A stretch of 64,000 bases of DNA from a virus: the IMG/VR virus record IMGVR_UViG_3300036795_000143, positions 1 through 64,000 of that record. One strand, 5' to 3'. Shown here piece after piece: positions 1 to 64,000 of this stretch. Both the position numbers and the translations under genes were made by a program. The notes below the pieces were generated by a model. The model saw only the letters and a program-made list of their open reading frames with translations, made no database searches and was not told the DNA's origin. Position 1 is the stretch's first letter; every line of letters begins with the position of its first letter.

Positions 1-25
1 CCTCTCGTTTTGTTTTGTTATCGGA

Positions 26-1198
26 TTAGTTCGTCATCATGCCTGTGCCTACAGTTGCCCATTCGTCCGGGACAGCTGTTGAGATCGTGGTCAGGGATCG
101 GTCAGCGCGGGTCGTGATCCAGATCAGTTCGGCTCCTCTGCCGAACCTCGAAATTACGGGGCCGCCTTTGACGACGGCTTTATGGTTCAGCACCCGTTCC
201 TTGTCGGTGAGGTCGCTAAAGTGAGAGTCCCATTGGCCAGTCAGATGAAGGTCAAGGAAATAGGGGACGGTCTCCTCTCCATTTATCAACGGGTAGCGTT
301 CGACTAGCTTCTTCGCCGGGGGGGTGATCTCGACTTTACCTGGGAGGAAAATCCACCTTTGGGGCTTGGCGGGCCGGAAGAAGTAGTGCAGCAACTTCTC
401 GGGTGGGTATTCCTCACCGTCGTAACCCCATGCCGAACTGTCGTAAGACCATGTCCCTTTTTGGTGATACTCACACGTAATGACGGGAATTATTGACGCC
501 AGCAGGACAATCGCAATTAGCACGTACAACATGACGCTAGGGAAGACGAAAAACGCACCTAGGATCAACGCCATGCCTACCGGGAGACCAACCACCAGCT
601 GGAGGGCCGCGCTCCTCCCGACCTCAGCGCCCTCACGCACACCAACAATCTCCGGAGAGTAAGCGGAATGGGCTGCCATATCAGATCGCTCCTTTTGTCC
701 CGGCAACGGGTCCGGCACCAGCCTGGCGCTACCGTCGTCGCGTGGGGGATTGCATATCGGGCACCAGGGCCACAACGTCAAATGCCGCAGCTTGGACCGG
801 ATGAGGACGATCCACATGGCCCAGTACATCGTCCCGCTAACTGCCACGCCTAGGCCCTTGGGTAATAACAATGCTGCCGCGACCGATCCGAAGATCACGG
901 ACGCAATCACTAGGTAGGCGTGGTGGTTCACCCACAGCGCCGAACCATGCTTGGCGACTGCCACCCACGGCTTAGCTGGTGTGTTTCGCTTGCACTGCTC
1001 GCAGCCCTTCGGGCTGTGCCCCACGGCTACGAGCAGCACAGCCAGGCCGCACAGGAACACGAGATCAGTTCCGAGGGCAGTCCACCATGGGCCCGTGATC
1101 TGGTCGGCGAACAAAATCCCGAGGAGCCACGGTGACCAGTGCGCGATCCACCGCTTCGCCCGGCGCACCAGCACCACCGACATGATGAAGTGGTTCAC
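26..1198 (-). CDS. Multi-TM membrane protein fused to a C-terminal conserved plasmid/phage domain; probably two genes (internal ATG at 679)
   Basis: Hydrophobic segments; C-terminal H..GQW...N..AV..GG..ISRF...IWITT.ADRS.TT pattern; AAGGAG about 9 nt upstream of the in-frame ATG at 679. Confidence 0.55.
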   Translation of the reverse strand: MNHFIMSVVLVRRAKRWIAHWSPWLLGILFADQITGPWWTALGTDLVFLCGLAVLLVAVGHSPKGCEQCKRNTPAKPWVAVAKHGSALWVNHHAYLVIASVIFGSVAAALLLPKGLGVAVSGTMYWAMWIVLIRSKLRHLTLWPWCPICNPPRDDGSARLVPDPLPGQKERSDMAAHSAYSPEIVGVREGAEVGRSAALQLVVGLPVGMALILGAFFVFPSVMLYVLIAIVLLASIIPVITCEYHQKGTWSYDSSAWGYDGEEYPPEKLLHYFFRPAKPQRWIFLPGKVEITPPAKKLVERYPLINGEETVPYFLDLHLTGQWDSHFSDLTDKERVLNHKAVVKGGPVISRFGRGAELIWITTRADRSLTTISTAVPDEWATVGTGMMTN

Positions 1199-1416
1199 AT
1201 GACACCTTCCGCGATCCACGCCGTGCGCTGGCCGTCGGTCGGTTCGCACCAGAAGCTGTTGCCGTGTGGGCATTCGGGGGAAAGCATGGCGTACGGGCCG
1301 ATCAGTTCCGGTGGCTGTTCGTGCACGATCACGTCAAGCCCTAGCTCAACGGAGAGGCGCCGCACTGCTTCGATGCAGCGGCAATCCGGGCTCAGCGTCA
1401 CCTCCAGATAGATCAC
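1195..1416 (-). CDS. Small Cys/His protein, paralog of 40570..40875
   Basis: Shared GLDVIV..PP...GP....CPHG...W.EPT..Q...W pattern. Confidence 0.65.
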   Translation of the reverse strand: MIYLEVTLSPDCRCIEAVRRLSVELGLDVIVHEQPPELIGPYAMLSPECPHGNSFWCEPTDGQRTAWIAEGVM

Positions 1417-1621
1417 TGGGCGCCTCGGTTCGTTGTTCTAGGAACCAGTTCGCGGCGGCGATGCACGCCGCAGCGAGCTTGTTGTAGTTCCTCTGACGGG
1501 ATGCTTGGTTGATCGCGAGGGCCAGCGCTGGTGCCCCGTCGCGTAACCAGGCCCAGCACGCTTTGCATGCGAAGTAGTCCTTTATCCGCGTGCAGCATCC
1601 TGGGCATTTGTGGTAGCTCAA
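1346..1621 (-). CDS. Small putative Zn-binding protein
   Basis: CPGC...FACKACW. Confidence 0.5.
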   Translation of the reverse strand: MSYHKCPGCCTRIKDYFACKACWAWLRDGAPALALAINQASRQRNYNKLAAACIAAANWFLEQRTEAPSDLSGGDAEPGLPLHRSSAAPLR

Positions 1622-1680
1622 CGCCGATCACCCCGTTAACCCCGTTGTCCTGAAACGACCAGGCACAGTATGGGGGTGAG

Positions 1681-1938
1681 TCATCGTCGCCTAGCTAACG
1701 CGCGTTGCCTTGCCACGGTCCGTGCTTTCGCGATGATGCGTTCCCGCTGCTTCTTCAAGAGCGCTGTCCTCTTCGCCGCAGCCCTTTCCTTTACGTGAGC
1801 GGTAGCCGCAGCGTTGGCGCTGACCTCGTCGTCGTAGCCCCCGTACCGGATGGAGAACCACGTGCACGAACATTTCGGGTAGTGCCGGCCGTCGATGGTG
1901 AGCACCGTGGTTTGGTGCTTGGTTTGGTGTTGCGCCAC
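1681..1938 (-). CDS. Hypothetical protein
   Basis: CSC..H motif, basic tail, co-oriented with neighbours. Confidence 0.45.
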   Translation of the reverse strand: MAQHQTKHQTTVLTIDGRHYPKCSCTWFSIRYGGYDDEVSANAAATAHVKERAAAKRTALLKKQRERIIAKARTVARQRALARRR

Positions 1939-2600
1939 TTCACTCCAATCGCGTGGACGACGTCAGCCGACGCTGCCGTGCAACCAAAAGTCGGGTTGTT
2001 TCCTCGGGGGAGGGACAAAAACGTAATTGTGCAAAACCTCCACCAGCTCCCAAAAGTTTTCGGAGCATGCAGCTTCGGGCTCTGGGAGTAAATGACCGTG
2101 ATAGCCGAATGTGTCTGCTTCGGCTAATCGTGCTGACTCGCTCGACTCGACTGTCTCACTACTCATTAAATCTTCCTCCTCCGTTGGATGCAGACCTCGT
2201 ATCCGTGGGGATCGGAGATGAGCGGCACCCGGCATCCTTCGCACGCATTGCCCTGCGGGGGATACCCGCAGGCAACGGTCGGCGGTAGTAGATGTCCGCA
2301 GCGGGCGGCCAGCACACCGGGCACGCCCGAGGCCGCCAACAGATGCACGGCGCCGTCGATCGGCGAAAGCACCCATAGCCGTCCCCCACTGTTGCCAGTG
2401 TAGGGCGTAGGCGCCCGGCGGTCATCAGTTGCAGTCACGCGCGATTTTCTATCGAAAATGAGCACATGTGTCAACTTCAGACGCGCTCAAGTTACCCGAT
2501 GGTGACGTGATGGTGGCCCGTGGTGCTGTGTGGGAACCGGTCGGGTCCGTGGCGGCGCACCGGGGGATGCGCGCTCAACTCACACGGACCCGACCGGGAG

Positions 2601-2849
2601 TCATTGACGTTGCTCGGGAATCGGGGCAGGTGTGGCAGCAGCTTCCCGTAGCGCTTCTGCCAGCTCAGCAGCTTGACCGCAAGTGAGGACAGCTTCGGTG
2701 GCGGTGGTGGCGTCCAACGACAGCACGACCTGGCGCATCACCCGCTGATCCTCCATCCCCGTTTCCCGCCACGCGATGACGGTGCGGTTGCGGCCCTCGC
2801 GGTCCTTGCCGGTGGTTACGAACCGATGAGTCTTCTCAGGGTCGGTCAT
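2601..2849 (-). CDS. Hypothetical protein
   Basis: ATGA overlap with upstream gene; LT..QA.ELA.AL motif. Confidence 0.55.
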   Translation of the reverse strand: MTDPEKTHRFVTTGKDREGRNRTVIAWRETGMEDQRVMRQVVLSLDATTATEAVLTCGQAAELAEALREAAATPAPIPEQRQ

Positions 2850-3115
2850 GCGCGCCGTTGGGCCGGGATCATCAACGGGTTCCAGCCCGTTCGGCGGGCG
2901 GCGAGAGCAGGGCCACCTGGTCCCGGGCAGCGGCGGCCCGTCCAGGCGAGAGGGCCGGGCACGATCACCTCGTGGCAGCACTCCGTGTTGTACCGGCCGG
3001 CTCGGCGACCGGCGGCGCCCTCGTCGAACGTCACGGTATGCGCGATGTTCCTGTTGTCGACCATCTCAAAACTCTCGCGTCGTGGCCGCGTTTCCCCTAG
3101 CCGGTGGTTCGCCAT
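2846..3115 (-). CDS. Small Cys/His protein divergent from the XRE gene
   Basis: H.V...GRY..CC...C pattern, of a kind I recall next to actinomycete XRE/DUF397 pairs. Confidence 0.5.
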   Translation of the reverse strand: MANHRLGETRPRRESFEMVDNRNIAHTVTFDEGAAGRRAGRYNTECCHEVIVPGPLAWTGRRCPGPGGPALAARRTGWNPLMIPAQRRA

Positions 3116-3549
3116 GGGGTGTTGCCCCGCTTTCCTGCTGGAGCCGATCGGGCGCTGGGATTGGTGGGTAGTACGAACGGTCGGGGGCTCGACGCGTACA
3201 CCCTCAGCCAGCGCCCGACCGGGGTCGGTGGTGTTTGCCGAACAACTTTGGGGGAGGTTGGTGACGTCTGCCGAACTGCGGTGGGGGCAGGCATCCATGC
3301 AGTTGGCATTCACGCAGGCGGGCGAGGATCCGTGCCACTAAGGCGCGGTCTGCGTCCACGGTCACGACTCCCCTCCGTCGGTGGGGTCCTTCCGGCGCTC
3401 AGGGCTACCGCCTGGCGCTGTACGGTCCCTGGCGTACGGTACAGGTCGTACGGTCCAGAGGGACAGTCCCCTTTGGGGTATAACGCACCGTTGAGTGATC
3501 GCTACTGCCCGTCCGGTGGTAGGAGCGCATAGAAGGGACGGACTAAGGT

Positions 3550-4401
3550 TTGTACGTGCCAGGCATCGGGGGACTGTTGTTCGGTCAGCGGCTCGCAGCT
3601 GTACGCGAGGCCGCAGGTGTCACGCGGCTAGAGGCCGCCCGCGAAGTTGGCGACAAAACCGACATCAGAATCCGCCACTGGGAAGCCGGGCGCAGACTGC
3701 CGAAGTTCGAGGTCGTAGCCCTGCTCGGTCGTCGCTACGGCCTCGACGAGGCTGCTATCAACGGGCTGCAAGTGATGCGCGAGGAAGCCAACACTCCCAG
3801 CCGGTGGGGCTCCTACGGCCTCCCGGAAAGCGCTGTTACCTACCTCGGGCTCGAAGACGATGCGGCCGAAATCTGCACCAACGACGGCATGATCGTCCCG
3901 GGGTTGTTGCAAGCAGAGGCATACATGCGGCGACTGTTCGCAGTCGCTGGCGTGGACGGCGGGGCCGTGAACAACCGGGTCGCGGCCCGACTACTACGCC
4001 AGGAGCACCTGACGGTAGTAGGCAAGGACGAGCCTCTGCGGCTCACCACAGTGATCTCCGAAGCGGTGCTGCGATGGGTCGCCCACGAACCAAAGGAGGT
4101 GGCCGTACAACAGCTAGAGCATCTCCTAGATCGAGCACAGTGGTCGAACGTGGAGATCCGGGTCCTACCCTTCGACGCGGGCTTACACCCCGGCATGGAT
4201 GGACCCTTTTCCCTACTGCGTTTTCCGAAGGGCCTGCTAAAAGATCTTGCCTACGTGGAAAGCGCCAGTGGGGGTCACCTCATTGATGAATGCCCGACCG
4301 TAACCCGGCTCGATACGTTATTCCACGACCTGCACAGCCAGGCACTCCCTCCCGAGGAGAGCCTGGCCATCATCGCGCAGGTTGCCGACGAAACAAGATA
4401 A
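3550..4401 (+). CDS. XRE-family HTH regulator with DUF5753 domain (Scr1/WhiJ-like)
   Basis: N-terminal HTH (IRHWEAGRRLP); VPGLLQ.E.Y, R..RQ, SEAVL, QL.HL, V.IRVLPF, YVE motifs. Confidence 0.92.
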   Translation: MYVPGIGGLLFGQRLAAVREAAGVTRLEAAREVGDKTDIRIRHWEAGRRLPKFEVVALLGRRYGLDEAAINGLQVMREEANTPSRWGSYGLPESAVTYLGLEDDAAEICTNDGMIVPGLLQAEAYMRRLFAVAGVDGGAVNNRVAARLLRQEHLTVVGKDEPLRLTTVISEAVLRWVAHEPKEVAVQQLEHLLDRAQWSNVEIRVLPFDAGLHPGMDGPFSLLRFPKGLLKDLAYVESASGGHLIDECPTVTRLDTLFHDLHSQALPPEESLAIIAQVADETR

Positions 4402-4414
4402 GAGTGAACATACC

Positions 4415-4624
4415 ATGGAATTGCTTGACCTGACCTCCGCTAAGTGGAGGAAGTCCAAGCGCAGTCAGGCTCAGACCAACTGCGTTGAGGTCGCCAAGGT
4501 GGGTGGCGTGCGCGCCATCCAAGATAGTAAGAACCCGCACAAGTCGGGCGGGGCTGTCCTGGTCGTAAGTCCCGATGCGTTCAGCGCATTTACTGCCGGT
4601 GTATGCGCTGGAGAGTTCGACTAA
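4415..4624 (+). CDS. DUF397 domain protein
   Basis: WRKS.RS....NCVEVA....AIQDSK.P...GEFD. Confidence 0.92.
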   Translation: MELLDLTSAKWRKSKRSQAQTNCVEVAKVGGVRAIQDSKNPHKSGGAVLVVSPDAFSAFTAGVCAGEFD

Positions 4625-4633
4625 CACCACACC

Positions 4634-4689
4634 GAACTAGGGCCTCCCGTCCGAAGAGGTAACGGACGGGAGGCCCTAGTTCTGTTTTT
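4634..4689. terminator. Intrinsic terminator between convergent genes
   Basis: 20-bp perfect stem GAACTAGGGCCTCCCGTCCG/CGGACGGGAGGCCCTAGTTC followed by TGTTTTT. Confidence 0.85.
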
Positions 4690-5530
4690 AGTGCTGCGGC
4701 TGCGGCATCAGCACGGGCGAGGGATCCAGACAGACCTGGTAGTGAATCATTTTGGTGCCATCGGGGGTGAAAAGCGACAACGTCATGAAAGGTACAGTCA
4801 CTTCGCTGCCCTCGTGCCGGGTGAACGTCACCCGGCCAGTGGTCACCGTGCGGTCACCCTCCACCTGCCAATAATCGTCCACGTCATGCCTCACGGAGAC
4901 AATCAGAGAAAAGAAGCCCTCCGTGAATTCTGTTATCGCGAGGCGCCCGACTACGGGCTCGAAATTGCCCCATCGGAGTGTGCCATCTTTAGTGAAATAT
5001 GAGGCGAAAGCAGCGGCCCTCTTGGAATCAACCTCATCGAGTAGGTCATTGAAAAACCGTTCGCCCATGACTTTCGGTTCTTGTAGGAGTAGCCGAGCGG
5101 CCCTGGTGCCGGCTTTCCCCTCGTCCGGTACCCGAACCCGCATGGGGCGCTGCTCCTCGCGCGATATCCGCAGCGCCTCGGGAGTCCTGATCAACTCAGT
5201 CGGTGCCTCAGGGCGGGCAGGATGTGGCAGATCTAACAGGGCCCACATCGCTCCATCTGGTTCCCCTACCCAGGCCCACACGCAGTTGTCGTCGCCGGTG
5301 TCCGGCGGGTTCAGCGCGTCGGCGGGCTTGACTAGTCGCGCCGCTGCTGCCGGACCGTCCACGCGCAGCGTAAGCACGTCGAAGTGCTCTGACCACTCGT
5401 AGACGCAGATCACCGCCGTGGGGCGGTCCTTGGGTCCGCAGCAGTACGCGATGAATCCGTCGTTGACCAGAGCTTGGAACAGCGCATCGATCAGATCTTC
5501 TTGTTTCTGAGCAGCAGCGACCACGACCAT
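4688..5530 (-). CDS. Two-domain protein: unknown N-terminal domain plus C-terminal SnoaL/NTF2-like domain
   Basis: F...FTKDGTLRWGN.EPVVG..AI....VTFTR..G..VTVPF....YQV.LD. Confidence 0.7.
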   Translation of the reverse strand: MVVVAAAQKQEDLIDALFQALVNDGFIAYCCGPKDRPTAVICVYEWSEHFDVLTLRVDGPAAAARLVKPADALNPPDTGDDNCVWAWVGEPDGAMWALLDLPHPARPEAPTELIRTPEALRISREEQRPMRVRVPDEGKAGTRAARLLLQEPKVMGERFFNDLLDEVDSKRAAAFASYFTKDGTLRWGNFEPVVGRLAITEFTEGFFSLIVSVRHDVDDYWQVEGDRTVTTGRVTFTRHEGSEVTVPFMTLSLFTPDGTKMIHYQVCLDPSPVLMPQPQH

Positions 5531-5801
5531 GTTCGTTCACCTCACGTTCTCACTGTCCGACACCACCTACCGCACAGCACCGTGGTCGGTGTACAAGCTA
5601 ATGTCAACTCGCTCAAAAGTCCCGTGAAGATGCTCGTGCAGCTGCGTGTTCACAGCGACTGTCCGTGACCGTCAGAGCCTCCGTCGTGCCTCATAGTTAC
5701 CCCCTGAGTGTCACCGAAGGTGCGTTATCGTGGGCGCGCGCGTCCTCGGGTTGCGGCAGGTCGCGTGGGTCAGCCCACCAGCACCCAAAGAAGGAGAGCG
5801 A

Positions 5802-6029
5802 ATGAGTTCGCCTATCGAGGACTCGTCGTGGGCCGATAGCAGGTGGGGGCAGGCGTACCTAAAGATCCGAGCCTTCCAAGCGACCGGCGCAGCAGACGAG
5901 GAGGTCGATGTTTTCACGGCACTCCTAGAGAAGGAGTGCCCTCCACCTGAAACCTCAGAGGAACACGCGCAGTACGCGCTGGTCCAGGCCCAAGCAATAC
6001 GGGACGCACAGGAGGCGAAAGCAAGATGA
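5802..6029 (+). CDS. Hypothetical protein
   Basis: AAGGAG RBS; ATGA coupling to the next gene. Confidence 0.6.
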   Translation: MSSPIEDSSWADSRWGQAYLKIRAFQATGAADEEVDVFTALLEKECPPPETSEEHAQYALVQAQAIRDAQEAKAR

Positions 6030-6250
6030 CTGACGCGGAGCTGAAAGAACTGTACGCACGCGACGCCACCGGCTTGACTTATGTTAAGTCGCCCAAAAGC
6101 GAGGTAGATATGAGCGAAAGCGTCGAGGTCGGGGTGTTCCCGGACGGGGTGAGAGTTATGCGTAACTCGAATGGTGGCCCCGATACCCGGTACACGCCCG
6201 CTGAGTGGGCCGCGTTCATCGCAGGAGTAAAGGACGGCGAGTTCGACTAG
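6026..6250 (+). CDS. Second, divergent DUF397 protein
   Basis: KS..S....VEV....MRNS....YTPAEWAAFIAGVKDGEFD. Confidence 0.85.
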   Translation: MTDAELKELYARDATGLTYVKSPKSEVDMSESVEVGVFPDGVRVMRNSNGGPDTRYTPAEWAAFIAGVKDGEFD

Positions 6251-6330
6251 CCGCCCGAATAACAACAACTGCGGGGAGTAGCGCTTGGGGAAGGGCGCTA
6301 CTCCCCGTGCCGCTGAATGAAAGGAGAACA

Positions 6331-7467
6331 ATGGTAAGTAGTGAGCCCACCAGCACCAGCACAATGTTCCATCCTGTGGGCAGTATGCCAGCAGGGATGA
6401 TCCCCAGAGATGCCCAAGAACTGGCGCTGAACGAGATAACGGAATGTCTAGCGTTCAGCTTCGGGTCCACTGAAACGGATCCCGACCAGATCGATTGGAT
6501 AGTCCCTGTTATTCGGGAGCTGAGGAACAACCCCAATTTGGAGGTGACCCTCGATGGTAACTGGGAGACCTTCAGCGACGTCCTCAATTTCAAGATCCGT
6601 CCTGGTCGCACATTCACGGAGAACGACCTCAACCTTCACCTCCTAGACGACTTCAGGAGGCACTGGACAACGGTCCGGCGGTTGCTGCGGGAGCACGGTC
6701 ACGACAAGCTCTCCTACCAGCTGAGGTGGCCGACTGATTTCAATTACGCGTACTTCTCGTTCGGGGTGCGTGGCGTTCTGCGACAGAGAAGGTATCTGCG
6801 GCCATTCACTAAAGCACTGGCCCGGGAAATGAGTGCCATCGTCAGCGAGGCGCGGCGTCCGCAGCCTGCGGCTGGGTCCAAGTCGTCGTTGCTGTGCCAG
6901 TTCGAGTTCCCCGCTGAACTTGTGTTGCTGACGACGCTGCTCAAGCAGCTCCCACGGTGGCTGCTTCCGCTGCCGGTGGCGTGGCTAGCACGGCAGGTGT
7001 TGCGGAACGTGCGGGCGGCCCCACTTGAAACGGAGTCCGGTGCGCATGCGTGCGACGGGAACCTTAACCGCGAAAGCGTGATCCCGCCCGAGTTCCTCGC
7101 AGGGGTCCTGTTGATCAACAGGATCGTGAAGAAGTGGCCCAAGAACCACAAACCGCCGCTGTACGTTCACTTCCCGTTGGCTGACTCTAAGTCGCCGCCG
7201 TCGCTGATCAAAGAGGACTACAGCGATCTAGCTCGGTTGCGTCTCCCACCGGGCTGCGCGTTCGTCGCGGGAATCCTCCACGAGGATCTGACACCAGATC
7301 AGGTTCGCATGATCGTGTCTTGGATCCAAGAATTCCTTCCCGGTGTGCCAGTGCACATATCTGGGTATTGCGGGTTCGGGCGGTGCACGGTGGACGCCAC
7401 TACAACGATGCTGCGTACCGCTGCGGCGGCGTGTCGGGCACCGGACAGCGAGAGCGAAACAGTTTAA
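6331..7467 (+). CDS. UROD/MetE-like (cobalamin-independent methionine synthase-like) TIM-barrel protein
   Basis: HxCxG (HACDG), YVHFP, AGILHE and terminal CGFGR, matching MetE-like Zn-ligand motifs; AAGGAG RBS. Confidence 0.6.
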   Translation: MVSSEPTSTSTMFHPVGSMPAGMIPRDAQELALNEITECLAFSFGSTETDPDQIDWIVPVIRELRNNPNLEVTLDGNWETFSDVLNFKIRPGRTFTENDLNLHLLDDFRRHWTTVRRLLREHGHDKLSYQLRWPTDFNYAYFSFGVRGVLRQRRYLRPFTKALAREMSAIVSEARRPQPAAGSKSSLLCQFEFPAELVLLTTLLKQLPRWLLPLPVAWLARQVLRNVRAAPLETESGAHACDGNLNRESVIPPEFLAGVLLINRIVKKWPKNHKPPLYVHFPLADSKSPPSLIKEDYSDLARLRLPPGCAFVAGILHEDLTPDQVRMIVSWIQEFLPGVPVHISGYCGFGRCTVDATTTMLRTAAAACRAPDSESETV

Positions 7468-7534
7468 GGATTCCCGTTCGCCACCGGACGGGATACTCGG
7501 GGGCAGTCAGGGCACAGCTGCAAACCCGAGGGCA

Positions 7535-7586
7535 ACGGGGCAGGCACCTTCCATTCAAGGAAATGGGGCGGGCGCCTGCCCCGTTT
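7535..7586. terminator. Hairpin between convergent genes
   Basis: AACGGGGCAGGC...GCCTGCCCCGTT. Confidence 0.5.
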
Positions 7587-7589
7587 GCT

Positions 7590-7859
7590 TTATGGCGGTT
7601 TCGGTTTCGCGCAGTTCCCGCACCAGGTGCCGGGCTCGCCGTAATGCCAGCCTTGGCACCAGCGGTGTCGGCCGATGCGGCACAGGGTTTCAGCGGCGAG
7701 CTGCGGCGACCAGCGGTAGGTCCAGGCAAGGCTGAGGTGGTTGCGCCAGCCGCCGGGTAGGGATCCGCACCGGGGTCCAGCTGGCCAGTGATCTAGGGGA
7801 TGGAATTCGGAGAAGTCGAGGTGCCGGATCGTGGGTGGTCCGGTCGGGTCGGGGCTCAT
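7590..7859 (-). CDS. Hypothetical Cys/Trp-rich protein
   Basis: LC.IG.H.W...C..C. Confidence 0.5.
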   Translation of the reverse strand: MSPDPTGPPTIRHLDFSEFHPLDHWPAGPRCGSLPGGWRNHLSLAWTYRWSPQLAAETLCRIGRHRWCQGWHYGEPGTWCGNCAKPKPP

Positions 7860-7937
7860 GCCCCCCTGGTGTTGTTGACCATGGGCTCACGGTAGCAAAA
7901 CGTCCCCACGACGTCACCATGGTGCTACAGTGACGTT

Positions 7938-8339
7938 ATGACGCCGCAGGAGGAAACAGAGAGGACCACCCTCTACCTCGACCCTGAGGTCAAGAGGCGA
8001 TTGCAGGAACGAGGACGCAGTCACCGACAGAGCATGTCCGGCGCGGCCAACATCCTGCTAACTGCCGCGCTGGACGAAGAAGACCGACAGGAACGAAGAT
8101 CACCAATCAGGCTGGAGCAGATAGGAAACCACGACTTCTACAACGTGTACGAGCGGGCGACAGGTCGGGAAATCGGGACAGTGACCAACCGTGGGTACCC
8201 GAAAACTCCATGGTGTGCGATCCGCCCGGAGTACGTGGCGCACAACCCGGACACAGCGCCCACCTACGGGATGGCTCGGACCAAGGAGGAAGCAGCGGAG
8301 TGCCTGCTGTCGTACCAGGTGCTCGACAACCCCACCTGA
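7938..8339 (+). CDS. Ribbon-helix-helix DNA-binding protein
   Basis: RTTLYLD..V...L.......SMS....LL..AL. Confidence 0.65.
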   Translation: MTPQEETERTTLYLDPEVKRRLQERGRSHRQSMSGAANILLTAALDEEDRQERRSPIRLEQIGNHDFYNVYERATGREIGTVTNRGYPKTPWCAIRPEYVAHNPDTAPTYGMARTKEEAAECLLSYQVLDNPT

Positions 8340-8413
8340 TTTGTTAGGCGGACCCGGCCAGTAGGCGGCAACCCTCTGGCCAGGCCCTTGACGGAAGAAA
8401 GGACCTTCCGCCC

Positions 8414-9037
8414 GTGAACACCGTAATGGATCCACCCATCTCACCGATGCTGGCGACCAACGGTCTGCCACCCACCGGTCCCGGTTGGGCATTCGAACCT
8501 AAGTGGGACGGCTACCGGGGCATCGTCACGACAAGCGGCGGCCGGGTCCGGTTGACCAGCCGCCAGACCAACAACTTCAGCGACCAGTACCCCGAGCTGA
8601 CCGAGGCACTCGCCGAGCTGTGCGGCGAACGGTCGGTTGTTCTTGACGGGGAAATCGTGGCCCTCGCTGATGACGGTCGCCCGAGTTTCCGGTTACTCCA
8701 GCGGCGCAACGGCCGACCTACCGAGATGCTGAGGAAACGCGTACCCGTCTCCTACTACGTGTTCGATGTGCTCGCCCTCGACGGTGAATCGGTGTGCGGT
8801 CTGCCTTACTCCCGCCGCAGGGAGCTGCTCAGCGGGCTCGGTCTGGTCGGCTCACCGCAGGTGCAGGTGTCGCCGTCGTACACCGCTGCGGACGACATGG
8901 ACGGCTGGAAGCTGCTCAACACGATCCGCATCCTGGGCCTGGAGGGCATCGTCTCTAAACGGTTGGACTCGACATACCAGCCGAACACACGCTCACGCCG
9001 CTGGATCAAAACCATCGCAGCTGAGGTGCCCGCGTGA
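8414..9037 (+). CDS. ATP-dependent DNA ligase, adenylation domain only (LigC/LigD-like)
   Basis: PMLA, EPKWDGYR (motif I), LDGEIV (III), YVFDVL (IIIa), EGIVSK (IV), WIK (V); no OB domain. Confidence 0.85.
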   Translation: MNTVMDPPISPMLATNGLPPTGPGWAFEPKWDGYRGIVTTSGGRVRLTSRQTNNFSDQYPELTEALAELCGERSVVLDGEIVALADDGRPSFRLLQRRNGRPTEMLRKRVPVSYYVFDVLALDGESVCGLPYSRRRELLSGLGLVGSPQVQVSPSYTAADDMDGWKLLNTIRILGLEGIVSKRLDSTYQPNTRSRRWIKTIAAEVPA

Positions 9038-9492
9038 GCGACGACGTGATCATTATCTGTGCGGTGTGCCGGCGGGTGCTCCACAACTACATCGATGAGA
9101 CCGGCGCTGAGTACATCCACACCGAGCAAGACTCACCAGCCGACCACGAACCCCAACCGATCCGGGCACCTGAGGGCTACCGGGAGGGCCGGTGCGACTT
9201 CTGCAATCACGACTGGCCCGAGTTCGTGTTGCCGGTGCGGGACTTCGTGCCCCCGGGTCGACCTAACGAGATGAGCCTCGGTAGTTGGGCCGCGTGCCCC
9301 ACCTGCGGGAAGTTGATCGACAGCAACCGGTGGTCGGATCTCGTGGCCCGCGTTGTGGCCTTGAGGGAGCTGGAGGGCAACCCAGTGTCCGCAGACCAAC
9401 GTGCGCAGATCGGCGCGCTCTACCGGCGACTGCGGAAAAACATCTCGGGAAGCTTGCGCCCGATAGTAGAAGAGGAGCAGCCGAATGGCTGA
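9034..9492 (+). CDS. Putative Zn-binding hypothetical protein
   Basis: CAVC, CDFC, WAAC..C; GTGA coupling. Confidence 0.65.
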   Translation: MSDDVIIICAVCRRVLHNYIDETGAEYIHTEQDSPADHEPQPIRAPEGYREGRCDFCNHDWPEFVLPVRDFVPPGRPNEMSLGSWAACPTCGKLIDSNRWSDLVARVVALRELEGNPVSADQRAQIGALYRRLRKNISGSLRPIVEEEQPNG

Positions 9493-9736
9493 ACACATCA
9501 TGGCGTACGGACCCTGTTTCTGCTGCGGGGTGCCGTTCTGGTTCGACCCCGACAGCGTTCCCAGCTTGTTCGTCGACCCCGTCACCGGCAAAGCACCCGA
9601 CATGGGCGGCAACCCGGAACGCGCCGTCAGGGAACCGGTCTGCATTCCCTGCCGGGAGTTGGCCAACCCGGTGCGCATTACGGCTGGGCTAGAGCCGTGG
9701 CCGTTTCCTGAAAGAGATCAAGGAGCTACCCCATGA
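9485..9736 (+). CDS. Small putative Zn-binding protein
   Basis: GPC..CG..F.FDP..VPS...EPVC..C; GAGGAG RBS. Confidence 0.65.
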   Translation: MAEHIMAYGPCFCCGVPFWFDPDSVPSLFVDPVTGKAPDMGGNPERAVREPVCIPCRELANPVRITAGLEPWPFPERDQGATP

Positions 9737-9905
9737 AGCTCGCCAGCGGGCATTTTCGTTGCCTGAAATGTGAGTCACGACTGAACCTGCGGGGACGTCA
9801 TGCGCAGGCGGTAGCGGACAGCGGCATATGCCCGATCTGCCAATGGAAAGGCGCGGTCACCCTGACCAGTTACAAGGTCGCTGTGGAGATCAGGGCCGGT
9901 CGGCG

Positions 9906-10292
9906 ATGAAGCTGTACCGGCCTGTGCGGGCCGACTACGACAAACCGCACCAGTGCCCGTGCTGCCCGAAGACGGGACACCGGGTCTTCGGGCTCTTCCG
10001 CACCGGCATCTACTCCTGCGCTGAATGCGCATACGTGTGGTGGCGCGGGCCTGGTCTGCGGGGGCCCGGTTTGCGCGGCAGACGCGTCACGTGCATTCAC
10101 CACCGCCTCATCGTGGATTTACTATTCCTCGCCTCAGCCGCCAGGGAAGAAGACGCTTATGAGATCTCTGAATGGTTGACGGATCGCATGCTCGCCGAGG
10201 AGCAAGCCGCCAAGTCGAGGACATCGAACAGGCCACCGCACGGCGGTTACTCCTGGAAGGAAATCACTAATGTCATTAGGGGATCGCAATAA
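9906..10292 (+). CDS. Hypothetical protein
   Basis: CPCC...C..C; operon context. Confidence 0.5.
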   Translation: MKLYRPVRADYDKPHQCPCCPKTGHRVFGLFRTGIYSCAECAYVWWRGPGLRGPGLRGRRVTCIHHRLIVDLLFLASAAREEDAYEISEWLTDRMLAEEQAAKSRTSNRPPHGGYSWKEITNVIRGSQ

Positions 10293-10743
10293 CGTCGAAG
10301 GCCGCCCTGGTTGGCGATTCGGTCTGGGAGTCACCCATGACGACGGGAAAGTGGACTACACGCTTCACCACAACCATTCCGTCATGTCACCGAGGAGAGT
10401 CAAATTCACGTGGGATGCGCAGTCCGGTCAAACGAGACTGGAGGCCGCACACGCAGCTATCGATAAGGCGACCATTATCGAGGTCGAACGATCGGCAGCC
10501 ACGCTCGCCAAACTGCGGGCAGCGTTGAAACCGCACATTCCTGTTGGTGCGCAAGTCACGCTCACTGATGCCGATGACGACTACCCGGTACCTCGCGGTG
10601 TCGTAGTGGAACCAACCGAGATCGATCTTGCCACCGGCAGGGAACGCCACGGCACAGACATAGAGGTCTGCGTACTCGTCGAGTGGCCCACCCAACGTAA
10701 CTGGGAATACCCGGAAGATCTGAAGGAGCTAAATCATGGGTGA
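10270..10743 (+). CDS. Hypothetical protein
   Basis: AAGGA RBS, overlapping operon. Confidence 0.55.
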   Translation: MSLGDRNNVEGRPGWRFGLGVTHDDGKVDYTLHHNHSVMSPRRVKFTWDAQSGQTRLEAAHAAIDKATIIEVERSAATLAKLRAALKPHIPVGAQVTLTDADDDYPVPRGVVVEPTEIDLATGRERHGTDIEVCVLVEWPTQRNWEYPEDLKELNHG

Positions 10744-11347
10744 CAAACCGCGCCTACCGTTCGGCTACAACCAGGGACTACCAGAGTATGTCGAAGCGGC
10801 CTGGGGATGCCGCGCGATCGTCACCCAGGACGGTGACGTGGACGTGGTGCACGACCGCACCAGCACCTACGGCTCGGACGACGCGTTCAGGCGCCTGGCG
10901 GCGCACCTGGACACCATGGGGCGCGACGAGCGGTGGAAGGCACGGGCCAGCGCGCTGCTGACCTCCCGGGAAATGGACACCAGAGTCGCCGGTGAACACG
11001 TACTCGTCGATGACGGGACCGTGATCATCAAGGGGAACACCAACGGTTCCGGCGGGTACCTCTACGTCTGCGCGTACACGGCATACCAGCGGATACCCGA
11101 GCCTGAGATCCCCGAGGCGCTGCGACCGTTCCTGGCGCATTACCTGCGGTGGCTAGGGAACGACGACGGAACACACGGCGGAATGCACTGCCGCTGGGAC
11201 CGTAACGATCTCGCTGAGCGAGCCGACCGGATCCATCCGGGGCCCGTCGACTACCCCGTGCCGCCAAGCGCGGATGAAATGGACGGTCGGTGTGGGCATG
11301 GATTCCCTCTAGGTTTCCATTGCGAGGCAGCACAGGTACCTGAGTAG
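10736..11347 (+). CDS. Hypothetical protein
   Basis: AAGGAG RBS; AWGCRAI...S.GYLYVCAY. Confidence 0.6.
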   Translation: MGDKPRLPFGYNQGLPEYVEAAWGCRAIVTQDGDVDVVHDRTSTYGSDDAFRRLAAHLDTMGRDERWKARASALLTSREMDTRVAGEHVLVDDGTVIIKGNTNGSGGYLYVCAYTAYQRIPEPEIPEALRPFLAHYLRWLGNDDGTHGGMHCRWDRNDLAERADRIHPGPVDYPVPPSADEMDGRCGHGFPLGFHCEAAQVPE

Positions 11348-11418
11348 CGGGAGCGGGATTCGAACCCGCGACCTTTGGGTTATGAGCCCAACGAGCTTCC
11401 GGACTGCTCCACCCCGCC
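11345..11418 (-). tRNA. tRNA-fMet (CAT), initiator type
   Basis: GGCGGGGTGGAGCAG...TTGGG-CT-CAT-AA-CCCAA...GGTTCGAATCC; three G-C pairs in the anticodon stem. Confidence 0.92.
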
Positions 11419-11456
11419 GGGCGACCCTAGCAGACCACCGACACGAAGGGCGAGAC

Positions 11457-11933
11457 GTGACTGTTCCTCAGACTCAACGCCGGTACAACTACCACAACAA
11501 AGACAACGGAATTTGGTGCCGCTGGTCGCAGTGTTCAGCTGCGACTAAAGCACCAGACGATGCCCGGTGCCCAGCAGGATGCCAAGCGTCCAGCATCGAA
11601 TATGCCCAAGAACCTGGGGAACCCAGGGAACACATCGAAGTCGTCGAATTAACTGATGCGGAGTGGATGGACCTCATCGACGGTGAGCGACCGCACGGTC
11701 TGCATAAGTGTTGCCCGAACATCTCAGCGTTGCGGGACCGGATCATTGCGCTGGCTCGCGATGGCGGTGTGCCTCACGTGTTCACCATTGGAGAGCTTCG
11801 ACGAGCGTTGGGATGGGTCATGGACAGCCACGACATCAGCGGGATCCCCGCGCTACACAAGCTGTTCGACCAATTGGGTATAGAGCACCAACCACCGCAC
11901 GAGCCGACACCACACCCGGAATCACTGATTTAG
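11457..11933 (+). CDS. Hypothetical protein
   Basis: ORF ends just before a terminator; WCRWS..CPAGC. Confidence 0.5.
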   Translation: MTVPQTQRRYNYHNKDNGIWCRWSQCSAATKAPDDARCPAGCQASSIEYAQEPGEPREHIEVVELTDAEWMDLIDGERPHGLHKCCPNISALRDRIIALARDGGVPHVFTIGELRRALGWVMDSHDISGIPALHKLFDQLGIEHQPPHEPTPHPESLI

Positions 11934-11939
11934 GGCACG

Positions 11940-11992
11940 AAAAAACGTCCCGTCCAACCCATTGCTGCTGGGTTGGACGGGACGTTTTTTTG
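11940..11992. terminator. Bidirectional intrinsic terminator
   Basis: AAAAAACGTCCCGTCCAACCC-loop-GGGTTGGACGGGACGTTTTTT. Confidence 0.9.
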
Positions 11993-12021
11993 GTGCTGGG
12001 TGCGCCCACCGCACCGCCTGC

Positions 12022-12408
12022 TCAGCCGCGCCGCTTCGCAGGTCTTGCCGAGCTTACTTCGTATCGTTGAGTGGGGATACCAGCGGCCTCCGCTAGGTCC
12101 GCTGTGTGGGTAGCGCCACGGGACTGATCGTGGATGAAAGCGAGGCACGTTTCGGCGCCGGCTTCGACCATTTCCGCGTTGCGTCTAAATCCAGCGGCTT
12201 TGCCGAAGATATCCCACGCCGCTGGATGACGTTCCACCGTGCCACCCCACGACTCCCAGATTTGTTCGCTGATCGCGTCACCGCCCTGGGGACAGGCACC
12301 GGACACGAGGATCGCGGTGCCGTCACCCCACTCCCTTTTCAGGGCCTCGTCGATGGTGGCCACGTGAGTCCAGGTGCGGGATGAGGTGATGAGGATCCGG
12401 CGGCCCAC
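12022..12408 (-). CDS. SLOG-superfamily protein (DUF2493/YspA-like)
   Basis: ILIT.SR.W, VSGAC..G.D, HPA.W...GK.AG..RN.EMV, SRG...T. Confidence 0.85.
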   Translation of the reverse strand: MGRRILITSSRTWTHVATIDEALKREWGDGTAILVSGACPQGGDAISEQIWESWGGTVERHPAAWDIFGKAAGFRRNAEMVEAGAETCLAFIHDQSRGATHTADLAEAAGIPTQRYEVSSARPAKRRG

Positions 12409-12410
12409 CT

Positions 12411-12566
12411 CTACGGCTTTTCCTTGAGGAGGTGAATGGCACTAGCGATGACCGTGACAGCGAAGAACGCGAGCGCGACGAACGCGAGCCACAGGAGCGC
12501 TTTGAACATGAACCCGATCACGGCCAGAACGATCCACAGGACCAGTAGGCCAGCGAGGAGCAGCAT
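12411..12566 (-). CDS. 51-aa two-TM membrane protein (possible lysis accessory)
   Basis: Manual translation MLLLAGLLVLWIVLAVIGFMFKALLWLAFVALAFFAVTVIASAIHLLKEKP; AAAGGA RBS. Confidence 0.6.
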   Translation of the reverse strand: MLLLAGLLVLWIVLAVIGFMFKALLWLAFVALAFFAVTVIASAIHLLKEKP

Positions 12567-12577
12567 CGCGGTTCCTT

Positions 12578-12964
12578 TCAGGTCCCGAGCGGACCGAACA
12601 CGGCACTACCACTAGTGCCAGTGGTCGTGGACGGCGGGAAGTTCGTCGTTGTCGTGATGACCGGCTGCACGGGCATTGGCATTTCCGGTACGAGTCGCCG
12701 ACCTTGGTTGTTCTGCGGGTCGGATACCGGGGTGACCAAAGGCCCAGCGGATTTCGCGACGTGGCGGGCCGCGAGGATCGTCCCGGACGCGGCGAGGGCA
12801 CCGGGAATGAGACCGAACAGGGCAGTGATCAGGTTGCTGGCGCTGATACTGATCAGCCCAGCGGAAACCAGGGTGGTAGCGATACCCATCCACACGCCCG
12901 CCGTCGTAGCGACATCGTTAGCGACTGCCTGCAACGGTTGAGGCCGGCTCGGTGGTGTAGTCAT
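12578..12964 (-). CDS. Putative holin
   Basis: Two TM segments, VTPV.DP motif, ATGA-coupled to the endolysin. Confidence 0.6.
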   Translation of the reverse strand: MTTPPSRPQPLQAVANDVATTAGVWMGIATTLVSAGLISISASNLITALFGLIPGALAASGTILAARHVAKSAGPLVTPVSDPQNNQGRRLVPEMPMPVQPVITTTTNFPPSTTTGTSGSAVFGPLGT

Positions 12965-13869
12965 CGGGACTGCAATTCCAGGCACCAGCCAACAGAACCG
13001 GCGCTATTGGTGTGCACCGTCATTTGGTCTGTGCCGTCCGGTAGTTCCATCCACCAGCGTTGGTCCTTGATTAGGGTGATGTCGTTCATCGGACCGATAC
13101 CGCCTTTCGGGCCTTGGATCCACACTTGCGCGGTCCCGTTTTCGGAACTGGCCAGTGAGAGCCATCCTTTAGCGACTAGCGCGGAAACACTCGGTCCGAT
13201 GGGCATCACGAGCTTAGTGGTTTGGGGTCCGGACGCGATGACACCTGAGGGCATGTCGGGTACTCCTAGCGGAGATGAGTAAGGGTGTTGACCGAAGTCG
13301 ATTTGACGGGCTTCGTTAACGTCGCATTGGACACCGCCTACGGTGGCGAATCCGATTCGCTGGTAAATGTGGGCTCGCGGTTCGATCTGTCCCCCGGACC
13401 ATGCGGCGGTTTGCCAAGCCCACTGCGCTGTGCCGTTATCCAAACAGCGCTGCACCGCGTAGTAGGAGCCGTACACACCGACCCTGCGGGCACCGATTAC
13501 TGATGCGGCGCCGGTGAGGTACGCGTCGATGGCGGCCTGGTCGACGGGCGCGGCATCCCAGTCGGCGCTGAAGTAGATAGGCCGGTCGCTGGGGACACCT
13601 AGGAATGTGGCTGTGGTGTCCGCTGATTCGGCGTCGGCGATCCCGGCGTCGTGGCCGGCTCTCATTCGGTCGGCGGTGGTTTCCCAGTTGACGACGACGG
13701 CGATACCGGCGGCTTGGAGGGCGGTGAATTCACCGGGGGTGAGTAGTTTCCCTGGGAGCCCTGGGCCGCCTGAGGTGAGATAGCGGCAGACGAAGCCGTA
13801 ACCGGCGTCGGTGATGGCTGTTGGGTGCGGGACACCGCCCGCGTAGTCGAGTCCCAATAAGGTCGCCAA
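12961..13869 (-). CDS. Endolysin, DUF1906/GH25-like glycoside hydrolase
   Basis: LDY, FVCRYL, PIYFS.D.D, GVYG, WQT.AWS, D.N. Confidence 0.85.
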   Translation of the reverse strand: MATLLGLDYAGGVPHPTAITDAGYGFVCRYLTSGGPGLPGKLLTPGEFTALQAAGIAVVVNWETTADRMRAGHDAGIADAESADTTATFLGVPSDRPIYFSADWDAAPVDQAAIDAYLTGAASVIGARRVGVYGSYYAVQRCLDNGTAQWAWQTAAWSGGQIEPRAHIYQRIGFATVGGVQCDVNEARQIDFGQHPYSSPLGVPDMPSGVIASGPQTTKLVMPIGPSVSALVAKGWLSLASSENGTAQVWIQGPKGGIGPMNDITLIKDQRWWMELPDGTDQMTVHTNSAGSVGWCLELQSR

Positions 13870-13949
13870 AGCGTCCCCCGTAAATAGGAGCGAGGCCAGT
13901 GCCCCCCCCCCGAACTGCTGGGGAGCACTGGCCTCGCGTTTGCGGTTAT

Positions 13950-14420
13950 TTATGCGGTGGGAGTAGAGGCGCCGGTGCCGTCACCGGCTCCAGTGCCATC
14001 ACCGGCGGCCGGGGTGCCGGTGCCGTCGGTGGTCCCAGTGCCATCACCGGCGGCCGGGGTACCGCTGCCGTCAGTGGGTGCCGGCGCGTTATCCACAGCT
14101 GCTACCGCAGCGAGGACCGCATCGTGCTCGGCATTGAGCTGACCGATCACATTGCGCACATCCGCGCCGGACAGGGAACCAGCGTCAGCCTTACTGGCCA
14201 AATCGTTTAGCGCGACGGTGATCGCGTCCTTGAGGCTCGCGACTGCGGTGTTGACGTCATCGATGGCTGCCATTTGGGCTCCTTGATTGTTGAGGATCTG
14301 TTCGGATAGATCAGTGAGGTAAGCAGCCCAGTAAGGGGCACCCCACCAGGATGGTTTTCTGTGGCTAGCCGAGTTTTCGATCAGGCGCCCCTTTCTCGGC
14401 TGTGTTGACTCGGGCGGCAT
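13950..14420 (-). CDS. Hypothetical protein with DG(T/S)G-rich repeat tail
   Basis: Coiled-coil N-terminal part; repeated GTPAAGDGTG. Confidence 0.55.
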   Translation of the reverse strand: MPPESTQPRKGRLIENSASHRKPSWWGAPYWAAYLTDLSEQILNNQGAQMAAIDDVNTAVASLKDAITVALNDLASKADAGSLSGADVRNVIGQLNAEHDAVLAAVAAVDNAPAPTDGSGTPAAGDGTGTTDGTGTPAAGDGTGAGDGTGASTPTA

Positions 14421-14706
14421 CTTGGTTCGTTCGCAATTCGGCGATCATCGCGTATGCGACGTTGAGTTGATTGGTGTAGTTGATGCGTTCAGTGGCGAGG
14501 TTGCTTTCCAACGTCGCCACCTTTTTGGTAAGGAACTCAACCTGGCCTTGCAAGGTGGTGGCCAGTTCCGTAGCGGAGGTGACCATCGCGGCATCGGTAT
14601 TGATTTTCAGCTGCCGCAGCGCGGGGCCTCTGGACAGTAGGTAGACGACCAGCGGGACAACCGCACCGCAGAACACCAGAACTAATGTCTGGAGATCGAT
14701 AGTCAT
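14365..14706 (-). CDS. N-terminal TM plus coiled-coil protein
   Basis: Hydrophobic N-terminus, heptad pattern; lysis-region position. Confidence 0.6.
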   Translation of the reverse strand: MTIDLQTLVLVFCGAVVPLVVYLLSRGPALRQLKINTDAAMVTSATELATTLQGQVEFLTKKVATLESNLATERINYTNQLNVAYAMIAELRTNQDAARVNTAEKGAPDRKLG

Positions 14707-15158
14707 TCGACACTGACACCTACTATTCGCAGCTGCTGGTCTTTCCGTGTCGCTTGGACGAGGAAGTAGATGCGGCCCAGCAGTGTGAGGGTGATCCCGG
14801 TGTATCCGATACCCGAAACGAGCCCTTGAGAGTGGAGGCCGAGGATTACGCCCCCACCGTAAATCGCGGCGCCGAGCGCGGCGAACGCGAGCCCGAGAAC
14901 TTCCCGCGCGAAATTGTTTTTCAGGATACTGGAAATGATCAGGACCCCCCCGACGATCATAAACACCCCCATTAACCTGATGAGGGCACCACCGCCGAGG
15001 TTGTCGAACGCTTTGGACGCACCGTCACCGAGGACGAGGGAAACGATGCCTACACAAATGAGGGAGATAGGCAAGATGACGGGTGTTTGCGTTTTCTGCC
15101 ACGCCGAGTAAAGGCGCATAATCCAGCTTTTGAGCACGCGAGTTGACCCCCTTATCAT
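14703..15158 (-). CDS. Four-TM membrane protein
   Basis: Four hydrophobic helices. Confidence 0.65.
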   Translation of the reverse strand: MIRGSTRVLKSWIMRLYSAWQKTQTPVILPISLICVGIVSLVLGDGASKAFDNLGGGALIRLMGVFMIVGGVLIISSILKNNFAREVLGLAFAALGAAIYGGGVILGLHSQGLVSGIGYTGITLTLLGRIYFLVQATRKDQQLRIVGVSVE

Positions 15159-15679
15159 CCCCGGATCGCGAAGTAGGCGGCCACGAATGTGGCTACGACA
15201 CCGAATAGTGTGGCGATGTATCCCCAGCCGGCGGCGAGGCCAGTTCCTCTGCCTTCACTGCGAGTGACACGTTCCGCTAGTAGGTCAAGGCGTTCGGAGA
15301 GCCCTCTGTGTGCGGCGATCACCTCCGCTTTGGTGGCGATGTCTTGCAACCGCGTCGCGACCTCTTGGACGCGTTCGGTGTTCCGCCTGATGGAAGCTTC
15401 CGCCTCCATGCGGGTAATAAAATTCGCGGCCTGATCCGACAGGGCGGCACGGAACTCGTTTACCGAGTCGAATCGTTTCGATGCGGCTTCCTCCGCTTTG
15501 TTCGTGGCTTTATCCGCTGCGACTAGCGCCGCTTCGACGGCGGTGCGCTGCGCGGTCAGAGCAGCTTCGATCGCTTTGGTTTGCGCGTCGAACCGTTGCT
15601 GGTGCCGCAAATCCATTTCGACGAGCCGGCCAGTGAAATGCTCGAATAAGGTTTGGATCCGCCAGGGGCACCGGCTCAT
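15155..15679 (-). CDS. Coiled-coil protein with C-terminal TM
   Basis: A.KA..KAE.A...RF.S.NEFR..L.DQ; C-terminal TM. Confidence 0.65.
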   Translation of the reverse strand: MSRCPWRIQTLFEHFTGRLVEMDLRHQQRFDAQTKAIEAALTAQRTAVEAALVAADKATNKAEEAASKRFDSVNEFRAALSDQAANFITRMEAEASIRRNTERVQEVATRLQDIATKAEVIAAHRGLSERLDLLAERVTRSEGRGTGLAAGWGYIATLFGVVATFVAAYFAIRG

Positions 15680-16215
15680 CGTTGCGCGATCCGGTCGTAC
15701 AGGTCAGCGGGACTAACGAGGTTAATATCGACACCGGGGTCGATGACGATTCCGGCTTGGGCGTAGCAATCAGCGACCAGCGCGGAACACACCCGCCACT
15801 GATCCTGCTTGAAAGTGGCGTCGAGTTGCGCACCCGAACGGATCTTGAGGATTTCCAGGGCGAACCCAACATAAGCGGGCCAGTCGTAATGCGTCCCGAC
15901 CAGAGCGTGAGCGCGGGCGATAATAGTCAACCGCTGGTCGGTGGTGAGTGTCTCCCGGGAGTTCCACACCGCGTCGGGGTGGCTATCCGCCTGGGAAACA
16001 CGCGCTATCGGTGGTGCCGCTTCCACAATGAGACCGTTGCCGATGTAAACGAAAGCGTGCCCAGCCCATGATGCGGTGGCGTGGCGGATCAGTTCACCAG
16101 CCAGGCCGCTGCCGTGACTGACGCCGTAGCTACCGGCGTAAATGATGTCACCGTTGCGGGCTTTATACGGGGTCAATTCCGGTAATGAAACTGCTTCGGG
16201 CACGGCGGTAGTCAC
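15676..16215 (-). CDS. Permuted papain-like NlpC/P60 (YiiX/YebB-like) protein
   Basis: GD.I...GHAFVY.G, G..YDW, CS.LV...Y...G, VSP.DL. Confidence 0.8.
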   Translation of the reverse strand: MTTAVPEAVSLPELTPYKARNGDIIYAGSYGVSHGSGLAGELIRHATASWAGHAFVYIGNGLIVEAAPPIARVSQADSHPDAVWNSRETLTTDQRLTIIARAHALVGTHYDWPAYVGFALEILKIRSGAQLDATFKQDQWRVCSALVADCYAQAGIVIDPGVDINLVSPADLYDRIAQR

Positions 16216-16229
16216 TGGGAACCTTTCGA

Positions 16230-18149
16230 TTACGTGATGTCGACGGTCGTTTTCGCGTCGCCGGTGAGTGACGCCGATCCGATCGTGTTGCGGGTTAGCG
16301 ACGCCGATCCCGTGGCCCCAACGGTGACCAGCGCCTGGCCTTGGGTGGCGACGGTGACTGTCACCACCGCTTCGGCTACACCGGTGATCACGACGAACCC
16401 GGCTTCGGGGAGCCAGCTCAGGACGTCGGCGTGGGTACCGGCCAGCGCCAGCACGCAGAGGCCGCCGGTACCTGTTCGCTTACTCGGTGAGGCCGCGCCG
16501 ACGATCAGGGCGACGTAGCCACTGCCGGTTAGTCGGGCGAGCCGGTGGCCGGTGCCGGTGCTGGACAGCCCGAGGGTGCACACGGCGCTGGCCGCCGCGT
16601 GTTTGCGCATCAGGCCGCTGGAGACCAGACCCACACACGCCGTACCGATGCCGCCCGCGAGCTTCGTGACGCTGCCCGCGCCGCTCAGTCCGAGGTAGAT
16701 AGCAGCGGCGGGGAGTGCTCTCTTTATTGCGGTTCCGGTGGCGGCCATGCCGAGGGCCTGGCGCCCGGTGGTGATGGCGAGCCGAATATCAACGCCGGTA
16801 CCGGTGAGCCCAACCGCGCAGCTGCCCGTGGTCCCGGTGACCTTGCGGCCGGTGCCGGTGGTGGTGAGCCCTGCCGGGCAGCTGCCCGCCGATCCGATCA
16901 CCTTGCGTGCGACCGCGCCCGACGTGAGCCCGACGTTGGCCGTGGCGTGCTGCCCGGTGATCACCTTCCCGGCGGTACTGGTCGCGGTGAAGCCAAGCTG
17001 GGCACTAGCGAGCTGGCCCGTGATGACTTTGCGCCCGGTGCTGGTCGCCGACAAACCCAGCGAGCAGGACCCCGTTACAACGGCGATCTTCGAGCTGCTC
17101 GCCGTGGCGGTGAGACCGATGAACGCGGCCGGTGCGGGAGTGGGTTCTTTTTCGACGGCGGCCAGGCCCAGCGCGGCGACACCGCCAGCGGGCGCGACTT
17201 TGCTCCCCGTGCCGGCGGTCGCCAACCCCAGCGCGGTGGTGCCGTCCTGGGGGGCGGCTTTGCTGCCGGTGCTGGTGCCGGCGAGTCCCGCCGTGCTCGT
17301 GCCTGCTTCGACTGCGACCTTGCGCGCGGTCGAAGTGCCGGCGATACCAACGGTCCCGACACCTGTGTGTGGTGCGGCCTTCCGTCCGGTGCCGGTGGCA
17401 GTGAGCCCGAGTGCGGTCCGGCCGGTGTCGGGTGCGGTTTTGCCTTGGGTGCCCGAGCTGGCCAGCCCGAGCGTCGTCGAGCCGCCCTGTGCGGCGGTGC
17501 GGTGTTGCGCACCGGTCGACGTGAGACCGATCGCGCTGGTGCCCTTATGCGCTGCGGTCCGGTGCTCGATACCGGTACCGGTGAGCCCAGCTGAACCGGT
17601 GCCGCGCTGCGGTGCTGCCTTGCGGCCCACGCCCGTGCTGGTGGCGCCCACGGCGCTCGTACCGGCCTGCGGGGTCAGCTTGTGCCCGATGCCTGTGCTA
17701 CTGAGGCCGGTGGCGCTGGTGCCCGCCTGGGCGGCCGTACGGTGCTGTACGCCCGTGCTGGTGGAACCGATCGCGCTGGTGCCGCGCTGTGCTGCGGTGC
17801 GGTGCTCAACGGACGTCGCGGTGACGCCCAGCGCGCTAGTACCGCCCTGCGGTGCCGTCTTCGGCCTGGTGCCGGTGCCCGCCAGCCCGAGTGCTCCGGT
17901 ACCGGCTTCCGAAGCGGACTTCTTATCGACGCCTACCGCCGCGAGTCCTGTTGCGCTGGCGCCCTGTTGCGGCGCTGCCTTGCGGGCAGTACCGGTGCTG
18001 GCAAGCCCCAGTGCGGTACTGCCCCCCTGGGCTGCGACCTTGCGTCCGGTACCAGTGGCCGTCAGGCCCACCGCACTGGTGCCACCTTCAGGGACGGCGG
18101 CTACAGCCGTGGGGGTGTAGAGAACGAAATGCCGAATAGTCAGCGACAC
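16230..18149 (-). CDS. Fibre-like virion protein built of 20-aa repeats
   Basis: About 28 repeats such as TAAQxGTSAxGLxSTGxxHR; 60-bp DNA periodicity. Confidence 0.7.
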   Translation of the reverse strand: MSLTIRHFVLYTPTAVAAVPEGGTSAVGLTATGTGRKVAAQGGSTALGLASTGTARKAAPQQGASATGLAAVGVDKKSASEAGTGALGLAGTGTRPKTAPQGGTSALGVTATSVEHRTAAQRGTSAIGSTSTGVQHRTAAQAGTSATGLSSTGIGHKLTPQAGTSAVGATSTGVGRKAAPQRGTGSAGLTGTGIEHRTAAHKGTSAIGLTSTGAQHRTAAQGGSTTLGLASSGTQGKTAPDTGRTALGLTATGTGRKAAPHTGVGTVGIAGTSTARKVAVEAGTSTAGLAGTSTGSKAAPQDGTTALGLATAGTGSKVAPAGGVAALGLAAVEKEPTPAPAAFIGLTATASSSKIAVVTGSCSLGLSATSTGRKVITGQLASAQLGFTATSTAGKVITGQHATANVGLTSGAVARKVIGSAGSCPAGLTTTGTGRKVTGTTGSCAVGLTGTGVDIRLAITTGRQALGMAATGTAIKRALPAAAIYLGLSGAGSVTKLAGGIGTACVGLVSSGLMRKHAAASAVCTLGLSSTGTGHRLARLTGSGYVALIVGAASPSKRTGTGGLCVLALAGTHADVLSWLPEAGFVVITGVAEAVVTVTVATQGQALVTVGATGSASLTRNTIGSASLTGDAKTTVDIT

Positions 18150-18153
18150 GGCA

Positions 18154-18495
18154 TTACGCCCCTGACGATAGAATCACCCAAGGAAACGCGCGACCAGTAC
18201 CAGCGGTTTGTTTCAACGTCGCTTTGAAATCACCCGTCGCCATGATCGGCACCGAGTCCACCAGTTTCTGATCGGGTGGGATGGGCCCGAACTCAGCGGG
18301 CCCGTGGATCAAGCGTTCCGTGTCGGTGGCATTGCGGGCTTTCGTGTAGACCCGCAGCTCCAGCAGGTCACTGACCGCGAGGTTCGCGATGTCCACCCGG
18401 AGCACATAAATCCCTGCGGTGACGACCGTGGCCAGTGTGTGCTCTGTCCCGATGACCGCTGTTTGGGAACCGCTCGTGTTTTCGGTGACGGCCAC
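18154..18495 (-). CDS. Small beta-rich virion protein
   Basis: GGAGG RBS, operon context. Confidence 0.6.
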   Translation of the reverse strand: MAVTENTSGSQTAVIGTEHTLATVVTAGIYVLRVDIANLAVSDLLELRVYTKARNATDTERLIHGPAEFGPIPPDQKLVDSVPIMATGDFKATLKQTAGTGRAFPWVILSSGA

Positions 18496-18504
18496 GGCAA
18501 CCTC

Positions 18505-19317
18505 CTAAGTGATGCCGTAGAGGACAAAATCAAACAACCTGGCTGGTGACGTAGCGATGCTGCATTGCGCACGAACAGCCAGCCGTGACCCACTCGGAAT
18601 GCTGACCGGGAACACCGGTGAGTAGCCGGGAGCTAAAGTGTTACCCGTTGATTGGACCAAGCGATAGTTCGGGATTAGTACAACCTCGGATCCGGAGGCT
18701 CCCACCCCAACGTCGACCACCCAGCTCGCGACGGTCGCTGAGGTGTTTCCCTGATTACCGCAGCAGAGAAGCAAGCCCCGGGTGACTGCCGTCGTAGACG
18801 CGGTGAGCTGCGCCCAAGCGCCTTTCGTGTTGGCGGTCGCGCCGGGGTCGATAGGCGTTCCCCTGGAGTTCGTAGTCACCGCGCCGTAAGCAGTAACCAA
18901 TGATCTAGCTGCCGGTAAATCAAACGCGCCGCCAATGATGTACGCGGTGCAGGTGCCCGCAACGGACGCCGAGCTAGCCTGAATACGAACGGATAACCGA
19001 GACGCCGCTGGAATGCTTATCGGAACGTAGATCGCCACAGGGAGATTCGTCACCGACGCTGGCGGGACGGCGTGCAAATTAGGTACCAGCACGACTTCGG
19101 AACCCGACGCGCCGATACCAACATCCATCAGGCTGGGCACCGATGCCGGATTGTAGATAACCAACAACGCGCTCGCGGTGAAGGATGTGGATGCGATCAA
19201 CTGAGCCCAGGCGCCTTTAACGTTAACCGTTGCCGAGGAGGTAACCGCCGTCCCGCTAGACCCGCTCACACCTGCGTCAACAACCCGGCAACTACCTTCG
19301 GGAGGCCAATCAGCCAT
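18505..19317 (-). CDS. Virion protein with a tandemly duplicated domain
   Basis: KGAWAQL.AST...DVG.GASGSEVVL.PN...P.SIP..SRL.VR.Q occurs twice. Confidence 0.7.
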   Translation of the reverse strand: MADWPPEGSCRVVDAGVSGSSGTAVTSSATVNVKGAWAQLIASTSFTASALLVIYNPASVPSLMDVGIGASGSEVVLVPNLHAVPPASVTNLPVAIYVPISIPAASRLSVRIQASSASVAGTCTAYIIGGAFDLPAARSLVTAYGAVTTNSRGTPIDPGATANTKGAWAQLTASTTAVTRGLLLCCGNQGNTSATVASWVVDVGVGASGSEVVLIPNYRLVQSTGNTLAPGYSPVFPVSIPSGSRLAVRAQCSIATSPARLFDFVLYGIT

Positions 19318-19991
19318 TACATGGTGGTGGCGTCGAGGATCAGCGCACCAGCAGCGACGGTGATCTGACCTTGGGAGGCGAATACTTCCGGCACAACGCG
19401 TTGCCAAAAGAACCCACCGGAAGCCAAAACGGTTAAGGTGATCGCTGCGCCACCGGAAGTCGCGGACAGCTGGAATGTGTTCGTGGCACTACCGACAATG
19501 AAGTAAATAGTGCCCTCGGTGATACCAGTCGACAGAGTCGTATTGAACTCGTTGTAAAGGATGACGCGGTCACCGTTGGACAGGCCGTGGGCGACGGAGA
19601 AGAAGTCCGCGTTGGCTAGGGTCGTGTCGACCGAGGCGAAACCCTTGAGTGGAGTGGTCCCACCGAAAGGAATGTAGCCAAGATACTGGGTGCCGCTGTT
19701 ACCGGTGAGAGCGTTCCACAAACCGAAATACGCGTAGGTGCCAGCGGCGACATCGAACGTGAAAGTGCTTGTATTGGTTTTCTGGCCAGAGGCAGCGGCG
19801 CTCCAAACAGCAGCTTTCCGAGCGTAGGCCGGTGAACCACCGGTCGCCTCGGTACCACCAGCGGTCAGGGTAGTGCCGGGGTCACCGCTGGACTGGTGGA
19901 TACCGACGAACCCGATCCCACTGGACGGCGCGGCGGGGGTCTCATCGAGAGCATCCAGTGCTTGGTTCCATGCTGTGGCGTTAAAGGGCAT
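19317..19991 (-). CDS. Fibre-associated virion protein
   Basis: H..DPG...E..GG..YAR....W.AA...FDV..GT...FGLW pattern, plus an HGL..GD.V insert. Confidence 0.65.
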   Translation of the reverse strand: MPFNATAWNQALDALDETPAAPSSGIGFVGIHQSSGDPGTTLTAGGTEATGGSPAYARKAAVWSAAASGQKTNTSTFTFDVAAGTYAYFGLWNALTGNSGTQYLGYIPFGGTTPLKGFASVDTTLANADFFSVAHGLSNGDRVILYNEFNTTLSTGITEGTIYFIVGSATNTFQLSATSGGAAITLTVLASGGFFWQRVVPEVFASQGQITVAAGALILDATTM

Positions 19992-19999
19992 TAGTGCTC

Positions 20000-21541
20000 C
20001 TAAATGAGATTCACGGTCGCTATGGTGTTATTAGTAAGTTCGGTGTCCGCGAGGTCGCTATGGGTGAGGACCACTGAAAGGGCCCTCGGTGGCCACGGCC
20101 GGGCGGGTGGGAAGAACTTGACTTCGGTCCCGGTGCCAGTAATGGCCAGCGCGACCAGCGCGCTAGTAGCGACGGTTTTACGTGCAGTGCCGGCGTTCGA
20201 CAGTCCGAGGGTGCACACCGCGCTGGTTATCGCGACCTTGCGGACGGGACCAGCGAGGCCGACCAAACCGAAATAGCTAGTGGATTTGTTTTCCTGACCA
20301 GCGTGCGTGGCGGATAAGCCGATAGCGCACAAACCGGCGACAACAGCGGCTTTGCGGTCGACTGCGGTAGCGGCAGCGCCGAACGCGGCGGCGCCACGCT
20401 GCGGTGCGGTCTTGCGTTCCGTCGCGGTGGTGGCCAACCCGAGTGCGGCGGCACCAGCAGTGGCCGCAAGCTTTCGGTCGATGGCCGAGCTGGTGAGACC
20501 GAGGGCCGCGCGGCCGGTTTCCGCAGTGGTTTTCGCTGCGGTGCCCGAGCTGGCCAACCCGAGCGCGGCGCGGCCGGTGATCGGGGCTGTCTTGTGCGGT
20601 GTCCCGGTGCCCGCCAGGCCCAGCGAGCTGGCGCCGGCCTGCGCGGCGGTGCGGTGCTCAACACTGGTCGACGTCGCACCCAGGGCGCCCGTACCGGCTT
20701 GCACCGCTCGTTTGGTGTCGACAGCACTGGTCGCGAGCCCCACCGCGCCACGACCAACTTGCGGGGCGGCTTTGCGGTCGATACCGGTACCGGCGAGGCC
20801 GAGTGCGCAACTGCCGCCGGTGGGAGCAACTTTCGCCCCGATGCCGGTCGCCGCTAAACCGATCGGGGTTTGACCGCTTTCGGCGACCGCTGTCTGCGGA
20901 AGGATTTCCAGCGCTGCGCTAACGGACGTCGTTGAGGACCCGAACGTGCCACCGAATGTGGTAGCACCGGGAGTGCCCGTCGCTGACGTCGATTTCCAGC
21001 TGACCGCATAAGCGTTGTTCGTGGTATCAGTGAACGCCGGGGTGATCAGCGTTGTGGCCGCGTTCGGGGTGAGCGCACTGCTGTTGTTCCAGTTATCCGC
21101 GATGCCGTAAACAACCGAGCCGGTTTGGGTGGTTGTTACCGAAAATGTGCCAACAGTCGATGACGACCCGGTGTTACGGCTCCCGCTGCCCGCGCCGGAT
21201 TGCGAGGTCGCCGCACCGGTGAGGACCCGGACCGCAATGTATTCGTCACCAGCGTTATTGGTGAACGCGGCGGTGACCGTGATAGAACCGGGTGCGGTGG
21301 TCAACTGGCACAGGTAAATACCGACCGTGCCGTGACCAACAACCGGTGTGATCCCAGCGGTCCAGGTATGGCTACCGGAGTCGGAGACGCTGATGGTTTC
21401 GTTGCTGCCCGAACTGAAACCACCGGAGACGATAGCGACCAGCAGTGAGTTAGCCGGCGGGCTAAATGAGGCTGTAACGACCGAGCCGACAGCAGTCTTA
21501 GAGACTACTGCCGGTGTGGAACCGTCCTCTGTGATAGCCAT
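20000..21541 (-). CDS. Virion protein: Ser/Thr-rich globular N-terminal domain plus the same 20-aa repeats
   Basis: About 13 repeats shared with 16230..18149. Confidence 0.7.
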   Translation of the reverse strand: MAITEDGSTPAVVSKTAVGSVVTASFSPPANSLLVAIVSGGFSSGSNETISVSDSGSHTWTAGITPVVGHGTVGIYLCQLTTAPGSITVTAAFTNNAGDEYIAVRVLTGAATSQSGAGSGSRNTGSSSTVGTFSVTTTQTGSVVYGIADNWNNSSALTPNAATTLITPAFTDTTNNAYAVSWKSTSATGTPGATTFGGTFGSSTTSVSAALEILPQTAVAESGQTPIGLAATGIGAKVAPTGGSCALGLAGTGIDRKAAPQVGRGAVGLATSAVDTKRAVQAGTGALGATSTSVEHRTAAQAGASSLGLAGTGTPHKTAPITGRAALGLASSGTAAKTTAETGRAALGLTSSAIDRKLAATAGAAALGLATTATERKTAPQRGAAAFGAAATAVDRKAAVVAGLCAIGLSATHAGQENKSTSYFGLVGLAGPVRKVAITSAVCTLGLSNAGTARKTVATSALVALAITGTGTEVKFFPPARPWPPRALSVVLTHSDLADTELTNNTIATVNLI

Positions 21542-21556
21542 CAGCCACCCCCAGAG

Positions 21557-21982
21557 TTAGTGGTCAATAGCCTCGAAAGAAACCTCATAAACCTCATCGA
21601 TAATGCGTTCCACATAGCCGGTGATCGGGTCGGTTAGCTCCGCTTGGATGACAACCAGGGGGCAACGCCAGTTCAGGGTTTGTGTGGGTGTGACGTGCAG
21701 CTGGACCTGGTCGGGCACAGCGCCGCCGGCTACCGCTGTGCCTTGGGTACCGGTGGGAGTGGTGTCCCACTCCGCGACGATCGGGTTGTACATGCGGAAC
21801 CGGTAAGGCACTGATTGCCTACCGAGGACAACGCGTTCGTAACGGGCCCTGGCCACGGCGTGCACACTGCATCCGGTGACGTCCATGGAAAGACCGGTAC
21901 GAACATTGATAATGCTGTTTGCTTCGATCCAACAATCGACACCTTGGCGAATAACACCACCAGCGCCGGTGTGCGGGGCCAT
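21557..21982 (-). CDS. Minor tail/baseplate protein
   Basis: I.QG.D...DVTG....A..R pattern; position. Confidence 0.5.
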   Translation of the reverse strand: MAPHTGAGGVIRQGVDCWIEANSIINVRTGLSMDVTGCSVHAVARARYERVVLGRQSVPYRFRMYNPIVAEWDTTPTGTQGTAVAGGAVPDQVQLHVTPTQTLNWRCPLVVIQAELTDPITGYVERIIDEVYEVSFEAIDH

Positions 21983-22491
21983 TAGAAGTCACCGATAATG
22001 GTCGACGGACCGAGGTTGGTAACAGTGATCGCGGTGGCGACAGCCGCGTTAATGTTTCCCGTGCCAGCCTGGCGAACCATGGTGCCGGCGAAATAATCCA
22101 ATTCGGCGGTAGTGGTCTTGTAAAGAACCGACAAATGCCCGTGGTTGATGCCCGGCGACACGTACACACCGAACGCGATGTCCTCGGCGACGATGGTGCC
22201 GGACACACTGGTCAACCGGATTTTCATATCAACATCTGTCGCCGCCACGCTCACCGTAAAACACGCGAAAAAGTCAATAAGGAAAACGCTGTTCGCGGCC
22301 ATCGACAGGGTTTGTGTATCGACCACGATCGTTTCGATGGTGACGATGTTGGAGCTGGGTCCGGTGCGCCGTTTGCCACCGAGAATGCCCAGGCCGTCGA
22401 TCGCCTGGGCGAGGTTGCCGACCGCCAACGGGCCGCTCGGGAGATCCGCCAACGCGGGGTACGGCAAGCCGAGTTTAGACGTGTTCGGCAT
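21982..22491 (-). CDS. Minor tail protein
   Basis: T.KLGLPYP...D.P....LA.AID N-terminus, typical of actinophage minor tail proteins. Confidence 0.7.
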   Translation of the reverse strand: MPNTSKLGLPYPALADLPSGPLAVGNLAQAIDGLGILGGKRRTGPSSNIVTIETIVVDTQTLSMAANSVFLIDFFACFTVSVAATDVDMKIRLTSVSGTIVAEDIAFGVYVSPGINHGHLSVLYKTTTAELDYFAGTMVRQAGTGNINAAVATAITVTNLGPSTIIGDF

Positions 22492-22499
22492 GCGCTACC

Positions 22500-23741
22500 T
22501 CATATCGAATAGGTGACTTGAATGTAAGGCCGGGTTGCAGCGCCGAAACCGAACCCTCGGAAACCGGTAGCCGAGTCCGAGAAGTTGTACGAGCCACCGA
22601 GCACGCTGTTCGCGTTATTCGACAAGATGTTGACCATTTGCGAGGAAATGTCGAAGCCCGCCCAGCCGGGAATGTTCCACAGGTTCTTAATGTCCTGGCC
22701 GCCGAACCCGTTGTTGGGGAACGTCGCGGCGATGCTCGACGTGGTGCTCCATTGGTAAGTCAGGTCCGCTGGACTAGACGATGCGGCGAACGCATTCAGG
22801 AACATTTCGGCGGAAAGGATCGTCGCGCCAGCAAGATCGGATCGCATTGTCGAAGCGGGGAAAGTCCACATATGCGCTTCGTTACCGAATGAACGGCCCG
22901 ACAGTGACCAGGTGTACATATTGTTGTCCTGGTCGGTGCCACCGATAGGGTTCCCGTTGTGGTCGTAGGAACGGGAACCGGTAGCCGTGTAGATCTTAAT
23001 AAAGGTGTTAGCGCCACCGAAGGTGCCCAGCTCGGAAATGCGCAGCCACGATCCTTGTCCGAGGGTGGCTGCGGTAGATCCACTGTCGAGCCCGACGCGG
23101 AGTTGCAAGAGGCCGGGGGTGTCCGTGGTCGCGAACCATCCCCACATACCACCCACCTGGAGGCCGCTGGTGCCGCCATACGACAGAGTCGCGGTGTCCC
23201 CGTAGGCGTTGAGAGCGACGACGTTGACACCATTGACAACGGTGCCGGTGGTGAGGCCGTACATTCCCCACTTCGCGGCCATATTCGCCGGACCGTTGAA
23301 AGCGAACTTGATGTCTGACGATGAGTTTGCGGTGACGAAGATGGCGCCGTCGATACTGTATTGCGTGTTCTCGTTGACGAGGAAGTTGAGGATCCCGGCG
23401 TCGATCAGCGTGGTGGTGGGGACGGCGAGGTCACCGACCAGCGATCGGTAACGAATGGGGTCAATGAGGGTGACCGCCGAGGCGCTACCCAGCATTCCCA
23501 TCACAATGTAACCGGCTGGACCTTTGGCCAATAAAACGGTGCCCACGGTCAGGCCATTAGGTGAGACGACGGGCAGATTCCGGTAGGTGACCGGCCCTAC
23601 GATGACGGTGTTGGAAAAGGAAACGGCGTCCCATTGGGTCATCACGCCACCGACCCAGTTCTGTGCCAACGTTGGATCCGGCGGCACAGAAGATGGGGTG
23701 ATGAATAGGCGCGTCAGGCTAAACGCATCAGGCACGGTCAC
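22500..23741 (-). CDS. Minor tail / receptor-binding protein
   Basis: Position after the DUF5047-like gene; beta-rich; RP...VTY C-terminus. Confidence 0.65.
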   Translation of the reverse strand: MTVPDAFSLTRLFITPSSVPPDPTLAQNWVGGVMTQWDAVSFSNTVIVGPVTYRNLPVVSPNGLTVGTVLLAKGPAGYIVMGMLGSASAVTLIDPIRYRSLVGDLAVPTTTLIDAGILNFLVNENTQYSIDGAIFVTANSSSDIKFAFNGPANMAAKWGMYGLTTGTVVNGVNVVALNAYGDTATLSYGGTSGLQVGGMWGWFATTDTPGLLQLRVGLDSGSTAATLGQGSWLRISELGTFGGANTFIKIYTATGSRSYDHNGNPIGGTDQDNNMYTWSLSGRSFGNEAHMWTFPASTMRSDLAGATILSAEMFLNAFAASSSPADLTYQWSTTSSIAATFPNNGFGGQDIKNLWNIPGWAGFDISSQMVNILSNNANSVLGGSYNFSDSATGFRGFGFGAATRPYIQVTYSI

Positions 23742-23755
23742 GTCGTGAGCCTCAT

Positions 23756-24127
23756 TCAGCTGGCCGCTAGGACTAGTACCGCGACGCGGTAGGTAATGGT
23801 GGGGCTCCCGGTCCCGGTGACCGTCGAGGTGACACGCATATCACCACCGGCGTTGAGTGCAGCGTTAACAGCTGCACTTCCAGGGCCGGACAACACCGTC
23901 GTTTCGGTCCCGGGAACGGTAGTCCAGCTTGTACCGCCATCAGTCGAGATCTCAAAAGAACATACTAACGACGGCGAGCCGCTGGATTCGCTTGCGTATA
24001 CGAGCAGTTCGGTTGCCTCGAAATTGAGGTCGGTATTGTTGATTAAATCGGATGTGTAGATGCCAGGGCCACGGGCGCCGGACGCGATGGCGAGAGCACC
24101 GGTCATACCTCTATAGGTAACAGTCAT
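23756..24127 (-). CDS. Small beta-sandwich virion protein, paralog of 31961..32317
   Basis: GSP.L....E.S.D...WT...RV..TV. Confidence 0.6.
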   Translation of the reverse strand: MTVTYRGMTGALAIASGARGPGIYTSDLINNTDLNFEATELLVYASESSGSPSLVCSFEISTDGGTSWTTVPGTETTVLSGPGSAAVNAALNAGGDMRVTSTVTGTGSPTITYRVAVLVLAAS

Positions 24128-24139
24128 AATTGTTCCTCT

Positions 24140-25339
24140 TCACAAGATCCCGAGGCCCAGCGAAAGGCCCTCAGTGGCGGTCGGGATTCGGGTGGTGATC
24201 GTCCCCGGCACGTTCGCTTTGAGTGGGATCACAATGGTGTCGAGCATGCAGCGGAACGGTTTGAAATCCGGCCGCAGGATGACGTCTAGGGGGTCGTTGC
24301 ATTCCAGCGCGGGGTTGGGCACCACCTGCATTGTGAACGTCAGGGGCAGGGCGATGTACCGACGTAGGAGCACCTCACCGGCGAGTTCCACATCTCCATC
24401 GGTTTGGAGCAGCGGGGATGAGTAGTACGTCGGACTGGGGCCGAATTGCGGGTACGTGATTTTGTTCCACGCTAACGGCGAGTTGCTGTCAGCGTTGAAA
24501 GTCGCTATGAAGTCGGTGATGCTAGACGGATCCGATCCGTAAGCAGTCACGATATTGTGGACGTCGGTTCTTTTCACTGATCGCTTCGTGCTGATAATCG
24601 CGCCATCAGCACCACCGTGTAATGTCGCGACAGCGTGGGAAAAATCGAACTTGAGACTGTAGACAAGCATTTCGCCGTTCGTGGTGAAACGGATCCCCGC
24701 GTAATAGAATTTGATCAGCTGGGCGAGGTAGGCGTAAGCGTCGTCCTCCACGATCTGGTCCCCGATGATCAGAGTCGCATCAGGGTCATAACCGGTCCAG
24801 CTGATCGGCATCCGCGCGTAGAGGTACATCCCGTAACCATCGGGGCTCAATCCCGGATAAGTGGCCTGCTGCGGGATGGCAATACCATTGACGAGCCTTT
24901 GGAAAACGTTGCGGTGGGAGTCCCCGTTATTCAACGGCAGCGGGAAGACTAACTTATTTTGTTGTAGCTGGGCGGTGCGGTCCAAGCAAGTCAGGGTGAT
25001 CGGGCCAAATGGCGCGGAGTCCTGGGATGCCTGTTCGATGCGGTGGTATCCGAGGCCCACATACTCGACGTCACCGGGACCGAATTCGATGCCCCGTTCG
25101 ATGAAAATTTCCTGGCCGAACGGTTGCACGTCATCCCAGAATTCAGCGGGCACGGTAATCGTTAACGTGCTCTTAATATCTGACAGGGATTGGATCGTTA
25201 CATTGCCGTCAACGACCGGTAGGTCGGTTCCCGTCGGGCTCAAACCGAACTGCGGCACCGGGTTGCACAACGTCGCCCGGACAGCCATCTTGTGCGGTCC
25301 CTGCAACGCCGCCAGGAACCGACCCGAAACCGAGTGCAT
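24140..25339 (-). CDS. Minor tail protein (DUF5047-like)
   Basis: VS.RFL.AL..H, L.V.DG.VT, P.G.E..IERG, YSSPL, PNPALE..D. Confidence 0.75.
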   Translation of the reverse strand: MHSVSGRFLAALQGPHKMAVRATLCNPVPQFGLSPTGTDLPVVDGNVTIQSLSDIKSTLTITVPAEFWDDVQPFGQEIFIERGIEFGPGDVEYVGLGYHRIEQASQDSAPFGPITLTCLDRTAQLQQNKLVFPLPLNNGDSHRNVFQRLVNGIAIPQQATYPGLSPDGYGMYLYARMPISWTGYDPDATLIIGDQIVEDDAYAYLAQLIKFYYAGIRFTTNGEMLVYSLKFDFSHAVATLHGGADGAIISTKRSVKRTDVHNIVTAYGSDPSSITDFIATFNADSNSPLAWNKITYPQFGPSPTYYSSPLLQTDGDVELAGEVLLRRYIALPLTFTMQVVPNPALECNDPLDVILRPDFKPFRCMLDTIVIPLKANVPGTITTRIPTATEGLSLGLGIL

Positions 25340-25602
25340 CAGGGGGCCTTCGTACGCGTCTTGACTCCGTTGCCGTCGAGCCATTCGATTCGCGTGCCGT
25401 ACTCGGGATGGCCGTGCACCTCATAGAAGTCTTCCCAGTTACGCCACACCGAATGGGACCGGTATTTCCCAGTCCAACGGCACACGACGGTGCCGTCAGT
25501 GAAAACGATCCCCTCGTAGTCGGGCGCCTCGCCTGATTGGGTGAGGTCCTTCGCTACGTACTCAGCTGGGGGTGTCGCCCGGAAACCCTGAAAACGCCAC
25601 AT
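25339..25602 (-). CDS. Small conserved phage protein inserted in the tail genes
   Basis: EG.VF.DG.V..RW....S...W......VHGH...T.I.W. Confidence 0.65.
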   Translation of the reverse strand: MWRFQGFRATPPAEYVAKDLTQSGEAPDYEGIVFTDGTVVCRWTGKYRSHSVWRNWEDFYEVHGHPEYGTRIEWLDGNGVKTRTKAP

Positions 25603-25630
25603 GACGAACCCCTCTAGTGTGCGAAAGGAA

Positions 25631-27040
25631 TCAGATACCGACCAGCGCATCAGCCGGCGTGCCACTTAGGGCCAGCACCGAAGTCCACGTGGCGTTAGCG
25701 TTAATGACGTCTTGCCAAGTGCTGTAGTCGGTGATTAGCGTGGCCCACGTGACGGTGTTACCGACGACTGTCAAGCTGGGTTGACTCACTTCGGTCAATG
25801 GAATGGTGAACGTTGCCCGGTGGCTAATGTGCGAGGGCCGCACATACTGGTAGGTCCCGATACCCGCATACATGGTTTTCAAGGCGACATTCGGTGGGAT
25901 ATGGAGCAACAAAACCATGCCCAGTGACAACACCAGGTCCACGGCGGCCAGCTCGTTGTCGTCTTGGACGAACAACTCAATGGTCACAGTCCGGGGCACG
26001 TGCGTGTCGGTCGCAGCGATAGCAGTGTGCTTCGCGGTGACGGTGTAGAAGCCCACGCGGGTGGTGCGTTCGAACTCATGCCAGTCAATCAATAACACTG
26101 ACCGATTCAGGTACGGGGCCGAAACGAACTTCAACCACACCTGCGACATGTTCGGGATGATCGTGTTCACGGTGCGGGTGACATACGGTGCCGGGCGTAA
26201 CGCCACGGCGGCGCCGTAGCTGATAGCCGCTGCACCACCGGTCACGACGAACGCACCGGAGCTGACCCCGACCGGGGTCGCCATCAGCTGGTAATCCCAC
26301 ACCTCACCCGCGTCGTTGCCTGCGGTCGCAGCGGGCTCGCCGATCTCAACCGGCCCCCCGGTGATGGTCGCCACCGAGGTCCAGTCGTCCTGTTTCCACC
26401 CGAGGATCAGCGCGGCGACCCAGTTGGATTCGATCGCGCTCAACGCGGGGTAGGTGATGTTCTGTGCGCTCGGGTTCAGTTGCCACGCCGTAGCGGCCGG
26501 GACAATGTCAAGGTTGCGGAAACATGCCATCTGCGCGATCACGTCGGCATTGGCGACACCGCCAGTGATGGTCACTACGGGGGCGGATTCCGAGCTGGTG
26601 GCCCGTCGACCGAGCAACGCGATGTTGTCGGTTTGGAACATCGCGGTCCACCCGGCGGGGACCACGATCGAACCGGCACCGGAGTTGCGGATACTTGCCC
26701 AGATGGTGAGCAGGTCACCCTCAGCCCAGCCCGCCGGCAATGTCGGTGTTACCGATGTGTTGACTCCGGTCACAGCCGTCGAGCTGGCCACGAAGGTGGG
26801 TGCGCCGGTGTCGACTGCGCTGATCCGGTAGAAGTTGGTCACGCCGGGTGCGAATTCGTAGTCGTACACGCTGGCGCTGTTACTGGCGATGGTGACGGCA
26901 CTGCCACCACGGACGGTCGTCCAATGGATTTGGTCGGTGGACACTTCGAATAGCGCAACGTCCGCTGTTGCCGGCAGCGAGGTTGCGGTGCACAACACTC
27001 GGCTGAGAATGTCGTCATAGGTGAGGGTGAGTGCAGCCAT
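25631..27040 (-). CDS. Distal-tail-like minor tail protein with an inserted domain
   Basis: Directly follows the TMP; VRG...DYE, TW..L..Y.TW C-terminus. Confidence 0.65.
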   Translation of the reverse strand: MAALTLTYDDILSRVLCTATSLPATADVALFEVSTDQIHWTTVRGGSAVTIASNSASVYDYEFAPGVTNFYRISAVDTGAPTFVASSTAVTGVNTSVTPTLPAGWAEGDLLTIWASIRNSGAGSIVVPAGWTAMFQTDNIALLGRRATSSESAPVVTITGGVANADVIAQMACFRNLDIVPAATAWQLNPSAQNITYPALSAIESNWVAALILGWKQDDWTSVATITGGPVEIGEPAATAGNDAGEVWDYQLMATPVGVSSGAFVVTGGAAAISYGAAVALRPAPYVTRTVNTIIPNMSQVWLKFVSAPYLNRSVLLIDWHEFERTTRVGFYTVTAKHTAIAATDTHVPRTVTIELFVQDDNELAAVDLVLSLGMVLLLHIPPNVALKTMYAGIGTYQYVRPSHISHRATFTIPLTEVSQPSLTVVGNTVTWATLITDYSTWQDVINANATWTSVLALSGTPADALVGI

Positions 27041-28273
27041 TTAGACGATCGACCCCCGGCCCATCCGCGCGGCGACGGCGATGCCTTGGCTCATGGCGCC
27101 GAGTTCGCTACTGACGATTTGCCGCAACTCGGTTTCCCCGATTTTGACGTTGACGTATGTGTGGCCACTGCCGCCGCTCATCGCCGAGTTGGGTTGGACG
27201 AATCCGTTACCACCCATGTGGAGGATCTCCGGTCCGCGTTCCCCCACTAGATAGGATTTGCCGCCCAGCACTGAACCGCCGCTGGCTTTCCCACCACCGA
27301 ATAGGCTGGAAAAGAACCCGCCGATACCGCTGATGATCCCGGAGAAGAACCCACCGATACCACCACCTGACGAGGTTCCACCGCTGCTGGAGCCACCAGA
27401 TCCGGCGACGCCTCCGATCGCACCGGCACCGCTGGTAATCGACCCGAGGCCCGCGAGGATCGGGGCGATGAAGTTCATGATGTTGGCGAGCCAACCAGCG
27501 AGTACCGATACCAGGGGAAGCAGTTCGATGAGGATGTTCGCGAACGCCGTGAACATCGTCAACATCGTGGGCATCATGTTTTCGATGATCGGCAGGATCT
27601 TGTCGCCCATACCAGCAAATGCACTCATCCAGTTCTGGATCGCCGCGATAACCTGCGGCTGCAACAGGAACTGAACTAGCTTTTCCCGCAGGTCCCCCAG
27701 TGATGTGGCGATACCACCGAGGCCCGTTCCGAGGATCGGAAAATACACCTGCGCGAGTTGGGTGACGTCACCGGAGAACCCAGCCCAAAAGCCTTGCTGA
27801 ATAATTCCATAAAGGTTTTTCAGTTGCGGCTCTAGGAGCCGGATTGACATGACCGCGTCTTTCATCGCGGGCGCCATATTTCGGGTAGCCGCAACAAAAT
27901 CAGCGGGACTAGCCGCGCTGATGGCGGCCGAGAAATTCGCCATCGCCATATGCGCGACGTTCATCGGATTGACCAGCGCTAACAGGAACCCGGGCATGAG
28001 AAGAAAGAGGCTGGCCAGCTTGCCGAACGCGGTGAAAATACCGTTCACTAACGGTTTGACGTTGCCCGTGAGAAGCGAGGTGAACATCTTGCCGATGCTC
28101 GCGACGCCCTGCCCGAGCTTACCGATCCCGACCGCAGCGGATTTCGTGGAACTCAGCAGGTTCGATACTGAGCCCTTGAAATTGATCATAATGTTGCGTT
28201 GGGTGGGCATGCCGCCGCTGGACGACGATCCGGACCCGCCGTAATTAGACAGCCCAGGTGAAGACATGACCAC
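27041..28273 (-). CDS. Tape measure protein (short, 410 aa)
   Basis: Amphipathic helical body; ASGG.V..G..YLVGERGPE; V.V.IG..EL. Confidence 0.75.
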   Translation of the reverse strand: MVMSSPGLSNYGGSGSSSSGGMPTQRNIMINFKGSVSNLLSSTKSAAVGIGKLGQGVASIGKMFTSLLTGNVKPLVNGIFTAFGKLASLFLLMPGFLLALVNPMNVAHMAMANFSAAISAASPADFVAATRNMAPAMKDAVMSIRLLEPQLKNLYGIIQQGFWAGFSGDVTQLAQVYFPILGTGLGGIATSLGDLREKLVQFLLQPQVIAAIQNWMSAFAGMGDKILPIIENMMPTMLTMFTAFANILIELLPLVSVLAGWLANIMNFIAPILAGLGSITSGAGAIGGVAGSGGSSSGGTSSGGGIGGFFSGIISGIGGFFSSLFGGGKASGGSVLGGKSYLVGERGPEILHMGGNGFVQPNSAMSGGSGHTYVNVKIGETELRQIVSSELGAMSQGIAVAARMGRGSIV

Positions 28274-28306
28274 CTCCCCGCTATTGAGTTATGCGCTTTA
28301 CCGCTT

Positions 28307-29506
28307 TTACCCCGAGTAGAACTTGGCCATGAGTGATGGGTGGTCGCTGTACAGGTCGCCGTCCTGGATCAGATTCGACCCGACCACTGGGTCATAACCC
28401 CGGGATTCGAAACCCGTCTTTGGCATATACGCGGTGTTGCCCGCCCAACTGCCACCCTCGGAACCGCCCAGCGAGTTGAAACCAGGGCCCGGTGTATTCG
28501 CACCGCTAGCGTCGTCTTGGGCGACGGTGGTAATCCCGCCGAGGTTGCTCCAAGCGCCATCGGTGTTACCTGCGGCTTCGTCCTGGCCCACAGTGCTGAC
28601 CCCGTCAATACCGGACCACACGGAATCATTGAAACCGTTGCCGTAGTTCGCTTCAGCTTGGGTTGGGAAATCGGAAGTGGAAGTAAGGGCATCTCCGGTG
28701 TCGCTGCCACCACCACCACCGGCGCCCCATCCGGACAGGGATTTATTCATGGCCTGGCTGACGGCCTGTTGACCGGCCGCGCCAGCTGGATCGTTCGGAT
28801 CCCACGGAGGCGCTCCGCTCATCGACATCGACGTGGTTTGTGTCCACGGGTTGATAGGCGCCCCGAACAGTGACCACCTGGCTGGGCCTGAGGCGTTACC
28901 AGTGGCGTCGTAGGAACCATAGGAACCACCGCTGGAGGAACCACCGTCGGAGGAAGAACCACCACCACCACCACCACCGCCGCCACCACCACCACCGAAA
29001 AAACCACCGCCGCCACCGTAAAAACCGAAAAGACCACCGCCGGAACTACCGGAACCGTTGCCGTAGGAGCCACCTTTGTAGGCGCCATCACCGTAGGTGG
29101 CACCGCTGTAGGAACCGCCGCCGTAGCCGGCACCGGAGAACCAGCTGGGTGGCTGCGCAGCCACCGGCGGGAGCGGCTCGGGGCCTTGCGTGGCCGTACT
29201 CTGGCTGGCGGATCCGATAGCGGTACGGGCATTGGTGAGGAGCCCTGGACCCAACGCGTCGTTGGACTTGGTTAATTGGGACAGGTTGCTTGGGTCCATT
29301 TCGGTGGTGAACGCGTCACCGTTGAGGACCGCACCGGGAACCGGGTCATCGAAAGGCTTAACGGTGGTACCGGCTACACCCTGGTTGAGGGTGACACCAG
29401 CAGGGAGGGCCGGCGAGTCGAACGTGTAAGCCTGGTTCGCTGCCGCGAGACCCGAGTCACCTTCCCACGCGTCCGCTTCGTACTGATCACTAAACGGACT
29501 GCTCAC
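28307..29506 (-). CDS. Gly/Ser-rich acidic low-complexity protein
   Basis: 399-aa ORF with a poly-Gly run, in the operon orientation. Confidence 0.6.
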   Translation of the reverse strand: MSSPFSDQYEADAWEGDSGLAAANQAYTFDSPALPAGVTLNQGVAGTTVKPFDDPVPGAVLNGDAFTTEMDPSNLSQLTKSNDALGPGLLTNARTAIGSASQSTATQGPEPLPPVAAQPPSWFSGAGYGGGSYSGATYGDGAYKGGSYGNGSGSSGGGLFGFYGGGGGFFGGGGGGGGGGGGGSSSDGGSSSGGSYGSYDATGNASGPARWSLFGAPINPWTQTTSMSMSGAPPWDPNDPAGAAGQQAVSQAMNKSLSGWGAGGGGGSDTGDALTSTSDFPTQAEANYGNGFNDSVWSGIDGVSTVGQDEAAGNTDGAWSNLGGITTVAQDDASGANTPGPGFNSLGGSEGGSWAGNTAYMPKTGFESRGYDPVVGSNLIQDGDLYSDHPSLMAKFYSG

Positions 29507-29509
29507 AAC

Positions 29510-29931
29510 TCACCCCGACATCTGACGGTCATCTTTATCGGTCTTTTTGCTCAGCAATTCCGATGCGGTGACGATGGTGCGCCAGTCCTGATCAGCCCAC
29601 ACATCAGGTGCGATACCGGTGGCCACTGCCAACGCAATGGTCAGCCGAGTCAAAGACCCGGCTGGGTAGGGTCCGCTGGCTCTGCCACCGGCTGAGTCGT
29701 CGGCTCTTCGAGGTCGACGCTGGTTTCCCATTCGGCTAGCGTCCCCGAGAAGAACCCTTGGCGTTTCGCTGCGACGTGCGTCACCGAATAAATGTCAGTG
29801 ATCCGGGGCTCATGTTCCAGCCTCGTAACAGTGTGGGTCCTATCGATTTTCTCCCAGAACACAATGTCGCGGCTTTTCACCGTGAGATCATACGGTTCAC
29901 CACTGTCTGGGGTTACCCGGAACGTGAACAT
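29510..29931 (-). CDS. Tail assembly chaperone pair (29650..29931 plus a -1 frame extension to 29510)
   Basis: First ORF ends ...ADPTQPGL*; the -1 frame reads PYPAGSLTRLTIAL...; lies upstream of the TMP. Confidence 0.65.
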
Positions 29932-30461
29932 CAGGTCGACGTGCCGATCACGACAACGGAATACCCCACCGACGTGCCCGAGCTGGAGTTAGCGACCTGG
30001 AGGAGATCTCCGGTGCCGGCGGTCACGGTGTAACCGATGGCGTCAGCGGTGCCCGCGAGCCACACCAGCGTCGCCCCCGGTCGCACAATCCCAGTGTGGG
30101 TGGTGGCACCGAATAGACCGGCGACGGCATTGGATGCCGCGCCACCAACAACAACGTTGTTCGTGTTCGTAGAGTCCGCTGAAATGAGCAGCAGCTTGAG
30201 CCGGGCCATGGTGATGGTCCCACCGAAGGGGTCCAGCAGCGACCCAGCGAGGTCGAGGGTTTCCGACGTCGAAGCGGCCAAGGTCCGGTGATCCCACCAC
30301 GACTTATCGGCTTGACCGGCGGCTGTGCCGCTCGCGAGGGCCACACCGTAATTGCTGGAAAGGTTCGCCGCTGACGCACCAGCATTAAGTGTGTTAGCGA
30401 GGTTGACCGCGACGGATAGCTGCACCACGGTACTCAGCGCGATTGCTGTGCTAGTAGCCAT
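29931..30461 (-). CDS. Virion structural protein
   Basis: GT.AGQAD..W...TL....E.LDL.G.L.D.FG. Confidence 0.6.
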   Translation of the reverse strand: MATSTAIALSTVVQLSVAVNLANTLNAGASAANLSSNYGVALASGTAAGQADKSWWDHRTLAASTSETLDLAGSLLDPFGGTITMARLKLLLISADSTNTNNVVVGGAASNAVAGLFGATTHTGIVRPGATLVWLAGTADAIGYTVTAGTGDLLQVANSSSGTSVGYSVVVIGTST

Positions 30462-30467
30462 GGCGGG

Positions 30468-30932
30468 TCACCCGACCCGGGTGAACAGGGGAAGGCCGAG
30501 GACGAGCAGGGTCACGCTGGTCTCCTCTAGGGTTCTGATGTCGCCACCGACGGTGGGTGCTTTCAGTACGCACGTACCGTTCCAGCGAATGTGCTCACCG
30601 ACGATGTCGGGCATGTGGTCCAATTGGAACGTGGCGACCGCCCGACTGTTGTTCCACAACAGGTCGGAAATGCCACCGAAACGCCAGTCGGCGTAGAACT
30701 TCAACTGAAGCGCATAGTCATTATCTGTTTCAGTCCGGAACTCCGACGGGTTACCACAATATGTATATGTCTTTACTCCATCAACCGTGTTGTTCATCAT
30801 GTTCCAGTTGTTTAGCTGGCACGAGTAATCGACACTGTTTAGGGTAAAAGTTACAATTTTCAGACGCCGCGTGTGGACGCCCAAACCCGTCGGCGAAAAG
30901 GGAGAGCCCCCCGTGTTCACTGGTGCGGTCAT
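30468..30932 (-). CDS. Putative major tail (tube) protein
   Basis: Position; DYSCQ...DW...S..LW...G.....P.VGG. Confidence 0.6.
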   Translation of the reverse strand: MTAPVNTGGSPFSPTGLGVHTRRLKIVTFTLNSVDYSCQLNNWNMMNNTVDGVKTYTYCGNPSEFRTETDNDYALQLKFYADWRFGGISDLLWNNSRAVATFQLDHMPDIVGEHIRWNGTCVLKAPTVGGDIRTLEETSVTLLVLGLPLFTRVG

Positions 30933-31354
30933 ACCATTCCCACCTCCATTTGGACCAGAATCGTGTAGGCCGGGAGTGGCCCGCTTGGACTTGGATAAAC
31001 ACCGGGACCGGACCCCATGACCACGCCCGGCGTTAACCGTTCAATCGCCAACGTGATCGAGCCGATCGTTGACAGCATCGCGTCGACCGCGTATTGATTC
31101 ATGCCGACGACGAAATAAACGCTCCATTGCGCGGTGACGGGGCCACCGCTGAAATTGTTTTGGTTGTATCCCAGCCACATCAGCCGTGGCGGCCCCACCA
31201 CCACCGCTGGCGGTGAGATGGGGGCTGCCACGGCTAGGAGGACCCGCAGATCCGGCACCGTCGCGATGGCGTCCGCGAGGGTTTGATGCGCCTTCGCGAC
31301 TGGGGTTAACGGGGCGGTCACGCGAGGCCACCGAGGATCCCGAGCTGCATCCAA
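30929..31354 (-). CDS. Putative tail terminator
   Basis: PPAVVV.PP, LPAY; position. Confidence 0.55.
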   Translation of the reverse strand: MDAARDPRWPRVTAPLTPVAKAHQTLADAIATVPDLRVLLAVAAPISPPAVVVGPPRLMWLGYNQNNFSGGPVTAQWSVYFVVGMNQYAVDAMLSTIGSITLAIERLTPGVVMGSGPGVYPSPSGPLPAYTILVQMEVGMV

Positions 31355-31650
31355 ATATCGGGATCGGTTCGCATGACCATTCCGCTGCTCATGTCACCGA
31401 GCTGGACCATGCCGTTGGGGCTGACCCGACGGACGAACCATCGCGCGGCCAACCGGATGGTGCCCAACCTGACTTCGGCGGGCACCGTCCAGTTGCCGTG
31501 GTAATCGAGGTCCGGCCGGTGGTCCATCACCCAGGACATTGCGGCGTCGAGGGTTCGCTGGAGGGCCTCGTCGTCGCGGGCGGTGAGCTGGCCGTCAAGC
31601 GTTTGGTCGTTTTTCAGCTCTTCCAAAAGGACCCACGACGGATTAGCCAT
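31318..31650 (-). CDS. Head-tail adaptor (gp6/gp15-like)
   Basis: DD..L...LDAA, VP..V.LG...LAAR...RR.SP.G, DPD. Confidence 0.75.
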   Translation of the reverse strand: MANPSWVLLEELKNDQTLDGQLTARDDEALQRTLDAAMSWVMDHRPDLDYHGNWTVPAEVRLGTIRLAARWFVRRVSPNGMVQLGDMSSGMVMRTDPDIWMQLGILGGLA

Positions 31651-31964
31651 CAGGTCGCCGTGACGCCTTTAGGCGGCGTGGTGTTATCCACCACGGGCGC
31701 GGTGACATCGGGTTTACCGGAGCTGCGTCCGACCGGTGTCTTGCCGGCAGGATCAACCACCGAAGTGGTGGGCCCCTTGTACCCCAATCCCTTTAGTTCC
31801 CGGTAGATGCCTTGGACCCGGTCAGTTTTGCCGTAGGCGATCACATTCGGGAGTTCCGCGAGTAGCCGGCGCACGCTACCGGCAACCCGGTGATCCACAC
31901 CGAGGACGGTGTCAATCGCCGGGTTATTCGTCAGATCCAATACTTCGTCACCGCTGGTGGTCAT
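31650..31964 (-). CDS. Hypothetical head-region protein
   Basis: Coupled ORF in the operon. Confidence 0.55.
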   Translation of the reverse strand: MTTSGDEVLDLTNNPAIDTVLGVDHRVAGSVRRLLAELPNVIAYGKTDRVQGIYRELKGLGYKGPTTSVVDPAGKTPVGRSSGKPDVTAPVVDNTTPPKGVTAT

Positions 31965-32317
31965 TCCGGGATCACCACCGCTGCGACGGCGTAGGTGACG
32001 GTCGTGGAGCTACCGCCCACGGTCGAAGACACCCGCACGTACTCACTGTTGACAAAAGCGGAAACGCGGGCGTTCCCGGCCGCAGTGAGCTGTGTGGCGG
32101 TCGCGCCGGTAATCGCGGTCCAGGTGGTGTTGTCCGGTGAGGATTCCAGCTTGACGTCGAGCGTCGGGCTGCCGCCGGTCACAGCGGAAACGTGCACCGA
32201 GGCGTCAACCCACATGGCATAGCCGGGGTTAGCGATCGGTCCGCTTACAAACGTTCCCGGGGCCTGGGTGGCCGACGCGAGCGCCATTTCCGCCAATACT
32301 GTTCTTAGTGCTGCCAT
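31961..32317 (-). CDS. Putative capsid decoration protein
   Basis: V.AV.G..PTLDV.LE.S.D...W; near the capsid gene. Confidence 0.6.
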   Translation of the reverse strand: MAALRTVLAEMALASATQAPGTFVSGPIANPGYAMWVDASVHVSAVTGGSPTLDVKLESSPDNTTWTAITGATATQLTAAGNARVSAFVNSEYVRVSSTVGGSSTTVTYAVAAVVIPE

Positions 32318-32332
32318 AAGCTTTCCCCTTAT

Positions 32333-32536
32333 TTATAGGGCGGTTGGGGTGATCAGAGCGTCTACACCGGCCACCGCTGCTGCGAGGTCGACCCCGTAGC
32401 TCTTGGAAAAGAACTCCTCACCGTCGTAGTAGAACCTGGCGGTGCCATCCGATTGTGGGGTGATCCGGTACACGGAGTTCATGTTGAAATACGAACTGGC
32501 GTCCGGAACCTTGATGAACTGCACCGCCAGGGCCAT
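32333..32536 (-). CDS. Hypothetical protein
   Basis: AGGAG RBS. Confidence 0.55.
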   Translation of the reverse strand: MALAVQFIKVPDASSYFNMNSVYRITPQSDGTARFYYDGEEFFSKSYGVDLAAAVAGVDALITPTAL

Positions 32537-32640
32537 CGGGAGATCTCCTGTTCAGACGAAGTAGCCGTAACGCTTCCAAGATCCACAACAATCACCAGAA
32601 TAAGCGCAACCATGCGATTACTTTGAGTGATACCCGCAGG

Positions 32641-34065
32641 TCAGAAGACCGGCGCGACGAATCCGGTGCCCCCGATAGACGAGTTAGCGTTGGGGTAGCG
32701 ACGGAAGGAGTAAGCGAAGTATCCATACAGGACTAGGAGCACACCGAGGGCTGCGGCAGCGGGCTGCTCGCAGCGTAGGTATACGGGCGCTGCGGGATCT
32801 TCCCATAGGTGGCATTCCTGTGTGGCGACCACAAACATTTGATCCTGATTGGTACCACCACCGAGGTTCGTTGCAATGTTGTTATCGGCGATAGCGACCA
32901 TTCCGTTAGGCAGCACACCGCGTGCACCATGGCCATAAACGGCCGCGATGTTCTCACCAGCTGCGGTGCCACCAATGCCCGGCTGGCCGAACATCGGCCA
33001 CTGCGACGTGAGCTGAGCACTCAACCAGTACCAGCGCCGGCTGTGCATGATCACAGCGTTCGGCTGAGCGAAGCCCAACAGGGCCGACTCCGATGCCGAA
33101 GCACCTTGCAGCAATTTCGGCCACATCGCTTCACCCGAAGGACTGGAATCGGTGTAAACGATGGGGTTAGCAATTGCGGAAAGACCAGTAGTGGCCTGGT
33201 TGATAAGGGTAAAATCGATGTCCGTCGCGTAACGCCGGAACAAGTCGTCCATCACAACTTCTTCGATTCCGGTACCACGCTCAATCGCCTGGCGGGAAAC
33301 GGTTTGCTGACCAGCTGCGACCTGCACGTTTTCGGTCAACAGGGTATCGGCCATGTCCTGCCCGGTCACCGCTGTGTTCTCAGCTGACTGCAAACCAACA
33401 GCAGCGGGAGTGGTGATCCGAGAAATGTTGATGGTCATACCGTCGGACGGCAGATCGTGGTGATTACAAGCGTCAGCGAAAGGACGCATAGCGGCCACAG
33501 CCGGTGCGTACATGTCGGTCAAATACTGCGGAACCGTCAAACCTGTGAATTGCGGAGTACCGACACCGACGTTAGTCCGGGTCAAATACTGGCCGCGCTC
33601 AACTACTTCCTCGGACATGTGCCGAGCAAGCCGGTCTCTGGCGTCCGGGTCACCCAGGTACTGCTTCACCGCGTCGCGCATGAACTGGGCGCCCTTGCGG
33701 TCATTACCGGGGTGGTACTGGCGTTCTTCAGCGCCCACTCGGGTGACCTCGTCGTAAGCGGGCTTACGGACACCGGTGGACTTCACCTCACGGCTCAGCC
33801 GCTGGCTTTCGACCTCTTCGGCCTTCACCCGCTGGGCATCGCCGAGCCGGGCCTCAATGGACTTCATTTTTGCCCGAGCATCCTTGCGGATACCAACCAG
33901 AGTGCGAACGTGCTTGTCCTCGTCAGCGGTGAGATTGACCCGACCGGCAATCTCAGCCATTTCCGTGATCGCCTCGATCCCGGCCGTGGCGTCGTCCCGG
34001 CTCTTACGTTGGATAGAGAGATCAGCCTCGATCCCGTTGATCATTTCGTCGATAGTCGCCGGCAT
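32641..34065 (-). CDS. Major capsid protein (HK97 fold, coiled-coil delta domain)
   Basis: N-terminal coiled coil; VPQYL..., AGQ..VSRQ.IER, MH.RRW. Confidence 0.85.
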   Translation of the reverse strand: MPATIDEMINGIEADLSIQRKSRDDATAGIEAITEMAEIAGRVNLTADEDKHVRTLVGIRKDARAKMKSIEARLGDAQRVKAEEVESQRLSREVKSTGVRKPAYDEVTRVGAEERQYHPGNDRKGAQFMRDAVKQYLGDPDARDRLARHMSEEVVERGQYLTRTNVGVGTPQFTGLTVPQYLTDMYAPAVAAMRPFADACNHHDLPSDGMTINISRITTPAAVGLQSAENTAVTGQDMADTLLTENVQVAAGQQTVSRQAIERGTGIEEVVMDDLFRRYATDIDFTLINQATTGLSAIANPIVYTDSSPSGEAMWPKLLQGASASESALLGFAQPNAVIMHSRRWYWLSAQLTSQWPMFGQPGIGGTAAGENIAAVYGHGARGVLPNGMVAIADNNIATNLGGGTNQDQMFVVATQECHLWEDPAAPVYLRCEQPAAAALGVLLVLYGYFAYSFRRYPNANSSIGGTGFVAPVF

Positions 34066-34193
34066 GGCGGACTTCCTTTCATTTTCCTGTGAAGTGACCG
34101 CCGTGCGACCGAGGCAATCCGGTCCGCATTGAGGGCCTTTAGATGTGGGTTGACCGTCCCTTTGCGAAAGCAAAGAGCGAAAGGTAAAATTTT

Positions 34194-35048
34194 TTACTCG
34201 TCGTCGGCGAGGACGATGGTCCGCACCAGATTGATAGAGCGACCCATGGGAATTGCAACGGGAGGCGTTTCCTCAACCACGGGCGCTTGAGCTGCCCGCT
34301 GTTGCGTGTTCCCACCGTTGCCACCGCTGGAATCGAGCCGAACCTGCAAATGACGCATCGCGGCACGGGCCGCACCGATCGGCAACCGGTCTACTTCATC
34401 CATCACCCGACGAGCCCTCGCGGAAATGCTGGTAGTCGGGTTCGCGCCATAGTTCACGGCCGACACGTCACCGCACTGCAAATCCAGCTGGAGCATCGTG
34501 AACTGGGTGAAGTCCTCGTTCCACTCGCCTTCTTCCAACATCGCAGCGAACGACATTTGATCAACGCTGCGGTCGTTGATGGCGATGGCGAGGTCACTGA
34601 CGTCAGTGCGTGCCGGGTTAAGCCACGCGTCAGTGACAAGACCCTCCGGGCCCGCCGATAGGGTCAGAGTCCCATTCGTGGTCCGGGCCATTGTCAGGCC
34701 AGTGTGATTGACCAAGAATGCCACGTCCGGTTGCCGGGCCAGCGAATTATTAAACGCCGTCGCGGAGACCTTCTCCGTATACGGACCAAACATATCCCAC
34801 ATTTCATAAGGTGTTTCCGTGGTCGATGCGACCCCGGAAAGGTGATGCCATTCCTTGGCGTCGTCCGGGCTACCTGCGCGCTTTTCCATGGTGGCGCGGA
34901 GCACCGCTGGGAACGTCATGCGGCGGACCAGCCCGACGTCTAAGGGCGGTGCGCAGCGTGACCGGCGAATGCCCTCGGGACTGGTGTCCTCGACCGCTTC
35001 GCGGCGCGCCCGCGACGCCTGCTCCCGAGCCACTTCAATGTCGATCAT
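34194..35048 (-). CDS. HK97-family prohead protease
   Basis: E.V...AF, FL.NH...ART..GTL.L, QMSF, DVS.V.Y.ANP.T. Confidence 0.88.
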   Translation of the reverse strand: MIDIEVAREQASRARREAVEDTSPEGIRRSRCAPPLDVGLVRRMTFPAVLRATMEKRAGSPDDAKEWHHLSGVASTTETPYEMWDMFGPYTEKVSATAFNNSLARQPDVAFLVNHTGLTMARTTNGTLTLSAGPEGLVTDAWLNPARTDVSDLAIAINDRSVDQMSFAAMLEEGEWNEDFTQFTMLQLDLQCGDVSAVNYGANPTTSISARARRVMDEVDRLPIGAARAAMRHLQVRLDSSGGNGGNTQQRAAQAPVVEETPPVAIPMGRSINLVRTIVLADDE

Positions 35049-35077
35049 TCATACGCTCCTAAAGCGGTTATCGGGAC

Positions 35078-35473
35078 TCAGAACCCACTCGGGGTCTTCG
35101 GCGCACCGGTGCTGTTATTAGCCGGGGTAGTTGCGTCGGCGTTGGCATCGAAACCGTTTTCGTTGCCGCCCATCGGCTTGAAATCGCCACCGTCACCAGC
35201 GGCCTTCTCAACCTCAATCTCGTTCTTGGCCTTTTCTTCCTTCTCGAAGAACGACTCTTCGTCCTTGGCCTTGGTGACGTCCTTCGGGTCCTTGTCGTCC
35301 GGGTTCTTGGTCTTACTGGCGGCGTCGGGCAGGTTGTCGGCGCGCTTCAGCGGCCGGAACGACCCGGAAAGCGCCTGCGCCCGAGTAGCGGTCACCACCG
35401 GGGCTGCGCCACGGGCCTCGCCGCCTTGCGCAGCAGTACGGAAAGCGGCGGTCCGTCGTGCGTTGTCACTCAT
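35078..35473 (-). CDS. Charged low-complexity protein
   Basis: AAGGAG RBS; Lys/Asp/Glu-rich. Confidence 0.5.
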   Translation of the reverse strand: MSDNARRTAAFRTAAQGGEARGAAPVVTATRAQALSGSFRPLKRADNLPDAASKTKNPDDKDPKDVTKAKDEESFFEKEEKAKNEIEVEKAAGDGGDFKPMGGNENGFDANADATTPANNSTGAPKTPSGF

Positions 35474-35580
35474 ATTTATTTGCTCCTTTGGGCAATAGGT
35501 CGCCCCAGGAAGGGACTACCTGATTGAAGTGCTGCTAAGCTGCGTAGCGTGTGCTTCCGACAGCAATCCCGGTGAGTAAT

Positions 35581-35651
35581 TCCACCGTGGGGTAATGGCA
35601 GCCCACCGGCCTCTGATGCCGGTTATCCAAGTTCGAATCTTGGCGGTGGAG
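35581..35651 (+). tRNA. tRNA-Gln (CTG)
   Basis: TCCACCG/CGGTGGA acceptor; CCGGC-CT-CTG-AT-GCCGG; TTCGAAT T-loop. Confidence 0.9.
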
Positions 35652-35656
35652 CGCGG

Positions 35657-36871
35657 CTACACGCCCGGAGTAAGGGGCTGCGCTGTAGGTGACCTCGACG
35701 GCGGTTTCGGAGGCCAGAACCGGTCGAATTCGTCTTTCTGCGCGTCGGTAAGCGGCGGCAGATCATCAATCAACCGGGCTTCGGACAACCCGAGGACACG
35801 GCCAGCTACCCGAAGGTTGATGGCCTCGGCGCGGGTCATGGGGTCCATCCGCAGCAGCGCGTCAGGGTTCAATTTCACGAACTGCTGCGCCGGCAACAGT
35901 TTGTTAAGGGAGTTTTCGCGCCGGATCATCGCCGGGCCCAGCGACATGGTCAAAAATTGCAGGTTTCTTTGCGTGACGTTTGCGTAGGTCACTGCTGATC
36001 CGGATATCGCTGAGTCGATGAGGTCTGCGGGGCAGTCGAGGAATCGTGAAATGTCCGTGGGCCCGAGCTTGCGGGCCTCGATCCATTCCATTCCAGTTTG
36101 CTCGGCCTGGATCATCGAATAGTCCCAGTCCTTACCGGTGACTAATGCGTCACCGCTGTGGACGGACTCTTTGAGCCGGGACTTGATCGCCTGGGCTTGC
36201 GTGTCAGAGATCGTGGCTTGCATATTGTTCTGAAGGTGACTGCGCGGGATTCCACCGCTGGTGAACCACGAAATCGCAAAATCTTGAATGCTCAAGTGCT
36301 CGCTAACGCACCACGCCGCGTACATAATCGGCGACAAACCCAAGTGGAAACCGGCGACTGTGTACTGTTTTTCGTGCCAGATCTGCGACGGCGGGTACGG
36401 CTTACCACGGATGTAGTATTCGATCAGCTTGTTGTCGATGATGTTGACACTGACCCACGCCAGGGGCACCAACTCGATGCACGCAGGCAATCCCCACCCG
36501 TTGATCGCGGTGATAATCCCAATGGAATTACCAGCACGATCCAGGTCAAATTGGGTGCTGTACATCCATTCCATGTAATCGCATTCGGTACCGCCGGGCG
36601 AGACAATGATCGGTGGCTTCGCGATCTCAATATGCGGCATGCCGTACTGTGGTTTGCGGAACACGTCGATAGGGAACGTGGAGATCAGGTTCGCCCGCAG
36701 CCGTAAACACGCCCACACCGCTGAGTGGCGCAACGCCGACTCATTGTTAATCATGTGACCGGGCTGCAATTGCATATTCATTCGGTGCGGGATCACGTCA
36801 GCCGCGAGACCACCGGGGAATTCGCCCCAGTACGGTCCCATGATATTAGCTGTACGGAATAGGAGGCTCAC
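35657..36871 (-). CDS. HK97-family portal protein
   Basis: AL..SAVWAC.RL.A..IS..P, GN, GLSPI, F..GG.P, YAN, EAR...DLPP. Confidence 0.92.
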   Translation of the reverse strand: MSLLFRTANIMGPYWGEFPGGLAADVIPHRMNMQLQPGHMINNESALRHSAVWACLRLRANLISTFPIDVFRKPQYGMPHIEIAKPPIIVSPGGTECDYMEWMYSTQFDLDRAGNSIGIITAINGWGLPACIELVPLAWVSVNIIDNKLIEYYIRGKPYPPSQIWHEKQYTVAGFHLGLSPIMYAAWCVSEHLSIQDFAISWFTSGGIPRSHLQNNMQATISDTQAQAIKSRLKESVHSGDALVTGKDWDYSMIQAEQTGMEWIEARKLGPTDISRFLDCPADLIDSAISGSAVTYANVTQRNLQFLTMSLGPAMIRRENSLNKLLPAQQFVKLNPDALLRMDPMTRAEAINLRVAGRVLGLSEARLIDDLPPLTDAQKDEFDRFWPPKPPSRSPTAQPLTPGV

Positions 36872-36886
36872 TGCTTAACCTCCAGG

Positions 36887-37087
36887 TCAGGGTTGTTTGG
36901 GTGGTGTGCTCATGGCCCGCTGGCGGGCAGCTGCGAGGGTCGCGAAACCCAGGACGCACACACCCGAAATTGTTGTTAGCCCGGCCATGCCGAACCACCA
37001 TGCCGCGACTAACCCGAGACCGAACGAGACGAGCAGCATCCCCAAGGTTTCCAGCGCCACGATTAGAAGCTCCTGCATGAACCTCAA
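36887..37087 (-). CDS. Small two-TM protein upstream of the portal
   Basis: Hydrophobic; usual actinophage position. Confidence 0.6.
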   Translation of the reverse strand: MRFMQELLIVALETLGMLLVSFGLGLVAAWWFGMAGLTTISGVCVLGFATLAAARQRAMSTPPKQP

Positions 37088-37102
37088 CTGATTGCCATCG
37101 CT

Positions 37103-37306
37103 TTACTCCTCATCGGGGCGATAAACGACCACCTGGGCGAGCTGGTCTAAGACGATCACAACGACACCAGGTAATAGCTCCGCGAATCGCTCTCGGACGC
37201 GTTGCGCTTCAGCGATGTTGAGGTGGCCGGTGAAACCCAGGATCAGCGTGTCGCCGGGCCGGACCGGACCAGTCCACGCCTGCACAACAACGTTCTTGTC
37301 GTTCAC
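37103..37306 (-). CDS. Hypothetical protein
   Basis: V.PGD.L...LPGV.V; GTGA coupling. Confidence 0.55.
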   Translation of the reverse strand: MNDKNVVVQAWTGPVRPGDTLILGFTGHLNIAEAQRVRERFAELLPGVVVIVLDQLAQVVVYRPDEE

Positions 37307-38775
37307 CTAATCGAATCCAGCACGTTGTAGTCTTCTCCTCCGTAAACCGCGAGGCCGTGCAACGCGAGCGTCCCGGCCATCATCGGTGAAATATCAAGCT
37401 CGGACATGCGCCGACCGAAAGCCCACGCACCATCCCCGACGTCCCTTTTTTTCGCTGCCCGGACCGCTTCGTCGAGGTTGATTTGCCCGACGTGCCGTAA
37501 CCCGTCACGGTCCGGTGCTTGCGCTGCTTTCAACATCGACCCGCACGCCTGGCACAATTCCCGCGCTTGAATTAATTTCAGTTTCGGTTCGAAACCGGCC
37601 TCGATGAGGTCGGTGAGTAGCGCACCAGCGGGACCTGACGCGTCGATGATCCACGCGATCGGTCCCCACTGCGCTTCCAACTCGATGATGCGGGGAAGCA
37701 TCCAATCGACGCCGGGCCGGTGGTCGAGGACGTCATCACGGCTGGTGATTTCGATGTGGGGGATTCGGTCTTCGCGGTAGCCGGCGACGGCAATGGCACC
37801 CGATTCCAAACCGGGGCTGACGTCGAGGGCGAACACCATCGGCGAGCCTTGGATTTGGGAGTTCGGGTCGAGTAGGTGTCCCCAGGTGGTGGGGTCAATC
37901 AGTGGCGCGCCACGGGGGTCATCCCAGATCCCCAATACTTCTCTGGCGTATTCGACTTCATCCATGGAGCGTTGCGCCAGGATCAGGGTGTCCCGGGAGA
38001 TGCGGATACCCAACGCGGGCATCGCCTGGGCGAGCACGTGAGGATCGGTGGCGGCGACGTCGGGGTTGGCCCGGTAGTGCTCCTCATCCGCTGACCACTC
38101 GTAATAGGCCAGTCCGGGGTCACGTTCCATACCGCGTTGCCGGACCCGACGTAACGCGTGGGAACCGGGCTTGCCGGCAGAGCTGAGGTACCACAACTGC
38201 CAATTCGGTCTAGCGAAAAGGATCGGCATCAGGGCGCCCACGTGGTCCGTGGCCAACGCAAACGCTTCATCGAAAAACACCATGTCACCGGACCAGCCAC
38301 GGGCGCTGGAACCAGTCCGGGCCACGAAGTCAATACGGGCCCGTGACTTCAGCTCGATCGACTGTTCCTCGTTGCTGATCCGGACTTGTTTCACTTCTCG
38401 GTCAAGGTCAGGGTGGGATTCGATGAGCATTTGGATCCGCTCGCGCATTTTCCTGCTCGTGGCCATGAGGTGCGCGGTGTAAACGGTTTGCAAACCGAAA
38501 AGGTAAATGCCGGACAGCGCGGCGACTTCAGCGATGACGCTTTTCCCGCATTGTCTGGGTACAACCAAGCCCACTTCGGGTGCGGACCATCGCCCGCTGG
38601 CGCGTTGCCCGAGGGCACCGCTCAGGACCCGGCATTGCCAAGGGTCCAGCGGCATGCCGACCATGGCGGCCAGCTCGATCGCGGCGTCACCCTTGCTGAT
38701 TGACCACGGCGGGACCGATTCGATCCGTGGGACTTGGGATCCGAGAACTTCCGGTTCGGCGCGCTCTGAGGTCAT
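37303..38775 (-). CDS. terL: Terminase large subunit
   Basis: LDPWQ, PRQCGKS (Walker A), TAH, FFDEA (Walker B), SSAG, nuclease FALD, DISP. Confidence 0.93.
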   Translation of the reverse strand: MTSERAEPEVLGSQVPRIESVPPWSISKGDAAIELAAMVGMPLDPWQCRVLSGALGQRASGRWSAPEVGLVVPRQCGKSVIAEVAALSGIYLFGLQTVYTAHLMATSRKMRERIQMLIESHPDLDREVKQVRISNEEQSIELKSRARIDFVARTGSSARGWSGDMVFFDEAFALATDHVGALMPILFARPNWQLWYLSSAGKPGSHALRRVRQRGMERDPGLAYYEWSADEEHYRANPDVAATDPHVLAQAMPALGIRISRDTLILAQRSMDEVEYAREVLGIWDDPRGAPLIDPTTWGHLLDPNSQIQGSPMVFALDVSPGLESGAIAVAGYREDRIPHIEITSRDDVLDHRPGVDWMLPRIIELEAQWGPIAWIIDASGPAGALLTDLIEAGFEPKLKLIQARELCQACGSMLKAAQAPDRDGLRHVGQINLDEAVRAAKKRDVGDGAWAFGRRMSELDISPMMAGTLALHGLAVYGGEDYNVLDSIR

Positions 38776-39022
38776 CCAGCTCGCTCCTCACCGGGGTTAC
38801 CGGCGGGGCCGGGGTTGCTTTTGCTTGGCGGACCGCGAGGCGGCGTAGCTCGGCGAGGACTCGTTGGACACCACCACCGGACGCGGAGTGGCCGCCGTCA
38901 AAGGCCCTGGCGTGCATGCGGCCGACCTCGATCAGGCCGCACTCGCGTTCCTGGAGGTCGGTCGGTAACTGTCTGATTTGTTTGTTGAAAGCCAGCAGCG
39001 CGGCACGGGCCACGGCGACCAC
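38687..39022 (-). CDS. Putative terminase small subunit
   Basis: Directly upstream of terL; AR..D...L.EL...LDDLRARR; start uncertain. Confidence 0.55.
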   Translation of the reverse strand: MVAVARAALLAFNKQIRQLPTDLQERECGLIEVGRMHARAFDGGHSASGGGVQRVLAELRRLAVRQAKATPAPPVTPVRSELDDLRARRTGSSRIPSPTDRIGPAVVNQQG

Positions 39023-39103
39023 CCTTCCGTGGTTTGACGACGTCGTTTATTCGGTCGTAGGGTGTGCGGCATCGCCCTACGCGCCTAGGGAGGCACACCC
39101 GCG

Positions 39104-39760
39104 ATGAGCCGTATCAAGATCCAAACCGATGATGGCCTGGGCTGGTTCGATTCCACCCGCGCCGAGATCTACTCCGAAGTAACCAGCTGGGATGGCGACA
39201 ACCAGGTCAGCGTTGCCACCGGCAACTACGCCGAACACGAAGCCCTCTACCACACCGCCGGTGGACGCTGGGTCCTCCACCACTGGTCGGCATGGCACGG
39301 CAAACCTGAAACCTATGAATTCATCGACGACGACCGTGCCCGCGAGTGGCTGATCCTCAACGAACACGACGACGCGGTTGCAAAGCATTTCGGTGAAATC
39401 GAAGAGGAACGCGGGCCAGGGCGACCCATGATCGGCGGGAAGGTGACAATCCGCCTCGGCGACCTGCTAGCCGACGTGGAGATGTACCAAGCCGGTCACG
39501 GGCTCACCCAAGCCGCAGCGCTCCGACAGATCGTGGAACTCGGTCTCCTCCGTGCGGGTTTGATCACCCCACCCGACGGTGTTGATGTCGATGAGCTGTA
39601 CCAGCTCGGGGAGCACCTTCCGGGTAGTCGCGAGCTAGCCCAGCAAATCAACCGGCGAGACGCCCTAGCCCGAGAAGCGGCCGGGCTCGACGACCCCGCC
39701 GTAGGCGTACACCGCAAGGCAGCAGCGGCGACGCTGGCACGGCAGGCTGGTAATGAGTAG
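39104..39760 (+). CDS. Conserved phage protein with an RHH-like C-terminal segment
   Basis: GGAGG RBS; GWFD...WDG.N...HE.LY.T.GGRW; RGPGRP.IG. Confidence 0.65.
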   Translation: MSRIKIQTDDGLGWFDSTRAEIYSEVTSWDGDNQVSVATGNYAEHEALYHTAGGRWVLHHWSAWHGKPETYEFIDDDRAREWLILNEHDDAVAKHFGEIEEERGPGRPMIGGKVTIRLGDLLADVEMYQAGHGLTQAAALRQIVELGLLRAGLITPPDGVDVDELYQLGEHLPGSRELAQQINRRDALAREAAGLDDPAVGVHRKAAAATLARQAGNE

Positions 39761-40397
39761 GCCCGGGTACTTGATCACTGTGGTGGCCACCGACGTGGCC
39801 CCAGCCCAGCCGCAAGAAGAGCACCGGTTCACCGATTTCAAAGAAGCCCGGGAATGGCTCCTCGACCGACTCGACGACCACGGCATCATCGGGGCAATCC
39901 ACAACGCCCAGATGCGCCAGGAAGCGGAGAACGGCCAGCGGTTAATGGACCTGTGGCACGGTGAACCACTGAAGCTGTGCGGGCACGTGACCCGGTACGA
40001 CATCGATCCCGTGGGCATCGCCCACCTGGCGAGTGCACGTTGGGTCGACCTACGTGCAACCGAAGCTCGGCACAAAGCAGCGCACTACGCCGAACAGCAG
40101 CTCGCCAAGCACGTGCCGGCGCTACCCAACGGGGGCCCCGGCTCGACCTACGACCACGCCGCGCGATGGATCACCGACGACGGGTACCAACACTGGCTGG
40201 ATAGCGAGCGGGCGATCATGCTCGGTCGCTGCTGGGACCTGGCCGCCGAACTCATCGACCGGGGGCTACTCCCCACCGCGTACACGCGCGAATCGTGGGC
40301 GCTTATCACCGCGCAACGCGCCATCGCTAATCACGAGCAGTTCGACACGGTCCGCGCCGAGCTGCTCACCGAGATCCAGCAGCGGAGGCCGCAATGA
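39753..40397 (+). CDS. Hypothetical protein
   Basis: Overlaps the previous gene. Confidence 0.55.
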   Translation: MSRPGYLITVVATDVAPAQPQEEHRFTDFKEAREWLLDRLDDHGIIGAIHNAQMRQEAENGQRLMDLWHGEPLKLCGHVTRYDIDPVGIAHLASARWVDLRATEARHKAAHYAEQQLAKHVPALPNGGPGSTYDHAARWITDDGYQHWLDSERAIMLGRCWDLAAELIDRGLLPTAYTRESWALITAQRAIANHEQFDTVRAELLTEIQQRRPQ

Positions 40398-40569
40398 CCC
40401 ACAGGCTGGTATTCCCCGAGAAAATGTTCCTTTCAGCCTTCGATCCCAGCGCGACGCGGCCCACGGTGATATTGGTCGACTGCTGCGAGATCTGCTGCTC
40501 GATAGTCCCTAAAGAATTGTCACTGGAGCACAAACGGTGGCACTTGCGCCAGGAAGAGGGGTCTGCGCG

Positions 40570-40875
40570 ATGAACCGCAACCAGGGACGCATCACCAACG
40601 AGGAATGGAATTACGTCCTTAACGAACTGGGTGTGCTAGGCGACGACGGTGAACCTCAGCGACGGCTCACCCACGATGACTGCGTGCCCGCGATGCTGAT
40701 CTCGGCCCGGTACCGGGGACTCGACGTCATTGTCACCGCCGTGCCGCCGCTGGTACACGGCCCGTTCACGTTGCCATCAATGACGTGCCCCCATGGTGTC
40801 CAACACTGGACCGAACCCACCGGGGAGCAAATCGCCAAATGGGCTCACGTCAGCCGCGAGGGCGGTGCCGGGTGA
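40570..40875 (+). CDS. Paralog of 1195..1416
   Basis: GLDVIV..PP..GP....CPHG..W.EPT..Q..W. Confidence 0.65.
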   Translation: MNRNQGRITNEEWNYVLNELGVLGDDGEPQRRLTHDDCVPAMLISARYRGLDVIVTAVPPLVHGPFTLPSMTCPHGVQHWTEPTGEQIAKWAHVSREGGAG

Positions 40876-41195
40876 CCGACAGCGGCGACGTGATGGAGTT
40901 AACGTGCCCGCACCCGCAGTGCGGTGCGACCCATTGCTACCTCCGTCAGCGGCAGCCCGAGCTGCGGTCGGTGGCGATCTGCTTCACGTGTGAAGAACCA
41001 TCGATTCTCGATATCGACAGCGGGTGCCTTCGCCTGCCCACACCAGCCGAACACGCCATGATCGAAACCTCGACGTCCACCATCAGGTCCCGGGAGCGGA
41101 CGCAGGAGATAAAGCAGCGGATTGAGATGGCTGACTGGATGCTCGAAACGGAAGAGCGAGTGCTTAAAGGCGAGGACGTAGGAGGCCCAGCGTGA
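40872..41195 (+). CDS. Zn-ribbon hypothetical protein
   Basis: CP...CG, IC..C, LR.PT..E. Confidence 0.55.
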   Translation: MTDSGDVMELTCPHPQCGATHCYLRQRQPELRSVAICFTCEEPSILDIDSGCLRLPTPAEHAMIETSTSTIRSRERTQEIKQRIEMADWMLETEERVLKGEDVGGPA

Positions 41196-41394
41196 TGCCC
41201 TACAGCTGGGCGCTCGCCCTGGGAACAACCCCACGAGTGCACAACGCCGTGGTCGCCCACCAGCAATTGCAGCAAGCCAAGCAGCTCGTGAAACAACACA
41301 AAGGGGTGCTCAACACCCAACTCGCGGCACTCACCGAAGCGGAACGCGCCGAATTTGACAAGTGGGTCCAACGATGAAGAAAAGCGAACCTCAC

Positions 41395-41781
41395 ATGACC
41401 AACGAACCGAAGCAAATCGAACCCGTCTACAGAGACCCGGCAGCATTCATCGGTGGCTACCTCTGGCGCGCACTCTATGAAGCTGGCCTGAAAGTCGTGC
41501 CCATTGAGACCAACACGCTGGTCGTCAGTTGGTGGAACGGCGACGACTACCAGCTCACCGTCCAACGAGCCGGGGAGACCGAATCCGATGACGCTCGCGC
41601 ACGGCCCTTGCTGGCCGCCGCCGTGTCGGAGGTCACGCGGACGGACACGGTCAACATGCGGTCGCGTCTCTGGCGCGCACTTCAAGAGGCCCACCTCAAG
41701 GTCGTGCCCATCGGGGCTAACAAGTGGATCATCAGTTTTTGGGAAGTCGACTACAAGCTCACTATCAAGCAAGTGGACTGA
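41395..41781 (+). CDS. Protein with an internally duplicated ~40-aa domain
   Basis: LWRAL.EA.LKVVPI..N....S.W...Y.LT occurs twice. Confidence 0.65.
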   Translation: MTNEPKQIEPVYRDPAAFIGGYLWRALYEAGLKVVPIETNTLVVSWWNGDDYQLTVQRAGETESDDARARPLLAAAVSEVTRTDTVNMRSRLWRALQEAHLKVVPIGANKWIISFWEVDYKLTIKQVD

Positions 41782-41937
41782 ATCACCAGTAGTGCCGGCG
41801 GCCGGCGACGGGACGCCCGAGCGCGCCGAGGACCTCCAGGAAAGCACCGATAATGATGAGCACGATCCCCAGCTGCGTCACCAGGGCCGTAGTGGGAATC
41901 AACCAGCCGATGACCAACAAAATAAGTCCTAACACGA

Positions 41938-42144
41938 TCACGGCATCAGCTCCCTAACCCGGTTCAAAAAAACTGTCTCACCCGACTCACCACCGAACGA
42001 AAACGTCTCCGAACCATCCCCAATCAGCAAAAATTGCTGGTTACCTTCCTCAAAACCGAGGGCATAACCACGCGGATGAAACACCACCCGATTGATTAAC
42101 CACAAAAGACCATCGGTCCGCAAATCAACCTCACGCACGCGCAT
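41938..42144 (-). CDS. Small conserved phage protein
   Basis: GLLWLINR.VFHPRGYAL. Confidence 0.6.
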   Translation of the reverse strand: MRVREVDLRTDGLLWLINRVVFHPRGYALGFEEGNQQFLLIGDGSETFSFGGESGETVFLNRVRELMP

Positions 42145-42338
42145 GTCCCCCCCGATAGCCGTGTCGGGCCCCTTAGAGGAGCAGCAGGGTAGCGGCAACA
42201 AAAACGACCAGCGACGCTGCTTCGGCATGAACACATCGTGCCGCACGAATCTCGCCGCTCGCTCGCACCGTGCTAGCAGCCAACTTCCAGCCCACCGCTA
42301 CGCTGCGGGAGTTAAATCCCGCGCCGGATTGGAGACCC

Positions 42339-42581
42339 ATGACTAACAACTACCTGCGCCAGCTCGACGACGAGCTGCACCGCTCCGAACGTGCCTTCGT
42401 GACCGGTGTCGTGTGGCAAGTCCTTCGCAGCGCCGGACTCGACGCCTCGGAACCCAACGCTCCGGGGTGCACCTTCACCGTGGCCATGTTCGGCACCAGA
42501 CACCAGGTAACTATCACCGAACCCGAGGAGGCCCACGAGGACAGCGCCCCGCAGGGCCCGCAGCAAGCCGGGGACCTCTGA
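42339..42581 (+). CDS. Small protein, distant paralog of the 41395 domain
   Basis: GGAG RBS; VW..L..AGL...F.V...G..H.VTI. Confidence 0.55.
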   Translation: MTNNYLRQLDDELHRSERAFVTGVVWQVLRSAGLDASEPNAPGCTFTVAMFGTRHQVTITEPEEAHEDSAPQGPQQAGDL

Positions 42582-42905
42582 TGACGAACCCTCGGAGCAA
42601 GTCCGTGATCAAGTCCGCACTAACAGCCCTCGCGCTTATCCACTACGCCATCAAAACGACCCTGGCTGACAAGATCGGTTGGATGGTGCTCATCGCGATG
42701 GCCGTCGCAGCAATCGCGTTCGCCATCGTGGACATCAGTGGTTGGGACTGGTTCGCCGCCAGTCAAATTATCCTGCTTGGGGCGTTCAGCATCGCCGGGA
42801 CCAGTCTTGTCTACATTGCTGGTGGTGGGCGACACGAGAAGGCCCACGAGGACGGCCCACCGCAGGGCCCCCAGCAGCACGCCGGGGACCTCTGATGACG
42901 AACCC
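42529..42905 (+). repeat. ~63-bp direct repeat (42529..42591 and 42840..42905) spanning two gene junctions
   Basis: AGGCCCACGAGGAC...CGCAGGGCCC.CAGCA...GCCGGGGACCTCTGATGACGAACCC occurs twice. Confidence 0.9.
42581..42895 (+). CDS. Membrane protein between the direct repeats
   Basis: Two to three TM segments; TGATG coupling on both sides. Confidence 0.6.
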   Translation: MTNPRSKSVIKSALTALALIHYAIKTTLADKIGWMVLIAMAVAAIAFAIVDISGWDWFAASQIILLGAFSIAGTSLVYIAGGGRHEKAHEDGPPQGPQQHAGDL

Positions 42906-43185
42906 CAGTGCTACTGACTCCCAGAACCTGCGTGCTGCTGACTTCATGATGCGGCAGAACCTGCTCACGGTCCTCGCTCACTGCGGGTTCGAACCAGAAG
43001 CCGTGGACGACAACACCATCATCGCGACCTTGTACGAAGGCGCCACCTACGAACTGACCTTCAAACGCCGCACTGCCACCTCGGGTGACGTCGAGCTGAC
43101 CGACGAGGTCATGGACGGCCTGGCCGAGGAAGCCGAGGAAGGTTACGACGTCAAGCGACTCCGTCCCCGCGAGCGCAGCAGCTGA
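42895..43185 (+). CDS. Hypothetical protein
   Basis: TGATG coupling; LA.EAE.GYDV C-terminus. Confidence 0.6.
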   Translation: MTNPSATDSQNLRAADFMMRQNLLTVLAHCGFEPEAVDDNTIIATLYEGATYELTFKRRTATSGDVELTDEVMDGLAEEAEEGYDVKRLRPRERSS

Positions 43186-43511
43186 TGGCTGGTCGACGAC
43201 CGCAGGTCATGTCCCGCCGGTGCGATACCTGCATCTTTCATCCCGACAACCGAATGAACCTCGACCCCGGGCAGCTCGCCGTGATCGTCGCCGCCAACCT
43301 CGAACGCGGAACGGCCCTGATCTGCCACACCACGCTGCGCTACGGAGACCATCCTGAGCTGGGCCCAACAGTGTGCCGTGGCTACTACGACAGCTACGGA
43401 CCCCAGGTCCGGGTCATTCAAATCGCTGAACAGCTCGGCGGGTTCGAAGAGATCGACCCACCCATGAACCACTCCGACGCTCAGCGACGCTCATCGAAGA
43501 GGACCAGGTGA
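43185..43511 (+). CDS. Cys-rich conserved phage protein
   Basis: C.TCIF.P.N.M.L.PG...ICH.T....VCRG. Confidence 0.65.
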   Translation: MAGRRPQVMSRRCDTCIFHPDNRMNLDPGQLAVIVAANLERGTALICHTTLRYGDHPELGPTVCRGYYDSYGPQVRVIQIAEQLGGFEEIDPPMNHSDAQRRSSKRTR

Positions 43512-44074
43512 GCACGCCACGCACCAACAGCTCGTTAATCTGCGTCGCCACCTGCTCGATACTGCTAGCGGTATCCACGGACCTGTTCGTAAGCGTTGTT
43601 GCTATTTGTTGGTTGGTGTTGGGCATCGCCTTTTACCGTCTGGGCCGGTGACTAGTCCTCAGTGGTGGGTGACCTTAGAGTCAAAGGTGCACCTACTGAA
43701 AACCGCTGAGGGTTCCCGGACGCACTGCGGGCTCCTCACGCTGGGAACCATGATGTTCGATCAGCCACCCGCCGGTGGCGAACTATGCGAGCTGTGCCGT
43801 AACAGCTTCGCCGTGGACTGCGCCGAACACTCGGTGAGGATCCAGCGCCAGGGCCTCAACTGACGTCAGCTAGCTAGCCGGCTCTCGCGGGTCACGGTCA
43901 CCGTCACCACGGCGGCGGCCAGGCCCGCGAGCGCACCGGCCGCGAGCAACCAGTGCCGGCGTCTCAGCTTCGGTGCGACGGGCATGATGCCCAACCCCAC
44001 CAACAGCCGCTGTAGCTCCCCGCGCAAGGCCCGGTCAGCGGCGTCGTCGGTCACGTTCCCCACGGTTACCTCTT

Positions 44075-44512
44075 TCAGCTCGCCCTGGACGATCCTGCGG
44101 CGTCGGCCAGCTCGCGCAACAGCGCACCATGCTCGTCGTATATCAACCTAATCAGATTCAAAGTCTCGTCGTTCACCGCGTAATCGTGCTCCGCAGCGAC
44201 CCGGTCATGCTCAGCTGTCCTGTTCTGCGACAACAAAATCAACGGCGCCGCGTACGCCGCCTGCGTCGAAAACGCCAAATTCAACAAAATAAACGGGTAC
44301 GGATCCCACTCCCGGACGTAAGCGATCACATTCAGTGCAATCCAGATAGTTACGAACACTGTCTGCACGATGATGAACGACCACGAACCAAACCCAGCCG
44401 TCACCCTGTCAGCGGCCCGCTGCCCGAAATCCCGCCGATCATGCCGGACGATGTTCGCCGGATGCCGATGCCTCACGACGACTTCGGCTCGGGCTTCGCC
44501 TTCGCCGCCCAC
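44075..44512 (-). CDS. DUF1003 membrane protein
   Basis: G.R.AD......GSW.F, DPYPFILLNL.FS.QAA..AP.IL.SQNR. Confidence 0.9.
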   Translation of the reverse strand: MGGEGEARAEVVVRHRHPANIVRHDRRDFGQRAADRVTAGFGSWSFIIVQTVFVTIWIALNVIAYVREWDPYPFILLNLAFSTQAAYAAPLILLSQNRTAEHDRVAAEHDYAVNDETLNLIRLIYDEHGALLRELADAAGSSRAS

Positions 44513-44742
44513 GACTTGCTCAAACCAGCCAGGGCCTCGCTCAGCGCCGTCAACGCTTCGAACCAGTCCTTAGTCACGGCTGCGGCACTGTGGCACCAGC
44601 ACACACACCTCGCCTCACAAAACTTGCACCGCGCTGGCTGCTTCTCACCAGACCGCCCCGTCGTCGACTGGCAATACTTGTGATCACCGTGGTAACACCC
44701 CGTCGACAAATACCTATGCAAAGTCATTCCCCCCGAATTCAA
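44473..44742 (-). CDS. Cys/His-rich conserved actinophage protein
   Basis: H.YLSTGC.H..H.YC...CKFC...C.C.CH. Confidence 0.65.
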   Translation of the reverse strand: MNSGGMTLHRYLSTGCYHGDHKYCQSTTGRSGEKQPARCKFCEARCVCWCHSAAAVTKDWFEALTALSEALAGLSKSWAAKAKPEPKSS

Positions 44743-44762
44743 GCGCTACGCTCACCAGCGAG

Positions 44763-44835
44763 ATCCCCATCATCTAGCGGCCTAGGATCCCGCTCTTTCA
44801 CAGCGGCAGCGCGGGTTCGAATCCCGCTGGGGATA
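44763..44835 (+). tRNA. tRNA-Glu (TTC)
   Basis: ATCCCCA/TGGGGAT acceptor; CCGCT-CT-TTC-AC-AGCGG; GGTTCGAATCC. Confidence 0.9.
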
Positions 44836-44872
44836 CGTGGATGCCAAGTTGCTCCTCGCCCATCCCCCCGCG

Positions 44873-45157
44873 CTATGCCGTCGATGCGGGCTCACCGCCT
44901 ACACCGACTGCGTTACCTGCCGGAAACCTATCTGCCACCGAGGGTGCATCGACGACCACCACTGCGGTACCCGGAGCGAAACCCGGGCCCGTAACGAAAT
45001 CGGGGGGCCGCAAGCGGAGACGCCGGATCTTTTCCACTGACTCGTCGTCCACCCCCTGCGGGGAACCCTCACAGCAATTCGCCTTCTGCCTACAAACCGG
45101 ACACAACCAGCGAGTTGAGATCGGGTCGAACACCTCACCGCAATAGTCACAATCCAC
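44873..45157 (-). CDS. Small Zn-finger protein
   Basis: C..CG..FDP...RWLCP.C..K..CCEG. Confidence 0.5.
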   Translation of the reverse strand: MDCDYCGEVFDPISTRWLCPVCRQKANCCEGSPQGVDDESVEKIRRLRLRPPDFVTGPGFAPGTAVVVVDAPSVADRFPAGNAVGVGGEPASTA

Positions 45158-45451
45158 CGAGTTGCCTCCTAGCCCGAGTTGCCCACCGTGGACAACTCGC
45201 CGGATTAGGCAACTAGCGGGTCAATCCTGCCGCGTGCCGACGTAGACGTAAGCGAACGCGTCGCCAGCCTGGCCCCGACAACGCTCATACACAGCCACCA
45301 GCGGCGGTTCCATCGGATCAACGTCGCGGTGATCCAGCGACAGCGCTACAGCCACCGGGAACCGCAACACCAGCGGCGGTGGCGAATCAGGCCAACGAAG
45401 GAACTCCCCCCGCTTCGGGCCACTAAAGAACTCCAGGTCACAAGTCACTGC

Positions 45452-45655
45452 TCAACCCAACCGCCGAGGCCGGCGGGACGCAGACGACGCCGGGGCAGCT
45501 GGAGCAGCACCACCATCATCAGCATCGCCATCAGGCCCGTCATCGTCGTTGTCGACCAAGCCAGTGCCGTTGCACGTCTGGCACACCCCGAACCCCAAGC
45601 GACCCGAGCCCTTACACGTCGGGCACTTCTTCTTCCGGCGCAACCGCATACCCAC
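45452..45655 (-). CDS. DnaJ-type CxxCxGxG Zn-finger mini-protein
   Basis: CPTCKGSG...CQTCNGTG. Confidence 0.55.
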   Translation of the reverse strand: MGMRLRRKKKCPTCKGSGRLGFGVCQTCNGTGLVDNDDDGPDGDADDGGAAPAAPASSASRRPRRLG

Positions 45656-45810
45656 CAGCCCTTCCAGGTCGAAGCCGCACCACCACCATAAAAAACAATC
45701 ACAAAGCTAACCAAACTCCATCAATAACCATCACAACCCAGCATTGCTAACCGCTAACCACCAAAAACAACACACGTTCATACAGCAAGTCGAACGCGTT
45801 AGTTTCCGGC

Positions 45811-46767
45811 GTGGCCAGACGCCCCGACGAATCATGGACCCCGTGTTCCATCTGCGGGAAGCTCCTCGAACCGTATCCCGACAGTCCCGCCGTACGAACC
45901 TGCCAACCATGCCGCTCAGCACGCTCAAAACTCGTACCACGAGGACGCCTCAAAACACTCATACCACCACGACCATGCGAAGAATGCGGCACCGAATACC
46001 AGCCGCAACGCGCAAACCAGCGATGCTGCGACGACACCTGCACCAAAGCCGGGATCGCGCGCCGGGCCGCAACCACCACGACACGCCCCCCGAAAACCTG
46101 CGAATACTGCGGCACGGCCTACAGCCCACACATGCGAACCCAACGCTTCTGCAGCAACCAATGCTCGGCAACTAGCCGGCTCGCGGGAACACCTAAACAT
46201 CACCGAATCTGTGTGGTGTGCGACGCACCATTCATCGGACGAGCTGCCCCCCTACCCGTCACATGCAGCCGCGCCTGCGGATACAAATACCAATCCCGGT
46301 ATCAAAAAGTCTGCGATCTATGCGGAACCGAGTACACCGGCTCAAGCAAACAAAAATACTGCTCAAGGGGCTGCACCGCCCTAGCGAGCCGCTCACCCGA
46401 GAGAAGCAACACGGCCAGCTACAAACGCCGCGCTTCGCTAGCGCAAGTCGCAACAGAGTTCATCGACTTCGAATACGTATGCCGTCGCGACAAATGGATA
46501 TGCCAACTCTGCAACACACCCGTCGAACAAGGACTGAACCGCCGTGACCCCTACGGCGCCAGCCTGGACCACATCCTCCCAATCGTCAGAGGAGGCCCGC
46601 ACATTTACGCCAACGTCCAGCTAGCGCATTTACGCTGCAACATGAAAAAGAACGACAGCGTCATCAACGACTCGTTCGCTGATACCTTCCTCGACGCCCT
46701 CGCAGCCGCCCACACACGCCAACAACCCGAACAAACACCAACCCAACTCACCAGCGCAAACGCCTAA
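45811..46767 (+). CDS. HNH endonuclease with repeated Zn-finger modules
   Basis: Repeated C..CG..Y...CS..C; RD.WICQLC...SLDHILP...GG.H...NVQLAH..CN..K. Confidence 0.88.
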   Translation: MARRPDESWTPCSICGKLLEPYPDSPAVRTCQPCRSARSKLVPRGRLKTLIPPRPCEECGTEYQPQRANQRCCDDTCTKAGIARRAATTTTRPPKTCEYCGTAYSPHMRTQRFCSNQCSATSRLAGTPKHHRICVVCDAPFIGRAAPLPVTCSRACGYKYQSRYQKVCDLCGTEYTGSSKQKYCSRGCTALASRSPERSNTASYKRRASLAQVATEFIDFEYVCRRDKWICQLCNTPVEQGLNRRDPYGASLDHILPIVRGGPHIYANVQLAHLRCNMKKNDSVINDSFADTFLDALAAAHTRQQPEQTPTQLTSANA

Positions 46768-46859
46768 CCCGGCTGCTCGCTTTTTTTCTCAGAGAGGGAA
46801 ATGCACCGGCGAGAAGCTCGCCGATGTTTTTTTTGTGCTAAAAATCACGAATGTCTTTT

Positions 46860-47150
46860 GTGTCCGTTGTGACTGTGTGTGTTGATCAAATGACTGTGTG
46901 TGTTGTTGCTGTGTGTGTTGTTGATGTTACTTTGGGTTGGTAATTTAGCGTGACTGATCCACTACTGACAATTACCACCATTTGGCCTAATCATTTGCGT
47001 GAGTGTGTGTGGCTGTGTGTGATTGTTGATGTTCGTTTGCTGTGGCTGTGTGTGTGCGTGTGATTACTGTGTGTTGGTAATTGTCTGTGACTATTCCATT
47101 ACTGCATGTGTTGTTACTGTGCGTGTGGTGGGCAATTAGATCATCTTATG
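46860..47150 (+). repeat. TG-rich non-coding repeat tract
   Basis: At least 6 copies of CTGTGTGT; low GC; no ORF. Confidence 0.8.
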
Positions 47151-47257
47151 TTCACTCGTATGCGAGCGTATTGCCAGGTCACAAGCCTGTATGCGTGGAA
47201 TGTTTGGGGTACTGTGGGTACTAGTTATCCGATCAACTAGCCCACACGGAGATCATC

Positions 47258-47428
47258 ATGGCCACCAAGACCCGTACCCGCGTTACCTACCAGCGTATGC
47301 CGAGTGGTGCTTACCTACGCGAGGTTGCTCACCTTATCTGGCTGGGCGTGATTGTTGGCTTCTGTGCCTTCCCCACTCTGTGTGGCGTGGTCTTCCTGCT
47401 GTGGAGCTACCTCACCACTGCGCACTGA
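47258..47428 (+). CDS. 56-aa membrane protein
   Basis: Manual translation MATKTRTRVTYQRMPSGAYLREVAHLIWLGVIVGFCAFPTLCGVVFLLWSYLTTAH; GGAG RBS. Confidence 0.55.
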   Translation: MATKTRTRVTYQRMPSGAYLREVAHLIWLGVIVGFCAFPTLCGVVFLLWSYLTTAH

Positions 47429-47433
47429 ACCTA

Positions 47434-47479
47434 GGTCCCGTACCGCGCGACGCCGTTGGATCAAATCCAGCCGGGACTA
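47434..47479 (+). ncRNA. tRNA-like minihelix (acceptor stem plus T-arm only)
   Basis: GGTCCCG/CGGGACT plus GTTGG-ATCAAAT-CCAGC. Confidence 0.45.
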
Positions 47480-47513
47480 CTTCACTCGATCTCGATCTAG
47501 CTAAGGAAAGGTC

Positions 47514-47831
47514 ATGTCCGACTATCCGATTGGTTACATCTATTGCGCGGACAAATACTGTCCGTCGTGCATCGTCGAGGTGGCGAACCTGTACGCGTCC
47601 GTAGGTGGCCTCGATCCAGCCGATACGGAAACGCGGCTGGATTTCTGTGCGTCGCAGCTCGGTCTTGACCGCAGCGGGCCGTTTGATTCTGGCGACTTCC
47701 CTGCCCCGTTCGTTGGCACGCCGCATGACGGGTGCAGCCTGGCTAACGGGTATGAGCCGGGGCAGTGTGGCGACCAGTGCGCAACGTGTCATATCCACCT
47801 CGGTCACCCGTGCCCGAACGCGTGGCCGTAG
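47514..47831 (+). CDS. Cys-rich hypothetical protein
   Basis: AAGGAAAGG RBS; Y.AD.YCP.C...DS.DFP...C..C. Confidence 0.65.
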   Translation: MSDYPIGYIYCADKYCPSCIVEVANLYASVGGLDPADTETRLDFCASQLGLDRSGPFDSGDFPAPFVGTPHDGCSLANGYEPGQCGDQCATCHIHLGHPCPNAWP

Positions 47832-48220
47832 ATGTTGACTTCGAAGCGTTGGGTAAGGCTATCCAGGCGTTGGACTTCGACACGGTTTTCACGATCCAGG
47901 GTAGCGACGTCGTCCGCGTAGATCACATCTACGCACCGTCCGTGACGCACGATCCGGATGCGGATATTTGGATCGATGGCGCGGAGTGGGAGTGCTTGAC
48001 GGGGATGACTGGCCAGTACGGCTATCACGGCGCGGTTATGCACGCGTCGGAAGTCATCGGCAGCGGTATCGCGGAGCTGCTTACCGAGTACGACCCTGGC
48101 ACCTTATTTGCAATTGTAATCGTGGATGTGCTGTCTGATGATTGCGAGGATCACGAAGATCACGGTGATGGCAATTGTGAGCCCGCCGGATGGGCGATTG
48201 CGTACCGCGACTCTGTTTGA
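47822..48220 (+). CDS. Acidic conserved actinophage protein
   Basis: W..LTG.TGQYGY.G.VMH.SE.IG...PAGWA. Confidence 0.65.
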   Translation: MAVDVDFEALGKAIQALDFDTVFTIQGSDVVRVDHIYAPSVTHDPDADIWIDGAEWECLTGMTGQYGYHGAVMHASEVIGSGIAELLTEYDPGTLFAIVIVDVLSDDCEDHEDHGDGNCEPAGWAIAYRDSV

Positions 48221-48280
48221 TCTTGCGCCGAACGGTCATGTGTGTTTGTGAAAAATTATCAGCGTGGGAAGGGGGTTGTG

Positions 48281-49222
48281 ATGGGCGACTACAGTCCGGC
48301 AGGGTGGATCGATTTTGTGGGTCAGCCCGACGCGGTCGGGATGATCCGACGATTGCTCAAAGCTGCCGCTCGACGCGGCGATCAGGCTGGTCACGTGTTG
48401 ATTAAGGGTCCGGGTGGTCTCGGGAAATCGGAGCTACTCCACCTGATCGCTAAGTCGATTGGTGGCACGTTGCACGATCACGATGCAACAGCGTTCGAGA
48501 CGGTAGGTGATCTGATCGATGCTCTGGACGTGTTGCAGTCAGGCGACGTGTTCGGCATTGATGAGGTTCACGGGCTGAAAGGTAAGAAGCTGCTTTGCCT
48601 GTACCGGGCACTGGCTAAGGGTGAGATTAGCGCGGGTAGTCAGGTGATCAAATTGCCACCGTTTACGTGTGTCGCTGCGACCACCAACCCTGAGCTACTG
48701 ACTCCGTCGTTTCGTACGCGTTTCGCGATAGAACCTAGCGTGACGTTCTACTCGGTCCCAGAGCTAGCGGACGTGGTGACCCGCGCTGGGAAGCTTTCGA
48801 TGCTCCTGGACGTCGAGCCCGACGCCGCACGGATCATCGCTGAACGGTCCCGTGGCATCCCGCGTACGGCACTGCGACTGTTAGACCGTGTCCGCGATGC
48901 TGTGCCCGTAGGTGAGCAGGTAGCCACCACGGTGCACGTGTTGGACGCGATGAACACGGAAGGCATCGATGATCTAGGGCTAACGCGGTTGGATCGTCAG
49001 GTACTTACTGCGGTCGCAGTGAAATGGGCTCACCGTCCGGTAGGGCTAGCTCCGATCCTGCGATACATCCCGGATCCGGACGCGCGTACCTCCGTGGCGT
49101 TCCTAGAGCGGTATGACCTGATCGAGGCCACGGACGTAGGCCGTGAGGTGACCCTGGCTGGCTTACAGCACTTGTACGGGCCGGATGCGCGGCTACCGTT
49201 GACACGGCGCAGGAGGAGGTGA
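48281..49222 (+). CDS. ruvB: RuvB-like Holliday-junction AAA+ ATPase
   Basis: FVGQ, HVL..GPGGLGKS, IDEVH, LPPFT.V.ATT, R.RF, FY...EL, SRG.PR.A.RLL.RVRD, GL...D, PVGL, GR. Confidence 0.85.
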   Translation: MGDYSPAGWIDFVGQPDAVGMIRRLLKAAARRGDQAGHVLIKGPGGLGKSELLHLIAKSIGGTLHDHDATAFETVGDLIDALDVLQSGDVFGIDEVHGLKGKKLLCLYRALAKGEISAGSQVIKLPPFTCVAATTNPELLTPSFRTRFAIEPSVTFYSVPELADVVTRAGKLSMLLDVEPDAARIIAERSRGIPRTALRLLDRVRDAVPVGEQVATTVHVLDAMNTEGIDDLGLTRLDRQVLTAVAVKWAHRPVGLAPILRYIPDPDARTSVAFLERYDLIEATDVGREVTLAGLQHLYGPDARLPLTRRRRR

Positions 49223-49226
49223 CCGG

Positions 49227-49394
49227 GTGGCCACGGTGCGACGGTGCGAGGTTTGCGGGAAGCCGTTACCGGTGAGGTCGCGGGCGGATGCCCGGTACTG
49301 TCCGCCGGTACCGGGTAGTAAGTCGAGGATTTCTCCGTGTCGTGATCGTGCTGCGTATCTGCGAAAGCTAGGCAAGTCATCCCGCGAGGTCTAA
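49227..49394 (+). CDS. 55-aa Zn-finger protein
   Basis: Manual translation MATVRRCEVCGKPLPVRSRADARYC...CRDRAAY; GGAGG RBS. Confidence 0.6.
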   Translation: MATVRRCEVCGKPLPVRSRADARYCPPVPGSKSRISPCRDRAAYLRKLGKSSREV

Positions 49395-49524
49395 TCGAAT
49401 AACTTTGTGCGACTAGCCGTCACCGTTTGTTGGTGGCGGTTTTTTGTTGTGTCCGTTTCACCCCTTATGGCTAGGCCAAACGGGTCGATCTGTGACATCT
49501 ACCTGGATAAACAGCTAGAACGGC

Positions 49525-49552
49525 TTGCATCCGTGACATCTGCGAGTAGTGT
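49525..49552 (+). promoter_or_regulatory. Candidate housekeeping-sigma promoter
   Basis: TTGCAT-N16-TAGTGT upstream of the structured non-coding region. Confidence 0.3.
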
Positions 49553-49639
49553 TTGTCTTGCAGGCGAAAAACAAAAAAACAATCGGAGAACCTGATCTTG
49601 ACGGTGAGGGATCTTCTGATTCTGATCTTACTCAACTAC

Positions 49640-50127
49640 ATAAGCCACCTAGGCGGTACGAAGCCTAGGGACGTCCAGGCAGCTAACCCGCGAGGGAACC
49701 ACCTAGGACGCCGCCCTGATGATCGCAACTGGGCAAAACCGATTCTTCCGGATCGGGTGTCTCGAACTTGACCCCGTTCTAGGTGGCCCTGGCAGTAGAT
49801 CATTTACTGAGGTGCGGGGTTACGGAGGTGATCCGTTTGTCGGACCCTTCCCAGCTAATGGAGGCGACCGCGTGAGCGGCCTAATTGCCCTCTATGCCAC
49901 CAGACACCCTATCCGGGTATTTCCTTAGGTAAACCGAGTGCGGTAAGCCGCGCCGTGGCTGCGATGTTTGGATGATCTTACCCACATTGCCCCGGTGCGC
50001 GGCCTCGGTTCACCACATCGCAGATGTTGCCAGACCGACTAGGTCCGCTGGTGAGCCGTAATGGCGCCGCAGGTGGCAATCCCGGGCTATGCCCGTGCGA
50101 GCGGTTCGATTCCGTCGTTTGCGGCCA
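49640..50127 (+). ncRNA. Candidate large structured ncRNA ending in a tRNA-like element
   Basis: Many nested and crossing helices, GNRA tetraloops, no credible ORF; ends GGTTCGATTCC...GCGGCCA. Confidence 0.55.
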
Positions 50128-50159
50128 CTCGAAACAAACAAATCCAGGAGGTTCGACCC

Positions 50160-50396
50160 ATGCCTAATACTGTTATTGCTGAACATATAGTGCCGGGAAC
50201 TGACGTAACGATTACCGTTTCGCGTAAGCAAAGTGCAATAGACGGTAAGGTTTATTACCTGACAACGCGGGTTCCTGGCACTAGTGATTTTGTCAACTAC
50301 TTGCAGTGTGGTCGGCATACTGAAAGCGTCGCACGTGAGCAAGCCAATTTTCTGTGGGATGACACGGTTAAGCGCCGTGATGCTGCCCGGTTCTAA
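50160..50396 (+). CDS. Hypothetical early protein
   Basis: AGGAGG RBS. Confidence 0.6.
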   Translation: MPNTVIAEHIVPGTDVTITVSRKQSAIDGKVYYLTTRVPGTSDFVNYLQCGRHTESVAREQANFLWDDTVKRRDAARF

Positions 50397-50416
50397 CAAC
50401 CGTTTAGGAGCCCACC

Positions 50417-50602
50417 GTGTGCGAGATCAAACGGAATGCCGCTGTCACCGGTACGTATTGCCTAGCGTGCGACATTGTGCACGTGGCATATGGCGCGACG
50501 TTAGCGGAATGGTCGGCAGTGTGTAGGGACGCGGAACGCATTAAGCGCGTCGCGGTACTCGATCTAGTTCTCGCTGCCGCTGCCGCTGCGTTAACGCGCT
50601 AG
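50417..50602 (+). CDS. Small hypothetical protein; stop codon lies inside repeat copy 1
   Basis: AGGAG RBS; TAG at 50600-50602. Confidence 0.5.
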   Translation: MCEIKRNAAVTGTYCLACDIVHVAYGATLAEWSAVCRDAERIKRVAVLDLVLAAAAAALTR

Positions 50603-50937
50603 CGCGTTTCCTGACTGTCCAGCTCGCACGGCTGGACAGTTTGGGATGCCCGCTAGGGCAGAGTCACGAATCTGAGGATGGCGCGTCATGCGTTCGACTA
50701 TCACTCTCGAATCCCCTACTACTGTCACCCTGACTCATTCGGCCAGCTGTGCGGCTGCGCTTATCGCGTCCGATGCGCTGCGGTTGGCATTGCGGACCGA
50801 AACGAACCACACGGTTATACGGCAGATGAATACCACGCTGGCCGCCGTGTCCGCTCTGCGCAACGTGACCCATAAGCACTGCCAGCACTAGCCCACGTTT
50901 CGCCCACCGCAACGCGCCGCACGATTAAGGGTTAACC

Positions 50938-51075
50938 ATGTTCACAGTGTTTCGGATCTTTGTTTACGCGGTGAGGACGTACCCGGAAGTGCGCGCGCTG
51001 GTACTCGTTATCGGTTCGTGCCTTCTGGTTTGCTGCCTTATCTCCTGGTATCGCATGGTGGTGCCACTCCGATGA
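50938..51075 (+). CDS. 45-aa membrane peptide
   Basis: Manual translation MFTVFRIFVYAVRTYPEVRALVLVIGSCLLVCCLISWYRMVVPLR; ATGA coupling. Confidence 0.45.
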   Translation: MFTVFRIFVYAVRTYPEVRALVLVIGSCLLVCCLISWYRMVVPLR

Positions 51076-51323
51076 TTGATACCGCAATCGATCGTGAGGC
51101 CAGTCCGGCGCAGAATACCCGCTGGCTTCGACGGATGACTACTGCCCCGGCTATCAAGGGTCACAAGCTACAGCGCGGAACCGCTACCGCGTGGTGTGAG
51201 TGTGGATATTACTGCGGCACGACTACGTCACACGTAGTGCAGCACGGTGGCGCAGATCATATCGAGCCACCTGACGACGTTAATACGCGCCACGATTTGC
51301 ACCGCGTCATTATCGGCCGCTAG
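51072..51323 (+). CDS. Small Cys/His protein; stop codon lies inside repeat copy 2
   Basis: GH....CECG...H..H. Confidence 0.55.
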   Translation: MIDTAIDREASPAQNTRWLRRMTTAPAIKGHKLQRGTATAWCECGYYCGTTTSHVVQHGGADHIEPPDDVNTRHDLHRVIIGR

Positions 51324-51415
51324 CGCGTTTCCTGGCCGTCCAGTCGCTGGACGGTTTGGGATGCCCGCTAGGGCATCAATCGCCCACCGCATTACCGAAT
51401 ATAGGAGAATTTGTC

Positions 51416-52468
51416 ATGTCGAAGCAGACTATCGAATGGTTGAACACAAACGTGCTGGTCGGAATGACCGACGCACGCGGCAACGCGTGGCACTACCGGC
51501 AGAGCGCACAAGGTACGGAGTCGAATCACTACGCGGGTGCTATTCCGATCGAAGACGTCCGGCGTCGGTTGTTCTCCTGGGATGCGGTACCAGCGCGCGT
51601 GGCCGTCGAGGTCGCCGCGACAATGGAGAATGCAACCCACCTATCCGATGACGGGGTGCCGCTGCGGTGGGCAGTCCAGGAGGATCGCAAGGCAATCACC
51701 GCGTCCGACGACGGCACCGTGTTTGAAATGTTCAAATCCGGCTACACATCGCACCAATACAGCGAATGGCTACTGTCGAACGTGGGAACCATCCTCGATG
51801 GTGATCTCGGCATTAGTTCGGCTGGATTGCTCAGCAATCGTGGCGTGGCGTGGGTCGAGGTGGGAGTGCCGGAAACGATTAAGGGTCCGGCCGGTGTCGA
51901 TTTCCGCCCCAATTTGGTGGCGTGCACGTCGCACGATGGCACGCTATCGACGACGTACAAACGAACCGTTACCGCGACAGTGTGCGATAACACGCTAGCC
52001 GCTGCCCTAGGTGAGAAAGGGCAGACGGTGAAAGTCAAGCATTCGAAGTATTCCGGGCTGCGGATCACCGATGCGCGGGTAGCGCTGGCCATGGTCACCG
52101 AAACAGCGGACGCGTTCGCCGATCAGGTCCGACGTTTGACTGATTGGAAAGTCGGACCGTTACAGCTGAAGACGGTCATTAACGCGTTGGTGCCCGTGCC
52201 TGATGAGACGGGTAGGGCTAAGACAATCGCAGAGAAGAAGCAAGGCGAGATTCTGGCGCTTCTGGCTAATGATCTGCGTGTCCAGCCGTGGGCTGGTACC
52301 GCGTTCGGTGTTGTCCAGGCGTTCAACACTTGGACCCATCACATTAAGGGCACCCGTGGCAACGATGGCGGAGGCCGGGCAGAGCGAAACATGCTTTCCG
52401 CTCTGGACGGCAGCACCGATAAGTCAGACGCCATGGTCCTTAGCGTGCTGGCCGCCACGAACGTCTAG
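51416..52468 (+). CDS. DUF932 (TIGR03299-like phage/plasmid) protein
   Basis: AWH, V.RRLF.W, Y..HQY.EWL, SAGLL..G..AWV, TSHDG, VCDNT, KH, GTAFG..QA.NT. Confidence 0.85.
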   Translation: MSKQTIEWLNTNVLVGMTDARGNAWHYRQSAQGTESNHYAGAIPIEDVRRRLFSWDAVPARVAVEVAATMENATHLSDDGVPLRWAVQEDRKAITASDDGTVFEMFKSGYTSHQYSEWLLSNVGTILDGDLGISSAGLLSNRGVAWVEVGVPETIKGPAGVDFRPNLVACTSHDGTLSTTYKRTVTATVCDNTLAAALGEKGQTVKVKHSKYSGLRITDARVALAMVTETADAFADQVRRLTDWKVGPLQLKTVINALVPVPDETGRAKTIAEKKQGEILALLANDLRVQPWAGTAFGVVQAFNTWTHHIKGTRGNDGGGRAERNMLSALDGSTDKSDAMVLSVLAATNV

Positions 52469-52574
52469 GCCGTGTCGCATCACCTAGCGCGTTTCCTGCC
52501 GTCCAGCTCACCGCTGGGCGGCTGGGATGCCCGCTAGGGCACAGACCACCAAATCCAGCGGGAAGGACAGAATC

Positions 52575-53090
52575 ATGCCAGAAACCACCGTTAACGTAGA
52601 CACCGAGATCACCCGTGACGATATCCGCGCCATGCGTATGGCCGATTCCGTCCACTTCCATACTTATCAAGGGCGTTCGTGGATCGTTGCCGAACTGCGG
52701 AATTACGGCCTAGGCCGTATCTACACTGCGACCGAGCAACGGTTATTCTCCGAGGTCCGTAAGTACGGCGCCGATCGTTGCCGTGAGATCGCGGTAGCTA
52801 CTCAACGGCTAGAGGACTACTCCGGCCGTACTGGCGAGTATCAAGCGTTTGCCTCATTCTGCCCTAAGGAAGTGTGGCTGACTATCGTGGCAGCATTACG
52901 GCCGGGCGATATTCTCGGTTTCCATTGGGTCAGGTCGAACAATTCCGAGAGTATGCGGACGATTGGTTACCATCACGATCAGCTACGGCTGATTGCCAGC
53001 ACTCCAGAGCACAAGAATAACCGTCACTGGATTGTCCAAGACCAGTTTGGTCCGGATAATTCCGCGCGGATGGTGCTACGGAATGTTTAG
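52575..53090 (+). CDS. Hypothetical protein
   Basis: GAAGGA RBS after repeat 3; W.T....LR.GD...W...N..DNSARM. Confidence 0.65.
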   Translation: MPETTVNVDTEITRDDIRAMRMADSVHFHTYQGRSWIVAELRNYGLGRIYTATEQRLFSEVRKYGADRCREIAVATQRLEDYSGRTGEYQAFASFCPKEVWLTIVAALRPGDILGFHWVRSNNSESMRTIGYHHDQLRLIASTPEHKNNRHWIVQDQFGPDNSARMVLRNV

Positions 53091-53177
53091 CTCGCCTGGA
53101 TATGTTCCGCGCTGCTCACTTCGGGGGTGAGCGGTCGCGGTGGATAGTCCAGTCTCCAGCCGAAAGGATCCACTGCA

Positions 53178-53789
53178 ATGAGTAGCGACGTTGTCGAAGT
53201 CGACATGAACACCCTCACCATTCCGCGTGTGACCGTGCTTACCGGTCACACTTCCCCCGATACCGCGTACCTAGTAGAAGATTACCCCTATGGGCGCCGT
53301 TTGCGTTGCAAGATCCGCTATTGGATTGAGACAGCGGCTAAGGGCACGGCGAGGGGTCAACAGCGTTTCATGGCGCAGACCACTAACCCTAGGTCGCCTG
53401 AGCCGCACGACGTGTGGAATAGGCCGAAGGCCAGCACGTATTCGCAGATTATGGTTATGTACTTGGACGATATCGACCACGTGCATGCCTGGCACATTCC
53501 GTTGTGGATTGAGGGTACGTTCGACGCTCGCACTCGCGCGATGGGTATTTATGCCGGTTTGTCAAGTTACCAGCGGCAGCTATATGACGATATGCTCGCA
53601 TTCTCTCACAAGCATAACTCGATTAGGTGGGAGGATTACCACGATCGGGTGTCGACGCTAGCCGAATGGATCGCCACTATTGGAATGGCGCCGACGCTGC
53701 GGAACAACGTCTGGTCAAACGGCAATCGCCAGTTCTACCTCAGCGATCCCGCTGCGTACGTAACCGCAGCACGCGCGGCAATCGCCTAA
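53178..53789 (+). CDS. Conserved phage protein
   Basis: TAY.V.DYPYG..LRC.IRYWIE...QT.NP...WN.PK.STY. Confidence 0.7.
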   Translation: MSSDVVEVDMNTLTIPRVTVLTGHTSPDTAYLVEDYPYGRRLRCKIRYWIETAAKGTARGQQRFMAQTTNPRSPEPHDVWNRPKASTYSQIMVMYLDDIDHVHAWHIPLWIEGTFDARTRAMGIYAGLSSYQRQLYDDMLAFSHKHNSIRWEDYHDRVSTLAEWIATIGMAPTLRNNVWSNGNRQFYLSDPAAYVTAARAAIA

Positions 53790-53856
53790 GGCGAATGGTG
53801 CGGGATGCCCGCTAGGGCAACATCCGGAAATTCCGACGTGATGGAAGTGAGTAGCC

Positions 53857-54195
53857 GTGGACGGTTATTTGATGATCACTTTGGTGGTCAAAGCAGGCGA
53901 TGATCCTGCCCGTGCGAGGTCGAACGCAATCGGACGGCTTAACGAGTGGGTGACTGATCGGACGCTAGGCGGTTTCAATGGTGAGCCAAATCGTCCGGGT
54001 GCGCTTCTGCATTACTCAGTGCACGATGACACGGAAACGGCAGACGTCGCGGCGCAAGCGGCTGTAGTGGTTTCCGATGGTATGCACGCGGCAGCGTGTA
54101 AAGCGTTCGATGACACGCTCGCATGGCTAGGGCCACAGTGTGACCGGTCCGCACTCCGTGCGGCTGTTAAGGCAGCTCTCAATTACAGCGCCTAG
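53857..54195 (+). CDS. Hypothetical protein; stop codon lies inside repeat copy 5
   Basis: ORF bounded by repeats. Confidence 0.55.
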   Translation: MDGYLMITLVVKAGDDPARARSNAIGRLNEWVTDRTLGGFNGEPNRPGALLHYSVHDDTETADVAAQAAVVVSDGMHAAACKAFDDTLAWLGPQCDRSALRAAVKAALNYSA

Positions 54196-54279
54196 CGCGT
54201 TTCCTGCCGTCCAGCTGCCACGGCTGGATAGCGGGATGCCCGCTAGGGCAATCTATCTAGCCCTAAGGATGGCCACATC

Positions 54280-55122
54280 ATGAGCGATTACAGCGCCGAA
54301 ACGAGCGCACCAATCAGGAATAAAGCGGGTACGTTCCGTGTCCGTGTCGAATACGATCAGGATGGTACTGGTAACCCGCGTGACAATGATTGCAACACGG
54401 GCACCATGGTCCTATCTCACCGTGGCTATAACTTGCCGAGTGAAGGGGACGTCTCGTTCATCGATCAAATCGATAGGGCTATGGAGCGTGGCGGGCCGCT
54501 CCTAGCGGCACGGTATTTGCGGTATTTGACTTTGACCACAGCGGCTAACGCGGTAGTCCTCACCGTCTACGGGTACGACCACGGGCAACTGAGGCTTAAG
54601 GCAGGCGAGCGTACAGGCAGCTTTGCCGATAAGTGGGATTCTGGTATCGCGGGTGTGATCTACGCGCTACGCGACGATATCGCTAAGGCTCACGAGGGCT
54701 ATCCGATGCCTAGCGATGACGATATCGCCACCTGGCTTAAGAGTGAGGTCCAGGAGTACGACACGTGGGCTAACGGTGAAATGACCGGCTTTATCGTCGA
54801 GGTGCAGTGCGGTAAGTGCCAGGCATGGCGACACGTCGATTCATGTTGGGGCTTCTATAGCGTGAGCGACGCAATGGAGCAAGGCACCGACCAAATACCG
54901 GCTGATCTTAATGGTGTCGAACGCTGCGAGTGTGAGTGGAAGCTGCCGCACCCGTTGAGCGATGCGGCTAGGGCAGTCATCGCGGCAATGTTTGGGGACG
55001 TTAATAGGTCCGGCGTTTCCGCACCGGATGCCGTATGGACCGAGATTCAGCAGGCTTTCCCGTTCGAGCTATTCGAGAATAGGCCGGACGCAGTGACTTA
55101 CGATCCAGAAGCGGGATGGTAA
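54280..55122 (+). CDS. Conserved phage/ICE protein
   Basis: NPR..D.N.G.M, Y.YDH, WDSG..G, EV..Y..W..G...G, DSCWGFY. Confidence 0.7.
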   Translation: MSDYSAETSAPIRNKAGTFRVRVEYDQDGTGNPRDNDCNTGTMVLSHRGYNLPSEGDVSFIDQIDRAMERGGPLLAARYLRYLTLTTAANAVVLTVYGYDHGQLRLKAGERTGSFADKWDSGIAGVIYALRDDIAKAHEGYPMPSDDDIATWLKSEVQEYDTWANGEMTGFIVEVQCGKCQAWRHVDSCWGFYSVSDAMEQGTDQIPADLNGVERCECEWKLPHPLSDAARAVIAAMFGDVNRSGVSAPDAVWTEIQQAFPFELFENRPDAVTYDPEAGW

Positions 55123-55126
55123 ACCA

Positions 55127-55528
55127 ATGATCACGATGGCGATAGACCTTAGTATGGGCGGTCCGGACGTCGATACCGTGCCGAGTGAGCTAGCTACGAT
55201 CCTCCGTGAACTGGCTACGCGCGTGGAGCGTGGCGAGGCCAGCGGACCTATCCGCGACGTTAACCGGAAACGGATAGGAGCGTTTAGCGTTACCGCGCCG
55301 TTAGTGCCGTGCGTCTACTGCGGTAAGCCGGTCGACTATGACCCGCTTGATCCGACGGACGGAGACGTGACCGATAAGGATGGTTTACCGGATTGTTGGG
55401 ATGCGCCTAGGCGCGAGTGCCAGGAATGCGGTAGCAATGGCGAGGATGACCCCGGATGCGGTGAGTGTAGCGATACCGGAAACTCATGGATGGGTCTTCA
55501 CGCGGTAAGAGCACAAGATGAGTCGTAA
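55127..55528 (+). CDS. Hypothetical protein; stop codon at repeat variant 6
   Basis: ELA.ILR.LA......G.IRD.N...G plus CxxC modules. Confidence 0.6.
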   Translation: MITMAIDLSMGGPDVDTVPSELATILRELATRVERGEASGPIRDVNRKRIGAFSVTAPLVPCVYCGKPVDYDPLDPTDGDVTDKDGLPDCWDAPRRECQECGSNGEDDPGCGECSDTGNSWMGLHAVRAQDES

Positions 55529-55637
55529 GTGCGTTGTCCAGGCGCCCGACCACCCGACTAGGGGGGGCCGGGCGTTTGGCCTGCCCGCTTAGGGCAACTA
55601 CCGCAGCACCGAACCCTAGCTAGGAAGGCTGGACACA

Positions 55638-55892
55638 ATGACCGGAAACGATGGCAATACCGAACGGGTGGAAGCTGCGCACGTCGCGCTTAGGGCGTTC
55701 GCTGGACACTGCGGGCCGGATGAATACGGCACCAATCTAGGCGACCCTGATGAGTTTCTCACCATTGCGGGTGACCTGATCGCTAACCTCTTGCACGCTG
55801 CGGACGCGGTAGACGTTGACGCGGACACATTGCTAGGCCGCGCAATCTTGCACTACTCAGCGGAAAGCACCACGCCGTACGACTTGCCCTAA
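55638..55892 (+). CDS. Small acidic helical protein
   Basis: N..R...A..AL......DLIANLLH.....A..HY.AE. Confidence 0.65.
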   Translation: MTGNDGNTERVEAAHVALRAFAGHCGPDEYGTNLGDPDEFLTIAGDLIANLLHAADAVDVDADTLLGRAILHYSAESTTPYDLP

Positions 55893-55923
55893 CCGCACCA
55901 CCCGAACCACGGGAAATCTCGCG

Positions 55924-55995
55924 AGCGTTGATATGGACCAATTGCTAAGCCGCGCCATCCTTCACTATTCAGCGGAAAGCAACGACGTTCCCTAG
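55924..55995 (+). pseudogene. Orphan 3-prime fragment of a paralog of 55638..55892
   Basis: Translates SVDMDQLLSRAILHYSAESNDVP*, versus VDADTLLGRAILHYSAESTTP. Confidence 0.75.
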
Positions 55996-56082
55996 GCGTT
56001 TCCTGACTGTCCAGCCGTGAGCTGGACAGTGCGGGATGCCCGCTAGGGCAGCGACTACCAACAGCCCTAGGGAGGGCACACC

Positions 56083-56583
56083 ATGGCAAGGCAGGCCACG
56101 CGCCGTAGGCGCCGTGATAAGGGTGCGACCGCTGATGATATCCAGGTGGGCGACCTGATCGAACCGAACAACAACGGGTACCGCGCCACGGTTTATTGGC
56201 GTGGCACGTCAAAGAATTGCACCGAGCCTCACGTAGTGCTGCGTTGGACGTATCCGGATGATTTCAGCGTGAACGCGGCGCACCGGGGGCAGTCCAGCGG
56301 CCGAATTTGTCGGCCGGGTGATCCGGTCACGCGTTGGCTGGCACCAAACGAAACAACTAGCAAGGACGGCACGGTGAGCGGTCCGGCGGCTACCCGTGAG
56401 CAGGTACGTGAGCTGGCCGGGGCTATCGCGGCGCAGGCGCAGGCCATCGCGGACGGGACGCACACGGCCTCCGTGTTCGCCGCTGTCTGCCGCGTGTGGT
56501 CCAACGCTGAACTGTTGAAAGCTTGGACGCGTGACGATAGGCAGGATGGGCCTGCCGATCGGCGCGGCTTGCATGCGGTATAG
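56083..56583 (+). CDS. Hypothetical protein
   Basis: GGAGG RBS after repeat 7. Confidence 0.5.
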   Translation: MARQATRRRRRDKGATADDIQVGDLIEPNNNGYRATVYWRGTSKNCTEPHVVLRWTYPDDFSVNAAHRGQSSGRICRPGDPVTRWLAPNETTSKDGTVSGPAATREQVRELAGAIAAQAQAIADGTHTASVFAAVCRVWSNAELLKAWTRDDRQDGPADRRGLHAV

Positions 56584-57037
56584 GCCGCTTGAGCTGCCCG
56601 GTGAGGCGACCGTGCCCGAGTTATCCCCGCAGCGCGCGCCGTGCCGCCGGTGCTGCGGGATTTGCCGCTATCGTGGGCCGTGCCTCCGTTCAGAACCGCC
56701 CCGTACTGCCCCGCCACGCGTGGGCAGCGCGGGGCGTTTTTGTCGTTTGTGGGTACCGCCGAACGGGTCGCGCCAGGCGGGTGGGCTGGGTTTGGGTACC
56801 GCCGAACGGGTGGTGCCTGTCCGTGCCTGCCTGGTCGCGGTGGGTCATGTCCGTTTCCGGAGGTTCGTCCGTTTGCATGTGCGAATCGGACATCGGGGAC
56901 GGACAGCGCAGAGGGGACGGAACGGCCAGCAGGGACGTAAGCGGCATACCGGTCAAACGGGACGAAGGGGGCAAAAGGTGCAAAAAGGATTCGATCTTGT
57001 TCGCGTCGGTGATCAAATCGGTTTGCCGGCAGAGCCG

Positions 57038-57334
57038 ATGATCGGCACCGTACTAGTCGTTCGCGGTGGTCCGCACAACGGGACCGCTGTGCGCCGCTGG
57101 GACGAACAGGGCTGGACTGTCGAGGACGGCACTGGGCGGCTGGTGTGGTTCGAAGTGTTCCGGCTGGCGTTGACCGCGCCGGACGTGGTGCTGGAGGTCA
57201 CGCGAGTGCGGAAGCAGTGCGGGTGGCCGCTGTGCAGGAAGGGTGGCTGGCTGCCGGTTGACCCACCACCGGATCAGGTTTACTGCTCGGACGCGTGCAG
57301 GCAGGCCGCGTCTAGGGACCACCGGAAAAGCTAA
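57038..57334 (+). CDS. Protein with a C-terminal Zn finger
   Basis: C...C....YCSDACRQAA.R. Confidence 0.5.
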   Translation: MIGTVLVVRGGPHNGTAVRRWDEQGWTVEDGTGRLVWFEVFRLALTAPDVVLEVTRVRKQCGWPLCRKGGWLPVDPPPDQVYCSDACRQAASRDHRKS

Positions 57335-57458
57335 AGCATGCTTATTTGTTCTGGCAACAAAGCATGCTTATTTGTTTAGGCAGAAAAGCATGCTTGTGAG
57401 CCAGACCAAAGCATGCTTTTATTGTTTGCCCACCGCACAGGAAAGACTGGAGTCTGAT

Positions 57459-57650
57459 ATGCCTAACAGGAAAGTAGTAGTCGAATGGTCTGTGACGGAC
57501 GTCACGGACTACCGGAGCACCGTTGAGATCGTCGGTGACGCGGCGCCCGAGGTCGCGGTGATCCCCCTGGTGCCCGACCTCGAAACGGAGGACAACGAGG
57601 TCACGGTCACCTGCACAAACCGCGTGATCACAGCGGTCACGGTGGCGTAG
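57459..57650 (+). CDS. Small acidic protein
   Basis: GGAG RBS. Confidence 0.5.
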   Translation: MPNRKVVVEWSVTDVTDYRSTVEIVGDAAPEVAVIPLVPDLETEDNEVTVTCTNRVITAVTVA

Positions 57651-57956
57651 ACCAAAGCATGCTTTCCACTGGTACGGCGATGGTGCGCCAGTAAGCCAAA
57701 CGCTTACGTAGGATCGGCGCGCACATAGTGATCTTGCCGTGCTCGACGACGAACCCAGCGCACAGGTAGCGGGTTGTCACCCGGTACAGGCCGTCGGCTA
57801 GGGTTCCGCCGGTGGTGGTCACCTCACGCTGATCGGGGCGCGGGGGGCAGCGCATCCGGGTTGTTGAGGTATCGGGTGCGGGCAGAAGATGTCTCCATGG
57901 TCCAGGCTTCGATGTACAGTCCACCGGCTGTCCTCCCGGCCACCACCACGACGAAG

Positions 57957-58029
57957 TGCGGCGTAGCTCAGTGCAGAGCGCCGGTCAGCGGACCGGAGGA
58001 CGCAGGTTCAACTCCTGCCGCCGCAGCCA
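57957..58029 (+). tRNA. tRNA-like gene with a 6-nt anticodon loop (identity undetermined)
   Basis: TGCGGCG/CGCCGCA, GCTC/GAGC, CCGGT-CAGCGG-ACCGG, GCAGG-TTCAACT-CCTGC, encoded G-CCA. Confidence 0.75.
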
Positions 58030-58030
58030 C

Positions 58031-58366
58031 CTACCAGCGCCGTGAGGCCACCAGCGGTCGTGCCGCTGGGCCAGCGATGAGACCCAGAGCGATTAGCGCG
58101 CGGATCCGGTTGGATTCCCTGGTGTTGCAGCCCCGGTGCGCCGGCACCAGGTTGGCGGGGTCATAGGGGTCGCCGCCTTGGGCCAGGCCGTGAATGTGGT
58201 GTGCGGTGCCAGCGAGCCGGTGGTTGTGCCGGGCTTGGGTGAACGCGTAGTCAATTGGTTTACCGCACAGGTAGCAGGGGGTGCGGTTGTATGCGCCGTC
58301 TGCCATGCACTGGGCTTGGGCTCGCCGCCAGCGTGATCCTTGTCGTCCTGGGCCTTTGCTGACCAC
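58031..58366 (-). CDS. Small HNH endonuclease (packaging-associated, HK97 gp74-like)
   Basis: RWRR, C.LCG.PID, T.HH......GG.P.D..NL.PAH..CN. Confidence 0.85.
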   Translation of the reverse strand: MVSKGPGRQGSRWRRAQAQCMADGAYNRTPCYLCGKPIDYAFTQARHNHRLAGTAHHIHGLAQGGDPYDPANLVPAHRGCNTRESNRIRALIALGLIAGPAARPLVASRRW

Positions 58367-58571
58367 GGCCTACCGCCTCGTCAAAGCATGCTTTATGTTC
58401 GCGGTGGTTTGTGTTGGCAATCGCACCACGTGTAACCCCGGCAGAGGTCGTGGGTGTCGGATTCACACGCGTCGCAGACGAAGTTCAGGAAAAGCATGCT
58501 TTGTTTACTCTCCTGTAATAGGCGGCAGTGCCGTAGGCCAGTGGCTTACGGCACTGCCGAAAGCATGCTTA

Positions 58572-58775
58572 TTAGAAGATGGGGCCGAGGGTGCCGAGGT
58601 GTCCGAGCTGGAGCACGGTGGCGCAGTTAGCGACGTTCACCGAGTGAGGCTGCGAACATGACCCGTAGTTGGGGTCGTTGTTGTGGTCGTCATCGGCCAG
58701 TGCGATACCGCCACCAGCGAGGGCCAATCCGGCAGTGACGGCCAGGACAGCGAGTGAAGCTGCAAGCTTACTCAT
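58572..58775 (-). CDS. Small secreted protein
   Basis: Signal peptide ending ALA-D; two Cys. Confidence 0.55.
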   Translation of the reverse strand: MSKLAASLAVLAVTAGLALAGGGIALADDDHNNDPNYGSCSQPHSVNVANCATVLQLGHLGTLGPIF

Positions 58776-59417
58776 GCGGTTAGGTCTCTCAATCGTGTCG
58801 GTAGTAGGACGAACGTCGCCGTAACGAGATGGTGCCTGGGTCAATCGGCGACGGCGGTACTAGGAGGTCGTCTTGACCGTCCTGCGCGGGCCACAGCCCG
58901 AGTACGTCGAGCAGGTAACGCAGGTCGTCAGCGTCTTGCGCGTAACGACTTATAGTGCGTCGGGCCCGGACTCGGTGTTGTTCTGTTAGCGGCGCGGCAC
59001 GACTCCCCTTCTTCAGTGGAACAGCAGGAACGCGAGTCCCGCGAGGAATCCGGTGAGGATGGTGAGTACCAGGACGGCCACTAGGGCGACCCCGAACACC
59101 AGGGCAATCATCCGAGTCACGCATTCGTAGGGACTCACTGAACGGTGAACGACTGGCCCTCGACTGCGGTGTGTGGGGCGTCGTGGGGCTGGTCGAGTTC
59201 GTGGTTGCTGGACAGTTTTTGTCAGCTTGCAGGAAGGTAGCGTTCGGTTTTTCGTGGCGCAACTCGTTGTAGTCAAAGCATGCTTTCGCTAGTCGTGGTG
59301 ATTGTTGCGTGGTGGTGGCTGGTTGACAGTGATTGACGGCGGCCGGTGAGTGGTGATGAATCAATCACTGGTTTTGTGCTTGACGGGGGCTGAGAATTAA
59401 CTTCACAACCGGGCGGT

Positions 59418-60197
59418 TCAGGACGCTTTCCGGTGCCGGTAGCGGTCTTCGAGCGCGGTCAGAACGTCGCGGATGCGGTACAGCGGGGGATGTTGGTCGG
59501 GTGCTGGAGTCAGCCGACCTCGGATTGCGTATCCACGGATCATGCTAGAGGTACAGCGGACGCCGACGATTCGCAAGAATCCGCTGATCTCGACGGCGGT
59601 TCCGAGGTGGTCACGGGCGACGTCGTTCATCCACGCTTGGCGCGCGGCGATGTCATGGCGGGCACCGCAGGCCGGGCAGATCGCGTATCGGTTCCACGGC
59701 AGGCCGTAGACCTCTTCGACGCAAACGCCGGTGGCGCACTGGCCGAGGAAGCACCGGCGGTCGTCGGGTCGATCGATCGCTCTACGGGCTTGGTGGATCG
59801 CGCTGGTGACCTCGTCGACGAGCTGGCCGGCGTCGGGGTGCATCCGGGCTGCCGCGATGTTGCGGACCAGCCAGCGGGCCAGCTGGGCGGTCGTGGGGGG
59901 CTTGTTGGCGTGGTCGGCCGAACCGCTCAGGGTGGTTGCCCACGCGTTGAGGGTGTGGTGCAGCACCCACGCGGTTTCCGCGATGTGGGTTTTGAACGGC
60001 AGCGGGCTTTCGTCACCGCTGGGGCCGTTCCCGTAGGGGCTGGTGAGCTGATCTTGCCGGGAGCGGGTGACGTCTAAGTCGTCTAGGAGGCTGGGGACGT
60101 CAGTGAGTTCGATGCGCAGCGCGACCGCGCAGGTACCGCAGAGCATCACGTCGGTGGCCGCGCCGCATTTGCAGCACGGGGTCATGTTCGCCGCCAC
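59418..60197 (-). CDS. Zn-ribbon plus C-terminal HTH protein, possible late-gene regulator
   Basis: LC..C...L...L..VP, R.IDRP, C..CG, LYR..DV; usual position upstream of the HNH. Confidence 0.6.
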   Translation of the reverse strand: MAANMTPCCKCGAATDVMLCGTCAVALRIELTDVPSLLDDLDVTRSRQDQLTSPYGNGPSGDESPLPFKTHIAETAWVLHHTLNAWATTLSGSADHANKPPTTAQLARWLVRNIAAARMHPDAGQLVDEVTSAIHQARRAIDRPDDRRCFLGQCATGVCVEEVYGLPWNRYAICPACGARHDIAARQAWMNDVARDHLGTAVEISGFLRIVGVRCTSSMIRGYAIRGRLTPAPDQHPPLYRIRDVLTALEDRYRHRKAS

Positions 60198-60602
60198 TGC
60201 GGGCTCAGCGGCGGCGCCGGTAGGCGCGGGCTCCGCGAGATGGGCAGCGTTTCGAGATCAGCGCCAGCGGAGTACCAACGCAGAATGGCCCATGCTGATT
60301 CGGCTGCGCGTTTCGCGTCAGGGTGCTGGTCTTGGGTGTCTTGCCAACACAGGACAACCCCACCGGGCGCTATGCAATCTGTTGGGGGGTCGTCGATAAC
60401 GCACCAGTCGGTGTCGGCGGTCGGTCCGCTGGCTACACGGTATTGGGGGCTGATGCTCACTCTGGTGTGCGCATACCGCCAGAGTAGGGCCTAGGTCGTG
60501 AATAACCTTCGACCCGCACCCCAGAATTAACGCGGGATGCGGGTCGAAGGGTGTTGCGGGTGCCTTCGCAGGCGGGGTGGTGACCAAGCAGCTTAATCCA
60601 AC

Positions 60603-61067
60603 TCAGCCACTGAACGCCGGCACGGGTACAGCAGCTTCCCAATCCGATTCGACGATTTCGGCTTCGACAACCACGTCCGGTGCCGGCGACGCGGCATCTT
60701 CGACCGCCGTCATGGCCTTGTCGTATGCCTTTTCCACGGCGTCTGGGATGCGGCCACGGCCACTGACCTCAATGTCGGGCTGGTTTTTGGCCCAGTCCCT
60801 GATCGCTTGGATACGTTCCTTCCGGGCGAGGGCCTTGGCCTTGTCGTCCTTGGTGTTGCTGCCCGAGCTGTTCGCGCTGGAGGTGGCGGCCTTCTTACGG
60901 GCTACCCTGATGAACCCGGCCAGCGAGTCACGGAGCTTGTCGGCGTTGTGGCCGGACAAGTCGATTTCGTAGTCGACACCGTCGACCGAGAACTCGATAG
61001 GTTCCACGTCTTCGCTGTGATTTCCGGTCAGGTCATCGATCCGGTGGATGATTACCTTCTCTGCCAT
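60603..61067 (-). CDS. lsr2: Lsr2-family nucleoid-associated protein
   Basis: IDDL.G, F..DG..YEIDL...NA..LR..L..F, IR.WA, VS.RGRIP..V..AY. Confidence 0.92.
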   Translation of the reverse strand: MAEKVIIHRIDDLTGNHSEDVEPIEFSVDGVDYEIDLSGHNADKLRDSLAGFIRVARKKAATSSANSSGSNTKDDKAKALARKERIQAIRDWAKNQPDIEVSGRGRIPDAVEKAYDKAMTAVEDAASPAPDVVVEAEIVESDWEAAVPVPAFSG

Positions 61068-61213
61068 GCTGCGCCCCCCTCTGGGGAAAGTTTTTGGAAT
61101 ACGTAGTAAAGCGGGTGCTGTATCCCGCTAGTTGGTCCCCCCCTAGCGAAACAGGGCGATGACGCCGAGCATGAACACGGCGATGATCAAATCGTCGACA
61201 ACGCTTGGCCAAC

Positions 61214-61993
61214 TCACGACGCTGCGGGATTCGGGGTGGGGTCGGTCATCGTGGTCCAGTGCTGGGGAACAACACGTCGCCGTTCGACCCACGCACCGGG
61301 TATGTGTTGCGCTAAAGCCAGCGCCTCAGGGAAGACCTTCACGTCGTTGACCAGGCAGGTAGGGCCGTCGTCGGGGTCGGTGGTGGTGAACACCGCGTAT
61401 TCGAACCATTCGTCGGCGCCCATCGTGACGTCGACTGTGCACGCCGGGCCGGCGTCACACAGGTCCGTGTTCGTGTTCGTTTCGTTCGTTGTTTCGGTGG
61501 TCTCGGTCCAGGGTTCGTTGTGGGTTCCACGGAGCACGGTGATGTCGTCGTATCTGGCTAGTTCCTTTACCGCTTCCTCAGCGAGGTCGCAGGCGGCTTC
61601 GGTGGTCATCCACAGGGGGCACTGATTAGCGATGATGTCGGCGAGGAGGTCACCGTCGATGCGGTGTGCGCGTTCCGCCGCGTCGAGGCGCTCACCGAGG
61701 CCGTCACGGTGTCGGCGGGCGGTCAGGGTGGCGTCGCGCCAGTAGTTCCGTTCGCTGCGGAGTTCGTCAACCTCGCGGCGTAGCTGTTCGAGCTGCTCGT
61801 CTAGCGCTCGCCTGGCTTCGATCCGGGCTGGCCACCCACCCGAGATTTTGAACAGTTCCTGGGTCAGTCGGTCGCGTTCGTCGCGCAGCTGGTTGCGTTC
61901 CTTTCGGTAACGCCTCGCGGTTTTCGCCAGCGCCTTGGCCTGGCCCCGCCAGTGGTCCAGCTCGTCTGAGGTGTCGGTGTCCCAGCCGCTCAT
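61214..61993 (-). CDS. Coiled-coil hypothetical protein
   Basis: Heptad-rich N-terminal half. Confidence 0.55.
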   Translation of the reverse strand: MSGWDTDTSDELDHWRGQAKALAKTARRYRKERNQLRDERDRLTQELFKISGGWPARIEARRALDEQLEQLRREVDELRSERNYWRDATLTARRHRDGLGERLDAAERAHRIDGDLLADIIANQCPLWMTTEAACDLAEEAVKELARYDDITVLRGTHNEPWTETTETTNETNTNTDLCDAGPACTVDVTMGADEWFEYAVFTTTDPDDGPTCLVNDVKVFPEALALAQHIPGAWVERRRVVPQHWTTMTDPTPNPAAS

Positions 61994-62241
61994 TTTGTGT
62001 CCCGTTCACGTGCGTGCAGGCTGACCAGGGTGACGATCAGCGCGATGAGCCAACCAACGGGCCACGCCAGAAGCGCCCACTGACGGTGATCGCCGTCGGG
62101 TGCGATCATCGCGAGGATCCACGCGATCAGGGGCGCGCCGGGCAGCAGGAAGACCACCAACCAGCTTTCCGGTGGTGACTTACTCGGTTTCGGTTTGGCC
62201 GGTAGGTCATCGGGTGGCCATTCGCGACCGTTGACTCTCAC
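61990..62241 (-). CDS. Two-TM membrane protein
   Basis: Hydrophobic helices; GTGA coupling. Confidence 0.5.
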   Translation of the reverse strand: MRVNGREWPPDDLPAKPKPSKSPPESWLVVFLLPGAPLIAWILAMIAPDGDHRQWALLAWPVGWLIALIVTLVSLHARERDTK

Positions 62242-62468
62242 TTTTTGCCCTCCGCGTGGATCACGGCGAGCATCACAGCGCGGTTCTTCGCATCCCACAG
62301 CAGGTTCAGTGCGGTAGTCAGCAGCTGGTCATCGGGCAGCATCCCCACCAAGATTTCGGCCTGTGCGGCGAACAGCGAGGACACTGCCTGTAGGTGCTCG
62401 GGCAGGTGGTCGTAGCGGAACAAACGCATCGCGGCGATGGTGGCGGGGTGGCGTCCTGTCAGGTCCAT
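62238..62468 (-). CDS. Small helical-hairpin phage protein (F.Y.HLP..LQ.VS family)
   Basis: FRYDHLPEHLQAVS..F...A..L...LP.....AL..L..AK..AV; AAGGAG RBS. Confidence 0.7.
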   Translation of the reverse strand: MDLTGRHPATIAAMRLFRYDHLPEHLQAVSSLFAAQAEILVGMLPDDQLLTTALNLLWDAKNRAVMLAVIHAEGKK

Positions 62469-62493
62469 TTCGCTCCTTGATTGCAAAGCATGC

Positions 62494-62985
62494 TTATTGT
62501 GGGTTTCGGCCGATGAGTGCCCGGCGGTCTTCGACGGTGCGGTTAAGGATCGCTAGGATTGTGTTCGGTTTCCACCCGAGGGCTTTTTCGAGCCGGGCCA
62601 GTGTGCGTGGTTCGTACGTGCAGCGTTGGCAGCCCTCGATTCGTCGCATGGTCTGCTCGGCTGGCCCACCGGCTTTCATCACGTCGAATTGGCTCATGCC
62701 GAGCCAATTGCGGCGCCCGAGGACGCAATCGGCTACGCCTTGCCAGTCGAGGGTTTCCCCACGGGTCCTGGGCAAATCCAGCGGCTCTTCGTCGTCGGTG
62801 GTGTCGGTGGTGTCGGGTGCGTAGCTGGCGAGGACAACCCGCAGTGTCCCCTCGGCGACTCCCATCGCGGCGATGGTGTGCCCACGGTGGTGTTGTTGTT
62901 TCGTTTCGGCGTTGATCGCGTCGTGTAGCAGCTGGGCGGCGTAGTTGACCGCGCTTTTCATTTCGTCATTACTGATGCGGTTCAT
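62494..62985 (-). CDS. XRE-type HTH protein
   Basis: RR..LGMSQ......G....TMRRIE....TLARLE.ALGW. Confidence 0.7.
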   Translation of the reverse strand: MNRISNDEMKSAVNYAAQLLHDAINAETKQQHHRGHTIAAMGVAEGTLRVVLASYAPDTTDTTDDEEPLDLPRTRGETLDWQGVADCVLGRRNWLGMSQFDVMKAGGPAEQTMRRIEGCQRCTYEPRTLARLEKALGWKPNTILAILNRTVEDRRALIGRNPQ

Positions 62986-62994
62986 GGGCGCGGG

Positions 62995-63390
62995 TCAATT
63001 AACGGAGCAGTTGTCGTCGGGGTGCCGGATCATCCGGATACCGGGGTGCTGGATCACTGGGTGGGGATTGCGTTCCACCCGCTGTTTCGTTTTCACCATT
63101 CGCGGTGGCCGGCACGAGATCAACGCGGCCTCAGTCAACGAGAACCCGATCGGTGAGACCTTCTCGCCCGCGTCCCACCGTCTGATGAAACCAACTGCGG
63201 TCGGTGGGGTGCGGAATTTGAATCGCAGCTGACGGTTCACGTCGAGGTAGGAGATGGTGTCTTTGGTGACTTTGATGTATCGCGCGTCGGGGACTTGCCG
63301 CATGATCGCTGCGGCGATAGCACACCGGGTGGTGATGCCGCGCTGCGCTATGGAGATCTCCTCGTCGGCGACTACTATGTCTTTCCTCAT
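62995..63390 (-). CDS. Hypothetical protein
   Basis: GGAGG RBS; C.IA.AI...TP.....FI..WD.G..V.P..F.L. Confidence 0.65.
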   Translation of the reverse strand: MRKDIVVADEEISIAQRGITTRCAIAAAIMRQVPDARYIKVTKDTISYLDVNRQLRFKFRTPPTAVGFIRRWDAGEKVSPIGFSLTEAALISCRPPRMVKTKQRVERNPHPVIQHPGIRMIRHPDDNCSVN

Positions 63391-63400
63391 GATTCCTCCG

Positions 63401-63772
63401 TTATAGGTCAGTTGCGCGCACTGACATAGGCCAGTTGCGCGCACTGACCCGTAGCTGATTGTTTGCGTCGGCATGTACTCCAGCGTCGAATTGCGCTTGG
63501 AATATCGCTTCCATGTCGTTCGCGGGGACCTCGGTGGGGTGGTCGGAGCGGTGCAGGATCCGCTGGTGGCGCAGTCCCCACCGCGCCACCAGCTGGATCC
63601 CGACCTCGGCCTTGCCCCCGCCTATGTCCTCGATGTAGGACTCCCAGCGGGCTTCCCGAACTGCGCGCGCTTCGCGCCAGCCCTGGACCAGTGCGGTGAA
63701 AGCCCACACACCGGTCCCTAGTGGTATGAGCGCGAAGAGCGCGAGCATCGGGTAAAGCAAGACCCGTCCCAT
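63401..63772 (-). CDS. Membrane-anchored hypothetical protein
   Basis: N-terminal TM. Confidence 0.5.
   Translation of the reverse strand: MGRVLLYPMLALFALIPLGTGVWAFTALVQGWREARAVREARWESYIEDIGGGKAEVGIQLVARWGLRHQRILHRSDHPTEVPANDMEAIFQAQFDAGVHADANNQLRVSARNWPMSVRATDL
63403..63448. promoter_or_regulatory. Tandem 23-bp quasi-palindromic operator-like repeat
   Basis: ATAGG(T/C)CAGTTGCGCGCACTGAC twice, just upstream of the RBS of 62995..63390. Confidence 0.6.
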
Positions 63773-64000
63773 GGTCAGCTACCCGAAACAATCACGGGTG
63801 AGCCCTGCGGGATGGGAATGACTCGAACCTTGCCGTCCTTGATGGCCTGGTTCACGGCCAGCTTCTGCTGGTAATCCAGGTAGCCCTGGATTCCACCGGG
63901 GAACCGCTCAGCGGCAGTGCGGTCGGTGTCAGCGGTGGCGCTACGCAAACCAGCGGCCTGGTTGTTCTCGATCTCACCGTTCAGCACGTCCGGCAGGGTC

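Follow-up and report, generated by a model that had tools for sequence, protein, structure and literature searches.

A novel soil actinophage carries an array of small genes punctuated by hairpins, spanning 50.6 to 56.05 kb of its 79-kb genome. On balance, and with moderate confidence, we read these hairpins from their sequence as intercistronic mRNA stem-loops that would serve transcript processing or 3'-end protection, with the repeats providing passive homology for module shuffling. The hairpin family is new; gene-junction signals of such a kind are already known from other phages. The window analysed is a stretch of 64,000 nucleotides of this genome (79,278 bp; completeness estimate 93%). 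The phage is probably lytic, and a gene-family search of the 79-kb genome found no repressor or integrase pointing to lysogeny. RecT, a YqaJ exonuclease and a RuvB-like ATPase are encoded in the genome, and neither an RNase III gene nor a transposase was found in its 79 kb.

The array comprises five full type A hairpins of about 60 nt, one half copy, one diverged variant and one type B hairpin (Table 1). Seven co-oriented repeat elements (five full, one right-half and one variant) had been reported in the first-pass annotation, and these were borne out by an 18-mer search and folding. The count was incomplete, as an eighth junction hairpin of unrelated sequence, type B, had been missed.

Table 1. 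Features of the accessory-gene operon, in window coordinates.
Feature	Coordinates	Strand	Score	Remarks
Co-oriented accessory-gene operon punctuated by hairpins	50161..57334	+
Gene	50161..50396	+
Gene	50417..50602	+
Type A copy 1	50597..50661	+	89.9 bits	Foot holds TAG stop of gene 50417..50602; next start at 50688, 27 nt past the element
Gene	50688..50891	+
Gene	50938..51075	+
Gene	51072..51323	+
Type A copy 2	51318..51376	+	78.1 bits	Foot holds TAG stop of gene 51072..51323; DUF932 gene starts 40 nt downstream
Gene (DUF932)	51416..52468	+
Type A copy 3	52482..52542	+	75.9 bits	DUF932 stop (52466-52468) 15 nt upstream of foot; next start at 52575
Gene	52575..53090	+
Type B hairpin	53096..53152	+		Between genes 52575..53090 and 53178..53789; sequence unrelated to type A, size and layout the same
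Gene	53178..53789	+
Half copy 4	53774..53820	+	14.7 bits	Small substitute hairpin with TAA of gene 53178..53789 in its loop, then intact 18-nt 3' module (53802-53819)
Gene	53857..54195	+
Type A copy 5	54190..54251	+	78.9 bits	Foot holds TAG stop of gene 53857..54195
Gene (phrog_6186)	54280..55122	+
Gene	55127..55528	+
Diverged type A variant	55522..55598	+	28.7 bits, E 1.8e-4	Foot holds TAA stop of gene 55127..55528; 3' module is CTGCCCGCTTAGGGCA
Gene (phrog_3963)	55638..55892	+
Relic of gene 3' end	55926..55995	+		Diverged copy of C-terminus of gene 55638..55892; its TAG is the foot of copy 7
Type A copy 7	55990..56051	+	73.6 bits	Gene 56083..56583, with arginine-rich N-terminus, starts 32 nt later
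Gene	56083..56583	+
Gene	56531..57334	+

The 18-mer GGGATGCCCGCTAGGGCA occurs in six exact copies, all on the plus strand (50643, 51358, 52524, 53802, 54233 and 56033), against 0.13 copies expected by chance, and the 79,278-bp genome has no further copy. The left arm CTAGCGCGTTTCCTG is found unchanged at 50599, 51320, 52484 and 54192 and one base short at 55992. The invariance of this 15-nt left arm and of the 18-nt 3' module exceeds the needs of a plain double-helix substrate and points to sequence-specific recognition by some factor. Full type A copies have CTAG at either end, and their apical stems vary from copy to copy; the density of CTAG in the 48-56 kb region is about three times that of the remaining genome. 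No Rfam family matched the hairpins.

Each of the five full copies folds as one bulged hairpin with an energy of -38 to -44 kcal/mol (z -3.5 to -5.8), and the folding energy of the variant is -45 kcal/mol. The type A layout consists of a 6-bp stem, a C.C mismatch, 2 bp, a U.U mismatch and then a long upper stem, forming an irregular helix of about 24 bp in which the mismatches are conserved; the 5-nt spacers described earlier are mostly paired bases on folding. Stem covariation, which had also been claimed, is weaker in the five full copies, where one pair is changed on both sides, five are changed on one side and 17 of 24 are invariant, a pattern not above shuffles. It is better supported by the apical stems of relatives and by the variant, in whose lower stem there are two double compensatory changes, the C.C and U.U mismatches being kept. 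Sense-strand folding is favoured by 5-8 kcal/mol in all eight hairpins, with 2-5 G.U pairs on the sense strand versus 0-2 on the other, and folding of both strands confirmed the top-strand wobble bias noted in the first pass. Of 14 junction hairpins in three phages, 13 have the sense-strand bias. A fold of the top strand would suit single-stranded DNA just as well.

In type A, the 3' module has an alternative small hairpin, UGCCC-GCUA-GGGCA. This overlaps the 3' arm of the long stem (in copy 2, minimum-energy fold versus centroid), and the two folds are therefore mutually exclusive. Types B and C are without this small hairpin, so the alternative step is not general.

The upstream stop codon lies inside the 5' foot or at most 15 nt from it, which also holds at loci L009 and L059 of related phages and in one variant from metagenome run X2, and the next ribosome-binding site and start codon follow, 25-41 nt past the hairpin end. 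Stops in the first bases of the repeat had been listed at five positions; those at 50600, 51321, 54193 and 55526 stand, whereas the TAG at 55993 closes the relic tail and does not end a live gene, the live gene having ended at 55892. None of the hairpins is followed by a U-tract, the downstream sequence is not U-rich, and no conserved promoter was found following them. Canonical U-tract terminators occur in the same genome at 46807, 49415 and elsewhere, where they are used at operon ends.

The array is a hypervariable region, with flanks that are conserved in the relative G001 and gene content and hairpin type that differ. The array region of G001 (locus L059) has only type B hairpins, including two copies at equivalent junctions. 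A third family built alike, type C, is present in a more distant phage (locus L009), in which the four hairpins have a common foot and entirely different, perfectly paired upper stems. In metagenome relatives from runs X2 and X3 the foot is the same but the apical stem is another, and where this phage has half copy 4, metagenome relatives show a complete type A hairpin whose apex differs. No two-armed copy was found in IMG/VR, 241 million metagenome records or 185,579 species genomes.

Joints in the metagenome relatives adjoin hairpin edges at 50661, 52561, 54188 and 55528, and in one X2 relative a gene 52575 homologue runs straight into copy 5 and ends in the TAG of that copy. The half copy is itself a joint within an apical stem. 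Gene indels are also located at the hairpin-less junctions 50891/51078 and 55098. Breakpoints in the soil-metagenome relatives lie at either hairpin edge, inside the hairpin, at hairpin-less junctions and in coding ends, and this scatter relative to the hairpins indicates that there is no fixed crossover point. The differences in gene content at the repeats that the first pass had predicted were found in part, in a pattern of homology-driven module shuffling and not of site-specific exchange. Since several of the gene indels in relatives fall at hairpin-less junctions, gene shuffling is only a putative role of the hairpins.

We propose that the hairpins act inside the polycistronic mRNA of the hypervariable accessory-gene operon. 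The helix would be a substrate of a double-strand-specific endonuclease, e.g. a host RNase III, the presence of which is assumed, and/or a barrier against 3'-to-5' exonucleases. The long transcript may be cut or trimmed into units with a protective 3' hairpin, as at the five RNase III sites of the T7 early mRNA. RNase III cuts five signals in that polycistronic mRNA, and mismatches or internal loops direct the enzyme to single-strand cleavage that leaves stabilising 3' hairpins (PMC3867540). The small 3' hairpin is expected to form when the 3' arm is released by cleavage or by a terminating ribosome; it might then cap the next unit at its 5' end or be bound by a factor. A side effect would be that repeats of about 60 bp at gene boundaries offer homology patches by which modules of 1-3 genes are gained, lost or replaced, an exchange that the phage RecT and exonuclease pair could promote with no site-specific recombinase involved.

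An RNA role is favoured by the retention of structure where the sequence changes (the variant, the X2 and X3 apices, and types B and C), by the constant spacing to stop and start codons, and by a repeat far above chance that is confined to one co-oriented operon. The sense-strand fold bias and the lack of a U-tract, a promoter and an Rfam match point in the same direction. The first-pass annotation had offered two interpretations, attC-like cassette sites and RNase III-type processing sites. The latter gains support, at the level of sequence, from the sense fold, the mismatched helix, the intercistronic position and the absence of U-tract and promoter, while the former does not stand (see below).

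The 18-nt module, invariant in six copies and present alone in the half copy, could also mark a sequence-specific protein-binding site that regulates the operon, with the long and small hairpins as alternative states. In RNA this might be a boxB-like antitermination site or a translational operator, and in DNA an oriented roadblock like the stoperators of cluster A mycobacteriophages, which the sites resemble in being all co-oriented and intergenic. The mutual exclusion of the two folds and the retention of the GCCC/GGGC stem in the variant agree with this, as does the small-hairpin stem, which we take to resemble lambda boxB; the gene after the last copy starts with MARQATRRRRRDKG, an arginine-rich motif as lambda N uses for boxB. 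However, neither a boxA-like partner nor a known antiterminator turned up, the arginine-rich protein is an orphan that belongs to no family and has neither relatives in the phage collection nor an atlas match, and arginine-rich stretches are common in this high-GC phage genome. Type B and C hairpins do not have the small alternative, the compensatory changes and G.U bias speak against a pure double-stranded DNA site, and no repressor or integrase indicates lysogeny. We regard a binding site as possible but unlikely. It is rather unlikely that the repeats are primarily recombination modules like the PeSL cassettes of T4-type phages, for which there is precedent (PMC2839356, PMC4122927), and that any RNA role is secondary. 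RecT/exonuclease-promoted homologous exchange between copies would then shuffle accessory genes, and small circles may be released. The hypervariable array inside conserved flanks, the joints adjoining hairpin edges in several relatives, the fusion of the gene 52575 homologue to copy 5, the half copy and relic gene tail as exchange scars, and the encoded RecT, YqaJ exonuclease and RuvB-like protein are all in line with such exchange. But both parts that define a PeSL, a sigma-70 promoter and a U-tract terminator, are missing from the hairpins, breakpoints also fall at hairpin-less junctions and within coding ends, and differing apical stems lower the homology between copies; recombination alone leaves sense-strand pairing, conserved mismatches and fixed stop and start spacing unexplained.

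Strong GC-rich hairpins directly 3' of stop codons might instead be terminators or attenuators without a U-tract that grade operon expression, and a ribosome terminating at the stop codon in the 5' foot could melt the lower stem. U-tract-less terminators have been proposed for actinobacteria, a disputed proposal that counts in favour. Seven to eight terminators in 5.5 kb with no promoter between them would, however, silence the distal genes, the same phage has canonical U-tract terminators at operon ends, and the sequence after the hairpins is not U-rich; we hold this explanation to be quite improbable. Very little probability attaches to MITEs inserted at YTAR/CTAG targets, and hence at stop codons, with the terminal CTAGs as target-site duplication. 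The full copies are indeed bounded by CTAG, with inverted-repeat termini, a variable centre and the stop codon inside the first CTAG, in a region dense in that motif. Yet the phage has no transposase and no copies elsewhere in its genome, no two-armed copy is present in the collections searched, and random insertion does not give co-orientation and precise start-codon spacing; moreover, the CTAG ends are no more than lower-stem base pairs, which in the variant read TAAG/CTTA. An integron-analogous system of attC-like sites with a GCT core and a hypothetical recombinase is largely refuted, and we give it almost no credence. In its favour are the imperfect palindromes of 59-65 nt, in which the base is conserved and the centre varies, the position of the stop codon within the first box, the small co-oriented ORFs that seem to lack promoters, and the differing gene content of relatives. 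Searches extended beyond the window, as the first pass had proposed, found no tyrosine recombinase, serine recombinase or HUH (Y1 HUH) enzyme in the 79-kb genome (estimated 93% complete), while control genomes gave positives for the same families. A RYYYAAC/GTTRRRY core is lacking, folding favours the sense and not the bottom strand, and 1x1 mismatches replace the unpaired central spacer and extrahelical bases of attC. Joints found on the left or right edge of a hairpin, within its apex or outside hairpins define no single crossover, and related phages have unrelated hairpin families at the same junctions.

Among known systems, attC sites are similar in size, in being imperfect palindromes whose base is conserved and whose centre varies, and in their position after co-oriented small ORFs; they differ in having an integrase, a GTT core, the opposite strand favoured and a fixed crossover point. 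Correia/NEMIS and ERIC elements are inverted repeats transcribed within operons that fold and alter mRNA processing or stability, and NEMIS elements are cut by RNase III; all are dispersed chromosomal MITEs found in both orientations. The phage elements are likewise repeated inverted repeats, but they are all co-oriented in one operon only, with no copies elsewhere. The Correia/NEMIS and ERIC family of hairpin repeats has been surveyed (PMC2267715).

The nearest actinophage repeats are SAS/ESAS of cluster K mycobacteriophages (PMC3203893, PMC12699233) and CR3/CR4 with upstream stem-loops of cluster M (PMC7953290). They too are confined to the non-structural arm in one orientation, precede a subset of genes as imperfect inverted repeats whose spacer is variable, and vary in consensus between related phages; in cluster M, inserted genes arrive with a repeat copy (PMC7953290). 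SAS is a 13-bp element that includes the ribosome-binding site 3-8 bp before the start codon, whereas the conserved module described here lies 25-41 nt upstream, is tied to the preceding stop and has an unrelated sequence. The ESAS palindromes of TM4 that were folded, unlike the present hairpins, have no sense-strand bias.

The PeSL of T4-type phages are repeats at small-ORFan junctions in a hyperplastic region, and between close relatives they bound insertions, deletions and replacements that arise by homologous and not site-specific recombination (PMC2839356, PMC4122927). In these respects they are like the array described here, but a PeSL combines a strong sigma-70 promoter with an efficient terminator, and the hairpins of this phage have no promoter or U-tract. 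The RNase III sites of T7 early and late mRNA have no sequence similarity to the hairpins, and differ in that here the host is actinobacterial, cleavage is putative, the stop codon lies in the 5' foot, the invariant 3' module is refoldable and relatives have unrelated hairpin families. In both phages, co-oriented intercistronic hairpins within one long transcript make up an irregular, internally mismatched helix of about two turns, have a sequence common to the copies and delimit units of 1-3 genes with neither a promoter nor a U-tract following.

The 18-mer GGGATGCCCGCTAGGGCA occurs six times between positions 50643 and 56050, always on the + strand, as compared with 0.13 occurrences expected by chance, and the rest of the 79,278-bp genome contains no further copy. 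The repeat array described in the first-pass annotation is thus real and confined to this stretch. Five of the six copies form the 3' arm of a bulged hairpin of ~60 nt (type A), and the 5' arm, CTAGCGCGTTTCCTG, is conserved as strongly as the 3' arm. The five full hairpins have folding energies from −38 to −44 kcal/mol (z −3.5 to −5.8), with arms of ~25 nt, loops of 3–5 nt and feet that read (C)CTAGCG ... CGCTAGG. From the foot upwards, type A has a lower stem of 6 bp, followed by a C.C mismatch and, after a G-C/U.G step, a U.U mismatch; the upper stem above it has 16 pairs and one bulge. A half copy (copy 4), a diverged homologue (the variant) and a hairpin of type B are listed in the table. 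The junction hairpins have 23–28 pairs, conserved 1x1 mismatches (C.C, U.U) and one bulge. No further type A copy was detected by covariance model R1 in the remainder of the genome, in L059 (the locus of the IMG/VR relative G001), in L009 (a locus of a more distant phage) or in phages Shagrat and Trogglehumper. A genome-wide scan for strong hairpins was uninformative, as the genome, at 60% GC, has windows at or below −33 kcal/mol throughout and on either strand, 121 of them on the + strand.

All elements are on the + strand between + strand genes, and each ends 25–41 nt before the next start codon. Stop codons lie inside the 5' foot at 50600, 51321, 54193 and 55526, as the first-pass annotation had it; the TAG at 55993, which it placed in the same series, is the stop of a relic C-terminal copy of gene 55638..55892 and not of a live gene.

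Positions of junction elements and of the ends of similarity to relatives from soil metagenome runs (window coordinates unless L009 is named)
Feature	Position	Strand	Remarks
Half copy 4 of type A	53802	+	3' module only
Diverged type A homologue (variant)	55522-55598	+	Covariance model 28.7 bits, E 1.8e-4
Type B hairpin, eighth junction hairpin	53096-53152	+	Size as type A, sequence unrelated
Type C hairpins, L009	2766-2840, 3272-3340, 4700-4775, 5310-5380		Four copies; foot GAGTGAG...CUCACC conserved
Similarity end	50661		Right edge of copy 1
Similarity end	52561		19 nt past copy 3
Similarity end	55528		Left edge of variant
Similarity end	55639		Start codon after variant
Similarity end	55908		

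All eight hairpins fold 5–8 kcal/mol better as the sense (top) strand, and each has 2–5 G.U pairs on that strand versus 0–2 on the complement, in agreement with the earlier remark that the wobbles fall on the top strand. With two other phages added, the sense-strand preference is seen in 13 of 14 junction hairpins. Covariation is slight among the five near-identical full copies (one double change, 17 of 24 pairs invariant), and the stem covariation claimed for the repeats finds its support instead in the variant, whose lower stem is preserved by compensatory double changes at two pairs (C-G to U-A, U-A to A-U) and which retains both mismatches (C.C, U.U). At the position of copy 4, relatives from two soil runs share the foot but not the apical stem, which is quite different. 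In the variant and in these relatives, structure is maintained where the sequence has changed.

U-tracts are missing from all eight hairpins; canonical U-tract terminators are present in the same phage at 46807 and 49415, with perfect bidirectional ones in other places. No conserved promoter follows the hairpins, and no conserved −35/−10 sequence was found in or after the repeats; the region contains six promoter-like sites versus 4.9 expected, none of them at a repeat. No Rfam family matches the hairpins. Copies with both arms were absent from IMG/VR, 241 million metagenome records and 185,579 species genomes, the last scanned with a gapped both-arm pattern that gave one chance match in a coding region. 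Scans of IMG/VR and metagenome contigs for the exact 18-mer returned only unrelated single matches without the left arm, and the region had no Megablast match among 50,697 phage records. In soil-metagenome contig L049 (3008-3103), three tandem 39-bp repeats each include GGGATGCCCGCTAGGGCA in an unrelated, AT-richer context.

The IMG/VR record of 79,278 bp, of which the window is bases 1-64000, has an estimated completeness of 93%. No entry in the phage collection exceeds 41% identity to the large terminase, the top matches being in Rhodococcus, Arthrobacter and Mycobacterium phages, and the DUF932 protein of the array is nearest to Rhodococcus phage proteins (49–51%). Because both point to actinophage proteins, the source virus is judged to be a novel soil actinophage. 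It is probably lytic, since no integrase was found by PF00589 and resolvase searches of the whole genome. The same genome-wide search gave no tyrosine recombinase match to PF00589 at E≤0.1, with a control that was positive in 14 of 14 genomes, and profile searches detected no resolvase, Y1 HUH enzyme or RNase III. Thus, the search for a tyrosine recombinase or HUH enzyme that the first-pass annotation had proposed for the genome beyond the window yielded neither. Sigma-70 region 4 is also absent from the genome; the lack of a match to PF00940 (single-subunit RNA polymerase) is uninformative, as its control matched nowhere either. Outside the window, a RecT and YqaJ-type exonuclease pair is encoded at genome positions 73049-75381 (13049-15381 of locus L060). 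A RuvB-like AAA+ ATPase with RuvB_N, lid and C-terminal domains is encoded at 48242-49222, just upstream of the leader of the array. These three proteins could promote recombination between short homologies. An HNH endonuclease gene (45811-46767) precedes the RuvB-like gene, and an N6/N4 DNA methylase gene (68614-69987) and a DUF6551/DndB-like gene (75888-76727) lie beyond the window.

The leader (49450-50130) is a non-coding stretch of ~600 nt between the terminator at 49415-49450 and the ATG of the first array gene at 50161. Its last ~110 nt (50015-50125) include the T-arm-like motif GGTTCGATTCC, and neither ARAGORN nor Rfam called a tRNA in the leader. CTAG is about three times denser in 48001-56000 (23 and 26 per 4 kb, compared with a genome mean of ~8); no more than about a dozen of them belong to hairpin feet, and 7 of 14 array genes end in TAG. 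Right after gene 56531..57334, AAAGCATGCTT palindromes are spaced at 26, 26 and 23 bp (57333-57433); they form a separate repeat family, probably a DNA operator array. A tRNA gene follows at 57957-58029 (Rfam 55.9 bits), for which ARAGORN gave no isotype and an odd anticodon call.

Breakpoints were mapped with the one IMG/VR relative, G001, and with a summary of soil-run contigs aligned to the window. Gene 52575 had 14 homologues, and nothing of its family was found in the genome contigs searched; a search for related loci via the RuvB-like protein and gene 54280 found none. In G001, the RuvB-like gene product is 34% identical, the leader end (50015-50125; 1561-1668 of L059) 84% identical at the nucleotide level and the product of gene 56531 51% identical. 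Genes 52575 and 53178 together share 83% nucleotide identity with their G001 homologues. The G001 array is only ~2.4 kb long and has no type A; two type B hairpins are present, one after each of the homologues of 52575 and 53178, and a type B pattern search of IMG/VR returned G001 and one chance match only. Since G001 shares the flanks and differs in array length and hairpin type, the array is hyperplastic and is enclosed by conserved flanks; the hairpin family in use differs between lineages. A third family, type C, was found in L009, from a phage with an unrelated backbone in which only DUF932 is common (57%). Each of its hairpins has a TGA stop in the 5' foot and a start codon ~20–30 nt after, and the upper stems of 12–15 bp are perfectly paired and wholly different among the four copies.

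Three other soil runs contained contigs with relatives, most pieces being 80–95% identical and a few higher. One joint leads from 53074 to 54188 via 14 other bases and eliminates two genes together with copy 4 and the type B hairpin; in that relative, the gene 52575 homologue has M V R R N H G A followed by a stop at the TAG of the copy 5 foot. A second joint (50891/51078) drops the small gene 50938..51075 at a hairpin-less junction; a further joint without a hairpin lies at 55098. Of the joints at hairpins, those at 54188 and 55528 coincide with the left edge of an element, those at 50661 and 52561 with the right edge or a point just after it, and that of copy 4 with the apical stem. Copy 4 of the window is itself a scar, in which the left arm is lost and the 3' end of gene 53178 meets the type A apical stem at the microhomology ATCG. 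About half of the observed joints abut a hairpin, in a small sample. Hence modules are exchanged around hairpins, and also at hairpin-less junctions, with no fixed crossover point, because the joints lie at either edge, inside the apex or away from hairpins. The suggestion that related phages differ in gene content at the repeats is correct in that content differs and some joints abut hairpins, but other joints fall at hairpin-less junctions. The hairpins themselves may have a causal role in this recombination.

Two readings of the hairpins had been offered, an attC-like cassette array with a GCT core and RNase III-type processing sites. The former fits the co-oriented ORFs separated by imperfect palindromes (attC range ~57–141 bp). 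However, an integron requires an IntI-type tyrosine recombinase, and the genome encodes no PF00589 protein, resolvase or Y1 HUH enzyme; RYYYAAC ... GTTRRRY cores are not present, the feet being without AAC/GTT. An attC site is expected to fold on its bottom strand, to have extrahelical bases and to leave a central spacer unpaired, whereas the top strand is favoured here, with 1x1 mismatches and a single bulge, and the joints lie at varied places in contrast to the one fixed exchange point expected. The attC reading is rejected, and the locus does not extend integrons to phages or Actinobacteria. A host MITE (IS5-type or Correia-like) is unlikely because both-arm copies are missing from all three collections; in addition, no copies lie outside the operon and the phage encodes no transposase. 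Nor are the elements canonical intrinsic terminators, which combine a GC-rich hairpin with a direct U-tract. A promoter within the element (TGGACA, 15 nt, TAGGGC) was rejected owing to the −10 without the conserved final T, the short spacer and a −35-like hexamer that varies between copies. An antisense partner for the hairpin arms seems unlikely, since the conserved arms have no complementarity longer than 11 nt elsewhere in the genome.

The strand bias, compensatory changes, conserved mismatches and fixed stop/start spacing point to a role as RNA. As the elements sit inside a co-oriented operon, folding in the mRNA is the most economical reading, with folded top-strand DNA as a less economical alternative. 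The best-supported interpretation is an intercistronic RNA punctuation element, predicted to delimit units of one to three genes on what would be a single mRNA. It may serve as a double-stranded substrate for RNase III-type cleavage, as a 3' exonuclease barrier, or as both; this RNA-processing reading, predicted from sequence, is favoured over attC. At type A, both arms are invariant and the 3' module survives by itself, which suggests an additional sequence-specific interaction. The 3' module could refold as UGCCC-GCUA-GGGCA once the lower stem is opened, e.g. by a ribosome terminating in the foot. Type A might then be a two-state RNA switch sensing translation, in which the terminating ribosome melts the lower stem and the 3' module becomes a boxB-like hairpin bound by an arginine-rich phage protein, so that translation of one cassette is coupled to the next, at the level of antitermination, processing or translation. 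The candidate binder is the product of gene 56083..56583, directly after the last hairpin, an orphan of 166 aa that starts with the arginine-rich motif MARQATRRRRRDKG and has no family, phage-collection match or atlas match. The start resembles the RNA-binding N-terminal part of lambda N, which is only a lead; at the high GC content of this genome, a search for arginine-rich proteins gave too much background. Compared with the boxA/boxB nut site of lambda, the GCCC/GGGC stem is the same, while the loop is GCUA (GCUUA in the variant) and not GNRA-like as in boxB, and the candidate counterpart of N is an adjacent orphan with no detectable relatives. Such a switch is considered very improbable; if true, it would be unprecedented both as an N/boxB-like system repeated at all module boundaries and as a system of this type in an actinophage.

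Repeated junction signals in phage accessory regions are known from a few groups, namely the T7 RNase III sites, the T4 PeSL and the repeats of clusters K and M, and the function of junction repeats in actinophages, SAS/ESAS and the cluster M repeats included, is still unknown. The locus is a clean case, in which three related or neighbouring lineages have three unrelated hairpin families in one layout and population variants show modules exchanged around the hairpins. The ~60-nt element with its alternative small hairpin provides a compact, testable model for punctuation and stabilisation of polycistronic early mRNA in actinophages, and may be useful as an insulator or processing part in synthetic operons in actinobacteria.

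Among described elements, the closest in kind are SAS/ESAS and the cluster M repeats of actinophages (PMC3203893, PMC12699233, PMC7953290). The cluster K SAS is the 13-bp GGGATAGGAGCCC located 3–8 bp before the start codon, whereas the module here shares only GGGAT and ends 25–41 nt before. ESAS, immediately upstream of SAS, consists of 17-bp imperfect inverted repeats with a 4–13 bp spacer and is unrelated in sequence; the TM4 ESAS palindromes, when folded here, showed no sense-strand bias, unlike the type A and B elements. In the Rhodococcus phage Trogglehumper (L058, 2088-8590), eight or more right-arm genes are immediately preceded by the start-associated motif CACTCACCGAATCAAGGGAGACA, an analogue of the cluster K SAS; the motif is mostly without a hairpin, and has CTCACC in common with the L009 hairpin foot. 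Module shuffling at repeats is similar in the T4-type PeSL (PMC2839356), which is associated with a hyperplastic ORFan region, as the region between conserved flanks is here; PeSL differs in being defined by a strong sigma-70-type early promoter and an efficient terminator, both absent here. In T7 early mRNA, the five RNase III signals contain mismatches that direct cleavage to a single strand, and the 3' hairpins left behind are protective (PMC3867540). With these sites the present elements share the intercistronic, co-oriented arrangement without a promoter or terminator at the site and an irregular helix of at least ~20 bp with mismatches, here of 23–28 pairs.
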